A stretch of DNA of 64,000 nucleotides from Anthoceros angustus (lineage: Eukaryota > Plantae > Anthocerotophyta), in NCBI GenBank assembly GCA_010909165.1, contig VJWM01000227.1, forward strand, positions 62,001 through 126,000. The letters are read 5' to 3'. This document shows, in pieces, positions 1 through 64,000 of this stretch. Each line of letters starts with the position of its first letter. The stretch's first letter is position 1. The position numbers were made by a program, and so were the translations under genes. A model generated the notes under the pieces. The model was not told where the DNA came from. It did not search any database and saw only the letters and a list, made by a program, of their open reading frames with translations.

Positions 1-50
1 GGCTCTCAAGGTGCAGGGCAGAGATGACAGGTGTTTTCGTGTTTCAATAG

Positions 51-277
51 GCTTGCAGGTCATCAACCGGGGATGCTGTGGAGGAGGCCCTTTGAACGGA
101 GTCCTCCCCTGCGACGAGTACTTGGGTGCCAGCTTGTGCGACCAGCGATCCAAGTTCCTGTTCTGGGACGCCTTCCATCCCTCTGACGCTGCCAATGTTA
201 TCATGGGCACGGGCTTGTTCAATGGCACCGACCAGGATGTGAGGCCCATCAATGTGCAGCAGCTTGCCCGTGTGTGA
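51..277 (+). CDS. GDSL esterase/lipase, last exon only (gene starts upstream of the window)
   Basis: After acceptor caatag: GLQVINRGCCGGG...FLFWDAFHPSDAAN, containing the GDSL block V DxxH motif; stop at 277. Confidence 0.9.
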
Positions 278-1033
278 AAACCCTTGAATCTTTTTACGCA
301 GGTCTTGACCTGGGAGAACTGCAGCTGATCCCCCTGCATTCCCCTTACTCATGAGAACTTGTCTCAAGACTCGGATTGAATCTGGAGCATGATGGGCTCT
401 GAGCATTATTGTACCGAAGTCAAGCCAAGGAGCGAAAGTTTGGCCATACAGAGGATGCATGACATTGCATCTGAAAAGGGAAAAGAAGCAAAGTATGTAC
501 TGTTGAGGTCGCGGTTTAAATGTGAAAGTCCGGGTATGAAAATTTTGAACACCTTCGGATTTGTACATATCGGCTACGGCTTGCTTGTCCATGACGCTCT
601 GAATAAACTGATCTGACGTTGTTACAAATTAAGAAGAGCAAAGCCGTGTACAAGGTACATGCAGCTAAGAGCGTGAAGCATCGATGAATTGAATGGCATG
701 TTGCTTTCCGCCATTACTCCACGTCAGCCAGTGCATAGGGAACTCGCCTGGCCTGCCGCTCTCTTTAACTTTACGCAGGCTGGAAACAGCCAACCTGCGC
801 CTCCTTCAAATCCCCTCCCTCTCAGACCTGTTCGTGCATTTTCCAATTTCCCACCCTCAGACTGCAAATGCCTCCATCTTCCAGGGCGAGCTGCTGCTTC
901 ACATTGCTCCCGCCTGCTGGATCGTGTGATGAGTGATGAGAATGCTCCTGCAGGAGGTTCCCAGTAGTACTGACGTCGAGTGAGGGAAGGAATTGGAGGA
1001 TTCCCTCAACCAGTACTATTGTAACCAAGATTA

Positions 1034-2639
1034 ATGGACTGCCCAAGAGCAAGACCCCCGCGTGAGCTGGTGCTGCTGCTGTGGCTGCTGATGCTCCTTC
1101 TGGACAATGCGGGGACACATGCAGCTCCCCTGGTGCCGGCCTTGTACATTCTGGGCGACTCCCTGGTGGATCCAGGCAACAACAACTACATCCCTCTGGC
1201 GCTGGCCAAGGCCAACTTCCCCTACAACGGCATCGACTTCCCACAGGGCTTCACTGGCCGCTTCTGTAACGGACGCACCACTTTCGACATCGTCTGTAAG
1301 TGCACTAGTGGGATCATGGATTGGCTCTTCCCAGACAGTCTCCCAGTTCTTCCTTAACAGATTGTGTGGCTTGTCCAGCGAGTCTCCTGGGTTTCTCGAG
1401 ATACCCACCAGCCTATCTGGATCCTGCGGTGCAAGAAGGCAACGACCTCCTGCAAGGCGTGAATTTCGCATCTGCAGCAGCTGGAATTCTCGACTCCACC
1501 GGACTCAACTACGTATGCAAATCTCACACCTCAAAACTCAGACTGCGCAGGCCTGGTCTTTCTGGGAATAAACTATTCTATGCAATGCAATCTCTTCTGC
1601 TGGGCGAATCCTTCCTTCTGATTAATCTGGTACTAATCCTGGTTGCACGCACTGCAGGCTGAGCGGGTGCCTCTCAACATGCAGCTACACTATCTGGAAC
1701 ACGACACGCTTCCGACTCTCTTGAACGATTACTTCGACGGCGACCAGGCGCAGTTCCAAGCGTACCTGGCCAAGTCCTTGTGGACAATCGTGGTCGGCAG
1801 CAACGACTACATCAACAACTACCTGCTGGCCAAGAGCCCTTTGCGCGCCCTCTCTCCGCAATCTTACCAGCAGCTCCTCGTCACCTCCTTCCACACCCAA
1901 CTGGAGGTACCCATCACCATCTCTTCAATCTCCAACATTTCAGTCTTCTTCTTGCAGCGTCTGTCCGCTCATCATTGGACCGGGTGTGTGTGTGTGATGC
2001 TGCTGGCACAGAGATTGAGGAGCTTGGGCGCGAGCAAAATCATCGTGGCCGGAGTGGGCCCCCTGGGCTGCATCCCCTCCCAGCTCTCCAAGAACCCACA
2101 AACCAACGGCGCGTGCGTGGCTTCAGTCAACCAGCTCGTGGTAAACTTCAATGCCGCAGTGAAAGCCATGTTGGAAGGTCTCAATTCCAAGTACGCCGGC
2201 TCCTCCACCTTCGTCTTCGCCAACACGTACGACACCGTCTTCCCACTCATCAACAATCCCTCCCTCGCCGCTGCCAATGGTACTCCTCCTCCTGGACCAT
2301 CACTTACACGCATCTCCTTCAACAATCGCCATGACGCAGTGTCGCTCCCGAAATCTTGTGATCATCAACTTTGCATTTTGTCATCTGACTACATACAACT
2401 CTCCTCATCCAGGTTTCCAGGTGACCAACGTAGGATGCTGTGGCGCTGGAGCTTACAACGGGGTCACTCCTTGCGCCTATTTCCTAGGGGCCACAGTCTG
2501 TCCCGACAGAACGAAATACATCTTCTGGGATGCATTCCACCCCACAGACGGTGTTAATACCATCATCGCCAATCAAATTTTTTCTGGAGGGCCGGAAGCC
2601 ATCAGCCCTATCAATGTTAGACAGCTAGCTGCAATTTGA
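1034..2639 (+). CDS. GDSL esterase/lipase, 5 exons (1034-1295, 1379-1512, 1658-1906, 2012-2279, 2413-2639)
   Basis: Signal peptide; blocks ILGDSLVDPGNNNY, GRFCNG, GVNFASAAAG, GSNDY and WDAFHP; GT-AG introns at the usual family positions. Confidence 0.95.
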
Positions 2640-2985
2640 TATAGTAGGTGTGCACAAGGACATTTGTAAACGCTAGCCATGTACCACTTCTGTGACATTG
2701 ATTATGGCTGCTCTTGACTAGGCATTTGCAATTCAGACATTGAAGATCATGTTCTTTCCGGTTCCTGTCTGCTGCTTACAACGAGATCCTATGGTACAAT
2801 TCGCATCGGTAACTCTAAGCCTGTAGAGCTGAGGAGGAAAAAATTGTTGCACATCCCAGACAAGCATGCGCAAGGGTCTTGAAAATCTGCGAAGGCACAG
2901 CGAGTCTGCAAAACTGGTGCCAGCCTGTAGAAGTCTGGTGAAGCAGATGGACAAAATTCACAGGATTGCCACGGGATGCTACCAA

Positions 2986-3871
2986 CTACTTGTTCCACCT
3001 CATGTGGTCATGACGTCGATCGCCAGAATCTGGAACGAAGACAAAGAGACACAGCAACATCACACACTGCACGCTTCAAACAAGCTGTCCGGGGATTTCT
3101 GACAAACGAGTGATGCGCCATCCCCGTGACCGAGCAGACCCGGCAGAGTGCAGGACAGCCGGGAAAAGAAGCTTGCGAAAAGGTCACACGGCATTGACGC
3201 AATGGCAAAGCTTGCTCACCTTTGCCCTTCCAGATGGCCAAGATGACCACGGCCAGCACGACCACGGCCAGACCTCCTCCGATGGCGGCGGCAGCAGCGT
3301 GGTTGTTGCGGAAGACGCCTCCGGGGGCGGCCCTGGGGGAGTTGGCCGAGGAAGCGCTCTGGCCGGGGGCAATGCCGGCCCCGATGGACGAGGACTGGGA
3401 AGGCGGAGGGGGCCGGTTCTGCGTCTGAGTGGCTCCGGGAGGGGGCGGGGATCGGGAGGGAGGGAGAGGTCGGGGAGCAGCGGCAACCGGGGAGGAGAAG
3501 ACCGGGCAGGAGGAGGAGGCGGTGCCGCGGGAGGAGGATACTGGAATGGCGGGAACGGGTTGGGGATCTCCTGCAAAGCCACTCCCTGCGTCGGGACCTC
3601 TGCCCGGATGCTGTCCTGAACTGGAAGGTGATGGAGTTCCAGAAGCTTTCTGCCGCGGAATTCGGGCCCGTCCGACAATGCAGCCTTCCTGTCGCTCAAC
3701 AGCGACATTCCTGTGCAAACGACGTCTCACAGCACACATCAGCAGCTGGTAAGAAGCTTGTTTTGCATGAATCTGCGGATGGACAAGCTCACCAGAGAAG
3801 AAAGCGAGCAATCCGAGTGCTGCCACCACACCCATCGTCCAGCACACTGCGAGGACATGCTTACAGCGCAT
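2986..3871 (-). CDS. Putative Pro/Ser-rich single-pass membrane protein (AGP/extensin-like ectodomain)
   Basis: Hydrophobic N-terminal segment (MGVVAALGLLAFF), Pro/Ser-rich linker and TM helix AAAAIGGGLAVVVLAVVILAIW followed by KGK. A gtgagc donor at 3219 and a probable short last exon at 2986-3029 (DSGDRRHDHMRWNK*). Confidence 0.5.
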
Positions 3872-5318
3872 TCTTCTCCCGTCCATACTAATCCACCGCA
3901 CAAATTTCTTCCACTCCGGCGAGCAAGCTTCAGCTCATTCCACCAAACCTAGACCTTCAAGGAACATAATACAATCCCGTAAATGCACCGTACGATGCGA
4001 TGCAACAACAAGACTAAGAGCAAGACGATGCCTGATGCAACAAATTCAGTTGCGCAGCACTTGCGAGTTTAGAGCGCAGGTGCCAGCCGCCAGAGCTGCG
4101 GGTGACCGAGGGCCGGGAGATGAAGGTGCGGAAGAAGAAGAGGCCGCAAAAAGCGATGTTCAGGTGCAGCTTTTGCAATATCCTTGGGACGCGCGCTTCC
4201 TTGGCAACACGAGCATTGGACATGAATCTTTGCAGGCCAGGTCCACAAATAGGCACAGGCACGGTTAACGTTGCATTCAAAGATAGCATTCAAAGTGGCG
4301 GCTGGGCTGCAGGCGAAGTGTAATAAGAAAAGCAGCGATGCGTAATACGATGTAGACTATGTTTTCAGAAACGGGATCCAAAGCTCTCTCGTCTGCCAGG
4401 GCCAAGGACATGGTCTGGCTGTCGGTCTGGGCCTCGCTGTTGATTAGAAATTGCGTTCCTGACAGTACAAGCACTCTGACGCTCATAATTGGGGACATAG
4501 CCGCTGTCATGCCAATCTGATCCAGACACGGCCGCGAACGCTGCAATTACACCGCACGCTGATGCTCAGCTGGCAGGGAGAGCAGTCATTTCCGGTTCTG
4601 AACTTTTGTGTTTGTTGTTTTTCTTTCCATTACATACCACTCACTCTTGCTTTCACTGATACTTCACCTTTCTGTAGGCCATTCCATTGTTGAGGTTTCC
4701 TTTTCCAAATTGCAGATTCAACCTGCAGGGTTTGTATGTTTTTGTGTCAATAGTCTAAGCATGATGTTGATAACATATGATGGCTGTTCAGGCTTTTGTT
4801 TTTTATTTGTTCTGTATAAGGGCTGTTTGACCTGAAGACAAAGTACATTAATTCCAGTTTTTCTAGATATGGGTCTTTGTTATGTGCAAGATATGAGGGT
4901 CTTTTTGCTCTTTGGTTCTATGCTTACCTTGGCTTTTATGATTACTCTGAATTATTCCGGAGAGTCATTTCATGTATCATTCTCTGCAAGGTAATCTCTA
5001 ATTAAAGGTCTATTGATCTTTTAAATTCCAATGTGTGCTTATCTATCTTCTTTGCTTTAAAGATGCCCCCGAAGGCAAAGATGGGGAGGCAGCCTGTGGA
5101 GTCCACAATTTGCCGGCTATCCCGGTTGATTTGTACTTTTGTGGTATTTTCCTCTCTTTTTAGAATTGAGTGTGAAGAATAAACAGCAGAAGGAGCAAAA
5201 ACATTGTGGATTGGGTTACATGTACGGTTGTGTATCCCAATTCTGCAAAAAGAACGAAGTGGACATGACCACTTAAGAGCTAGGCCCTTCGATGCACAAA
5301 AAACGGGTGCGTAGGAAA

Positions 5319-5392
5319 AAAACAAAACAGGTTCAGTCAGGTAGAAAACAAAACAGGTTCAGTTAGATAGAAAACAAAACAGGTTCAATTAG
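5319..5392. repeat. 26-bp tandem repeat, about 3 copies
   Basis: aaaacaaaacaggttcagt(c/t)ag(g/a)tag repeated. Confidence 0.9.
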
Positions 5393-5689
5393 GTTTAGCT
5401 GGTTTCGTCACACGACAAAGGTCAATGGTTGGGCGTGGGCAAGGGCAAGGTACGGGCAAGGGCAAGTCACTCATCCTCCTCTTCACTTTCCTCCACTTCA
5501 CTTTCCTCCTCCTCACTTTCATCTGCACCGTTCCTCCTCTCCGTCTTTCAAGAGGTTGAAGTGCCCCCACACATGCAGGATGAAGGGGGATAAGACTAAC
5601 GGAGGCGAGCACTCCTGGCGCAGCTTCTTTGCCTCTTGCTAGACCCTAATAAAAACGATCCGGAGTGCACTCGCCTCCCCTTCAACATG

Positions 5690-6592
5690 GCATGCAGCAG
5701 CACTAGGAGATTGTATTCAAGGTGGTTCACCTTGGTCAGCGTGTTCCAGTGGACGAATATCTTTATCACTTCTCAGATGCGTCGGCCCTTCAAGTCCAAC
5801 ATCAACCACCCATTGGATCCCTTTGGCGCCCGGGAGCAGCGCGTTCACCTACTCCAACTTCTCCTTCGAGCGGAGGGGCTTGGAGATGACTCCCCCTACC
5901 TCCTCAGAGGGGTGGCTGTACACCTCCTCATGGGCTAAAGATTTTGAGGCGTCTTTCCAGGTCAAGTTTGATCCATTGTTTTTGCAAGTATTCAATGCCT
6001 TGCAAGTTCCTGTTCCTTGTGTGGGTTGCTTGTCGAAGGCATATCTGATACCTAGTTTGGAAGGCTTCAAGAAGGTTATTCTCGAGCTTATTCATGCACA
6101 GAGCGAAGAAATGCATAGTTATATAGATGCAGATCAGGTTGCAAAAAGTTGCAAGGTTTGGACGATCAGGTTGGAAGACTTTCGGAAAGGTTGGTGGAGC
6201 AAGGGTTACAAAATGAAATATTTTCACGGATCATAGAGAAGAAAGCCATAAATTTGGAAAATCATTTCACTTCAACGGAATAGGTTTTACCTACATATTT
6301 GGATAAGCTTAATGGTAAAATTAATGGTAATGATCCCCCTCCTCTTTCTTGTCTTGGTGGCAAGACAGTATTGGAAGTTGTTTCTAAGATGGTGGATCGT
6401 GCTTGCTATGCTTTGAACTTGAGAATTTCTGGTCTCGGTAATGACATTGTTGCACTAGTTGTGGTTGCGAAGGAGTTTCTCAATAGGCTAGAGGTCGATG
6501 TGGTCGTTCCTCGAGCCTTTTGGCTTGGGAAGGATCCTAATAGAGAGCTCATATTGATTATGACTTTTCACTCTATGTATGATCGCCTCTAG
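5690..6592 (+). mobile_element. Possible decayed LINE ORF1-like relic
   Basis: Broken ORFs; EVDVVVPRAFWLGKDPNRELILIMTFHSMYDR resembles the RAxRLG...ILVxF pattern of LINE ORF1 proteins. Weak resemblance only. Confidence 0.25.
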
Positions 6593-7420
6593 GTAATGAA
6601 GGCTAGGTCTATGTTACGAACAATTTAGTTACATGTCAATGAGGATCTTTACACCATTGCAATGGAAGACTAAGAAGGAGAAGTTACATGCTTTTTGAGC
6701 TGCTCGTGTTGCAGGTCAAGTGACTTTCTTTCGTCGAGATGAATTGGTAGTGTTTAGTCCTCGTTCACACATTTGCATCGACACTGTTGATTAATTGTAG
6801 ATTATTTGTCTTGTTTAAATTTTACCTTTGCATTCTTCTAGACCATTTTACCTCAATCTATGTAATTGCCATATTTCAGTCCCACGATGGAAAGAAGTTG
6901 CATGGAAATGTAGCCATAGTAATGAAGGCTAGGTCTATGTTACGTCTCTAAGTAGGCTACCTTAACTTTAAGGTTTGCTAACTCCTTTGAATGGCTCAGA
7001 ATATTTACAATGAGTTTGGAAACTCTAAAAAGGTGCAAGTATAAATGGAAATTACAAAATATAATTCAAATATGTAAGAAAAAAAACTTGTTGTTTGTAT
7101 GTCATCTAGTAAATCAGGATTCTTTAAGATCTTTAAAATATCTTTGAGTGCCAACTCTTTGTCATATAAAATGATTAGGAACCCTGCATTTATAAATATG
7201 TTAAAATAAGTTATAAAACACTTAATAACAAGCAATTTAAATATTCAGATATGAGTAAATACTTACTATCTTTTAAGTCTTCTCTGTTTGGCATGTCTTT
7301 GAGCAAGATGTCTTGCAACCTTTACAAAGTAATAATTTATATATAGATGTAGACAATCATTCAAAAGGTCAAGCATTCAGTGGACACTCTTTTTGTCAGC
7401 AGGCTGGAGACGGTTGTAAC

Positions 7421-7795
7421 TCCTCACGATGCTTTCTTGTAGGTAGCTGTTTTTTTCAGACCTTCTTTACCAAAACTTCTTTTCTTGTAGGTAGCTGTTT
7501 TTTTCAGATCTTCTACACCGAAACTTCTTTTCTTGTAAGTAGCTGTTTTTTTCTAGATCTTCTATACCGAAACTTCTCCTCACGATGCTTTCTTGTAGGT
7601 AGCTGTTTTTTTCAGATCTTCTACACCGAAACTTCTTTTCTTGTAAGTAGCTGTTTTTTTCTAGATCTTCTATACCGAAACTTCTCCTCACGATGCTTTC
7701 TTGTAGGTAGCTGTTTTTTTCAGATCTTCTATATCGAAACTTCTTTTCTTGTAGGTAGCTATTTTTTTCATATCTTCTATACCGAGACTTCTTTC
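7421..7795. repeat. Minisatellite: 48-49-bp core, 7 copies, with an 11-bp insert in roughly alternate copies (108-bp higher-order unit)
   Basis: tttcttgta(g/a)gtagctgtttttttc(t)agatcttcta(c/t)accgaaacttct, with cctcacgatgc inserted in some copies. Confidence 0.95.
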
Positions 7796-8135
7796 TCATA
7801 TGTTTCTCTGGTGTCATGTCTGCATGTTTGCATGTATGCTTTTGGTTTGTTTGTGTTTGTATTTTATGTGTTTTATAACTGTCGTGATGTGATTTCATAG
7901 CTGTCTTGATGTGATTTTATAGCTGTCTTGATGTGAGGGACGAGTTGAGAGTACTCAGAATTTGTTTGCATCATCCAGAGGATTTTCTAAATCTTGGGGT
8001 AGGAGCGCTTGGCCACGTTTGTTGTTTTCTACTTTTATCTCTTTTTATACCCTCAGTCCAAATCTATCCATCCAGATTGCATGTCAGGATATCTTGTAAA
8101 CCTGGTTTGAAATGTCCTTCTGGAATTTTTTTATT

Positions 8136-8296
8136 CTGTTTCTCTAGTTTACCTCTAGTTTACTTGTGAACTGCTTCTTTGTTGGTAGTTGTTCCTCCTT
8201 TGTTGGTAGTTGCTCCTGTTTCTCTAGTTTACCTCTAATTTACTTGTGAACTGCTTCTTTGTTGGTAGTTGTTCCTCCTTTGTTGGTAGTTGCTCC
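8136..8296. repeat. 80-bp direct duplication, 2 copies
   Basis: ctgtttctctagtttacctcta...ggtagttgctcc occurs at 8136 and 8216. Confidence 0.9.
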
Positions 8297-8817
8297 CTTC
8301 TGTCCCTTTGTTGTTTGCGTTTGTAGATGTCTGGTTTTGGCCCTAATGCAAGCCATGGTTTATCTGAAATCGTTGTCTTTTGGCCCTGGTGCAAGAACTA
8401 GTTTATCTCAAATCTAGGTCATCTCCTCGACAACTAGGGATGCCCAAGCGCTTAGGCTAGACTTCCACTCCACGAAAGCTGACTCATTACCGCCGGCTTT
8501 GCCAGTTGTATTTGCTCTAATCACTGGGTTTTATCGTAAAGAAACATTGCCATTGCTGCCCACTCTCTTACCATGTGGGCCTGTGTGACAATCCAAAATG
8601 GCATGGACAACAATCTGCTCTTTTCTTGCGAAGGCAGCTTTGACAAAAGGATATCTCCATGCTCAAATAAACGAAGAATCCCAAGCCAGCCCCACAGCAA
8701 CCCCCGGAAATAAATACACATGGGCCTGACCGGAGGGGAGTGCAGGAAAAAATGAAAGAATAATGAATGTAATGCCTCCATTGCTAGCTTGTAGCCGGCT
8801 CTCATGGGGGCAGTCAC

Positions 8818-11800
8818 TCATCCACCAAACAAGTAACTGGCAGCTTGCTCCTCGTTTCCCTGGAATAAAGCGAGAGCTTGCTGGACGGATGACCTGTCGA
8901 ATCCGAGTTCCATCAATCTCAAGATCTTTGGCTCTAAGTTGGGTACCTGTGACCAAAACGTGGTGCAAAGAGGAAGGTTTGGTACTTGATTTTCTGGCAT
9001 CTTTCTTGGGAAAGGTTGCAGAGAAGGTGCTGAAACAAGACTTGGAAACCCAGCCTGGTCCTAATCAAGCAGGACATAGCTGAAGAGACTGGGTTGATGC
9101 ATGCCTACCTGTTGCGGTGCAGTTCTTAGATTGCCAGATGTGCCTGTGTCACGATACAAGCCATGCAGTGAAATGACTGCGGCACTGGACAATGAACAAG
9201 GAAGGAACTTGTGGTGTAGGCGTGTTACCTGAAGTTCCGGCAAGCGGAGAAGGTGCCGATGGGACTTGTACGGACGTTCCTGCTTGGCTTGCGTCCTGCA
9301 ATCATCAAACAGTGTCAGCAGACCAGACAACGGTTTACATAAACGTGACTATGAAAGGAACAGAGACGGGCATTGTTTCGTTTGCAAGAAGTCAGCTTCA
9401 TTCACAGCAGGACCATTTCAAGAACAGGATGCGCCTTGCCCAATTCAACAGCCAAACAGACCACTTATTTTACGATTGTGCTGTTAGAAGCTGTTACAGA
9501 TGGCCAAACTGCAGCTGGGTAGCAACCCCATATTGGGAGGGTAGCTAACTCATTAACTGCTGAGAGAACAATATACCTCTCCACAAGCCAGTAAGAGAGT
9601 AGAGCTAAAAACCATGTCAATCTTGTCAAGAACACCGGTCTTCACGGCGCTGCTTTTTAGCCTGGCACAAGTTAAGAATCCATAAGCACAGCAATGACGT
9701 CTTCTTTAACTTTTCAGCTCATTTTAGGCTGGACAGTTAATTTGTGGAGCAAAAGACTTCTTTTCTTCAAAGGTCTGATCGATCCATTAGACAGACACTC
9801 ATCTCCATGCAGGACACGGGCCAGCATAGCAGGTTTTCAATTTCCTGTTCCATTTCATCAGACACCCCTGACCAGTAACATTGCCTTACCCGTCGTAAAC
9901 TTGCTGGAGACGAAGATTCAGGAGCTTCCGGTTCACTAGTTAAGTGCATTGGTAGATCCTTCTCTGAATTGCATGCAACAACATCAGATGTCAAACTTGA
10001 CAGGATTGTGCCAAAGCGATGGTAGACATAAATGCACAGTACACCACCCCATTGTCTGCTACCCTATAATGGGAACCAGAAACCAACCTTGCAGAAAAGG
10101 GACAGCAATAGATCCTCCACCAACACGCAAAATATTGTCCTTCAAATCAATGGTGCACTGCAGAGAAAGAGTCAAATACAGCTCCTCTTATCCAGCCACA
10201 AAATGGATGCCAGTGAAAGTGGTCAATCACAATACCTGGTGCTTCCGCAACATATCCAAACCAAAGATGAACTCTATATTAGGCTGGTCAAGTACTGTGA
10301 ATGAGCACGGATAGTATTCTGTTCCAATCTGAAGACAAATGACACAACGAGCATTTTAAAAGTTACAGAAAATAAAGGACTGATTCTCAGCCTACGACAT
10401 GGAAAATTAGTCAGAAAATTCTATCGACATTCAGATTCCGAACATCAGAAACTGCGGACAGCCCTTTCACACCCTTCAGACGATGCAAAGCTTAATTTAA
10501 GAATGCTAGGAAAAAACAACAACCTTTAGAGGCGCGACATGGATGCGACCAACAATTTCAGATTGTCCGACTCCCTGTGCAATTCCTCGGAACCTCTTAT
10601 CAAGAAGCCTCAATAGCCTGAGACGAGCCACTTGCTCAGATTTAACAGGAATATGGCCACGGAATGCTGTTCAGCCAGCTAGAGTAAATTGTACAGACTG
10701 GCTAATCCAGAAAGACAGATGGCAGTCTCAAGGAACAGAAAAAATTCCTTACCCACAACGTTGGGCACAACTCCGGGAAATTATCGTTGACTGGGCACCA
10801 CTGTCAACAAATGCCTGTCCACACAGATGATGTGAGCAGTGCACTGTACGGAAGTTGGTGAATAGTTACGAAAAGGATAAAGGAGAAAGAGCAGAGCAAT
10901 CTGAAGTACCAAATACCTTGAGAGGAACTCCATTCACCTCCATGTCCACATAGAGCATAATCTGCAGACACAAAAGTAGTACTTCAATGCAGTTTGCACA
11001 AGCAAGAAGATTAATGAAGTTGGAGCTGGTGGTAATGAAATCAATACCGACCACTCGCCCAAAGGCCTCAGGATTGTACTCGATTGCAGTCTCCCAATTT
11101 TCATCGATGTTTTTCTGCAACAAGAATTCTCCCGTCAGGCCTGAATGTCCAAAACACAAGCAGATCAAAGGAAGCATTAGCAAATTTTCCATACAACCCA
11201 GACACCATATTTTCGTCTCACCTGCTGAATAGCGTCTTCAATCTTCTTCTGTGCTTCCACATCAAATGGGTCCGCATTCAGGAGCTCCTGGAAACGACAC
11301 AACGACACACAAGAGACCACTTATGACGCCGATTTGAACGTCAGCACTCAAAAGCTCGAGGACACTTACCTCCTCTTGCTGTTTTCGGCGGTTTAATTCG
11401 ACGTTCTGGCGATAGGTTTCCTTCAGAATATTTTGTACTTGTTCGACGTCGCCTGCAATGACGGCATTTGCAAACCTAGGATTGTTCTGCATCAACTTAC
11501 AGAAAATTGGGTAAGGAGACTCATTCCAGCACTAATAAATCAATTGCTAGTCACAACTAAAAACCCAAACACCTACCCGACGCAGCTCCTCCATCGCGTT
11601 GCGATCACTCCGCAGATAGTTCACGAAAGCAAGCGGATCCGTCGATGAACCATCACTATTAAACGTCATCCTAGGCCGCTGAGCTCCTTGGGTTCCTGTT
11701 CAGCGTACAACACCACCTCGTCAGTATCACTGGAAGGACTACGTATGGCTGTAAACGTAAATCCTCGACCTTCAAGGACGAGGGCTAAGCGTACCTCCGG

Positions 11801-12278
11801 GGGCTCCAGGAGCCGGCTCCACAGGCACCACCATCAGCAATTCCCCCTCCACAACACCGGCCGCATTAAGACGCCCAGAGTTGGGAATCTCCTTCCCGTT
11901 GAACAACAACTGCTGTTTGTGCAGTGGAATTTGCGTCTGGGACAACACATGTAACCCACCACCATGAGCCATACTACGCAACCGGAAGGCTAACCATCCT
12001 TCACACCTGATCCAAGTCCTGGAAGCATGAGACACCAACCTCCACTTCCAATATGGCCTTGACGTTCTCCACCTGCCCTTGCCGTCAGACACACCGGCCA
12101 AACCATGACGTGAGAACTGCGCTAAACCCGACACAATTCGCCCACCGAGATGCAGCAATAGAATCAGACCAAAACACAGGACTTAAGTGGGAAGCCCACG
12201 CAAGCGACCTACCAGCTCGTCCGGCTCCACATCCACCAGAACGAAGCGCTCGTCCCCAGTCATTACAGTGAGCTTCAT
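8818..12278 (-). CDS. DDI1: DNA damage-inducible protein 1 (UBL, retroviral-like aspartyl protease and UBA domains), multi-exon
   Basis: UBL MKLTVMTGDERFVLVDVEPDEL/VENVKAILEVE/TQIPLHKQQLLFNGKE; YNPEAFGRV; MLYVDMEVNGVPLK; protease AFVDSGAQSTIISRSCAQRCG; UBA LMELGFDRSSVQQALALFQGNEEQAASYLFGG*. Confidence 0.95.
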
Positions 12279-12907
12279 GGCTGCCTGCTGTTGCTGTTGC
12301 AAATCCGAACAAAACAGCAAACAGACGGATTCCCGACACCAAAACGCAGACTCTTTGGACAAGGTTGCTTACTTTGAGTGCACATATATACAGAATAACT
12401 GCAGTCAGGCCCAAAAAAGTACTTCATCAAGGGTAGAAGAGGCCTTTGAGGGAAAATGAACCGGGTACTGCAGGTTACCGTGAGGCGGCGACCGGGATGT
12501 GGTGCTGGTGGGCTCCAGCATACATCCGAAGGCTACTGAAAGAAGAAGCCCTAGAAAACCGGACTACTTGTCTTCACTTGGGGAATGTAGGTTTGTTGAT
12601 GCCATATCCTGTTATTGACAGAAATTGTGGTTCCATCACCCGACAGAGGATTTGCACGCCCACCGGCCCTGCATGTTCTGGGAGCTCTTGCTGCAGGCAG
12701 GCGTGGGAGGAAAGACCAAGAGGTGGTGCGTTTCGATGGGGTGTTGGTGGCGTTCTCCGGGCCGCTCTAGCTATGTGAGTCCATTTTACGGGGGGCAGCA
12801 GCTGGGCCTCTACTCAGGGAGTGCCTGCTGCTAGCTGGTTCAGGAAGGCAGTGATAGGGTTGGAGAGTGTGTGAACGATTTTTTGTGTTCGGTACCGGTG
12901 AGTCACA

Positions 12908-14110
12908 ATGGGGATCGTGGAGAAAATCAAGGAGATCGAGGCCGAGATGGCCCGGACTCAGAAGAACAAGGCCACGGAGTACCACTTGGGGCAGCTCAAG
13001 GCTAAGATTGCCAAGCTGAGGACCCAGCTGCTGGAGCCGCCGAAAGGATCGACTGGAGCGGGGGATGGTTTCGAGGTGACTAAATTCGGGCATGGTCGGG
13101 TTGCGCTGATAGGGTTTCCTAGTGTGGGGAAGTCCACATTGCTGACCCTTCTTACGGGCACGCAGTCCGAAACAGCAGCGTATGAGTTCACAACCCTGAC
13201 ATGTATTCCCGGGATTATACATTACAACGATGCCAAGATACAACTTCTTGATCTGCCGGGTATTATTGAAGGAGCTTCGGAGGGGAAAGGTCGTGGACGG
13301 CAGGTTATCGCAGTGGCCAAGTCCTCTGATTTGGTTCTGATGGTTTTAGATGCTTCCAAGAGTGAGGGTCATAGGCAGATTCTGACCAGAGAGTTGGAAG
13401 CTGTGGGGTTGCGGCTTAATAAAAGTCCTCCTCAGATTTATTTCAAGAGGAAGAAGACAGGGGGCATTTCCTTCAACACCACAGCGGCCCTCACCCATGT
13501 AGATGAGAAGCTGTGCTATCAGATTCTGCACGAGTACAAGATCCACAATGCTGAGGTGCTGTTCAGGGAGGACGCCACAGTCGATGACCTGATTGATGTT
13601 ATTGAGGGAAACCGGAAGTACATCAAATGTGTGTACGTCTACAACAAGATTGATGTTGTGGGGATTGACGATGTTGACAGATTAGCCCGCCAGCCCAACT
13701 CCATCGTTATCAGCTGCAATCTCCAGCTGAACCTAGATAGACTATTGGCCAAGATGTGGGACGAGATGGGCCTTGTACGTGTTTACACGAAGCCGCAAGG
13801 TCAGCAACCTGATTTCTCTGAGCCGGTCGTTCTTTCTACTGACAGAGGAGGCTGTTCGGTGGAAGACTTCTGCAACCATATTCATAGGAGTTTACTGAGA
13901 GATGTGAAGTACGTCCTGATCTGGGGGACCAGCTCCAAGCATTACCCTCAACGGTGTGGGACTCAACATGTTCTGCACGACGAAGATGTGGTCCAGATAG
14001 TCAAGAAGAAGGAGAAGGAGGAGGACGGTGGAAGGGGAAGATTCAAGTCCCACACTACAGGCCCTGCCAGGATCTCTGATAGGGAGAAGAAGGCTCCTCT
14101 TAAGACTTAG
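12908..14110 (+). CDS. DRG2: Developmentally regulated GTP-binding protein, DRG2 type, intronless
   Basis: One 400-aa ORF: MGIVEKIKEIEAEMARTQKNKATEYHLGQLKAK, G1 GFPSVGKS, YEFTTLT, DLPG, NKID and a C-terminal TGS domain. Confidence 0.97.
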   Translation: MGIVEKIKEIEAEMARTQKNKATEYHLGQLKAKIAKLRTQLLEPPKGSTGAGDGFEVTKFGHGRVALIGFPSVGKSTLLTLLTGTQSETAAYEFTTLTCIPGIIHYNDAKIQLLDLPGIIEGASEGKGRGRQVIAVAKSSDLVLMVLDASKSEGHRQILTRELEAVGLRLNKSPPQIYFKRKKTGGISFNTTAALTHVDEKLCYQILHEYKIHNAEVLFREDATVDDLIDVIEGNRKYIKCVYVYNKIDVVGIDDVDRLARQPNSIVISCNLQLNLDRLLAKMWDEMGLVRVYTKPQGQQPDFSEPVVLSTDRGGCSVEDFCNHIHRSLLRDVKYVLIWGTSSKHYPQRCGTQHVLHDEDVVQIVKKKEKEEDGGRGRFKSHTTGPARISDREKKAPLKT

Positions 14111-14563
14111 CTGTTCTCTTTCAATCGATATGGTAAAATCTACCTCTGCTCTTTCCCTGCCATTGGCCGTGTCTCGCCGCCAAACCTCGTGCCCACCGAT
14201 GTTCATCGACAGTCATGTCAGGTTGCTAACCTCTTATGTGAATGAAGAGCAATCAAAAGTTGCCGGTCTCGCGTCCCTTCGAAACGGAAACGCATTGCAA
14301 GGTCAGACGGCAAGTCAGACCGAATGGAACCGTTCATTTGTTGCAATTCTATTTGTACAAGTTTAATAACTTGATTTGTGGGTATCTAGGTAATAACAGT
14401 ATCGGTTCGAACGGAGAAAGAAACCAGAAGGTTCCAGTGGCAGCAAGTTCTAACCTACACGGAGAGTAGATTCTCGTACAAGCAGTCGTAGAAATTTGCT
14501 TGTGTTGAACGCAGCCCGACGACCGCGAAGTTGCCACGTTTGTCACTTTTCTTGTTTGGGGCG

Positions 14564-15785
14564 ATGGCCGTGAATCCCGAGCTGGAGCCGACTGGCTTGC
14601 CCGTGCCCTTCTACAATGAGTTCTTTCTGCTCACTCGGAGCAAAGTGGAATTCGAAGTCGACAAATTGGCCGAGTGAGCTTCTTTCTGTGCAGCCCTGCT
14701 GTTGTGTTGGGGTAAGGTCTGATCGGGATCTGTCGTTAGCCAAGAGCGTTTTGCTCGTGGACGCAATAATGCTTAGGTTTGGACAGCATGAGCTAATTGG
14801 CGGCAAGCAAATAGTGGTCGAGGGTGGGACGCAGCAGCAGAAGGTTTTTCTGAGTCGCGTTGGTCACCGTGGCTGTCTCTGATCTCTATTTCTTACATCA
14901 CACTCGGAAACTGCAGAGCGCCGGGTGGGAAGCTATCCGAACGGGGGACAGTTTATCTTTCAACCGTTCGCTTGGTTTTTGTGACGGACGTGTATCGTGG
15001 CGGTGCTGTGCGTGCATTTGATGTGCCTCTGGTGAGCTCAGAATCTTTGGGTTTGTCTCAAGAGGGTTTTTGCACATCTTGGTGTTCTGCTGGATTGCAC
15101 TCTGACGTGGTCTGGACTATGTTTGTTGTAGTTGCACATACATGAGGAAAGATTCAATCAGCCTATTTTTTTCTGCAACAACATTACTGGCAAAGTAAAT
15201 CCTGTAAGTTTCTTAACGATGGATCATGGAGGCATACTGTTGCATGTATGGCTTAGCTTATTGTGTTCATGCTGCACTCCAAGGTCTGGAATGGCATGAG
15301 TTGGGTGAGGTGTTGCTTTCTCACGTTGGTTGTTAGAACTTATGTTGAAAGCATGCCTTTTCTGCTCCAGGTTATTCCTGAAGGACAAAATCCAGCACTC
15401 TACTCTCCCCACTCTTTCAAGATCAACTTCAAGGAGGGTGGTGCGGGTACATTCATTCCTGTCTTTTTTAACCTGCTCAAGTCCCTTCGCCAAGCAGCTT
15501 CATCCAGTCCTTCAGCTCCCCCATCAGATCCTATTCCAGCGCAACAACCTGCATATGATGAGATGATAAGACATGCGTAAGAACTTTGCCCCTCCTAGTT
15601 GCCTTGAATTGGATGCACAGCTTATGTTAACTCACACTCTTGGAAGGATTCTGTTACCTGACCATACTGCTGTGCTACGCAGCTGGATAGACCCCAACGA
15701 TCCCACCAGGCTGTACCTGCAACAGCCTCAGGAAATAACCAGGAGGCGACGCAATTACACCACTAGTGGGGAGGACGGATATTAA
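14564..15785 (+). CDS. WBP2/UPF0664-like GRAM (PH-like) domain protein, multi-exon
   Basis: Exons encode MAVNPELEPTGLPVPFYNEFFLLTRSKVEFEVDK, GTVYLSTVRLVFV...AFDVPL, HEERFNQPIFFCNNITGKV, YSPHSFKINFKEGGAGTF and IDPNDPTRLYLQQP. Confidence 0.88.
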
Positions 15786-16319
15786 GGCGTCAATTGTACA
15801 GACTGAAGTGCTTTGTGATTTGATGTCTGCGGCCTAGTTTGCTGTATATACAAGTGGGAGGGAGCAAGAAGCAGGATGCGTCGGTGGGACATGATTTGTG
15901 CAACCCTTCATTGTCTGTAGATAAACGGGTTCTCTGATTGAAAGCTGGAAATGTTGTACTGTATTTGACGAAAATGCACGGTACAGTGCATAACTGATCA
16001 CGGCAAGAAAGTATTGGAAGATTCGTGCTGCTTGTCTGAACCATGTTGAGAACTTTGCATAAGTACTGTACATTAGTATAATCACAGATGAGCAATCTGG
16101 GATGAAGATTACAGCAAGCCAGTCTGCTACAGAGTTCAGGCTAAACCAAGCAGCAGTGGGTGGCACTACCAAGCATTACAGAGCAGCAAGCGATGCGATT
16201 CGCAGCAGGCCGCCATTTTTTCAGGCAAGAGATCGCTTGCTGTAGACAGTGGAGGCTCGTTCCTGGCTTGCTGAAAGCTCCTACCTCCGTCATTGTGAGT
16301 TGTTTGGAGAGATTATCTC

Positions 16320-16835
16320 CTACCTCACCGAGATTGGAAACAGGTTCACCCTGTCCTTATCCAATCCGTCGCGAGCGCGAGACTCGCTGATAGCTTGTAG
16401 TCGGTTCATAAGCTCCCTGTCGGTCTTGTCCAATGTTTTCATGTTGAACGGCTGCGTGGTGCAGGCATAGGGAGTACTGCACTGCATCATCGCGGTGGTG
16501 ACATGCCCGTCGGAGGCTAACCTGAGCATGAGGTTAACATAAGCGTCCCTCATCCTCTTCAACACGGAGATGAGCGGGAGAGCCACATTCTTTCTGCGGA
16601 TGCGCACTCCTCCTCTGACTTTGGCAGTGTCTCCACCAGCAAGCCCGGAAGCCGCCGGCGCAGGCCTCCCGCCCGCTCCCTTGGCGAATCGTGAAACCTT
16701 CACGCGCGGCCTTCTCCTGCGGAAAGAAAACCGGGACCCGCGAGGCGCATCATCCTGGTCCACATACAGCAGCCGGTGATACTGCGGCGTCCTCCGGAGG
16801 ATGCCAATGATCTTGTAGTAGAGATCAACCAGCAT
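16320..16835 (-). CDS. Conserved plant protein of unknown function (basic, with an RDAYVNLML motif)
   Basis: Single ORF with an Arg-rich stretch, LKRMRDAYVNLMLRLAS and a K.LD..D.EL motif matching a recognisable uncharacterised plant family. Confidence 0.65.
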   Translation of the reverse strand: MLVDLYYKIIGILRRTPQYHRLLYVDQDDAPRGSRFSFRRRRPRVKVSRFAKGAGGRPAPAASGLAGGDTAKVRGGVRIRRKNVALPLISVLKRMRDAYVNLMLRLASDGHVTTAMMQCSTPYACTTQPFNMKTLDKTDRELMNRLQAISESRARDGLDKDRVNLFPISVR

Positions 16836-18923
16836 ACCGGGATAGTGAGACCTCCGACGGTATCCGACCTCTCCCATTCTGACCGCTTGTTTGCAAGCAA
16901 GATTTACAACAAGTGCGCTTGCAATTGCAGTTCTGACAGAACAAATCCTTGCTCACACTATGAGCTGGAGCCTGGAGAGGCACGCCTTCTCAATTTCTCC
17001 GACCTTCAGCGAGCTTCTTCTGCACGGACTTCAGCCTAGCACCTGCAGCGAGTACGGAATGGCTCGGATTAAGAGGATTCTCCTCACCACCACAGTCTCG
17101 GGCTCCGCACAGGCGGTGATGCTCACGCTCACGGAGGTTTGAACTGATAAAGCTAGGCCAGGCGAAAGGAGACGAGAAGGCGCTTCTTTACCGAGTTCCG
17201 GGCCAGTGACGCCGCGGTGATAACGAAGGCCTCAGGTATTCGTACAAAGCATGGTATTGCCGCAGTCCATGAATCACAAGCTCCAGCCAACCGAGCAAGA
17301 GACAAGGCAGGGAAAGCGGAGTCGGGATGTGCAAAGTGTGTGTGCGGGTGGGGTTTTCATGAATTGGGAGGTGGCTGCCAGCAACAGCTGCAGGTGCCGC
17401 GGCAGCTACCAAGCGTCTTCTATCTGCCATTCAACAACCTGCTGCAGGCAGGCCTTGCGCCCGGTCCGTTCCAATCTGTAGTCGCCTGCTGGCTGCGAGT
17501 GCGCTCTCGCCACCGTGCGGCCTCCAAGTTCCGACCCCAGCGGCGGGAAGTTGCGTGTACTGACGATCTTGCGGCCAGTTACGGACGCACCTGGCGTCCG
17601 GGTCCACATAGGAAGGACTATAGGTGAGTAACAGATGGTTGTTGAGCCTCCTCCTACAGCCACCAATGATGTAGCTGGCCTCTCCGACTTTTACCCTGTA
17701 TGTACGGTGCGATAACATGTAAAATGTGGAATTGCAAAAAGGGCCAATATCAAACTAGCTTGTTGGTGTGAAATGTCTGGCATTGATGAAGGGTGTACTG
17801 CAGCTTGCTGTAGGCGATGGAGGCCTGCAGACATTACGTAGTTTAGTTGTGCTTGGGAAGTGGACTTGGGCGAGTAGCAGGCCATTTGTCCAGGTGTAGC
17901 ATGATGCATGCAAGGGGTGGTGGGAAAATGACATCCAGCATCCATTGTTGAGGAACTGTCTGTTCTAGCTATGGCGACAGCCATTATGGCATCTGGAGTG
18001 TGGGGTCTGGGGTCCATATCCTCCAGATAAGGACCAAGCTTGTCTTTCCTCGATCATGGCTATGTCATCCACAGTTAGATAACGACTGCAACAAAATCCC
18101 AGCTCTTCATTCTTGCGTTTTCTTGAAGTCCATCTTTGCACCACGTTTGGAGGCCCGCGATCCCTTGAGACTTTTGGCACATAGTTGATCAGTCGTATAG
18201 TTTTATCTTCAGGCAGGTAACAAGGACGTACTTGTGCCGAGAATCCTGAACACATGTGTATATAATATACCCAGAGTATCAGCTGGGTATGTGGTCGGTC
18301 AGAGCAGAAGATGCTCCGTGTCGTCGTCCATGTTCGCATGTGTGATATATATGTCATCTAAATTGATGTAGCTGGGAAGCATTTCCAGTTCCCAAGGACA
18401 AAAGGACGGCAAGCCAGGGTCGAGTCTGTCAATCTCCCTTCACTACAACTTTCTAGGAATTTTGAAACTGACATAGATACAGCTCCAGAAACACTGCTCT
18501 TTCTTGTCTTCCTGCAGATATGAAATGAAATCCTACACGCAAATTCATCCGCCACTCTACTTGCACAAGGCTCCACCAGCTTCTGCCTGCCACCACTTGT
18601 TGTGAGTGACCTGACTCACAACAAGTGACTTTCAGCGGACTGGTGGGCAGCAGTACTAGCCAATGCATTGGGCATCGGAACTTCAGATGTCAAATGTGTT
18701 TCAATTTCAACTGTTGTTTGTCATGTCTCATGCCGAATGCTTTGCTCTTCCTTCAGTCCTGGACAAGAACTTTATAAAGCCGCATATATTTATTACCATA
18801 AGTGTAGACGTAGGTGTGAGATAGTGGTGTAGTACAAAATTAGCGGGCAATACAGCACTTATTTAGGCTATAAGCTTCAGTCTTCCTGTATGTGCTTGCC
18901 CACTCCTGTCGGTGAAATCACGA

Positions 18924-20272
18924 TCAGTGGTGGAAGGGCCGCCGAGCAGCAGGGAGAGGACGAAGGCGAATGAGGCGGTAGACAGCAGCTCCAGCCAGAG
19001 CCCCCAGCACTGGGCCCAGAAGGTACAACCAAATTGCAGTGTAATTGTTGGCAGCAATAGCAGGCCCCAGAGCTCTCACCGGGTTCATGGCTCCTCCTGA
19101 AGTTGGCCTGTGCTGGAGCTTGTTATTGCTACAGCTTAATACATGCTTTGGGAAGCTTGAAATGGTTGCATAGCCGAGGAGGTGAAGCTTACCCTGCTAT
19201 GACGATGTTGACCATCACAGTAGCTCCCACTGCCAAAGCTGCAAGCTCGCCAATCTGAGAGTAAACAGGACAAGTGTGGATGAGAACACTGTACTATCAT
19301 GGACGTTGGTTGCAGGCCTATGTAGTTACTTACAGCACGGGTGTCTGTGGCCACAGATGTAACAACGAACATGAGGTTGAAACTGATGATAAATTCCAGT
19401 ACAAATGACTGCCAGTTTGCTCCTGAGGGAACTGTGACACCGCCAGCTAGATCGGGGTGGAATACGGCTTTCAGGACATAGGATGCACACACTGAGCCAA
19501 GCACCTGTGCCACAATGTAGAGGGGAACCTGCAAGGAGAACCGTTTTTTGGGGCTGTCATCAGCAGCCTGGGCTCGGTTATGTCTCGAACTATGTTGAAG
19601 CAATGAGACCTGGCGTCCTGTGTGCCCTTGGACTTACCTGTAACCAAGGGAAATGGCGCAGAGCTGCAAAGGCCAGGGTTAAGGCAGGGTTGAGATGAGC
19701 TCCGGAAATGTGGCCGGTGGCAAGAATGACTGCCAAGGCTGTCAGGCCCGGGGCCGCCCCCAAGCCCAGCAAAGTCACATCACCTTTTGTCTTCTGGTTC
19801 ACTATTGCCGAGCCCACAGCCATGAACATGAGCAGGAATGTGCCTACGAATTCAGCTCCAAACTGTGTTCCCACAGAATTGTCATCAGTCTAATTAAAAC
19901 GCGGAGAGCAACCTGCAAAGCGATTTATGGTGCTAATTTGTTTCAAGGGTCTCGTAAACATAGGCACACACTGAATAGACAGGCTTGTGCAATGTTCCTC
20001 TATTCCAACAGTCATGGTATATGCAAATGATGTCAGTATTACATGGCCTCACAAACATGGCAACGTACCTTGCAGGCAAAAGATTCAGAGGAAGGGACAG
20101 CGCTGGCATCTTCAGGCACAAGCCCATCTCCACAGGCTTCCACAGGAAAGCATTTGTTAATCGGGACACGCCTGCTGGAAGAAAAACTCCTCTCCACATG
20201 AACTGGTACTGATCCCAACCTGGCGCTGCTGGAAATGACCAGCTCAGATGTGTTCACCTGGATGTCCTCCAT
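18924..20272 (-). CDS. NIP: NIP aquaporin, NIP-II (NIP5/6)-like, NPA/NPV motifs, ar/R filter P-I-G-R, 5 exons
   Basis: AEFVGTFLL, GHISGAHLNPA, VATDTRA/IGELAALAVG, GGAMNPVRALGPA; four introns at conserved NIP positions; NPA spacing 108 aa by manual count. Confidence 0.95.
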
Positions 20273-22143
20273 GGCAGCAAACCAGCTGGTAACTCTTGAA
20301 ATGCACTACACTTGGATAGCCTTCCCAACTCCAGCAATCCGGCAATGATTTTTCTGATTTTTTTGGCAATTTTTCTGGATGAAACTCAAGAGCAAGCTCA
20401 ACAATGAGACTTTACATGATTGGTTCACTTTTGTGAAAGTGCGCTCAAGCAACCTCCAGCTTCCTTTTCTGAAGGAATCTACAAAAGCATTGGGAGACCT
20501 TCGGTTTTTGTTTTTGGGTTTTTCATATGCATCTACAGCTAACAAGCACCTGCCTACACTCAAATGAATTTACATGACGGGAAAGCTTTTCTAAAGGTTT
20601 GATCAAGGAAGCAGCTTGTCCTCCAGCCCCAACTCCTGCTCGCCTCAAACAGTTGGAGAACGTCTACAAACTCAGCACACCGCTAATGACTCGAGACATC
20701 TCTACTATAGAAAACTTGTAAGTAAAGCAACCGTCGCCAACAGATCCCTGGGCCGCAGTCGTGAACCGCATTGATCAGCAACCCGCTCCTTGGAGGCAAC
20801 AAGCTCTGAGGGCAATAGAATAGGGATGGACAGTAGTAAGCAGAGGCGAGATATACATTGAGACACCGCTTTCAAACAAGTTTGTCTGTGAAGCTGATTT
20901 GTGCGTACACTTTGCTGTTGCTGGTGGCACACCGCCCAATGTCGGCAGTGGGATTCATCATAATCGAGAAAAAACAAAGCAGCTTCCAAATCAGCTTTGA
21001 CAGATCGTATTCCCAGCCTCCAGATGTGGTTTTTTGAGGTGGTTACGAGCACACGACCAGTCTCGGGTCCCGCCACACTCAGCAGTCAGAGTGGTGGGGC
21101 ACTGGCTTCCGCGTTGGGAAGGGCGGCCCTTGGTGAATGCCGACTGCGACAGGCCTCGTTTCACACAAGGCTCCCTCGTCATAAAATCTATGGTTAGCGC
21201 GCGAGCTTGAATGGCTGTGGCTATGAACGTACATAGTCTGTTTCCAAATGAGTCATATGACGAAGCCAAAGATGATGAAACCTGCTGAACTTGGTTGGTT
21301 CTGCACTCACTCCCCGAGGGAGGATTCAGGAAGTAAGAAAAGGACAGCTACCAGCATTCCAGTCTAGTGGGCACAAAGAACGAGCAACGTCCTCAGCGAG
21401 CTGAGGTGCTGCTAAGTCATTGGAAGATGGCTTTGTCCAGCCGTATCCTAATATTGCAATGGCTAAAATCATGTCTGCAAGGTGGTATGTACACGACCTT
21501 GGTTGGCGAGCCTTCCTTCTCGTACAATCTGCCTGTGGGCCATAGCAATTGTTTACAAGGACAGGCTCTGGCGGAGCGTCAGCAGAACGTCTGAGTCTCG
21601 TAGGCAACTTGCCTGAAGTGAATTCGCGGGTTTTCCACTGCGAAATTCTGTGGACCTTCAAGAGTATCCCATCAGCAACAGGGTCGGAAGCATGGGACAC
21701 CTGTCTGGAGTTTTGGGGTGCGGTACGATGTTGGTGGTGAGCCTGACGTATCGATGCTGTTGTGGTACTGTACAGAGCCTCTCATCTTTCTTTGGCCATA
21801 GAAAGCTTGGGTACATCGCTGCTCCTTCAGCTCATGTAAAGCTCATGCAGAATGTGTGCAGGCTGTTTTCCCACCCACATAAGTTCCAGCCAGGACAACT
21901 ATTAAACAGGGAAGCATGCAGACAGTGTCAGAAGTCTTGGTGCACTTTGTGGATGTCAATTGCGTATGTAATTCTGGTCGAGAGGTCTGAAATTGGCAGT
22001 GTAATTCTGGACATGCAGTCTGAAATTGGCAGGCTTGTGAATGAAAGGAGAGGAGATAGTGAGCTAGCCTAGCTAACCTGTCGGAGGGCAGTTAGGTCCA
22101 AATTTCAGCACCTGTACGTCTTCATTCGCATAATTCAGCAGCC

Positions 22144-23385
22144 ATGTCTCTCCCAAACGAGAGGGATGTGTCCATCCGGCACCCACTATTGATTATCGAA
22201 GACGACAAGTACAACATCTCCGTAGGAGACGCCGATGACACGAGGCCCGACGTTGAAGAAGCAGCACCCCCCGATTACTGGCACCACTTGCTGCAAAAGG
22301 TAAGGCACTAACTTAGAGCTGTGAGAGTTCTTTCAAAAGCCCTGGAGGCTGTTGCTCACATCGAAAGGTCTAAGCAGACGGTAGCAGAGCTGGTCGGGGC
22401 ATTTCTGCTGCTGGTGTTCTCAGGGGGTTCGGTGTTTGCAAACTATCTGAGTGGAGGAGGAATATCATTCTTGGGCATAGCTCTGGCTTCAGGTGCCACG
22501 GTCATGGCTGTGATTCTCTCTATAGGTCACATTTCAGGGGCTCATCTGAACCCTGCTGTGACCATTGCTTTTGCTGCAGCTCGTCAATTCCCATTGCTTG
22601 AGGTAAGCACGTAGAACTATGCTGCTGGCTGCTCGGATCTCATCTGCAAGAATTTGCTCAGGTAACTGAACCTGGACAATGATATGCTGCAGGTTCCCTT
22701 CTACCTAGCAGGACAGTTCACAGGGTGCATCCTTGCAGCCTTTGTCCTTAACATCATCTTTGGCCCTGCGGCGCCTGCAAGTCTCATAGTGACCAAGCCC
22801 TATGGAAGCAACCTCCAGTCGCTGGTGGCAGAAGCTCTTGCAACCTTCTTCATGATGTTCGTGGCCTCGGCAGTGGCCACTGACGCCCGAGCTGTGCCAC
22901 CCTATACCTGAAAGAACCCCCATGCGTTCTGCTTTATCGTTCTTGCAGTCATTGACGTGATCAATCCATCCTGTCTATGTTCTTCCAGGTCGGTGAGCTT
23001 GGCGCCATCGCTGTAGGAGCAACAGTCTTCCTCAACACTGTGTTTGCAGGGTATGGCATTCTCTTTCCTTTCCTCTTACCATATTGCACTTTGGATTTCA
23101 TAATTCTCTGGAATCAACACTCTCTGTGCTCAATCCAGCGCCATCTCTGGAGCATCTTTGAACCCAGCACGATCCCTGGGCCCTGCTATTGCCACTGGCA
23201 GTTACGGTGGTTTGTGGATTTATTTTTTGGGCCCTGTGGTAGGAGCTTTTCTGGGGACCTTGATGTACAACTTCTTACGAACCCAAGGAGGGGTCTTTCC
23301 GAAGGTGACGCGAATGCCTATTCTGGTGCCAAATGGCTCCAAGGCCGAAAAAGCGTTGGTGAAGCGCATCATTTATGGCAGATAG
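22144..23385 (+). CDS. NIP: NIP aquaporin, NPA/NPA motifs, ar/R filter S-T-A-R, 5 exons
   Basis: TVAELVGAFLL, GIALASGA...GHISGAHLNPA, VPFYLAGQFTG, VGELGAIAVGATVFLNTVFAG, AISGASLNPARSLGPA; conserved intron positions. Confidence 0.95.
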
Positions 23386-23612
23386 AAGACAGTAGCGCTG
23401 TGTCGCCTACCTTCTGTATGTCAAAAATAAGGTCCAAGAAGCCACTGGCAGGCCTTTACCAGAGCGTCAAAAACTCAAACGATCTACTTCCACGAAGATC
23501 TGGATCTGGAGTAACGGAAAACATCTGTCCACATCACACACAGCTCATCATAACATCACCCAGTTTTTGTGAAGCATATTAGTCTACATACATATGTCTA
23601 CAGGCCCTTCCG

Positions 23613-23826
23613 AGAGGGAAGCTGAGAGACAGCAAGTCATGAAAAGAGAGGAAGCTGAGAGACAGCAAGTCATGAAAAGAGAGGGAAGCTGAGAGACAGC
23701 AAGTCATGAAAAGAGAGGGAAGCTGAGAGAGCAAGTCATGAAAAGAGAGGAAGCTGAGAGACAGCAAGTCATGAAAAGAGAGGGAAGCTGAGAGACAGCA
23801 AGTCATGAAAAGAGAGGGAAGCTGAG
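23613..23826. repeat. 33-34-bp minisatellite, about 6 copies
   Basis: gagagggaagctgagagacagcaagtcatgaaaa repeated in tandem. Confidence 0.95.
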
Positions 23827-24561
23827 TGAAAACAGAAGGCTATAAAAGCAGAAAGCGAAAATGACCCACAACCAACATCGTGGTATTCCTGTCAGGATGC
23901 TCCTTGTCGATCATAAAGTCACCTTCCATGTGGACGATTAGTGTGAACCGCGCGTGCGAGTCCCACGTTGCAACTTGCACAGCTATTTGCTCGCCTTGCA
24001 AGTGATGCAAAGCGTCTCTTCATTGAACGGTAAGTGGGAGCAGGTAGAAGGCCTGCGAGAGAGGGACAAGTCCAGTCCAGCCCAGTCCAGCCAAAGTCCT
24101 TCCTTCCCGTGATTCTGCCACCAGCAGTCGACCGGCCAAAAGGGTCCCGGATAGGACAGCTCTCAGAGATTCAGAATTGGAAGTAGAATGCAGTCTAATC
24201 TTTGCTTCCAGCCTCTTCCGCCGGTGCTACGCACATTAAAGCTCCGGGTATGTCAGCAGGACAGAGTAATGCACCGAATTGCAAGTACTCCAGTACGCCG
24301 CTGGCAAGAAGCAGGCTATTTATGAGCCACCATGAAGCAACAAACCACACGCCAGTACTTCAAGACAGTCAGACCAGCAAGGGGAGAGGAGTTGGAAGAA
24401 CACACCCACCTTCCTCCTCTCGCATCGTCCTTTAAACTCCTCCTCCTTGCTGGACGTTTTGGTCCTGTTCGAATTCGAAGCTCGCATTCTCATCAGATGC
24501 AGACATTCTTGGACATCCTACAACTTGTTTGAACCAAGTTACAGGCTAGGCTCTTGCAGGA

Positions 24562-26804
24562 GTGAGCATGGGGGTGCGGCGGTTTTCCCTGCCCTGGGAA
24601 CGTCTGCTGGGGCTCACCACCTGGATGACCTTCTGCCTGCTGGTGAGGTCTCGACCTCCAGCGCAATTTATCTTTGGAGACTCTTTGGTGGATCAAGGAA
24701 ACAACAACTACCTGGCTGCATCCTTGGCCAAGGCCAACTTCAGGCCCAATGGCATTGACCGCCCAGACCACCAAGCCACAGGGCGTTTCTGCAACAATGC
24801 CATCATTCCTGACCTCATCGGTGAGTTTGGAATGGATGGAAAACTGGTGCTGTAGAGTGTGAGACTGGTCAGACAGTTGCTTGATTATTAGGAGAGTGGC
24901 TCTTGAATGCAGGTGAGGCTCTGGGGATACCGACTGTGCCTGCAGTGCTGGACCCTCGGGCCCGTGGCCAGAATCTGCTCAACGGTGTTAGCTTTGCGTC
25001 AGCTGGAGCTGGAATTTTGAATGACACAGGATCCATATTTGTAAGCTCTTTGTTGATGTCTACGTTCCAGATGCCTACTCAGTTTTTTCTGCCAGCAGGG
25101 CTACGCTGAATCAAAATCATGTGGGGCTTGTGAATGAAAGGAGAGGAGATAGTGAGCTAGCCTAGCTAACCTGTCGGAGGGCAGTTAGGTCCAAATTTCA
25201 GCACCTGTACGTCTTCATTCGCATAATTCAGCAGCCATGTCTCTCCCAAACGAGAGGGATGTGTCCATCCGGCACCCACTATTGATTATCGAAGACGACA
25301 AGTACAACATCTCCGTAGGAGACGCCGATGACACGAGGCCCGACGTTGAAGAAGCAGCACCCCCGATTACTGGCACCACTTGCTGCAAAGGTAAGGCACT
25401 AACTTAGAGCTGTGAGAGTTCTTTCAAAAGCCCTGGAGGCTGTTGCTCACATCGAAAGGTCTAAGCAGACGGTAGCAGAGCTGGTCGGGGCATTTCTGCT
25501 GCTGGTGTTCTCAGGGGTTCGGTGTTTGCAAACTATCTGAGTGGAGGAGGAATATCATTCTTGGGCATAGCTCTGGCTTCAGGTGCCACGGTCATGGCTG
25601 TGATTCTCTATAGGTCACATTTCAGGGGCTCATCTGAACCCTGCTGTGACCATTGCTTTGCTGCAGCTCGTCAATTCCCATTGCTTGAGGTAAGCACGTA
25701 GAACTATGCTGCTGGCTGCTCGGATCTCATCTGCAAGAATTTGCTCAGGTAACTGAACCTGGACAATGATATGCTGCAGGTTCCCTTCTACCTAGCAGGA
25801 CAGTTCACAGGGTGCATCCTTGCAGCCTTTGTCCTTAACATCATCTTTGGCCCTGCAAGTCTCATAGTGACCAAGCCCTATGGAAGCAACCTCCAGTCGC
25901 TGGTGGCAGAAGCTCTTGCAACCTTCTTCATGATGTTCGTGGCCTCGGCAGTGGCCACTGACGCCCGAGCTGTGCCACCCTATACCTGAAAGAACCCCAT
26001 GCGTTCTGCTTTATCGTTCTTGCAGTCATTGACGTGATCAATTCTCAAAGGAAGCGACAATACAGCCCTCCGAGATATCTGAACCTCCTCATCTCCACTT
26101 TCAGGGAGCAATTAGTGGTATCTCCCATTGAGCCCTGGCCCTGCCCCTCTCTTCACGAGCCTGTTCAGAACGATTTTTGTGAAAAACACAACCTTCCTGA
26201 CATGCTTCCTGGCTTGCTTGTGTTGATGAACAGCAAATCTACAACTATGGAGCACGCAAAATCGTGGTTGCAGGTATCGGGCCTCTGGGCTGCATCCCTT
26301 CACAACTCAACGCAGGCAGCAAGAACGGAGAGTGCGTGGACAGCGTCAACCAATATGCTCTCAGCTTCAACAGGGCTGTGAAGCCCATGCTGGCAGACTT
26401 GAATGCGCAGCTTCCAGGTGTGCACATAATCTTCTCAGAGAGCTACAACGTGGCCATGGACGTCCTCAACAATGCTGCGGCATATGGTAATTCCGACAAG
26501 TGCATGCAATCACTAAGGAGATGGGTGAATGTGGCTTAACTTGGAAACTCACTCTGAGAACCAACCTTGCTTGGCGCTTGCAGGCTTTACAGAGACGAAG
26601 ACAGCCTGCTGTGGAACAGGAAGGTTCAACGGCGTGATTGCATGCAGCCCTCTCGTGGGCTACTGTTCCGACAGAAGATCGCATTTCTGGTGGGATGCCT
26701 TCCACCCCTCTGACGAGGTCAACCGCATTGTGACTAACCGGATACTGAACGGACCACCTTCGGACATCCACCCGATGAACATCAAGCAGCTGATCGCTAT
26801 ATGA
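24562..26804 (+). pseudogene. GDSL lipase disrupted by a NIP gene fragment that replaces most of exon 3
   Basis: IFGDSLVDQGNNNY, GVSFASAGAG, RKIVVAGIGPLGCIP and WWDAFHP are present. The GxND block is absent and exon 3 resumes at 26040 (NSQRKRQYSPPRY). Confidence 0.8.
25125..26042 (+). pseudogene. Partial near-identical copy of the STAR NIP gene (5' flank and exons 1-3; source 22032-22965)
   Basis: Near identity to 22032-22965 apart from several 1-2-bp deletions in homopolymer or dinucleotide runs and one 9-bp deletion. Confidence 0.9.
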
Positions 26805-28059
26805 CTCCAGATCGATGGCCCTATTTCCATAAGGTTCCGCTCCTGCAAAACCAGGTCCTAGCATGCAGAACTGGTAGTAAAGGCCACATACATTGGGCTC
26901 ATGTATAGATAGATCTGTAGTTGCCTGACAGGACTGCATTGCAATGTTCCAACCAGTGTGCAAAGCAACAGAGAAGCAATAAGTGCCACAACAACATTCC
27001 GCATCAGAACTTTGAAGCTTGCAAAAAAAATCCCAAAAGACCTGAACCGACCGACCCCGACCGATATTAGAAACCTTCGGAAAAAATGTGGGCTCTGTGT
27101 GATCGAGTTCCCTTGGCCCGCACTGCAGTGTCGACAGTCGACAAAGTTCCCGATTCCTCTCTGCGCGAGCTAATATCAATGTGCACACGTACAACCAAGC
27201 CTGGCAGGAGAACCGATCACACAGATCCCAATTTTTTCCCGAACTCGTTGCGACAGGAAATGACCAGGTCCATCGTCCATGCATGCTTGCAAGTTCGAAA
27301 GGCCGGGAAGTTGGGAAGGCAAAGCGTCCGACGCCCAAGTTGACAAGTATCTAGAGTCCATGTTAAGAAATGGACGAAGGGAATCAGGGTGCGGCATGCA
27401 AACAGAATAAGGGCCAGCAAAACCACAAAACTGAGCCAGCGGCCGTTTGTACAGCGCTGCTCAAATCCCAGAATCTTTGATGGCAAACAGGCAGCCGCCG
27501 GATCAAATGTCTATGTAGATACAGACGTGAGCCTCCAGAGGCGGGAGTGGGCCACCCTCAAGCTGGTGGAAGAAAACGACATGCAAGCTGCACCAGACGC
27601 ATTTTGCAGGTTGTAGAATCCTCACAATTGCGCCACTACTGTCATCCTCAACAAGGATGCTTCCAGTCTGGCATCCAGATCTCCATGATTTCCTCAAGAA
27701 CGTATTAAACTGTTGATGAATCTGGTGCTTTTCATGAACAAACTCGGCTGGGGCCTCAAAGCCGAAGCCTGGGCTAGACGTGGCTGCGCGAACAAATGTA
27801 CCCACAAATTTTCACGAGAACAGAACGCGCACGAGTGGTGCTACAGACTTAAACAGGCGGGGACGAGATGCGATGCTTTGTTCTTTCGGCGTTGCGTTCA
27901 ATTGAGCTTCAGAATAGTGGTACAACGTTCTACTGTACAGAGATGGAACAACTTGGTTCTCTGTCACACTGTGCAGACAGAACGGGTTCAAATTGAAAGC
28001 AAATCAATTCGGAGTCCGATGCGCGCTGGCTGCTAAATTACGCTCCGGATCCTCACTTG

Positions 28060-28806
28060 TTAAGCCTGGAAGGCGGTGGGCTTCTGCACCAGGAAAGCCA
28101 CGACCTGCACCTGCCTGACGTTGTCGAAGCCGATGACCCGGATGAAGGACTCGGGGTAGGCCTTCCTGGCCTCCTGCACCTCGCGCAGCACCTGGGCCGG
28201 GTCGTTGGCGCCGAAGAGGGGCAGCTTCCACAGGGTGTAGTAGCGCCCGTCGTAGTAGCCAGGGCCGGCGTAGTGGGTCTTGGTCACGGAAGACACCTGC
28301 CAGGCGCACCACATTGCAACATTGCGAGCAACATTGTGAGACCGGCAGCGCGCAAAACATCACGCATGTACAGCACATTCCAGACAGCTGGTGGGCTTAC
28401 CGTGTCGAACTCGATGGCGGGGATGAGGTTCTTCTTGATGAGGAAGTCCACCTGCTTGTAGATCTGGTCGTCGGTGAGGGGCGGCAGGTACGACAGCGTC
28501 TCGAACTTGAGGTTGGTGTTGGGGTTCACCACCTGCGGCCACAGGAGCAGGGGCAGGAGCATCAGCATCAGCATTGGGCGCAACGCACGGCCGGCAGCGG
28601 GCTTGCGGGTGTCGGCGTACAAGGAAGGCGTTAGTGCGGCTGCCATTGGAGACGGTCTTGGCGGAGAGCGAGGAGCTGCCGATTCCGGCTCCCAGGGGCA
28701 GGGGAGCCAGGCGCAGGCCGGTGGCGGAAGACGCAGCCACGGCGCTGGGCCTGGAGACGCAGGACGCCGCGGCCAGAGTGGAGGACGCGGTGGCGAGGGC
28801 GGCCAT
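28060..28806 (-). CDS. RBCS: Rubisco small subunit, divergent, 3 exons (28806-28621, 28532-28401, 28296-28060)
   Basis: Ala/Ser-rich transit peptide ending [10 protein letters not shown]; [41 protein letters not shown]; strong C/G bias at third codon positions. Confidence 0.97.
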
Positions 28807-28891
28807 GGCTGCTCTCTTGCTCAACACAAGTCCGCTGTAGCGTCACTGTGGGTTCCTGCCGCTCGGATGCTTAGACACTCAGATACGGCAG

Positions 28892-28899
28892 CTCTTATA
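28892..28899 (-). promoter_or_regulatory. Probable RbcS TATA box
   Basis: TATAAGAG on the minus strand about 90 bp upstream of the ATG. Confidence 0.45.
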
Positions 28900-29092
28900 T
28901 GTAGGTTGCGTTGCGGTCCAGATGCAGCGCACCGGGGACCAGGTGCGTTGTATGCTGTCCTTTCCTTTGTTGAATTGTTACATGTACCACTCCTACAACT
29001 GCCCTTCCCTTCATATGCCGTTGCTCCGGCACCACTTCCTCTCAAATCTATAAGGTATGATAGCCAACACGTTTGTTACTCATCTCTCAAGT

Positions 29093-29098
29093 CTTATC
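29093..29098 (-). promoter_or_regulatory. I-box (GATAAG) in the RbcS upstream region
   Basis: Exact GATAAG about 290 bp upstream of the ATG, with an ACGT core near 29069. I-boxes are typical of RbcS promoters, but a 6-mer can occur by chance. Confidence 0.35.
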
Positions 29099-29251
29099 CT
29101 TGCTTGGCTTAATCTGCTCAGGTGCGGCGTTACTTCTTTCCATATTATTAAATATATTCAATTAGTCTAAGTAATTTAAATATTAAAAATATTCTTAAGA
29201 TTATTTTTTTAAGCTCTTCTTTGCTTTTAACCTTTTGCGTATGTGCCTAGC

Positions 29252-29430
29252 AATAAAAAATTACAAGTGAATGAGCCACGCAACAAAGAATTACAACTGA
29301 ATGAGCCACGCAACAAAGAATTACAACTGAATGAGCCATACATCAAAGAATTACAACTGAATGAGCCACGCATCAAAGAATTACAATTGAATGAACCACG
29401 CAACAAAGAATTACAACTGAATGAACCAAG
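29252..29430. repeat. 30-bp minisatellite, 6 copies
   Basis: aacaaagaattacaactgaatgagccacgc repeated in tandem. Confidence 0.95.
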
Positions 29431-30129
29431 CAGCCTCACACACTCGGCTGACCTAATTAACAACCCTAGTATCCGTAGGGGAACAAGGGAGGGTGACAAT
29501 AACATGAGCCCAACATATCCCACCTTTCATTACCCTAAACATGTGAATGAAGTACCATGGCTTTTCCAAGCATTGTTCTAACCAAGTTTTTTATATTGTT
29601 GATCAATTGGTGATTTGAAGACTTTTATCCTTAGCTATATCGTTGACCAATCAATCATAAAGAGAATTTTGATATTGTTTAAACCCTTCACCAATAAAAA
29701 ATATTAAGATCTTATTATATTTTTCACCAATCGGTATTAGTTAGGTATAAAATAATTTTCTTCAACTTCCTCATAGCTATCCCAAATTCACAATCTCCTT
29801 CTCTCTACCCTTTTCCTTGGTATCTCTTCATTGTACAAATGGAGATGAGATGAGGCCACCCACAAGGGATGTGTTGACATAGGATATCTGTATGTCGACA
29901 AGGTATTTATAATATATTGTACAAAACACTAGCTTATTTTGAGGAAATAGATAATTACTAACAGCTTAAAAGCATGGCATCCGATCTATTGTATGATTTC
30001 TTAGGATGAGAAGATGCCATTGTCATATGAGAGCTAAAGTGATACCGTGGGATTGATGTCTTTGCCAGATCTTTACAAAAAGTCCGCATGATATGAGGAT
30101 ATAGAGAGAGCACTATGGTGTTCTCAAAG

Positions 30130-30520
30130 CATTTATAGCATGAGCCCGTATATGTGCTTATGGCCATGCCTACGCATTTGCAGGTAGGTGGACCGATGTA
30201 GATGATTGACACACATAGTGCAAAAGGGTAGGAGGACCTAACATGAGCGGCCAGCATGGAGAAAAAAAGGGATGTGCATAGATTTGTGGTAGGAGAGAGA
30301 AGGAAGGTTATTGCGCTGAAGGTAGGGAGCACGAATGCACATCTGAGAAGCAGGAAGGAGGGCACGTACCTCACACAAAGTTGGTGTTGAAGCCACTTTG
30401 TGACAAGGGAAAAAAGAAAGTGCGCTTTGTGGAAAAAATGTCTTTGTGGGCATGTTGAGAGAAGCTACGTGTGGTACCCCGAGTTGGACACCGCTGGTGG
30501 TAACGATGGCACAGACCGCA
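30130..30520 (+). pseudogene. Decayed E2/DYW:KP fragment paralogous to the downstream PPR gene
   Basis: gcaggtaggtggaccgatgtagat, gtgcatagatttgtggtaggagag and gggcatgttgagagaagcta align with 32815-33125 but contain many indels. Confidence 0.75.
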
Positions 30521-30658
30521 TCATTTTCTGTCCAGAACCCGGAAACCGTAAATTGTTTCTTTCTTCTGAAGCAAAGAAACTGTAGGAAAAACCGTCTTCT
30601 CTGGACAAAGTGGACGATGTAGGCTTCGTCTCCCGAAGGACCCAGTGAACATAGACGC

Positions 30659-33265
30659 ATGCCCATGATACGTCTATGTTCACATCCCGCTCCCCGTTTG
30701 CACTTGCAGTTGCTCCAGGCTAAGGCGATGCGTCGGCGGGGACTACTGCGGTCCAACAATTTGGGTGTGTGTACAGGGCTTCTACGGGGAGCTCCCGCTC
30801 ACCTCATCTCAGGGAGTCAACCTCCGGCAAACAACCAAGCCGCGAGCATCTTCACTTTCGAGAAAATGTGTGGGTGGGGACGGGTTATCCAGCGATGGTC
30901 GTCGCCAGGAGCAGGAGCAGGCGCACTTGTGGCCACAATTTTCTCAGGATCCTAACATGTGGTGGGACAATAGACGAGATATGTTCAAGCCAGCTCGGGT
31001 TGATGAGCAGCTCGTTCCCTTGGATATGCACATGGGTCATGGTGCGTCTCCTTCCAAGTCGAGCTCCCCAGATAATCCTGAACCTGGGAGCCGTGCAGAA
31101 TTGGAAATGGGCTCGAGGTGCAGCGGTGTAAGGAGCCCAGCGCTCTTACTTCTGAGAAAATGTGTGGGTGAGGACGGGTTTTTCAACCTTGGTCGTCGCC
31201 AGGAGGAGGAGGAGGAGCAGGAGCACTTGTGGCAACAATTTTTTCAAGCCCTACCATGTGGTGGGACAACAGACGAGATAACAAGAGCGCCCATTCGCCT
31301 GACTTCCGGCGTAAGGGGTCTGGCGAGGTGCTGTGGTTAAACAACATGTTTAAGCAGACTTGGGTTGATGATCAGCTCGCTTCCTTGGATATGCTGATGG
31401 GTCATGGTGCCTCTCCTTTTGAGTCCAACTCTTGGTATAAGCCTGAACCTGGCAGGCGTGCATCGGAAATGGGCGTCGTTACGGCTGCAACGGTGAGCAC
31501 GTTATGTCAGCAAGGGAAGCTTTGTGAGGTCGTTGGAGCCCTGGATTCTGTGGTGCTGACAGACACTGCTATATCTCAGTCTCTGTTTTACAATGTGCTG
31601 AAACTGTGTACTTCTAAGAAGGATCGGGTTGTGGGGCCGACGAGTTCGTGACCTTACAGTGAAATATCGGGTCCGAGTCAGATGCATACTTGGGGAACCA
31701 TATCTTGCGCATGTATGCACGTGGTGTTAGTCTACAGGAGGCCATGGATGTGTTCACCAGGGTGGGCAAACCAGATGTCTTCATGTGGGGTTCCATAATC
31801 TCTGCATATGCTAAGCATGGGAAACCTAGCGAGGCCATACAACTGTACCATGAGATGCGTTGGTCAGGAGTGAAGGCAGATGCTCACGTCTTTGTAGCTG
31901 CCCTTCAAGCTTGCGCATTTGCGGCTGACTTGAAGTCTACCAGAAAAGTGCACTGCGATGTATTGGACAGTGGCATTTCTATTAACTTGTTTGTTGGCAC
32001 CAGCCTGGTGGACGTGTACGCAAAATGTGGTGAACTGAAAGATGCCCGCCAGGTTTTTGACAGCATGGCCACAAAGAATGTTGTGACATGGACGGCATTG
32101 ATTGCTGGGTATGCCGAGCAAGGGCTCGGACATGAGGCGCTTGTTCTATGTGGACAAATGGAGCAGGAGGGGCTGATTTTGGCTAACCATGTTACTTTTG
32201 CTTGCCTTCTGAACGCCTGTGCTAGGACTGGTACCTTACAGAAAGGCAGGCAGCTGCACTCACAGATTGTGGAACAAGGATTGCTGGATAACGTAGTGTT
32301 GGGCTTCTGCCTGGTGGACATGCATGCAAAGTGTGGTGAACTGAGAGACGCACGCCAGGTTTTTGACAGCATGGCAACAAAGAATGTGGTGACATGGAAT
32401 GCCCTGATATCTGCGTATGGTACTTGTGATGAAGGTCACAAGGCACTAGCTTGTTTTGAGGAGATGTTGGCTGAATGATACAACTTTTACTTGCCTTTTG
32501 GTAGCATACAGTCATGAGGGACTGGTCCACGAGGGTCGCAAGCACTTTGATTCGATGGCTGAACAGCATGGCTTCAAACCTACTATTGAGCATCACAATT
32601 GTATGGTTGATCTTCTTGGGCGTGCAGGCCATTTAGATGAGGCAGAGAAGATGCTTTTGTCATGTGAGGGCCAAATTGATGTTGTGGGCTTGACGTCTTT
32701 GTTGAATGCCTGCAAAAGTCACGGGGATATAGAGGGCAACGTGGTGTTTTGAAAGCATTGTTAGGCTGGCCCCCCAGGAGGCGTATGTGCTCATGGCCAA
32801 TGCCTATGCAGATGCAGGTAGGTGGACCGATGTAGATAGGATTGAAACACGTAGGAGGGTAGCAGGAGCTAATAAAAAACCTGCAGTGGCGAGCATTGAG
32901 GTGAATAAGCAGGTACATAGATTTTGGTGGGAGAGGAAGAGGATATTGCGCTCAAGGTAGAGAGCACAAATGCACGTCTGAAGCAGGAAGGAGGCCACGT
33001 TTCTCACAGAGTTGGTGTTGAAGCTGAGAAGGAAAAGGAAGATGCGCTTTGTGGGCATGCTGAGAAGCTAGCTCTGGCGTTTGGTCTGTTGAACACTCCG
33101 AGTGGGACACCTCTGGTGGTAACGAAGAATCTACGCATGTGCAGTGACTGCCACAGTTCCACAGGGATCATGTCAAGGCTTGAACAGAGGTACATTGTTG
33201 TAAGGGATGGGTACCGGGTGCATCGATTCGCAGTTGGTTGTTGCAGTTGTGAGGGTCGACCGTGA
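30659..33265 (+). CDS. PLS-class PPR protein with N-terminal OSB-like PDF motifs and a C-terminal DYW:KP (GRP) deaminase domain; several frameshifts (errors or pseudogene)
   Basis: Arg-rich N-terminus; WWDNR..PDF..LWL motif; about 10 P/L/S repeats, E1 and E2; KKPAVASIEVNKQVHRF, HAEKLA, CSDCH and terminal CSCEGRP*. Confidence 0.85.
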
Positions 33266-33598
33266 GAATAATGAAGGACTACCCAATGCTCAAGTGTGTA
33301 GGTACGCCAGAGAAAGTTGCTCTCTCTTTTTGGGGTAAATGTGCGTGCTTAACCCCATCCCTGGCTAAACGGACACGTGAACGTGGATTGCTAACTCTGC
33401 CCCTATCGAACAGGGAGAATCAAAATGGAATGAATCTCTCTCGGTCGAGTGAAATCAAGATAGTTTAGACCGGTTTTCTTGAGGCTCGTTGCGTGGCATT
33501 ATGGGCTTGAAAAGATTTTTATGGCATTAGGGGCTTGAAAAGATTAGTTGGACAAAGTTGAAGGAATATTTCACGTTGAAGGAAGTGCAGGTTGTCTT

Positions 33599-34750
33599 GA
33601 GGAGATGTTGGCTGAATGATACAACTTTTACTTGCCTTTTGGTAGCATACAGTCATGAGGGACTGGTCCACGAGGGTCGCAAGCACTTTGATTCGATGGC
33701 TGAACAGCATGGCTTCAAACCTACTATTGAGCATCACAATTGTATGGTTGATCTTCTTGGGCGTGCAGGCCATTTAGATGAGGCAGAGAAGATGCTTTTG
33801 TCATGTGAGGGCCAAATTGATGTTGTGGGCTTGACGTCTTTGTTAAATGCCTACAAAAGTCACGGGGATATGGAGAGGGCAACGTGGTGTTTTGAAAGAA
33901 TTGTTAGGCTGGCCCCCCAGGAGGCGTATGTGCTCATGGCCCATGCCTATGCAGATGCAGGTAGGTGGACCGATGTAGATAGGATTGAAACACGTAGGAG
34001 GGTAGCAGGAGCTAATAAAAAACCTGCAGTGGCGAGCATTGAGGTGAATAAGCAGGTACATAGATTTTTGGTGGGAGAGAGGAAAGAGGATATTGCGCTC
34101 AAGGCAGAGAGCACAAATGCACGGCTGAAGCAGGAAGGTGGCCACGTTTCTCACAGAGTTGGTGTTGAAGCTAGAGAAGGAAAAAGAAGATGCGCTTTGC
34201 TGGCATGCTGAGAAGCTTGCTCTGGCGTTTGGTCTGTTGAACACTCCGAGTGGGACACCTCTGGTGTTAACGAAGAATCGACGCATGTGCAGTGACTGCC
34301 ACAGTTCCACAGGGATCATGTCAAGGCTTGAACAGAGGTACATTGTTGTAAGGGATGGGTACCGGGTGCATCGATTCGCAGTTGGTTGTTGCAGTTGTGA
34401 GGGTCGACCGTGAGAATAATGAAGGACTACCCAATGCTCAAGTGTGTAGGTACGCCAGAGAAAGTTGCTCTCTCTTTTTGGGGTAAATGTGCGTGCTTAA
34501 CCCCATCCCTGGCTAAACGGACACGTGAACGTGGATTGCTAACTCTGCCCCTATCGAACAGGGAGAATCAAAATGGAATGAATCTCTCTCGGTCGAGTGA
34601 AATCAAGATAGTTTAGACCGGTTTTCTTGAGGCTCAGTGTACGTGGCATTATGGGCTTGAAAAGATTTTTATGGCATTAGGGGCTTGAAAGATTAGTTGG
34701 ACAAAGTTGAAGGAATATTTCACGTTGAAGGGAAGTGCAGGTTGTCTTGA
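33599..34750 (+). repeat. Tandem duplicate (about 1.15 kb) of 32456-33598: PPR C-terminus, DYW domain and start of gypsy pol
   Basis: Near-identical sequence joined at a ttga microhomology; second GRP-ending DYW ORF at 34138-34413. Confidence 0.9.
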
Positions 34751-36444
34751 ATGAGTTCAAGGACTTGATGTCTGATGAGTTATCTCCTTTACCTCCTAGA
34801 AGAATTGAAGATTATGAGATTGATCAGAAGACAGGAAGTACACTGCCTTCAAGAGCATCGTATAGATTGTCGCAGGATGAGCTACAAGGGCTGAAGAGAT
34901 AGATGTCTAGCCCTACTAGCCAAGGGCTATGTAAGAATCTTTAAGTCCCCATTTGGTACGCCAATGTTGTTTACGTGCAAGAAGAATGGAGGATTGAGAT
35001 TTTGCTTGGATTACATAGCACTCAATTAGATTACAGTGAAGAATTCTGATCTTTTGCCAAGCATGGATGATGACAGATTGAGAGGTGCTAAGTATTTCAC
35101 CAAGCTGGATTTAATGGCAGGCTATTACCAGATTCGCATCGTAGAAGGATATGAATACAAGACTATTTGTAGAACAAGGTATGGATCTTTTGAGTTCTTG
35201 GTCATGCCATTTGGACTCACTAATACACCAGCCACATTTCAGGCTCTCAAGAATACTATATTCAAAGATCTGATGGATGAGTGTATTGTGATCTACTTGG
35301 ATGACATCATGATATACAGTTCTACCTTGGAAGAGCATGTCCAATACTTTGAGGAAAGTGTTATAGAAGTTAAGAGCAAATTCTTTGTTCTTAACTAAAA
35401 CAAAGTACTACTTTGTGAAGAAAGAGATAGACTTCCTCGAATTCATTGTCTTTGCGGATGGTATCAGGATAGATTCTGGTAAGGTAAAGGCCATACAGAG
35501 TTGGTTGCCGCCAAAGAATGTGCACGAGGTGTGTATGTTTTTTAGATTGGCTAGCGTATATAGAAGATTTGTACCGATGTTTGCCAAGATTACTGCCCCA
35601 TGAAGTGATCTCTTGAAGAAAGTGAAGGCTTGGAAGTGGGATGGAGATTGTCAAAGGGCATTCGAGTTTCTGAAGTTGAAACTTAACACTACCCCAGTAT
35701 TGGCAATCTATGATCCGAAGAAGGATATAGAAGTATATACTGATGCGTCAAATATTGCAATTGGCGGAGTGCTCATGCAAGAAGGTAGGCCAGTGGCTTA
35801 CAAGTCAAGGAAGCTGCATGAATATGAAAGAAAGTATCCTACTTATGAAAAGGAGATGAATGCTGTCATCAATTGTCTCAAGATTTGAAGACATTATGTT
35901 CTAGGAAGATCTTTTGTGTTGTACACAGACAAAGTAAGCAAGAGCTTTTTTACTATTAGTTGCGACTAAGTGCTAGACAAGCTAGAGGGCAACATTTCCT
36001 AGCAATGTATGATGTGTTTATCAAGTACAAGCAAGGGAAGGAGAATCTCGTGGTAGATACCTTGAGTCTCAAATAGAGTTTGAGTTTAATAACTGCTTTT
36101 ACGTTGAAGAGACCTAAGCTAGCTGCAACACAGCTGGTGATCGAACCAAGGAACACTCTCACACAGATCAAGGAAGCTTATTTGCAAGATCCATTGGTAC
36201 AACATTGGATCAATGAAGTGGAGCGACCGGGATCTAAGTTTAAGCTTAGGGATGGCTTGTTCATGTTCAAGCAAAGCAAGATTTGTGATTCCTGATTCTC
36301 AAGAGTTGAAAAGGAAGCTGCTTGCAGAGTGTCATGATGTGCCAAGTGCAGGTCATCGAGGGATTGACCCAACTTATGAGAAAGTTGAGAAAGCTATTTT
36401 ATTGGCCTAGAATGTATAAGCATTTTGTAGAGTATGTTAAGTCT

Positions 36445-38040
36445 TGTAACAGCGTCTGTTTAGAAAGGGGTTTCTCCTGAAACCCCTTTGCACACCTGAC
36501 GTGGCGACCCTTTGCACTTGAAAAATCCGCACTATAATCACTTTTGGTATTTCTCTGCGGACATGTCACCCGCAACCTTTTGAATAATTATTTTGATACA
36601 CGTTATTTGAGATTGTAGATTGCAAGCACGTGGCAAAACCTAAAGTCCCATTCTCGTTCGGCTTTTCTTTCAAACTAGACATGCACACAAGAAACTTATG
36701 CGCACTTACATCTAAATGCTTCCAACATCCGCAATCATTGCGGTGTTGGACGATACAAACGCTTAGATTTTTAGGCTTGTAATTGTGCGCACCAACCTTT
36801 CATTCATACCACTCAATCCTAAGACTATACTCTCGCCGAGAATTTTACAGACTTTGTTTCTTAGACATTGGGACAATAATATCTTCGTTGACCTAATGTT
36901 CTTGATCCACATGCGAGAATGAGAGTGGCATGGTCCGCACTTGAGCCGGGCCCACGCCAAACGCCTCAAGATTCAAAAGATGCAAAAGGTTCTCACTACT
37001 AGTTCAAAGTTTTAACCACTAGAAAAAGATGAGGGTTAAGTAAAGATAAGAACATATCCACATTAGGGAGGTGCACAAAAAGGTTGAAAACGTCGAAAGG
37101 AACCCTTTAAAACAAAAAATATCAAAACAAATACAAAATAATTCAAAAATTGTCAATTTTAGGGCAAGTACAGACTTGCCTCAAAAACTGGACTTTTGTG
37201 ATTTTTAAGGGTTTTAAGGGTTTTTAGACTTTTGCTCTTTTTCTTTGATGAACTGTCTGAATGCACTAGGAGGCATGAACCATATGGGTTCATGCTCCTA
37301 GGCCCTTCTTGACCTTGGGTGCGTGCACTTGTGCGTGCACTGGCCTCCTGCCCAGTGCGTGCACTTGTGCGTGCACTGGCCTCCTGCCCAGTGCGTGCAC
37401 TTGTGCGTGCACAGGCCTCCTGCCCAGTGCGTGCACTTGTTCACCCATTGGGCCCCCTAACATGTTTGATGATAACCCGGTACTAGGTCATCACGAAAGA
37501 GACTAAACACCGTAAAGGATAAAAAGGGATAGGGTGTTCTTCGTCGCATTAGGGCATAGGATAGATATATGAGGCGGTCTAGGTGAACCTCCGATGTCTA
37601 CTACTTGTTATTTTGTTGGGAGTTCGGCACATCCTCGGACCTCCAAAAGGACATGTTTCCCCATTAGAAGATTATTTTTGCGTTCTTTTTGCGGTCGTGC
37701 ACAAGTTTGTGCATAAGCGTTGTTTAGACGCGCACTTATGCGCGCCTAGGCCCCTGTATACAAAACATACAAAACCACACAAAATGCGAAACTACGGACA
37801 TGACGAAATTATGGAACAATGAGGTCACTAGCCCTTCATCACACCGACTAAATCGCCATGAACATGAGTACAAGGCGCCAATGCGGTGTAAATGACTCAA
37901 CAGGAAGTGGTGCCGGAGCCGAGAATGCGAACCGATGGATGAACACCTACAAAACCAACAAAACCAAAAGCAACTTCGTGAAATAGGGTTGGGATTTTTC
38001 CAAAACCCTTTGACAGAGAAACCCTTTCTAAATGTATTGC
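36445..38040. mobile_element. About 1.6-kb non-coding insertion in the gypsy integrase, with subterminal inverted repeats
   Basis: Splits YVKSC from VDCQ; tttagaaaggggtttctc near 36457 and its reverse complement near 38015. No clean TSD was resolved. Confidence 0.55.
37319..37440. repeat. 36-bp tandem repeat, about 3.4 copies
   Basis: gtgcgtgcacttgtgcgtgcactggcctcctgccca repeated. Confidence 0.95.
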
Positions 38041-38781
38041 TTTGTGTAGACTGCCAGGAGGATAATATGGAGTAGACAAATCCGCGAGGTTTGTTGCAAC
38101 CCCTGCGTATTCCAAGTGGGCCTTGGAAAAGTATATCAATGAATTTCATTATACCATTGCCAGCCAATAATGGACACATAGCTATCATAATAATGGTTGA
38201 TAGATTCAGCAAGCAGACACACTTCATCCCTACCAAAAAGCGAGTGAAAGCTTTTGAAGTTGCTCAATTATTCAAGAAGCATGTGTATGTATTACATGGA
38301 CTGCTTATGCAGATTGTGAGTGATAGAGATCCCAGATTCATTACAGAGTTTTGGCAACAGCTTATGAAAGAGCTTAGGAGTGCAATTATGTTTGAGCACA
38401 GTGTACCACCCTGATACAGATGGATCAGCAGAGAGGGTGAAGAGAATCCAAGAAGAATACTTACGACACTATGTACAGATGGACGACCGAGACTAGAGTG
38501 ATCATCTTGAGGATGTAGAGTTTTGTTATAATAACACTGTACATAGCTCCACAGGCTACACACCTTTTCAGATGACAAGTAACGAAGCAATGGACATAGT
38601 TTCTATGTTGAATGCTGGCGTGTTTGAGACAGTAGCAAGAGAACCACGTGAATTCATTGAGCAATTAAGGGCCAGGCATGAAGTTGCTAAGAAGATATTG
38701 GCCAAGGCTCAAGACAGGGAAAATAAGTTTGCTAACAGGCATAGGAAAGAGACAGAGTTTCAAGTAGGTGACAAGGTGTGG

Positions 38782-41700
38782 GCTACGGACTTCCCTTGGG
38801 GGTTAGGAAATAAGTGGGGTTTTGTTTTTTTCGTAGGTCCGAAGAATAAAATAAGGCGGAAAAGGAGGAATAAGCGGACGGTGCTCGGTGCTCGGAGTAT
38901 ACTCGGACTCGAGTGGAGTAACGGACCGGTACCACCACGACGAGCTACGGATTGCCGGGGAGTATCGGATAAGTCCGGACCCCACTCCGGTCAAAAGCAG
39001 GATAAGTACGCCAGGAAAGTAATTTAGAAGTTGAGTCGTGAGGATGATCGAGCGGCACCACGGACGGCCCCGAGTGGAGGTCGGGCATGCAGCAGCCAGA
39101 CCGAGCTGGGGCCGTTATAGCGGTATTCACGCCCGCGGAGGAGGTTGGGGCGTGGTCCCGAGGCGCGGCGTAAGGTCAGAGTAAGCCATGCAGACCTCTG
39201 GCGATTCTGAGGAAGAGGCACCCCCGCCCATATTTCCAACGCGGCCGACGAGGAGGGTCATTTCTCTGTGCGACCTCGAGACAATTTCGCGTCTCTTGCG
39301 CCGCAACCGCCCTCTGGCGCTATCTCTTGAATGCTCGCATCTGCCGCTCACCGCTGGGGTTGGAGCGTGACGCGAAGGCGCATCGTGCCGCCGATCTCGC
39401 AATCACCAAGAAAGGAGAAGAAGGCGATGGGACCCAAGAAGGCTGCGGAGGTATGGGAGCCATGGAACCTGGTAGAGCGCAACATTGTAACCCGGCGCTA
39501 TCCGGACTTTGGGCCATGGCTGGAGGAGGCGGGAGGATTAGTCGAAGAGTGGCACTTAGACGTGTTCCAGGCTGTCTGGACGTTTGACAGTGTCACCCTG
39601 GTCCGGGAGTTCGCCCGGAAGATGTTGGCAGCGGCCAACAAGGAGGTTCGGTCCAAGAACCTCCGGGAGGATCCCAGGAGGTGGACCTTGAGGTCCCGAG
39701 GCGGCTTACAACCGCCCAACGGAGGAGGTTGGGGCGTGGTCCCGAGGCGGCTTACAACCGCCCAACGAGGAGGTTGGGGCGAGTCCCGAGCCCCTCAAGG
39801 CGAGGGAAAGATAGAGGCGGGCGGCCAACAAGGAGCAGGAGGCGGCGGACAACCAACGGCTGGTTGATGTCGGACCTGCTGGACGGAAGGGTGAGGCGAT
39901 GGCCGGATCATTGTCCATTGGAACTTGCTCACCAAGGTGGATCACCTTGGTGATAATTTGTTGGTGTTCCCGCATGCGTTGCGGTAGAGGCAAGAGGGCG
40001 ATCGGGAAGGATCATCTTGCGGGTTGACGGTGGCCCCTGGTGAGGAGGCGAAGCCACTGCCGTCCGGACTATCCCCATACCGATCCATGTATGGGGACAT
40101 TACGACCTCTGAAGGATGGGGAGGTGGAGCGGGCGCTCGGAAGGGTTGGCGGCCAACAAGGAGCAGGAGGCGGAGCAAAGGCGCCTGAGGTAGAGGCCCG
40201 ACCCCCTAGGGCCAAACGGGTCCGGGAGGAGGGCGGAAGGGATCTGGGACTCCATCGTCTGGACGGACCCCTCACCACCTAGGGAAGTGTGGAAGATATC
40301 CCGCTTCCCTCCTCGTGCCCCACCGGGCAGCAGGAGATGGCCCCGACTCCATACGTCGAACGGACCCCTCACCACCTAGGGAAGTGTGGAAGAGGCGGGG
40401 CAAGAGGCGGAAGACGGTGCCACCCGCCAACGCAGCACCTCGGGCGGTGCCTGTGCCTTTGCCCCTGCCCACGGAGTGGCAAGAGGCTGAAGAGGCGGTG
40501 AGAAGGGCAGAAAGGGACGCCGCTCAAGGAGCAGGAGGGCTGTGGGTTGAAGACCCGTGTCGTGGGACACGGTGAGGTCCACATTTACCCTCAATGTCGT
40601 TGTAGTCCTGGGATTCGCTCCCAAGGGAATGGTTTGTGCCAAAAGACGCTATCTTCTATCACTACCAACCTTGCCTAAGCCTCGATCGGACCGCTACCAC
40701 TTACTGCACCTAGCCGCTAACTCAAGACGGAGCAGGAGGCGGCGGAGCAGGTGCGGGCCAGCCATGCCGAGGAGAAGGAAGCCCGCGACAAGGAGATGGA
40801 GGATCTCCGGACTCAGTTGCGCGAGGTGGAGCAACAGCGGCAGGAGATGGAAGACCGCAAGGAGACCCTGGAGCTGCAGCTCCAAGTTACCATTGAGCGG
40901 AATGGTAGGCGTGATCACGATCACGAGAGATAGAGCTCCACCGTCCGGGAGGATCCTGTGAGGTGGAGCGGGCGCCCGGAAAGGGTTGGCGGCCAACAAG
41001 GAGCAGGAGGCGGGGCGTCGCCGAAATGGAGAAGGACTGGGCACCAATGGCGAGTTGCCCGACCGTCTGGAGAGGGAGATGGCGAGCTAAAGGCTAGGAT
41101 GAACGGGGAGCGAGAGATAGAGCGGCTCCGGCTACATTGTTGGGCAGACGGAGGAGGTAAGGCGATGGAACAAGGAGGCGGGGCGTCGCCGAAATGGAGA
41201 AGGACACAGGCGAAATAATCGGGCGAGTTGCCCGACCGTCTGGAGAGGGAGATGGCGGAGCTAAAGGCCAGGATGAACGGGGGAGCGAGAGCACTGGACG
41301 CAGAAAAGAAGCTGCTGGTCCAGTTAAGGAAGGCGGAAGGGGAGCGCTGCGTTATGGCAGGTAAGCTGGCAGCAGAGCGGAAACGACGGGAGCTGGAGCA
41401 AAGTGAGCAACAACAAGCGGTGGAGGTGACCGAGGCGGCCCTGTGGCCCACAAGCCGAGGAGCGAGAAGCCCTCGCCGTCTGGACTATCCCCATACCTGA
41501 TCCATGTATGGGGACATTACGAGCTCCTGAAGGATGGGGAGGTAGAGCGGGCGCTCCGGAAAGGGTTGGCGGCCCTACCAGAAGCAGAGCGGGCAAGGGC
41601 GCCTGAGGGAGAGGCCCGACCCCCTAGGGCCAAACGGTCCGGGAGGAGGACGACTGGGAAGGGATACCGGACTCCATACGTCTGGAGCGGACCCCCTCAC

Positions 41701-44700
41701 CACCTAGGGAAGTGTGGGAAGATATCCCGCTTCCTCCTCGTGCCCACTGAGGAGATTGGACCACCAATACCGAGACGGACCCCTCACCACCTAGGGAAGT
41801 GTGGAAGAGGCGGAAGACGGTGCCACCGCCAACGCACGCAATCAAGAGGCGGAAGACGGTGCCACCGCCAACGCAGCACCTCGGGCGGTGCTCAGGTTTT
41901 GCCCCGCCTACGAGTGGCAAGAGGTCAAGAGGCGGTGAGAAGGGCGTAGGGACGCTCAAGGAGCAGGAGGGTGGGTTGAAGACCCGTGTCGTGGGACACG
42001 TGAGGTCCACATTTACCCTCAATGTCGCTAGTCCCGGGATTCGCTCCCAAGGGAATGGTTTGTGCCAAAAGACGCTATCTTCTATCACTACCAACCTTGC
42101 CTAAGCCTCGATCGGACCGCTACCACTTACTGCACCTAGCCGCTAACTCAAGACGGAGCAGGAGGCGGAGCAGTGGCCACCATGCCGAGGAGAAGGAAGC
42201 CCGCGACAAGGAGATGGAGGATCTCGGACTCGATGCGCGAGGTGGAGCAACAAATGGAGATGGAAGACCGCAAGGAGACTCGAGCTGCAGCCCAAGTTAC
42301 CATTGAGCGGAATGGTAATCTGCAGGCGTGATCACGGATCACGAGAGATAGAGCTCCTCCTGCTGACGGAGGAGGTAAGGCGATGGAACAAGGAGCAGGA
42401 CGTCGCCGAAATGGAGAAGGACCTGGACGAAGCACGCAATCGGGCAGAGTTGCCCGACCGTCTGGAGAGGGAGATGGCGGAGCTAAAGGCCAGGATGAAC
42501 GGGGGAGCGAGAGCACTGGACGCAGAAAAGAAGCTGCTGGTCCAGTTAAGGAAGGCGGAAGGGGAGCGCGTTATGGCGTAAGCCGGGCAGCAGAGCGAAA
42601 CGACGGAGCCGGAGCAAAGTGAGCAACAACAAGCGGTGGAGGTGACCGAGGCGGCCCTTGTGGCCTCGCGAGATTCGCCCGACTCACCGCCGAACTCGGG
42701 GGAGATGGTCCAAGAAGCCGGACAAGACGCTCCCGAGCACCAATGGCGAAAGGAGTATCGGGTGCTCCGGCACATGTGGAAGAGGCAATCCAAAGAATTG
42801 ACTCGGATTTTGCCTACTACCACGCGGAGCTCCTTAAGGCATTGAAGCCTCGGCCCGCTACAAGCAGACGGACCCGGAAGGCTCAAGGGATGAAGGACAT
42901 GGGGATGACGGGGACCCTAGTGGCCTGCTTTGGAGACGACGGCAATGGAGAAGAGCCTCGAGAAGGGACGCCGCTCAAGGAGCAGGAGGGTGGGTTGAAG
43001 ACCCGTGTCGTGGGACACGTGAGGTCCACATTTACCCTCAATGTCGTAGTCCCGGGATTCGCTCCCAAGGGAATGGTTTGTGCCAAAAGACGCTATCTTC
43101 TATCACTACCAACCTTGCCTAAGCTCGGATCGGACCGCTACCACTTCGCACCTAGCCGCTAACTCAAGACGGAGCAGGAGGCGGAGCAGTGGCCACCATG
43201 CCGAGGAGAAGGAAGCCCGCGACAAGGAGATGGAGGATCTCCGGACTCAGTTGCGCGAGGTGGAGCAACAAATGGAGATGGAAGACCGCAAGGAGACCCT
43301 CGAGCTGCAGCTCCAAGTTACCATTGAGCGGAATGGTAATCTGCAGGCGTGATCACGATCACGAGAGATAGAGCTCCTCCTGCTGACGGAGGAGGTAAGG
43401 CGATGGAACAAGGAGCGTGACGCCGCCGAAATGGAGAAGGACTCGAAGCACGCACGGGCAGAGTTGCCCGACCGTCTGAGAGGGAGATGGAGCTAAAGGC
43501 TAGGATGAACGGGGAGCGAGAGCACCGGACGCAAAAGAAGCCGCTGGTCTAGTTAAGGAAGGCGGAAGGGGAGCGCGTTATGGCGGTGGCAGCCGGCGGA
43601 AACGACGGAGCCGGAGCAAAGTGAGCAACAACAAGCGGTGGAGGTGACCGAGGCGGCCCTTGTGGCCTCGCGAGATTCGCCCGACTCACTGCCGAACTCG
43701 GGGAGATGGTCCAAGAAGCCGGACAAGACGCTCCCGAGCACCAATGGCGAAGGAGTATCGGGTGCTCCGGCACATGTGGAAGAGGCAATCCAAAGAATTG
43801 ACTCGGATTTTGCCTACTACCACGCGGAGCTCCTTAAGGCATTGAAGCCTCGGCCCGCTACAAGCAGACGGACCCGGAAGGCTCAAGGGATGAAGGACAT
43901 GGGGATGACGGGGACCCTAGTGGCCTGCTTTGGAGACGACGGCAATGGGAGAAGAGCCTCGAGAAGGGACGCGCCAATACAACGGACCTCAGGGTAAGTC
44001 CACCGCCACCTGTCCGGGAGGATAGAGAGGGGCCCCGAAGGCGCCAAGCCAACCCGACCCAAGACAAGGGTCGGTGGGTAGGGATGAGGGCCCAGCAGTA
44101 AGGGGTCCGCAGATAAGGGGTCCGGAGCTTGGGGACCGGACCCCGATAATAAGTTCGGACCCTTAGGTCCGAACCCCAGAGATGAGACCGACCCCGAGGT
44201 CCGGACTCAGAACAAGGCAGACTCAAGTGCGACTGAGTCGAGACCGACCCCGAGGTCCGGACTCGGGGAAGCAAGGAGGAGTCCCTCCGACTTACCGGGG
44301 AGCCACGGTCTACCGGGAGGGGACCCACCGGGGCTGGGGAAGACGTTGTGGTAACTCGGCCGCCGACCGCCGAGCCCAACCTCGATGTGATTCCGGAAGG
44401 GAAGGGGTCCCGCCCGCAAATCATCCGATTGCGCCGCAACTGCTGTGACGGAGATTGGACCACCAATACCGAGACGGAACCTGTGACCTTCCTGTGCCCA
44501 CCGCGAAGGAGATAGGAGGAAGGGAATAGGATGGTAGGCGGCCGATTAGGGCGCATCGGGCTGGCCACCACTGTAATAGGGTGTAATAAAGACGCCGACT
44601 TGGGCGTAGTATAAGAGGGCCGAGGCGCTCAATAAATCATCTTCTTGGTGTTGATGCCGCTTGAGACCTTGTGTGTCTTCATGCTAACGTGAGTCCCGAG

Positions 44701-45234
44701 TCATGGGTGCACGACAACCCGGAGAGATCGATCAAGGTCCCGTGACGGACCCTAACGTGTGGTGGTGTGTGCGGGGAAGGCGGCGGGGACCCGTGTTCGC
44801 CTCAGCGCCCCCGAGCCGGACCGAACGTGTGAGCCGGAGGAACTCCGGGAGGGCGTGCAGAGCCCGGACGGAGAGGCCCGGTTGAGCAACGGAGGAGGTC
44901 CGGACTGTGTAGCCACTTGCGTTCTTTTCCAAGGTTGATGAGCGTAGTGAGAGTGATGAGAGGAACGGACTAAAGGAACGAGTGACGTGCGGGAACGATA
45001 CGGACGCAAACGGGTCCTTAAACGTTTGGCCACACCGGGCCTGTTCGGTGAACGTTATGAGTAGTTAGACGCAAAACGACGATTGCGTGTGTTAAAGTTG
45101 AGCGGACGCAAAGTAAGGTGAGAATCGGTTGAAACGCGGCAAACGGAGCTTATCATTCTCTCGGGAACGGACTCCTTACTACAACGACACGGGATTGTGC
45201 GCGCCCGGCTGGCCGTCAGCGAAAGTCGCGCCAC
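38782..45234 (+). mobile_element. Unclassified 6.45-kb GC-rich insertion with an 11-bp TSD, carrying coiled-coil ORF repeats
   Basis: ACAAGGTGTGG at 38771-38781 and 45235-45245; removing the insert restores integrase QVGDKVWLRLK. No RT, DDE domain, LTR pair, clear TIR or poly(A) seen. Confidence 0.85.
40539..40728. mobile_element. 190-bp mini-insertion with an 11-bp TSD (GGAGCAGGAGG); further copies near 41970 and 42990
   Basis: TSD copies at 40528-40538 and 40729-40739; removal gives the in-frame reading PLKEQEAAEQVRASHAEEKEARDKEM. Confidence 0.7.
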
Positions 45235-45678
45235 ACAAGGTGTGGTTGAGATTGAAGAATTTCCCACTACCACAAGGGTTGACCTCAAAGTTCAGGCCTA
45301 AGTTTGGAGGACCTTTCATAGTTCTGAAGCGCATTGGAGATGTGGCTTACAAACTACAACTGCTTGAATGGATCTTCTCTCTTAATATGTTTCATGTCTC
45401 TTTGTTGAAACTATTTATGATTTCAAAAGAGAATGAGGATATGAACAGGAAGGATTATGTCATCCTGGTTCAACATAGTCATGGTTTGCAAGAGATTGTT
45501 GAATTCCAAGCAAAGAGAGAAGCGCTTGTTGTTCGTGGTAATGTACCAGAGTATCTCGTAAAACTTCGTGGTTATGCAAATCCTATCTGCGTTTCACTTG
45601 AAGATGTGCAACAAGGATCATGGATGATCTTGCGTTACACTGGAGGTCATTGAGGACAATGACATTTGAGGGAGAGGG

Positions 45679-46267
45679 TAATAATATTGGTGAAATAAGG
45701 TAGAAAAGTGAAAAATTAAAAGAGATAAAAAGCTAATTAGTAGTTGCCCTGTTAAGAAGATGCATGTGTTGCATGCTTCATGCAATCTCCTAGAGAGGAA
45801 TTGCTACAGCCACTAATGAAAATTGCTACAACCACTAATGAAAATTGCTACAGCCACTAATGAAAAGTTGCCTAGAGAGGACTCTTAGTGATCAGTGGTC
45901 TTACCTAGAGAGGACTCTTAGTGATCAGTAGTCTTGCCTAGAGAGGACTCTTAGTAATTAGTGGTCTATAAGAATCCCTTGAGTTAGCAGCAGGCTAGTT
46001 GAGGTTAGGCTGTGGAATATATAAGGGCTAGAGCAAGGGCTTTGGGGACACTCATTTTTGAGAGAGCGGGGAAGTGTGCATTGCAAGCCTTGTGTTAAGG
46101 GAGAGTTGTGGAGAGCTTAGCTAGTGAGCTTGTCGTTGAGTCAAGGGCAGTAGCCAGTTGGGCGTAGATAGCCAGACTCAAGTGTATATTTTATCAATAA
46201 AAGCAGCACCTCCTCTGCCCCTCACTACGCGGCCAGTAAAGAAGGGACAAGCACTGGTTTCCTAGCA
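45679..46267 (+). repeat. 3' LTR of the gypsy element, with internal 22-bp and 33-bp tandem repeats
   Basis: Follows the PPT; TATATAA near 46018, AATAAA near 46196, ends ...ggtttcctagca. Confidence 0.65.
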
Positions 46268-46399
46268 TTCCAAGATCTCACCAATTCACTCCACAAGAGA
46301 CTTGCACGATTCTCAACGCTCTCAACCTCGCGATGCAGCAATAGGCTCTAAGTAGCCCGTTGTCCACTAACGACTCGCAAGCCACCTCCTCGAGGTGCT

Positions 46400-46790
46400 G
46401 TTCTTTATTGATAGAGCAACACTTGAGTCTGGCTATCTACGCTCAACCAGCTACTGCCCTTGACTCAACGACAAACTCAATAGCTAAGCTCTCCACAACT
46501 CTCCCTCAATACAAAGTTTGCAGCGCAAACTTGTCTGCTCTCTCCTCGAGTGTCCTCAAAGTCCTTGTTGTAGCCCTTATATATCCCGCAGCTTGACCTC
46601 AACTAGGCAGCTGTTAACTTAGGGGATTCTTACAAACCACTCATCACTAAGAGTCCTCTCTAGGCAGCTCTTCATTAGTGGCTGTAGCAACATGAAGCAT
46701 ATAATACATGCATCTTCTTAACAGGGCAGCTACTTAATTAATTTTTTTTCCTTTTTTAACTTTTAACTTTTCTACTTTATTTTACCAGTA
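46400..46790 (-). repeat. Diverged inverted copy of the same LTR family
   Basis: Reverse complement aligns with about 45690-46210 (for example gccctgttaagaagatgcatg, ctagagaggactcttagtgat, gtagatagccagactcaagtg). Confidence 0.85.
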
Positions 46791-46903
46791 GGGAGATTTC
46801 TATTTACAAGAGGACAAAGCCGGAGAGATATTTCACGTTCCATTGCAGCAGTCTTCCCACATAGAACCGTCGCTTAGGAACTGTTAGGCATTGAGACATG
46901 GAG

Positions 46904-49900
46904 CGCAGGAGCTATTGGTACACACGAAGTAATGAGGCACATAACACGAGGCCGGCGCAAATGGTTTTGCCTTCGGCATCCCATATGTCATGGGGCCATG
47001 CCCACTCGCACCCACTGCGCATGTCCACACCATCCCGCACACGTTACCGTTGGATGCGAAGCCGCGCCTGTTTGGACGCCTGTTCCGCCAAACTCCGTCC
47101 CTAAGTTGTGCCAGGGCATAATTATCCCAGAAAACGAAACGGGCGGGCAAAACGCTTTGGTTTCAAAACACATGTTAATGAAAGCCTCGGACCTTCCCGC
47201 TCAATTACTTGAGTGTGTCACCAAGCTAGCAATGTGCGTTGCTGATCACGCTATGGGAAGTGGTATGATGGTCCTTGTAGGCGCTGCGATGGATTGATTA
47301 GGTGTGGGGGGCTTGTAGTTCATCTCGTCAGTAAAGTGTAAGTTTTCAGTTCCTCCGACTGATTCACGAGAGTTGTGATTGCTTCACAGAGATCATTTAA
47401 TTAGCCTAATCTCGGGGCCGGTTAAGCATTTTGACGTTGGGTGTTATGCTACCTCTGTAGATGGCAAGGTTTCCTTATGAGATCCAGACTCCACCGCCAG
47501 GCATTTTCAACAGAACTGGCTTGGAATGGCTGGACACCATACATGTAGTTCGTAAAATTGTAACAGAGGTGAAGACTGCTTACATTCCATGGGAAAGGGT
47601 TTCAGACTTCTTGACAGGTGAGGAGCAAAATCCAATTTTTCCAACCAGGCTTGTGAAACGCTGCACGCGGTCCAGGCGAGGCACGTAAGTATAATGTCCT
47701 GTCACCAACCACACCAAAACAATACATAAGGTATTGCTGTGCGTATGGTTCCAGATCTGACAACCGTCTCCAAAGTGATGCACCCTTGGTGGACATGACT
47801 AACAGGCCAAAGTCTGGACCTGGAAGTCGAAGGAGCAAGGTGGCTTGTGGGGAGAGCAGGAAAGTAGGTTGTGAGTTTGTGGTTGTTATTACTCAATTGG
47901 AGTTGTTTCAAGATATTGCTCAAATCCGTTTTGATCAGTGGCATCATGTGAATGCCTCGGTGACTTTTATGGATTGTTAGCGGATGCAGCCCCTCACGTG
48001 CTCTTGCTCCTTCTTTATCGAAGCAAGAGAGAATGGGTGAAGCACAAACTTTTGTGCAAAACCACTCCATACCATTTTATGTGATCACGAGCGATGTCTA
48101 TGTTAGGATGCAAGGGGATCCTAACTGCCTTACATAGAGATGATTTTCTCTTGCCTAAGGACATACGCAACTTGCGGTGAGTTGGATGCAAGGACTTGGA
48201 GACTCCATACCATTGATGAAGTCGGTGTCAAGCTATGGATTGACATCCACAGGATATTGTTTTCTTCCCACCACCGGTGCTTGATGGAGGGCACACATTT
48301 TACTTTAGGGTTTCAAACAAGATTCCGTGAGGAATGCATGCTTCATCGGGGCATCAATCCATCATTTCAATGGATGCCACATTCGCACCAACAAGTGGAA
48401 GGTTAGATTCTTTGCATTTCAAACACAAGATTGTGGGATTCGGCTTCCTAACTCGCCTCTTTATTTTCATTTCAATTGTTCACTTTGGTGTTCGATGATC
48501 ACCGCAATGGCATACCGGCTTTGGTAGTGACCAACACCCATCGCGCATGTCCACACCATCCACGCATTCTGGATGAAGCCGCCGCCCGTTTTGGACGCCC
48601 GTTCCGCCAAACTCCGTCCCTAAGTTGTGCGGGCATAATTATCCCAGGAAAACGAAACGGGCGGGCAAAACGCTTTGGTTTCAAACACATGTTAATGAAA
48701 GCCTCCGGACCTTCCCCGCTCAATTACTTGAGTGTGTCACACCAAGCTAGCAATGTGCGTTGCTGATCACGCTATGGGAAGTGGTATGATGGGCGGGGGC
48801 GTGAGTGTCTGGAAGTGCGATGGATTGATTAGGTGTGGGGCTTGTAGTTCATCTCGTAAAGTGTAAGTTTTCGCCTCCGACCGATTCACGAGAGTTGTGA
48901 TTGCTTCATAGAGATCATTTAATTAGCCTAATCTCGGGGCGGTTAAGCATTTTGACGTTGGGTGTTATGCTACCTCAGATGGCAAGGTTTCCTTATGAGA
49001 TCCAGACTCCACCGCCAGGCATTTTCAATAGAACTGGCTTGGAATGGCTGGACACCATACATGTAGTTCGTAAAATTGTAACAGAGGTGAAGACTGCTTA
49101 CATTCCATGGGAAAGGGTTTCAGACTTCTTGACAGGTGAGGAGCAAAATCCAATTTTTCCAACCAGGCTTGTGAAACGCTGCACGCGGTCCAGGGCAGAG
49201 GCACGTAAGTATAATGTCCTGTCACCAACCACACCAAAACAATACATAAGGTATTGCTGTGCGTATGGTTCCAGATCTGACAACCGTCTCCAAAGTGATG
49301 CACCCTTGGTGGACATGACTAACAGCCAAAGTCCGGACCGAAGTCGAAGGAGCAAGGTGGCTTGTGGGGAGAGCAGGAAGTAGGTTGTGAGTTTGTGGTT
49401 GTTATTACTCAATTGGAGTTGTTTCAAGATATTGCTCAAATCCGTTTTGATCGGTGGCATCATGTGAATGCCTCGGTGACTTTTATGGATTGTTAGCGGC
49501 CCTCCCTTATGCTCTTGCTCCTTCTTTATCGAAGCAAGAGAGAATGGGTGAAGCACAAACTTTTGTGCAAAACCACTCCATACCATTTTATGTGATCACG
49601 AACGATGTCTATGTTAGGATGCAAGGGGATCCTAACGCCTTATAGAGATGATTTTCTCTTGCCTAAGGACATACGCAACTTGCGGTGAGTTGGATGCAAG
49701 GACTTGGAGACTCCATACCATTGATGAAGTCGGTGTCAAGCTATGGATTGACATCCACAGGATATTGTTTTCTTCCCACCACCTGGTGCTTCGATGGAGG
49801 GCACACATTTTACTTTAGGGTTTCAAACAAGATTCCAGGAGGAATGCATGCTTCACTGGGGGCATCAATCCATCATTTCAATGGATGCCACATTCGGCAC

Positions 49901-52405
49901 CAACAAGTGGAAGGTTAGATTCTTTGCATTTCAAACACAAGATTGTGGGATTGGCTTCCTAACTCGCTCTCTTTATTTTCATTTCAATTGTTCACTTCTT
50001 TGGTGTTCGATGATCACCGCAATGGCATACCGATGCTTTGGTAGTGACCGATCAATCTCGCAGAACACATGGCCATGTGGTTAACGGCTTTGCAAAGGAA
50101 ATTGCAGTCACTACGTTAGATTGGCATCCTACGGCTTTCCTTGTCGATGATGCGGAGATAAAAGCAATTCGGCAAGTATTTGGCAGCACAACTCTTGTGT
50201 TCCTCTGTCTATGGCATGTACTGGCGGCGTGGTTGCGGCTCTTGAAGAAAGTCAAGTCCGCAAGTAGCAGGCAGCCATGATGAAGGCCTTGGGAAATGTT
50301 ATGTACATGGACATGGACTCAAGGAATGATCTAGCATCAGCCCGATGAAGCTTCAAGAGTTTTACGAGGTGTATGGTGCCTCGGAAGCCAGAGTTTTGTG
50401 CATTATTTTCAGCGTGGGGGGATGTCATGGACATGTGGATAAAGGCAGTAAGGACTATACCTCATGCAGGCCAAGACTGCAACTCTTCGATCGAAGCTTA
50501 TCATCGTCACCTTAAGTACCGTTGTCTCCTCACAAAGAAGAATCTTCGTAGCAGACGACTCGACTGGCTTTTACATATCCTGACGGACGAAGTGAACAGA
50601 CATTTTTGGTACCAAAGACAATGTAAGCGGAGTGGCATCATTAGGAATAATAAGCAAGAACAGGTTGTCAGAAGTGCACTGAACAAAGCATTGGAAATCC
50701 CAGAGTCCGATGTATCCCTACCTTGTACTGGGCAACCATATGCTATCGTGAGGAGCGGGAATGCAAAGAAGGACAAGGCTTATCATGTGTTTAACGCCGG
50801 CTCTCCTTGGGGCAGCTGCACATGCAAGATTTCATCTACAGGGTTTCTTTGTAAGCGATGCTCTTGCAGGAAGTAGTGCCCACAGAAACCCTTGTGGGTA
50901 TATATGCATCAGTGGCTACTTCACAAGAATCGTATAGACAAGCACCTCTATTTTCTGCCGGGGAGGCTGAACTTTGTGGTAGTGTTCGAAACGAGCTGAC
51001 AATTGTGCATCATCCTTTGTCACAAGCTGTGGGTGCTGGAACAAACCGGATTACGAGAGCTCCTGTCCCCCGCCAAATGAACTTAGCAACTGTTTGGGAA
51101 AACATATCAAGTTTAGTGCAGAGGAAACCTGGCATTGAGGCCCATGCAGTTGCACTGATACAGGGTGTGTTCCGGCAGTTAGAGGGTGTGGCTGCAGAAG
51201 CTGAGGAGAATAGTCTAATGCAGATTCCATACCTCTTGCCAATAGGCGAAGCGTCCGACAATAGCTTGAAGAGGAAGAAACCGTTTTGGGAAAACAGTCT
51301 ATCATGGAAACTGCCTCCGAAGGCAAAGCGCCCTACATTTGCTGAACAAGCTGCAGGAAGGCTGCCATCAGTGAATCGATTATGTAGAAATGCCGATCCT
51401 TGCCGATTGTGCAAAGGCTGGCCACGTTTTTCTCTTTGCTCACTCACCTGCAAACGCATTGTCGCAATCCATCTTACAACCAGAACTCCGTTGTTTGGGG
51501 TCCAAAACACAATACAGACATATCATTCTGTAACCCCTGCATAGACCTTCCATTCAAGATATTGGGCACAGAAATCCGTGAACTGTGCATGCAAAATCAG
51601 CAAAACCTCCTGCTGCATTCTCGTTCTTGTGCATCCGTTTTTCAATGATACCGCAAGCATTTGGATGCCAAACCAAAGTACAGACATATCATTCTGTAGC
51701 CCGTGCAGAGGGCTTCGATTCGAGATATTGGCCAGGGCATTCTGCAAATAGTGCATGAAGCGATCTGGAAGAAACGTTCTGTTGCAATCTTGTTGTTATG
51801 CATCCGTTTTCCACCCATTCTTGGGGAGTTTGATGCCCGTTTTCGGCGAGACAAACCCTGAAAGATTCGCTTTCAAGTGAGCTGTGAAACTAGACACCAA
51901 ACATCAGCCAAGAATTTGACGGAGCAAGCTTTCTCCCCAAAGGGTTAAGGCTGCGTGAATGCGTGGAAAGGCTGCGTGAATGCACAACCATACACTACCA
52001 TTGTGCAGGCGCTGCAAACTGGATCACACTGCCATTGTGCACGAAACCTCCTTTCTGTCTCAATCCCGGGCCCCTTGAGTCCGTCGGCTGGAGGCGGGCA
52101 CAAGCGGCACCCAAGCACTGAAATGGATAGCAAGTAAGGGTCTTTCATGTCTCGAAACAAAACTAATCCCCCTGGCATAAGTGTACCCTGGCACAACATA
52201 GAGACGGCATGTAAGGGAGCGGGCGTCCAAACGGGCGCGGCACAGCTGTTGCCGTCCAACGGTAACGTGTGCGGGATGGTGTGGACATGCGCAGTGGGTG
52301 CGAGTGGGCATGGCCCCATGACATATGGGATGCCGAAGGCAAAACCATTTGCGCCGGCCTCGTGTTATGTGCCTCGTTACTTCGTGTGTACCAATAGCTC
52401 CTGCG
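46904..52405 (+). mobile_element. Mutator-like element (MULE) with about 230-bp TIRs and a 9-bp TSD
   Basis: GACATGGAG at 46895-46903 and 52406-52414; TIR CGCAGGAGCTATTGGTACACACGAAGTAA... near-perfect over the outer about 155 bp. Confidence 0.95.
48979..51544 (+). CDS. MULE DDE transposase with SWIM finger, intron-containing and frameshifted; partial duplicate at 47461-48530
   Basis: IPWERVSDFLTGEE, YCCAYG, ISMDATFGTNK, VFDDHRNGIP, FLVDDAE, CLWHV, NSSIEAYH, SWIM CTC...FLCK. Confidence 0.8.
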
Positions 52406-52654
52406 GACATGGAGAGTTTCTGAGCGTATTCAATGCTGGTCCCACACCTCTGTAGAATGGGCCCAGGAGTAGAATACGTATTTCTTGTTGTGCGCTCGTA
52501 CGTTGAGTTTCGTGCAGCCGCCAGCAACTCAATGTGCTACTCTCTCGTTGTGCCATGTGTGTGCCGGCTTCCGGCTGCTGGCTGACGGACAGATTTGCAA
52601 AGCCTGCCACTTCACGCTTTTTGTTGCGATTCCCAATTGATTGTGTTTGACGTA

Positions 52655-52733
52655 AGGAGTCGGGTCACTTTGGGTGCTTGACGCAGGGGGTCGGGTCACT
52701 TTGTGTGCTTGACGAAGGGAGTCGGATCACTTT
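52655..52733. repeat. About 32-bp tandem repeat, 2.5 copies
   Basis: ggagtcgggtcactttg(g/t)gtgcttgacg repeated. Confidence 0.8.
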
Positions 52734-53910
52734 TCATTGCAAGTTTTTGTCACTGAACACCTGTCACAGCTGCTGTGTTTGAAACTCTGCTGACAAACGA
52801 AACGCTGTTGTGAAAACATCTGTCTTGGGAAATCAGATACGAACCAAGGTTGCTGTTGCCTTTTGTCAAAGTCCTACACGAGGCATGCTGTAGTGAGACG
52901 TCCAGTCTTTCCCTATCCGCTTCTTTACACGTGTGGCTACTAACTTAGGGGCCTGCTGAGCACCTCCTGATATGTACATAGACGCTGCACATCATTCAAT
53001 AGAACCGAAGGAAAAAAAGATGGTAGTTTCCGGCAGCTGAAATGAATGCGTTCTTCCCAAGATGGGGCAAGCAGGAGCCTGGAGGCTTCCGCGGTACATC
53101 ACATCACATCACCTTGTCTACAGCTTTGATATTGGACTGTGTAGGCAGTCACAATCGTGAAGCTTACTGGACTCTGCTGCGTTACCTGTCTTTGCAAGTT
53201 GTATACTCTGGAGAACATAATTGCTGGAATTTGACAGTGCGGATACAACCTATCATTCGGTGACATCAGCAGCTTGGTGAGTAATCATTCGTACCTCACC
53301 TCATCACCTCACCTTGACAGTCAAGAGAGACGATTCACCTGAATCTTGGTTTCAAAGGGTTACCCTTCTGTGGTCCCAAAGCATGACATGTGCGAGCTAA
53401 AGTGCCAGATGGTTGGCGAGAAAGACTTTGCTGTACCTTGGCAGTCAAGACACATGGCTCACTGGACCTTTGGTTCTCATCGGTTTACCCTTGGTGATCC
53501 GAGACATGCTTTGAGTTGAAGAGCCAGAGGATTGGCGAAGAAGACTTTGATGAAGATTTTGAGTGGATGACTTCCCTGTACCATACGAGCGTGAGAAGCT
53601 GATTCTACGTAAGAGACAGACACGTAACCCACACAAGCAGCAAATGCCTGACTGACACCTTTTGAGGGCTCACCTACACCACAAGTGGCGGACATTAATC
53701 ATATAACGTTTTATGCTTACCGTCCTCAACCTTGTGCTTTACTTCCTTTATGAAACACGTCCTCTAAACTCTCTATGTAAAGACAATGACTGGACTGGTA
53801 TGTTCGAAAACAATGCATTGCAGAAAGTGTACCCCACCCAGCACCAGTGCTCATCTGTGGTGATGTTACGTTAGAAACTTATCACACCAGAAGGTCCCAA
53901 CTAGTTAGTG

Positions 53911-56900
53911 TTATGTCTTGACATTTGCATGCTTATGGAAAGGCCAAAGGTTAACAAGGCGCTCCAGAACTCCTCCACCTTTCATAAACAAGCCTGAAAA
54001 TCCTTGCGGTGTTGTGGCTGGGGGGAAGTCCTCTGCTGGCATTGCAAATGGGCGAATCAGCCTCTCCATCCTGTCCAGTGACATGTACGACCCTTCCTCC
54101 TGAAGTGTTTCAGACGGAAGGACGGGTAGAGTATGATCACGATTCAGTGGCGAAGCCTGTGACATCACGCGCTGTTAATGCAAAGCACTGGATCTCACGT
54201 CACCGTCCTGGCCCAACAAAACATTCAGGCAACAGATGATATGAATCTGTCAACTCTTCATAATGTGCAACAACAAATTACCTCGAGTGGACTCAAAGCT
54301 GCCCCAGGACTAAACATAAGCTCAATACGGAACCTTCTTGGATCTTCCAGTGAAACCTGAATTTAAACGACACAAACCCATGGTTGTTCACACACGTTGA
54401 AGGCATCCAGCATACACAATCAAACAGGAGATGGGGTACCATGATGAGGGGCTTCTACCTCTGTATTTTCATACATTCGAAGGACTATGTGTGTCAAGTA
54501 ATCCAGCTCCTTAGTCTGGAAGATTCTCAGTAGAGCATCATTGGAAAAAAGCCCTGCTTCCCCTTGAAATGAATCATCCAGGTAGCAATATCGAAGGACA
54601 TTGATCAATGAATGAATGTGTGATTCCTGCATTTTACAAGCAAATCAATATACCACATACAGAAACTGCATAACTCACAATTTCCACCCCCAAGCAAGCG
54701 GGAAGAGACTTACGGATGTGAAATAGAGGCGTGTACGCACGTGCCTCTCTGGGGTCCTCACGTTAGCATACCTAATTCACATGACGTGTACTAATTTAGT
54801 GGGTTTCTCAAGCAAAAACAGCTGCTTTTCACTATTTTGAGATGAAAACCATAAGCTCCTTATGACTGACTTGTACACCATTGCTCCATAACAGGTAATA
54901 CCCACGAGATCAGCACACTTACTTGGGATCTAGACGATATTGTGTTTCTTTGTCATCATCGTCATCTGGGTCCAAAGACTTCTCGCTTGAGCTCGACCTC
55001 CGGGACGTTTCTGTCTTCATCTTGCCATTGGCTTTCTCATATGACCGACAAGTGAAATCATCAAGACTAGCTCTTGAAGTCCTTGAAGGTGACGGTGCCT
55101 TTGAGGCATCAGGAGTGCTCCTCAGCCCTGCTACGCTAATAGCCTCCTCTCTTGTATTGCGCAGGTCTATCATTATTTTCCCAAGCAATCGTCGTGCAAT
55201 CTGCGCATAGTGGCAGGAAGACCGTGTCAGTCTGGGAGGGCCATATTATATATTTGCTTGTGACATGAAAGGCTATACCTTGGACCCAATCTTCAATTTG
55301 TGTTTCGGATTTATCCCATACTCATTCGGAATAACGCCATCCGCAAGAGCCTGTACAACGTGCGTTAACAAGTCGCACAAGCCAACTAGGACTTAACCAT
55401 GGGTCCATCATGGAAAAACGTTTGTAATTTTAGAACATGGTCAAGTCGTATTACCTTAGCTACTTTGTAAAGCTCATCCAGTCCATCAAGATCAAGATGT
55501 GCATTGTGGAGAAGGTCATACCTACACCAAGTGAAGTGGCGAAACCCGTTGGCAAGCCTATCAAGAAACCCAAAATCGCAGCTACTGCATGGAACCTAAC
55601 ACTCCCCCTAGCAAAGCAAACCTGCTGCTTACTTTGCAGAATCGTAGATGTCAGGAACTTTGCTGATATCAAATCGCCTGCAATACTGTATCCCGTCAGC
55701 ACCCGGCAAAAGAAGAAAAAGAAACCTCAAAAAGTGGATATTCTACATTCTGAGAAAGTAGTACATATCCCTCCTCAGAATGTAGATCATCCGCCACAAG
55801 CAATTGTGAGCAGCATAGTCCACGCCATGCTTGGAAAGAGAGAAACCCCTCGTTAGGACAGTGATGTGGAAACGCACCCTTTACGTTCATTGAAAATGTC
55901 ACGCTCCAGCTTTTTCCACCGAGCATACATCAGCAAGAAGCCCTCACTACCACACGGGAGACCAGCTTCAATGCGGTCAACGTCCATGTTTGTTTTACCA
56001 AGTGCACGTGCTTGATCATAAGGTGGGAGTTCCTCATCTAAGGAGGACTCAGCAAGCCGTTCTTCTTCTGCTTTACAAAGAATCTTGACCTGTGCTGTAA
56101 CTCTTTGAGTAAGATCAACCTGCCATCAAGCAATAGATACTGTTTGTTTAGCGAATTAGACAAGAGATCTTGGAGTACATGCAAAGCAGGCATACGAACT
56201 GAGACAGTTGGTCTTTGTACAAACCACGTCATGACGCCTCAATTTCAAGTACACATCGCAGCTTGCTTACCAGGTCCTTCATAAGCTGCAAAGAGTTGGC
56301 TGGTAAACCCCCACCATCAACCATCCACGGGTAGTCCGAGTTTGATGCAGGTGATGACTGGTCTTCATCCGTAATGATATCATAGAGTCTGGCCTGCATG
56401 AGTTCAGACAGCGTCATTGCTACTGGAAGTTTCACAGCTATCCAGGTACACAAAACCTTCAAGTCTGGCTGATCTATCGGTCTTCGGCGTACCTTAGCTT
56501 CTTCCATCTCGATGCTTGCAGTGTCAAGACCATCAAGCATAGGTGAATCTTTGCTCACAAGAGAGACCTGAGAAGAAACCAATTTCCACTTGTCTACCCT
56601 CAAATGAAAATGAGAGACCAGCTGAGGTAAACATAGTGCTCTTCCTACCAGGATGGGTGTCAACTGTCCCTCTAGATCAAGCAGACCTTTCGCAAACGCA
56701 GCTGCTGACATCTGTTTAAAGCAGGTATAATCAGATACTGGTTCAGGATCACAGGACATCCAATAATCTGAAGATTTGAACTTTCTGATGGCAAGGCCAA
56801 GCAGCATGAGGGAACCTCCAAACGACACAAGCAACAGACAAATGACAGAGAAGTCCATGACGCACTTGAACTCGTCCCTCGTCTGAACTGTAGATCTTCA

Positions 56901-59900
56901 AATCATGCCTGTAAGTGCTATGCAGCCTAAGCAAACCTGTCCCTTCCCCTGCAGACGCAGTTTTTACATGCCTTAGGTAGGCAGCATAAAGTAGCATACA
57001 TGGACAAGCATTCAACTTCTTGAAGCATAAACTCCTCACCTGGATACATGATATTCCTGAAGGAGCGCCCTAGTTCCTCAGCCTAGATGATCAGAGCATT
57101 ACAGCATTTAAACCACAGCTTAATTGCAGCTAAGACAGAAATAGATCAGATTCGTTACCATTCAACACTGCCAGATGTTCACCTGCTTTCGACCGGCGTG
57201 CGTAAGAACCCCACCATATTTGAGCACCATCAACGCTTCCGATGGCTTTTCCTTATCAAATTCCTCATCATCCTCATCTGATGAGGATAAAGTTGTCCAC
57301 TTTTGTGGCTTTAACTGAACCTTACGGTAAATCCCCGAAAAATGGCCTCCCTGGTCAGACACAACAATCATGCTGCTTTATCTCCACAGAAATGAACCAT
57401 GACCGAACAAGATGCAACATGTGCAAAATCGAGCACATATTTGAAGAGCACAGAAGATTCACAGTACCTCTTCCAGGACAGCTTTAACATGTCGGAGTTT
57501 CTCTGCATGTTCCAAATCTTCAGCCTCACTATCACTTTCCTTACCTGACCTGCAGTCATGTGATGCTCTCCATCAGACACTTGCCAAACAATAAAATCAT
57601 AAATTCTGTAGCTTTTATTTGGCTTTAAACCTGGCACGAGGCACTAGAGCACGTGTTGCATCAAGCAGATCCTGAAGCTGCACTGCACTCTTTAACTTGG
57701 CCTGCCAAAAGCAAAAGCACAGCAAAAGGTTTACAGGTGAGAGTGACAGAGGAAAGGAATTTCCTCTGGAGTGAGCACACGCATCATGCACAGCACCCAA
57801 TTATACATTGAAACACGGGAGGAATACCTCAGATCTTGGTCTATTGCTGTTGTACTTAAGCATTAGATCCAACAACCGGTCTTGCGTGACTTTCATTTTC
57901 ACCTTCTGCTTTGGTGTACGGTCCCCACTGAACCCATGAATGAAGGGGTCAGCGCTGCAGCATGAAGAGCAACAGAGGATACAAGAAGACCCTTAGAAGC
58001 ACTTACTGTCGGAGGACTGCAATAACACAACGAAGCTCTTCCGACTGTCCAAAAGTGCCTCCTGTTAAAATAGTGCTGCCCTGCCTAGAGATTTCGCTAG
58101 TTCTTTCTGGCTCAATGTGCCATGGCAGGCTGGGAAGTGTGGAAGACAGATGAGGGGCCTTGGCTTCAAGAAACATAGTCCTGAGTACACATGCTGCATC
58201 ATCGTAATACCTGCCAGTCTCGGAAGTCAGGAAACAATTTGACACCCCACAATTATGAGGACATCTCATTGCTATGCGCCATGTGAATACCCAGTACATT
58301 CAAATGGTGCATATGGCAAGCAGACAGAACACACAACTCACTTGTACGAATTCTTGACAAAGCTCCATCCATTCACGTCACAAACATAAGATCTCCCTTG
58401 AGACCGCAAAAGGTCAAATCCACAGACCTGAGAGGAAATAAAAATATCATCAGCTGCAAGCGAAACTTTCAAGGCCATCATGGTACTCGATGCACAGATC
58501 CCCAAAAGATATTGAGAGGCTGAGGCGTGCGAGTTTGGATCTCTACCAGGCTCAAGTGTAATCAACAAATATGTAATATCCACTCTGGAAAACAGGACAA
58601 ATAATCGTGCCAGGAAGCATGAAAAATAAACTCACCGCTTGGCCAAATGCTACAACGACATCTCGAGCCATTTGCTTCTCTGCTGGTGTTAACAAGACTG
58701 GATACCTCACCTGTGCAAATATACTTCAATCCACTTGACCGTTGTGGAAGGAAAACTGCAGCAGCAACAGTCTGATGAAAGTTGTGTCCCATACCTCCTT
58801 GCCATCTGCACTTCTCATGACAACACCATCAACCACAGGGGACTTCCGTGCCTCAGCATGGGCATATTCTGGACCAACTGTGTAGACCTGCAAGCAACAC
58901 AAGATGTCTCAATCAGAGTGTTTTAACCCTAAATAGCTTTTAACATGACCTCTGAAATCAGTTAGAGAGTTGTGACACACATGATAAGATGGATGAATGT
59001 CGTTCATGTTATGACACATTTGAAGGCTACCTTGACATCGGTACCTCCAGTAGTAAGAAACTCTTCATAAATATAGGACCCTCCTCTCCGAACTCTCCTT
59101 GTGTCAGGGTAAAACTGCTTGAGTTCTACCACCTGTATTCACAGGAAGGAAAGGTAGCAGAGGGGAAACAAGTACAAGTAAGAGATGTTGTTCATGAACC
59201 CAGATGATGATCCAAGTCCCATGATAAACGTCCTTGGCTCCATTTTCTGTCGGAGGACTGCAATAACACAACGAAGCTCTTCCGACTGTCCAAAGTGCCT
59301 CCTGTTAAAATAGTGCTGCCCTGCCTAGAGATTTCGCTAGTTCTTTCTGGCTCAATGTGCCATGGCAGGCTGGGAAGTGTGGAAGACAGATGAGGGGCCT
59401 TGGCTTCAAGAAACATAGTCCTGAGTACACATGCTGCATCATCGTAATACCTGCCAGTCTCGGAAGTCAGGAAACAATTTGACACCCCACAATTATGAGG
59501 ACATCTCATTGCTATGCGCCATGTGAATACCCAGTACATTCAAATGGTGCATATGGCAAGCAGACAGAACACACAACTCACTTGTACGAATTCTTGACAA
59601 AAGCTCCATCCATTCACGTCACAAACATAAGATCTCCCTTGAGACCGCAAAAGGTCAAATCCACAGACCTGAGAGGAAATAAAAATATCATCAGCTGCAA
59701 GCGAAACTTTCAAGGCCATCATGGTACTCGATGCACAGATCCCCAAAAGATATTGAGAGGCTGAGGCGTGCGAGTTTGGATCTCTACCAGGCTCAAGTGT
59801 AATCAACAAATATGTAATATCCACTCTGGAAAACAGGACAAATAATCGTGCCAGGAAGCATGAAAAATAAACTCACCGCTTGGCCAAATGCTACAACGAC

Positions 59901-61356
59901 ATCTCGAGCCATTTGCTTCTCTGCTGGTGTTAACAAGACTGGATACCTCACCTGTGCAAATATACTTCAATCCACTTGACCGTTGTGGAAGGAAAACTGC
60001 AGCAGCAACAGTCTGATGAAAGTTGTGTCCCATACCTCCTTGCCATCTGCACTTCTCATGACAACACCATCAACCACAGGGGACTTCCGTGCCTCAGCAT
60101 GGGCATATTCTGGACCAACTGTGTAGACCTGCAAGCAACACAAGATGTCTCAATCAGAGTGTTTTTAACCCTAAATAGCTTTTAACATGACCTCTGAAAT
60201 CAGTTAGAGAGTTGTGACACACATGATAAGATGGATGAATGTCGTTCATGTTATGACACATTTGAAGGCTACCTTGACATCGGTACCTCCAGTAGTAAGA
60301 AACTCTTCATAAATATAGGACCCTCCTCTCCGAACTCTCCTTGTGTCAGGGTAAAACTCGCTTGAGCGTTCTACCACCTGTATTCACAGGAAGGAAAGGT
60401 AGCAGAGGGGGAAACAAGTACAAGTAAGAGATGTTGTTCATGAACCCAGATGATGATCCAAGTCCCATGATAAACGTCCTTGGCTCCATTTTCTGTCGAT
60501 CGGAAATAAGCTGTTAAAGTAAAACCTAACCAACCCGGCTGTCATTTGTGTGCCATTCAGCTTTGATTATTCCTGCGGAAATCAATACTTACATGGCCAC
60601 TGCGATCTTGTATCCAGTACTTGCTACCTTCCTCACTGGCTCTGAGGTTCATGCCCCTTCATTTGCTACTATGGTACTAGGGGAATTACACATGATAAGG
60701 CTGACACAGACTTCTCTGAACCACAATGTCTCACGGACTTTGAAGGCGAGATTCTGCAAGTTCAGATCTGCATTGGCTGTGTAAGTATAAGAGTTAGGTC
60801 AAGTGGTGAGCCATGCGACTCATTTGTTGCGTGCAATAAAGAGACCAAATGGATGACAGTTGGCTCAAACAGATCAGTAAGACCAGATTTGTGACCTACA
60901 ACTGAACAAAAATGCTCAGAGATTGTGAGCAGGCAATGTTGAGAACCATTTACCAGAGCAAATCACAGATTAGTTCAAATACTTCAAGGACACAGGAGTT
61001 GTGCACAAATTCTGTGACGATGTAGCATTGGGAACATAGAGAGTGATCACCGCAAGCACATCTGAATCACGACAAAAGCAACAGAGACGAGTATAAACAA
61101 GAGGAGTAAGAGGTTTGGTGCGGATGCAAATATTCGTTCATGAAGATTTGGCACACACAAAACCTTCCAAATGTTGAGCCTGCTCAGGGTGGAAAGGAAG
61201 AAGATGAAGCTCATGACTGCTACAGGGGTTCTACCCTTTGCTAACTAGTACCTTGACATCTGTTCCTCCCGTGGGCATAAATGCTTCATAGATGTAGGAG
61301 CCTCCTCTCCGAACTCTCCTTGTGTCAGGGTAAAACTCGCTTGAGCGTTCTACCAC
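53911..61356 (-). CDS. VIH: Inositol pyrophosphate kinase/phosphatase VIH (VIP1/PPIP5K); internally duplicated, N-terminal exons not found
   Basis: Exons encode [109 protein letters not shown] and [12 protein letters not shown]. Confidence 0.93.
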
Positions 61357-62555
61357 CTGTATTCACAGGAAGGAAAGGTAGCAGAGGGGAAACAAGTACA
61401 AGTAAGAGATGTTGTTCATGAACCCAGATGATGATCCAAGTCCCATGATAAACGTCCTTGGCTCCATTTTCTGTCGATCGGAAATAAGCTGTTAAAGTAA
61501 AACCTAACCAACCCGGCTGTCATTTGTGTGCCATTCAGCTTTGATTATTCCTGCGGAAATCAATACTTACATGGCCACTGCGATCTTGTATCCAGTACTT
61601 GCTACCTTCCTCACTGGCTCTGAGGTTCATGCCTTCATTTGCTACTATGGTACTAGGGAATTACACATGATAAGGCTGACACAGACTTCTCTGAACCACA
61701 ATGTCTCACGGACTTTGAAGGCGAGATTCTGCAAGTTCAGATCTGCATTGGCTGTGTAAGTATAAGAGTTAGGTCAAGTGGTGAGCCATGCGACTCATTT
61801 GTTGCGTGCAATAAAGAGACCAAATGGATGACAGTTGGCTCAAACAGATCAGTAAGACCAGATTGTGACCTACAACTGAACAAAATGCTCAGAGATTGTG
61901 AGCAGGCAATGTTGAGAACCATTTACCAGAGCAAATCACAGATTAGTTCAAATACTTCAAGGACACAGGAGTTGTGCACAAATAAAACCACCCACAAACT
62001 TATCGGAATCTGGGAGCTGGAATCTGCAGCACGCGTGAATGCTCGCCGCGTGGACTGGGTGCACTGAATCTTCCCAGAGATCCACCCTGGCGAAACCCCA
62101 ATTCGCCGCACCGCCCACCGATCCCGCCGACAAGACCAGATGTTGCCCCGGGATTTCTTGACCAGGGGCCCTACACTGCTCGTTTTAGCTTCTAGCATTT
62201 GGCATCGCATCAATGTCTTCTTCTCTCCGCCTGCAGCTCCACTTCATGCAACTTGCTCCTGTTCATCACTGACGAGCCGCCGTCTTCGTCATCAGCACCT
62301 CCGGCTTGTCTCGTCAGCCTCTCATCTTTCTGATCTGGCTTGAGCTCGTCGGGACTGGGGACACAGACACACTGTGGATGACTACAACGTTTTCGCTCAA
62401 TCCATGTCATCGGGTATGCCACGAATCCATGGACATTCCTTATCACCACGCAGCTTCATTAAAATCTTGAATTCATCTCAGGCTGCTGACGCACTCATGG
62501 TGTGGTACAGCGTGCTAAGTACATGTATGTACAGAAGTACGCACGGTAATTCCTT

Positions 62556-63312
62556 CTATCTGTCCACATAGCCGTCTTCCCTGTCTTGTGCTTCCGAGAC
62601 TTTGTTCGCTATGCTGGTGGCCTTGTACCAGAGGAAGCCCTGCAGGAACGGAGAGCCCTTGAGCATTCCCTGCTTCTGAGCTGAAACGTGCCAGGCAAGA
62701 GAAAGCTGCGTGCAATTGCTGCCTCCTACCTGCCTACGGCTCAGCTCAGTGGACGGGAGAGCACACGTACCGCAACAGGAAGGCCGGTGATGGCGAAGAA
62801 GCCCAAGATCGGGCCCCAGAGCGGGCTGTCCGGTTGAACCACCCGAAGATAGGGTTGGGTTGAAGTACTCGAACACGGAACCCACCTGATGCCACCATCA
62901 AAACACGCACAACCCACACTCACGTGAGCACGGAACCCGCAATTGTCCATATCAATCAAGCTGGAGCAACATCCTGGCGTTGCATTACCCAGCAAACCGG
63001 AATTTTCGTTTCCAGCAAACTTGCTTACCGCAGCTATGGCGACGATGGCTGAAGCCAGCAGGTAGACGAAGAACGGCAGGTCCTGGCCCTCCTCCGGAAC
63101 CGCAGCTGCTTTCTCCCCGCCAGCCCAGCGGCAGCACCTCACTCCCGGGCTTGGCCCATTCCGGGACCTTCTCCCCTCGCCGAGCTGCCGGCAGAGGATG
63201 AAGATTTGGCACACAAACGCCCACCACCACCACCTTAGACGGGTAGTAGGCCCCATCCCGCCACCGAACACGCTGGCAGCAGTGGCGCCAACATTCTGTC
63301 CTCCGCCCCCAT
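62556..63312 (-). CDS. Conserved, probably chloroplast-targeted membrane protein of unknown function, 3 exons, with apparent frameshifts
   Basis: VPEWAKPGSE, LPFFVYLLASAIVAIAA/VGSVFEY, QPDSPLWGPILGFFAITGLP, FLWYKATSIANKVSEAQDREDGY*; needs small indel corrections in G/C runs; start codon uncertain. Confidence 0.65.
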
Positions 63313-64000
63313 TCCCAGCAGGAAATGACAATCAAAACAGGCCAGATCGCTCCTCCAGATGCAACTCCACTGCATGCTCGAACACCCTGGCTTCCCCAAC
63401 ATGCAGCTCCCCAAATTCCACACTCGCCCCCGCCGCCTGCAATTCCGCCTCCAGGAGCACACCAGACACGCGGATACAGACACGCAGGGAGCGCAGCAGG
63501 TGGGCGGTAGCAGCGTGGCTTGGACTCTTGGCAGCCCAGGGGAATACTTGATTTGTTCAGCCCAGCCCAGCCCAGGCCACGCCAGGCCAAACTGGCCCAA
63601 AACCAGACCAAGCTTAGCCAACCCAAGGAAAAAACCAGACAAGGCCCAGCCAGGTGTGTCGCTTAATCACGGCTCGGAAGCTGCGCTTGACCTAACTGAT
63701 CCCAGGCTCATGACTCCCAGTGGTTGGTACGATCAACGATGCCGAGAATCTGGATTCGACGTTGTGTACTTGCCGGCACTGACATTCTCGTTCTCATGCG
63801 CAAGAACGAGGCCAAGAAAGAGTCGCCGAGCTGCTGCCAGTATGCACAAATAAAACCACCCACAAACTTATCGGAATCTGGGAGCTGGAATCTGCAGCAC
63901 GCGTGAATGCTCGCCGCGTGGACTGGGTGCACTGAATCTTCCCAGAGATCCACCCTGGCGAAACCCCAATTCGCCGCACCGCCCACCGATCCCGCCGACA

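Follow-up and report, generated by a model that had tools for sequence, protein, structure and literature searches.

An S-T-A-R type NIP aquaporin gene of Anthoceros angustus: a candidate metalloid channel with a filter that is most likely convergent

The gene analysed here was picked out because its product seemed to carry the selectivity filter of the silicic acid channels of horsetails in a probable hornwort. It lies in a stretch of 64,000 nucleotides of Anthoceros angustus DNA, referred to below as the window. Two questions follow from such a filter: whether the gene encodes a silicon channel, and whether the S-T-A-R combination was inherited from a deep ancestor or reached by convergence. 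Taken as a whole, the reading of a metalloid channel with a convergent S-T-A-R filter is in our view reasonably probable.

Structure, transcription and surroundings of the gene

The gene, here called gene1, is an intact five-exon NIP aquaporin gene located at 22144-23385 on the forward strand of the window. Its coding sequence of 891 nt encodes 296 amino acids and ends with a TAG stop codon at 23383-23385. All four introns are of the GT..AG type, and the exon set is the only frame-consistent joining found on reading positions 21800-23800. A 1363-nt contig from a run of public reads (X1) matched gene1 over approximately 21850-23563 without a single difference, and omitted exactly the four modelled introns. 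Furthermore, runs of three related organisms contained contigs that are 90-95% similar to gene1 and have identical splice sites. These spliced contigs demonstrate that gene1 is transcribed and that its exon structure is conserved among close relatives.

Exon 1 (22144-22299), delimited by the ATG start, a GT donor and the splice seen in X1, encodes the cytosolic N-terminus (residues 1-52). Exon 2 (22378-22602; residues 53-127) encodes TM1, TM2 and loop B, and exon 3 (22693-22893; residues 128-194) encodes TM3, loop C and TM4 as judged from the alignment to rice Lsi1. TM5 is encoded by exon 4 (22989-23050; residues 195-215, with the first two bases of codon 215), and exon 5 (23139-23385; residues 215-296 and the stop) contributes loop E, TM6 and a lineage-specific C-terminal tail. 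All of these are on the forward strand, as are the transcribed 5' leader (21850-22143) and the 3' UTR (23386-23563, up to the end of the X1 contig). The leader holds six upstream ATGs, including an ATG-stop element, ATGTAA, at 21966-21971. A second ATGTAA is found at 21834-21839 on the same strand, just upstream of the end of the X1 contig.

Exons 2, 3 and 5 each separately matched Pfam MIP (PF00230) above the cut-off (4e-15 for exon 2 and 1e-13 for exon 5). Together with the NPA half-helix motifs of loop B and loop E, these matches place the product in the MIP/aquaporin superfamily. For the same three exons the best match among solved structures was rice NIP2-1/Lsi1 (entries 7nl4 and 7cjs), and the nearest full-length relatives are all NIPs, so that the original prediction of a NIP is borne out. 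Exon 4 (20 aa), searched alone against solved structures, gave no match. Exact look-ups of two gene1 exon ORFs and of a neighbouring GTPase also returned no match, and a protein atlas look-up returned "NIP" with no further detail. As in other NIPs, the product would be located in a membrane and form a tetramer with one pore per subunit.

A tblastn search of the window with the gene1 model located neighbouring NIP copies. One of these, gene3, is a NIP5;1-like gene at 18924-20272 on the reverse strand, 1.9 kb upstream of gene1 and in divergent orientation. Its model, based on tblastn, GT..AG introns and Pfam MIP matches on three exons, comprises exons at 20272-20069, 19862-19638, 19528-19334, 19254-19193 and 19107-18924, which is the same exon pattern as in gene1. 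The product of 289 aa has Ala in TM1, the filter P-I-G-R, NPA/NPV motifs and a spacing of 108 residues.

A GDSL-lipase-like gene, identified by collinear tblastx and Pfam Lipase_GDSL, is located downstream of gene1 on the same strand (24637-26791; matched exons 24637-24822, 24903-25073, 26040-26126, 26228-26488 and 26562-26777). A partial copy of gene1 sits in one of its introns (25125-26042, forward strand; blastn 98.3% over 934 nt). This copy derives from 22032-22965, that is the leader, exons 1-3 and part of intron 3. It differs from gene1 by seven small deletions and no substitutions, and is frameshifted. The other large ORFs of the window that were tested correspond to a DRG-type GTPase, PPR proteins and a second GDSL gene.

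The selectivity filter and the closest relatives

According to the Lsi1 structure paper, the filter of this channel consists of Thr65 (TM1), Gly88 (TM2), Ser207 (TM5), Gly216 (LE1) and Arg222 (LE2), and Asn108 and Asn219 belong to the NPA motifs. The alignments of gene1 to Lsi1, for exon 2 to entry 7nl4, are gap-free through TM1, TM2 and loop B and through loop E and TM6. As there are no gaps in exons 2 and 5, four of the five filter equivalents can be read directly: Ser67 (22420-22422) for Thr65, Ser90 (H2; 22489-22491) for Gly88, Ala220 (LE1; 23152-23154) for Gly216 and Arg226 (LE2; 23170-23172) for Arg222. Since exon 4 lacks a structure match of its own, the equivalent of Ser207 was assigned as Thr211 (H5; 23037-23039) through the fixed 12-residue offset before NPA2 and a local alignment with NIP2-1 proteins. 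The motifs are NPA/NPA and start at residues 110 (22549-22557) and 223 (23161-23169), with 110 residues between them.

The alignment to the rice crystal sequence thus gave the filter S-T-A-R (Ser90, Thr211, Ala220 and Arg226) and no other residues than those read by eye in the original prediction, which also had the TCA codon of the H2 Ser in the correct place and the same count of 110, rather than 108, between the NPA motifs. The segments described there as Lsi1-like do align with Lsi1; the start of exon 3 with VPFYWAAQFTG, and AISGASLNPAR of loop E with AISGGSMNPAR. The narrowest point of the pore would be lined by Ser90 from TM2, Thr211 from TM5 and Ala220 and Arg226 from loop E. Because the residue in TM2 is small, Ser67 of TM1 would be exposed as well. 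The result would be a fairly wide filter that is rich in hydroxyls.

gene1 resembles Lsi1 (OsNIP2;1) in its small polar filter, the hydroxyl at H5, the NPA/NPA motifs and the loop C equivalents of Thr157, Pro159 and Gly161, which are retained. The only difference in length is two additional residues that separate the equivalents of Val153 and Ile154 in loop C, an insertion placed by HMMER at approximately 22777-22782 in exon 3. Whereas the filter of Lsi1 is G-S-G-R, that of gene1 is S-T-A-R, each position being one step bulkier. Further changes relative to Lsi1 are Gly155 to Ile, Val160 to Tyr, Asn176 to Phe, Thr181 to Ala and Thr65 to Ser, the last of which is conservative. Thr65 in TM1 and Thr181 in TM4 have been described as unique to NIP-III.

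Exon 5 was searched against 1.84 billion representative proteins. The top match was P0001, a fragment of 80 aa, and the full-length matches were all approximately 45% identical to the gene1 model. The 90% cluster of P0001 includes P0270, the 298-aa product of a transcript contig, which at 54% full-length identity is the closest relative of gene1. Both proteins have the same N-terminal motif (encoded by exon 1 in gene1), the two-residue insertion in loop C that gives a spacing of 110, FPL(L/A)E after loop B (FPLxE, as opposed to the usual FPWxQ elsewhere) and the C-terminal tail PILVPNGSKAEK. The last three of these can be regarded as hallmarks of a subfamily. The filter of P0270 is T-I-A-R, with NPA/NPV motifs and Ala in TM1.

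In the genomic contig of P0270 (L002), a GDSL gene follows at a distance of 1.6 kb in the same orientation, and it matches window positions 24637-26777 exon by exon in collinear tblastx. The common downstream neighbour on the same strand identifies P0270 as the positional orthologue of gene1 in a more distant plant. Nucleotide identity between the two loci is approximately 70% in exons. In exon 3, identity to the orthologue is only approximately 42%. A search with P0270 yielded no full-length relative above approximately 51% identity in any other plant, and the best matches were NIPs of bryophytes, lycophytes and ferns with 45-51% identity. It follows from this lack of a closer relative that orthologues of gene1 are absent as full-length representatives. 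No protein search returned a named hornwort protein. A search with a NIP6-like backbone combined with exons 3-5 was swamped by angiosperm NIP6-1 proteins.

The filter residues of 423 gathered proteins were read at fixed offsets. The filters encountered include T-I-A-R, W-V-A-R, F-A-A-R, S-I-A-R, G-S-G-R, A-I-G-R, A-N-A-R, S-N-A-R and N-T-A-R, and the norm for the NPA spacing is 108 in the F-A-A-R, NIP-II and NIP-III types. S-T-A-R was found in a single one, P0405, a 294-aa transcript product that occurs in eight runs, all belonging to one study (Logan runs SRR10393228-260; loci L003-L010). It was recovered with a profile of basal NIP-II proteins aimed at the EaNIP3 silicic acid channels of Equisetum arvense, a search that gave no match named Equisetum. 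With Ala in TM1 in addition to S-T-A-R, P0405 shows all five residues that have been reported as the signature of the Equisetum channels. It differs from gene1 in its spacing of 108 and its NPS/NPV motifs, is 60-67% identical to proteins with S-I-G-R and A-N-A-R filters, and is not among the best matches of gene1.

The four filter residues of gene1 are identical to those reported for EaNIP3 (Gregoire et al. 2012, as cited in later papers): Ser in TM2, Thr in TM5, Ala at LE1 and Arg at LE2, as was originally proposed. Ala is reported for TM1 of the Equisetum channels, whereas gene1 has Ser67. Among silicon channels with S-T-A-R or G-S-G-R filters surveyed in the literature, the NPA spacing is 108 or 109, as opposed to 110 in gene1. 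gene1 has the horsetail-type S-T-A-R and lacks both the spacing of 108 and the TM1 Ala.

A maximum likelihood tree (LG+C20+F+G4) was calculated from 69 rows hand-chosen from the search results and rooted on bacterial-type F-A-A-R proteins. P0043, P0055, P0082 and a NIP7 protein, which had very long branches in a first tree of 84 rows, were omitted. The rows contain P0405 as the other S-T-A-R representative and no authentic Equisetum sequences. gene1 and P0270 form a pair (support 100/99) within the radiation of land-plant NIPs, above the F-A-A-R outgroup, which agrees with membership of the NIP subfamily. The pair has a long stem (0.95), with terminal branches of 0.59 and 0.73, in the poorly resolved base of the land-plant NIPs. 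It lies outside crown NIP-II (100/100; 37 rows including gene3 and P0405), crown NIP-III (7 rows; SH-aLRT 100) and crown NIP-I (SH-aLRT 99). Membership of gene1 in crown NIP-II or crown NIP-III, two placements considered, is ruled out by the tree. In AU tests, a clade of the pair with NIP-II (p = 0.49) or with NIP-III (p = 0.36) was not rejected. As judged from these sequences, gene1 belongs to a distinct, lineage-specific NIP subfamily.

gene1 has none of the G-S-G-R filter, the spacing of 108, the Thr65/Thr181 pair and the crown position of NIP-III. With the NIP-II proteins AtNIP5;1 and AtNIP6;1 it has in common a small H2 residue and the Ala and Arg of loop E; a NIP5;1-like neighbour and an orthologue with NIP6-type T-I-A-R and NPA/NPV add to this likeness, and ATG-stop motifs occur in the leader. 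However, H5 is Thr in gene1 and not Ile or Val, and the motifs are NPA/NPA and not NPS/NPV. The NIP-II combination of filter and motifs is therefore absent from gene1, and it is present in P0270.

Boric acid, silicic acid and the likely substrate

The best reading of gene1 is that of a putative metalloid channel for boric acid, arsenite and possibly silicic acid. Judged from its filter, it would allow passive passage of uncharged hydroxylated metalloids, almost certainly boric acid and arsenite, and possibly silicic and germanic acid.

A more specific alternative is that boric acid is the main substrate of gene1, which would be one of two clustered boron-regulated NIPs with a NIP5;1-like control of translation through ATG-stop frames in the leader. 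In AtNIP5;1, two ATG-stops mediate stalling of ribosomes at high boron. ATGTAA is found at -310 and -178 of gene1 and at -303 and -145 of gene3, which as a NIP5;1-like member of crown NIP-II also speaks for boron. The element occurs at a rate of 0.27 per kb per strand over the window, and at least two within 350 nt are expected with P ~0.004 per gene. The T-I-A-R filter of P0270, common in NIP6-1 proteins, points in the same direction. On the other hand, the 90-95% similar orthologues seem to lack the -178 element of gene1; their contigs cease to match at 21970. The -310 element is located just outside the known transcript. With one motif seemingly not conserved and the other outside the transcript, the suggestion of ATG-stop control is weak for gene1 and stronger for gene3. 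Furthermore, NPA/NPA and Thr at H5 contrast with the NPS/NPV and the Ile or Val of boron channels. We regard a mainly boron-related role of gene1 as possible but less likely than not. The two ATG-stops of gene3, at distances similar to those in Arabidopsis, suggest that the control of NIP translation by boron may be older than the vascular plants.

The original prediction saw in gene1 a candidate silicon influx channel. As a candidate for permeation of silicic acid it is legitimate, given the S-T-A-R match and the hydroxyl at H5. Changes at H5 in Lsi1 abolish the transport of both silicon and boron, and H5 also matters for boron in AtNIP5;1. Changes at H2 have been found to be without effect on transport, and arsenite passes most variants. 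Lsi1 with the T65S change stays active, with transport of germanium and arsenic retained, and Equisetum channels with Ala, Ser and Thr in TM1, TM2 and TM5 are reported to transport silicon. Permeability of gene1 to silicic acid is thus plausible from the compatibility of the filter.

The full form of the original reading is that gene1 is a dedicated influx channel for silicic acid, a functional analogue of EaNIP3 and Lsi1 that serves silicon uptake. The identity of the four filter residues with the silicon-permeable Equisetum channels, the H5 hydroxyl required by Lsi1, the TM1 Ser and the retained loop C equivalents of Thr157, Pro159 and Gly161 favour this claim. However, AtNIP5;1 did not gain silicon transport when given the Lsi1 filter, from which it follows that the filter alone is insufficient for a silicon channel. 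Contacts between loop C and the filter are thought to be important for silicon permeability, and it is in loop C, the element tied to this permeability by spacing experiments and the Lsi1 structure, that gene1 carries the insertion giving its spacing of 110. The 108-residue rule is itself contested: silicon is reported to pass a tomato channel with a spacing of 109 and also a refitted GlpF. Moreover, gene1 has Ala in place of the Lsi1-specific Thr181 and Phe in place of Asn176, and the positional orthologue P0270 has a boron-type filter. With a hydroxyl-type S-T-A-R filter, an altered loop C and no NIP-III-specific Thr181, gene1 would combine a filter compatible with silicic acid with a changed scaffold. 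No Lsi2-like protein was seen among the tested large ORFs of the window, in a check that was not thorough, and a literature search on the silicon content of hornworts found nothing relevant. We consider it unlikely that gene1 is a dedicated silicon influx channel, and its serving silicon uptake is doubtful to the same degree.

Origin of the S-T-A-R filter and its meaning

For the origin of the filter, the original prediction offered deep inheritance or convergence, and convergence is the more likely. A clade of the gene1 pair with P0405 was rejected (AU test, p = 0.020). Within the sampled sequences, the S-T-A-R of gene1 therefore has no common origin with that of P0405, the other S-T-A-R protein. 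With T-I-A-R in P0270, P0405 placed inside crown NIP-II and the joint clade rejected, the S-T-A-R of gene1 is most likely convergent. On the evidence of the rejected clade, from a tree with P0405 as the other S-T-A-R row, and of the T-I-A-R orthologue, common descent with EaNIP3 lacks support. S-T-A-R filters are reported in a fern, in sedges and in Amaranthus, which makes convergence the better of the two options. That silicon channels of plants evolved convergently is an established idea in the literature.

gene1 appears to have gained its filter independently and recently. S-T-A-R would have arisen within the lineage of gene1, most simply from the NIP6-like T-I-A-R and NPA/NPV state retained by P0270, and would be convergent with the S-T-A-R of the horsetail channels. 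We infer this direction, from T-I-A-R to S-T-A-R, from two sequences and their resemblance to NIP-II rather than from a reconstruction.

Alternatively, the filter may have changed by neutral drift, gene1 being a redundant duplicate whose constraint is relaxed, and no new substrate role would have been acquired. The long stem and terminal branches of the pair, the low identity of exon 3 to the orthologue and the broken partial copy of gene1 nearby are in line with this. However, the reading frame is intact, the conserved MIP motifs are all present, and several runs and species gave well-covered assemblies of the transcript in which splicing is conserved. This makes drift quite improbable.

Least probable by far is the descent of the S-T-A-R filters of gene1 and the horsetails from one ancient S-T-A-R-bearing NIP of early land plants: the four identical residues and the deep placement of the pair, for which a position as sister to NIP-II is not rejected, would allow it, but the syntenic orthologue is T-I-A-R, the S-T-A-R of P0405 is nested in crown NIP-II with a common clade rejected, the 422 other surveyed proteins lack S-T-A-R while S-I-A-R, S-N-A-R, T-I-A-R and N-T-A-R are scattered among them, and several unrelated S-T-A-R lineages are listed in the literature.

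A combination that appears to be new is S-T-A-R in a separate NIP subfamily of a bryophyte-grade plant, with a spacing of 110 and with T-I-A-R in the syntenic orthologue. Apart from the two variable filter positions (Ser or Thr at H2, Thr or Ile at H5) and the second NPA motif, gene1 and P0270 have their unusual 110-spaced scaffold in common, and so constitute a natural pair. This pair bears on the question of which decides permeability to silicic acid, the filter or a loop geometry of 108 residues. It is conceivable, although we would not expect it, that the lineage independently built a silicic-acid-permeable NIP from this subfamily, with S-T-A-R on a 110-spaced scaffold. If true, silicon channels would have originated independently once more among land plants, and nature would supply a case that contradicts the 108-residue rule, with the T-I-A-R orthologue as a built-in control.

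The gene should be seen as a candidate metalloid or silicon channel rather than as evidence of an ancient silicon pore. As a candidate channel for the uptake of silicon or metalloids in a plant of bryophyte grade, it bears on the number of times that silicon uptake channels have evolved in land plants and on the precursors from which they did so.

Sequence signatures of gene1 and of the second STAR protein

The NIP aquaporin gene1 and its positional orthologue in a more distant plant, P0270, both encode the motif FPL(L/A)E after loop B (residues 122-127 of gene1, window positions ~22585-22602). The other nine NIPs in the same alignment have FPWxQ or FPWxH at this site. At the sequence level, FPL(L/A)E is a subfamily signature of the gene1/P0270 pair. 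P0405, the sole other surveyed protein with an S-T-A-R filter, is a crown NIP-II protein with a TM1 Ala and S-T-A-R, a combination exactly equal to that reported for the horsetail silicon channels, and with a spacing of 108 and the motifs NPS/NPV. Its transcript was present in eight runs, all from one study (loci L003-L010).

Downstream region and neighbouring genes

The gene1 transcript contig is followed, after ~50 nt, by a tandem repeat of 34 bp (23612-23830; ~6.4 copies, 95% alike), and in contigs from a related organism the joints are rearranged at this repeat. Further downstream, a partial copy of gene1 (25125-26042), comprising the leader, exons 1-3 and part of intron 3, is located within an intron of a GDSL-lipase-like gene (24637-26791, plus strand). 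This is the second of two such genes in the window and the conserved downstream neighbour common to gene1 and its orthologue in locus L002; the first is found at 1136-2612 (plus strand). Compared with gene1, the partial copy has 0 substitutions; it differs only by seven small deletions, most of which fall in short base runs, and by the loss of 9 bp in loop C. Either the copy is broken and very young, or these indels are assembly noise. The window also encodes an intronless DRG/OBG-type GTPase of 400 aa (12908-14107, plus strand) with MMR_HSR1 and TGS domains.

Upstream ATGs of gene1 and gene3

The gene1 leader (21850-22143) contains six upstream ATGs, whose reading frames range from 1 to 39 codons. 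Irrespective of the signal, this suggests that translation of gene1 is strongly controlled. The neighbouring NIP5;1-like gene3 (18924-20272, minus strand) encodes a P-I-G-R filter and the motifs NPA/NPV, and is positioned inside crown NIP-II. Within the upstream stretch considered (to 20575), two ATGTAA ATG-stop motifs are located at -303 and -145 relative to the start codon. Their resemblance to the two boron-sensing ATG-stops in the leader of Arabidopsis NIP5;1 suggests, by analogy, that boron-sensing ATG-stop control of this type may be present in a bryophyte-grade plant.

Follow-up and report, generated by a model that had tools for sequence, protein, structure and literature searches.

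No other single protein takes up as much of a plant's investment as Rubisco. Isoforms that spare sulfur in abundant proteins are reportedly known elsewhere, namely LHCBM9 of Chlamydomonas, the cpc3 phycocyanin set of cyanobacteria and the sulfur-sparing proteins of yeast. What defines them is that sulfur limitation induces them while paralogues that contain sulfur exist alongside, and no Rubisco subunit is among them. For the Rubisco small subunit, RbcS, there is precedent for distinct isoforms in one genome, in the form of the hornwort RbcS-STAR and the T-type RbcS (tobacco 'clone 512-like', rice OsRbcS1). Hornworts possess several genes for RbcS. Five RbcS loci have been described in Anthoceros agrestis, four of them seen by mass spectrometry, and one of these four belongs to a hyperoxia-responsive cluster (10.1101/2025.05.05.652161; 10.1101/2023.10.23.563637), and one A. 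agrestis RbcS is the RbcS-STAR linker isoform (PMC13655443). The five loci behave differently in proteomic analyses, with some RBCS homologues rising only under hyperoxia (10.1101/2025.05.05.652161).

We analysed a stretch of 64,000 nt, hereafter the window, and the RbcS encoded in it. Like LHCBM9, the cpc3 set and the yeast isoforms, this RbcS is a version, without Cys and Met, of a protein that is generally abundant, and the residues that define fold and function are kept. It differs from them in being additionally depleted in Trp. The long C-terminal extension with coiled-coil helices that characterises RbcS-STAR is absent, and in our tree the window protein falls outside the group formed by the T-type RbcS of Nicotiana and Amborella. 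Both of these isoform types keep Cys and Met, whereas the window protein has neither. Full-text literature searches returned no description of a sulfur-sparing, sulfur-depleted or Cys/Met-free RbcS, and none of LHCBM9 or elemental sparing in combination with bryophytes or Rubisco. The sulfur-free RbcS is a real and unusual variant that has apparently gone undescribed; isoforms that spare sulfur are already known as a kind, and so are RbcS isoforms with specialised roles.

The gene was rebuilt from the sequence as three exons on the minus strand, at 28806-28060. It is the only RbcS copy in the 64,000-nt window, where tblastn detected no second one. Exon 1 (28621..28806) opens with the ATG at 28806 and encodes a 60-aa chloroplast transit peptide followed by the presumed mature residues F61 and L62. 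It is separated by intron 1 (28533..28620; 88 nt, GT..AG) from exon 2 (28401..28532), whose 44 codons specify mature residues 3-46 (VVNPNTN...IPAIEFDT). Intron 2 (28297..28400; 104 nt, GT..AG) precedes exon 3 (28060..28296), with 78 codons for mature residues 47-124 and a TAA stop at 28062-28060. The spliced coding sequence of 555 nt is in frame and yields a 184-aa precursor. The donor of intron 1 (CTT/GTACGC, with the slash at the splice junction) is in phase 0. It separates mature codons 2 and 3, which is where intron 1 of RbcS is conserved, after F-L here and after F-N in the gene of the liverwort Calypogeia fissa. As the length of intron 1 is not a multiple of 3, its retention would shift the frame, and splicing is thus needed to join the RbcS domain. 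Retention of intron 1 or use of an alternative acceptor that would restore Met was ruled out, given this frame shift and the lack of a usable in-frame acceptor. The leading M in the translations of exons starting with GTG is an effect of translation with table 11 and corresponds to no real Met.

The 60-aa leader is rich in Ser and Ala, and its end aligns with those of other streptophyte RbcS. The mature start was placed at F61 in analogy to the canonical cleavage site between Cys and Met; cleavage one residue earlier, leaving an Ala N-terminus, would be equally possible. A Phe exposed at the N-terminus would make a candidate N-degron for ClpS1. Counted from F61, the mature chain has 124 aa, an ordinary length, and its stop comes five residues past the conserved KP.

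Family membership was assessed exon by exon. Exon 2 matched Pfam PF00101 (RuBisCO_small) with an E value of 6e-9 over profile positions 1-34, and exon 3 with an E value of 3e-21 over positions 38-97, both above the gathering score. RbcS chains in the PDB were matched with E values down to 1e-12 for exon 2 and 5e-30 for exon 3. Near-invariant columns were defined as those conserved in at least 90% of a 68-sequence RbcS set; 33 of the 36 are kept, and the three exceptions (Y32F, W66Y and M68L) are all conservative. With its canonical GT..AG introns, PF00101 matches and retention of these columns, the gene has the intact frame, splice sites and core motifs that the initial annotation had claimed. 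The preference for codons ending in C or G stated there is borne out as well, with a GC3 of 0.92, a codon bias of the kind expected of a heavily expressed gene. In the four neighbouring open reading frames (ORFs), GC3 ranges from 0.47 to 0.69 and the Cys+Met content is ordinary, at 3-7%, indicating that neither the strong codon bias nor the depletion of sulfur is a regional property and that both are specific to the gene. Judged from these features, the RbcS gene of the window looks functional.

A sulfur-poor relative was also modelled. A model built from a deep alignment reached a pLDDT of 82 and adopted the RbcS fold, with a Z score of 17 to solved RbcS; an earlier model from a shallow alignment (pLDDT 41) was unusable. 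There was no hornwort entry among the PDB structural matches listed for the modelled relative. The best PDB sequence match was 9pvb_M, whose motifs were found in tobacco 'clone 512-like' (T-type) RbcS among the fetched proteins, and these tobacco motifs ruled out that 9pvb_M is a hornwort chain. A full-text literature search for 9CHZ, 9PVB and other PDB codes found nothing.

The whole 184-aa precursor contains one Met, the initiator, one Cys, at residue 16 within the transit peptide, and one Trp. Since residues 17-184 include neither Cys nor Met, processing anywhere after residue 16 would give a sulfur-free product. The 124-aa chain from F61 thus has no Cys, no Met and a single Trp, precisely as the initial annotation had described it. 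We compared this composition with that of 219 fetched homologues covering nearly the whole mature domain. Their Cys+Met counts range from 1 to 14, mostly 5 to 10, and none of the 219 has zero, so that relative to its family the window RbcS shows a depletion of the sulfur-sparing type. Normal streptophyte RbcS have 4-11 Cys+Met, and each chain of canonical bryophyte RbcS contains 9-11 S atoms. We estimated how probable a chain without Cys and Met would be from the column-wise residue frequencies of 49 canonical streptophyte RbcS; with columns drawn independently of one another, the value was approximately 10^-7.3 (~5e-8). Among 200,000 simulated chimeras, zero had no Cys+Met and the minimum was two. 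By these comparisons of sequences, the window RbcS truly lacks sulfur, to a degree that is extreme within its family and not a product of chance. GC-biased mutation was rejected as the sole cause: it fits the changes from Met to Leu or Val, but those from Cys to Ala and from Trp to Tyr or Val need two base changes.

The replacements were then compared, site by site, with canonical RbcS and with seven sulfur-poor sequences of a leafy-liverwort group, described below. M1F, W4V, M73L (Leu in 11/49 canonical sequences) and C76A (Ala in 5/49) are shared with that group. C41A (Ala in 4/49 canonical sequences) and C111V are found in 5/7 of its members, as is the state of site 96, which is Ser in the window protein and Cys in about half of canonical RbcS. 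M68L occurs in one of the seven, and so does C89A (Ala in 7/49 canonical sequences). W38L and W66Y are absent from the group; Leu is found at site 38 in eight other sequences, and Trp at site 66 is invariant in 56/56 other sequences. Every substitution listed in the initial annotation is present in the alignment. Altogether three of the four conserved Trp are replaced (W4V, W38L, W66Y). Taken singly, none of the replacements is remarkable, as all of the residues concerned turn up here and there in ordinary RbcS.

The canonical start of the mature protein, Met-x-Val-Trp, is also altered, F-L-V-V taking the place of M-Q/K-V-W. Met1 is present in 46/49 canonical RbcS, and in seed plants this mature N-terminal Met is N-methylated. 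The Met-x-Val-Trp start is a hallmark of RbcS and no requirement for it. In the RbcS of the zygnematophyte Spirogloea muscicola (P0168), the mature start reads ..NA/F-L-V-W instead of ..C/M-x-V-W (slashes marking the cleavage site), while 5 Cys and 2 Met are kept, indicating that the change from Met1 to Phe can arise without a general loss of sulfur.

Database searches yielded distant relatives. The best representatives in a 50%-clustered library were 55-67% identical over exon 3, nothing closer than 66% identity was found in a 90% clustered database, and a metagenome scan with exon 3 gave relatives at 51-58% identity only. A profile search that included the window's exons recovered no close orthologue, and a search with the exon-2 region gave one match, a Closterium-type sequence from a Leptophrys transcriptome. 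The nearest sequences are 60-66% identical to the window protein and belong to one group, in which the mature part begins with F-N-V-V-N-P. This FNVVNP group (n = 7) comprises two loci (CAM6103177.1, which is P0159, and P0157) from Calypogeia fissa, a leafy liverwort, and five JGI or Logan contigs (P0151, P0155, P0156, P0158 and P0004), the latter being ~1 kb long and thus transcript-sized. The initial annotation knew of no such RbcS. That holds for the literature, as full-text searches returned no description; in sequence collections, by contrast, the sulfur-poor RbcS of leafy liverworts share replacements with the window protein.

The window protein has in common with the FNVVNP group the end of the transit peptide (..SNGSR.NA/F) as well as F1, V4, A41, L73, A76 and V111/V112. 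The liverwort sequences are likewise low in sulfur, yet 1-5 Cys+Met remain in them, compared with none in the window protein, and they keep W38 and W66, together with M68 in 6/7 and C89 in 6/7, all of which the window protein lacks. The C. fissa gene has no intron 2 at all, and the position of its intron 1 matches that in the window gene to the codon. At the C. fissa locus (CBCUJL010000007.1; L001 10001-11057), intron 1 is 502 nt long and the GC content is 42%. No canonical Calypogeia RbcS appeared among the matches listed, so this liverwort may have the sulfur-poor form as its ordinary RbcS. If so, this would fit a constitutive trait better than a stress isoform. The annotated protein Marchantia polymorpha Mp_4g06040 (P0153, 248 aa) reads as a complete RbcS that continues in frame into a truncated copy of the mature domain, a 16-residue motif run occurring twice; a single gene model has probably fused two tandem genes here.

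A tree computed from all columns places the window protein as sister to the FNVVNP group, with support values of 99/95. Removal of the 15 Cys/Met/Trp columns and of the transit peptide left this grouping without support, and with the trait columns removed, an approximately unbiased (AU) test did not reject a clade of the FNVVNP group with the window protein (p 0.6). In the mature part, the window protein shares seven rare states with the group, all of them in trait columns and none elsewhere. Given the lost support, the AU result and the restriction of shared states to the trait, shared sulfur-poor ancestry and convergence are inseparable in these alignments, and convergence with leafy liverworts would be just as likely as common descent. 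That leafy liverworts have the same replacements and no other derived states in common with the window protein nevertheless suggests that the same outcome may have been reached twice; convergence, if that is what occurred, argues for selection. The terminal branch of the window protein is long, at 0.54 compared with a median of 0.11 for all columns, and it measures 0.26 without the trait columns.

The upstream region was scanned for promoter motifs. A TATA-like sequence, CATATAAG, lies at 28893..28900 on the minus strand, ~95 nt upstream of the ATG, and is a putative core promoter as judged by its match to the consensus only. On the same strand, a motif scan identified an I-box (GATAAG, 29098-29093) and an ACGT core (29072-29069), near -290 and -266 and 26 nt apart. 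They resemble the I-box/G-box pair of light-regulated RbcS promoters, a weak likeness as ~0.5 I-box per kb is expected by chance. It is plausible that this is the RbcS promoter region, with the motifs occurring at chance level. A motif scan detected no SURE motif (GAGAC) within 1 kb upstream of the gene, an observation that weighs little either way. Two small sequencing runs labelled 'RNA?', from two organisms, contained 14-17% of the 31-mers that make up the gene region, a share that fits close relatives or partial transcripts. Further upstream, ~450-630 nt from the RbcS start codon, an AT-rich intergenic segment (29250-29432) consists of a 30-bp unit repeated 6.1 times with 91% matches; it may be a promoter-proximal minisatellite or the remnant of a mobile element.

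The window as a whole is characterised by short introns and a GC content of ~50%. A pentatricopeptide repeat (PPR) gene located 5 kb from RbcS encodes a KPAVA motif and ends in GRP, both hallmarks of DYW:KP proteins, the U-to-C editing type. PPR proteins of this type have been reported in hornworts, ferns and lycophytes and are not known from liverworts, and their presence sets the genome of the window apart from those of leafy liverworts. A tandem duplication has doubled the 3' part of the PPR gene (32456-33468 and 33558-34616), with near-identical sets of ORFs. Both copies end in a DYW:KP-type tail (...CSCEGRP) followed by an identical 68-aa ORF, and KPAVA is found in the second copy. Just downstream of this duplication, at 35036-35650, are ORFs with a reverse-transcriptase-like motif (..YFTKLDL.AGYYQI.., judged by eye), which suggests a fragment of an LTR retrotransposon. 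On the other side of RbcS, positions 12908-14110 hold an intronless 400-aa ORF for a DRG/Obg-type GTPase with MMR_HSR1, MMR_HSR1_Xtn and TGS domains, for which a search of the public gene-call collection gave no exact match.

What could account for an RbcS devoid of sulfur? We give about an even chance to the reading that the RbcS is functional and that selection has rid it of sulfur. The precursor would be imported into the chloroplast and its transit peptide removed, leaving a subunit without sulfur and with a single Trp, in which each canonical sulfur site is occupied by the nearest non-sulfur side chain (M1F, C41A, M68L, M73L, C76A, C89A and C111V). Together with RbcL, the subunit would be expected to form an ordinary L8S8 enzyme, since the residues responsible for the fold and contacts of RbcS are retained. 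It may be the constitutive small subunit or a conditionally expressed isoform; the initial annotation proposed a paralogue that remodels Rubisco under sulfur limitation or ROS stress, an interpretation that our analysis supports in part. The selective cause would be elemental sparing, that is, the removal of sulfur from what is presumably one of the plant's most abundant proteins. According to Cys and Met counts, RbcS holds approximately one-third of the sulfur of the holoenzyme, assuming ~18 S per RbcL, and swapping out a canonical bryophyte RbcS would cut the total by that fraction. The sulfur-sparing reading is plausible. Sulfur economy leaves W4V, W38L and W66Y unexplained, however, which counts against it.

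The sulfur-free protein might instead be the default RbcS of its lineage, from which non-catalytic Cys, Met and Trp drifted away without selective meaning. Each replacement is indeed seen in some canonical RbcS (A41 in 4/49, L73 in 11/49, A76 in 5/49 and A89 in 7/49), Cys+Met already ranges from 4 to 11 in normal streptophyte RbcS, and C. fissa has sulfur-poor RbcS only among the matches listed. Replacement of two central Trp by Phe in a cyanobacterial RbcS is said to be tolerated with a modest loss of activity, which would also be consistent with drift. Yet the joint loss of all sulfur positions has a probability of ~5e-8 under independence, not one of the 219 homologues has reached zero Cys+Met, and the end state seemingly arose twice. 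Moreover, the Cys+Met content of the neighbouring proteins is normal, at 3-7%. We therefore regard drift to a sulfur-free default as unlikely.

Selection might also have acted against oxidisable residues, namely Cys, Met and Trp, under hyperoxia, high light or desiccation. Such an oxidation-tolerant RbcS would reduce disulfide cross-linking, Met and Trp oxidation, and oxidative turnover of Rubisco. This explanation has the merit of accounting for the three Trp losses, including that of W66, which is invariant in 56 other sequences, and the A. agrestis RBCS homologues that rise only under hyperoxia (10.1101/2025.05.05.652161) are in line with it. However, with 8 Tyr and 1 His, the window protein is within the ranges of the other sequences (5-10 and 0-4, respectively), and W66Y even adds an oxidisable Tyr. 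The sulfur-poor RbcS of liverworts keep W38, W66 and W69, and nothing links the window gene to the hyperoxia-induced Anthoceros locus. Protection from oxidation as the driving force thus seems quite unlikely to us.

Finally, that the gene is a decaying, non-functional copy losing its conserved residues is highly improbable: it sits on the long terminal branch described above and protein-database searches returned no identical or near-identical protein, but its frame is open, its splice sites are canonical, 33 of 36 near-invariant positions are kept, its changes are conservative, its GC3 is 0.92, and Selaginella and Klebsormidium, which are isolated lineages, have equally long branches.

Selection for a sulfur-free RbcS might extend beyond this gene. 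It may be part of a coordinated sulfur-free photosynthetic set in bryophytes that arose convergently in hornworts and leafy liverworts and is either induced by sulfur limitation or the default in nutrient-poor habitats, a proposal that we put forward tentatively and consider rather doubtful. Such a set would be the land-plant version of the sulfur-sparing programmes of algae and cyanobacteria. If the reading of the window gene itself is correct, neither the conserved Cys and Met of RbcS nor two of its three central Trp would be needed for a working enzyme. The protein would then offer a redox-inert RbcS scaffold for Rubisco engineering and a tool to test the roles of RbcS thiols and of N-terminal Met methylation in regulation and turnover. 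It would also mean that elemental sparing, which has been documented to date in algae, cyanobacteria and yeast, may operate in the photosynthetic machinery of land plants.
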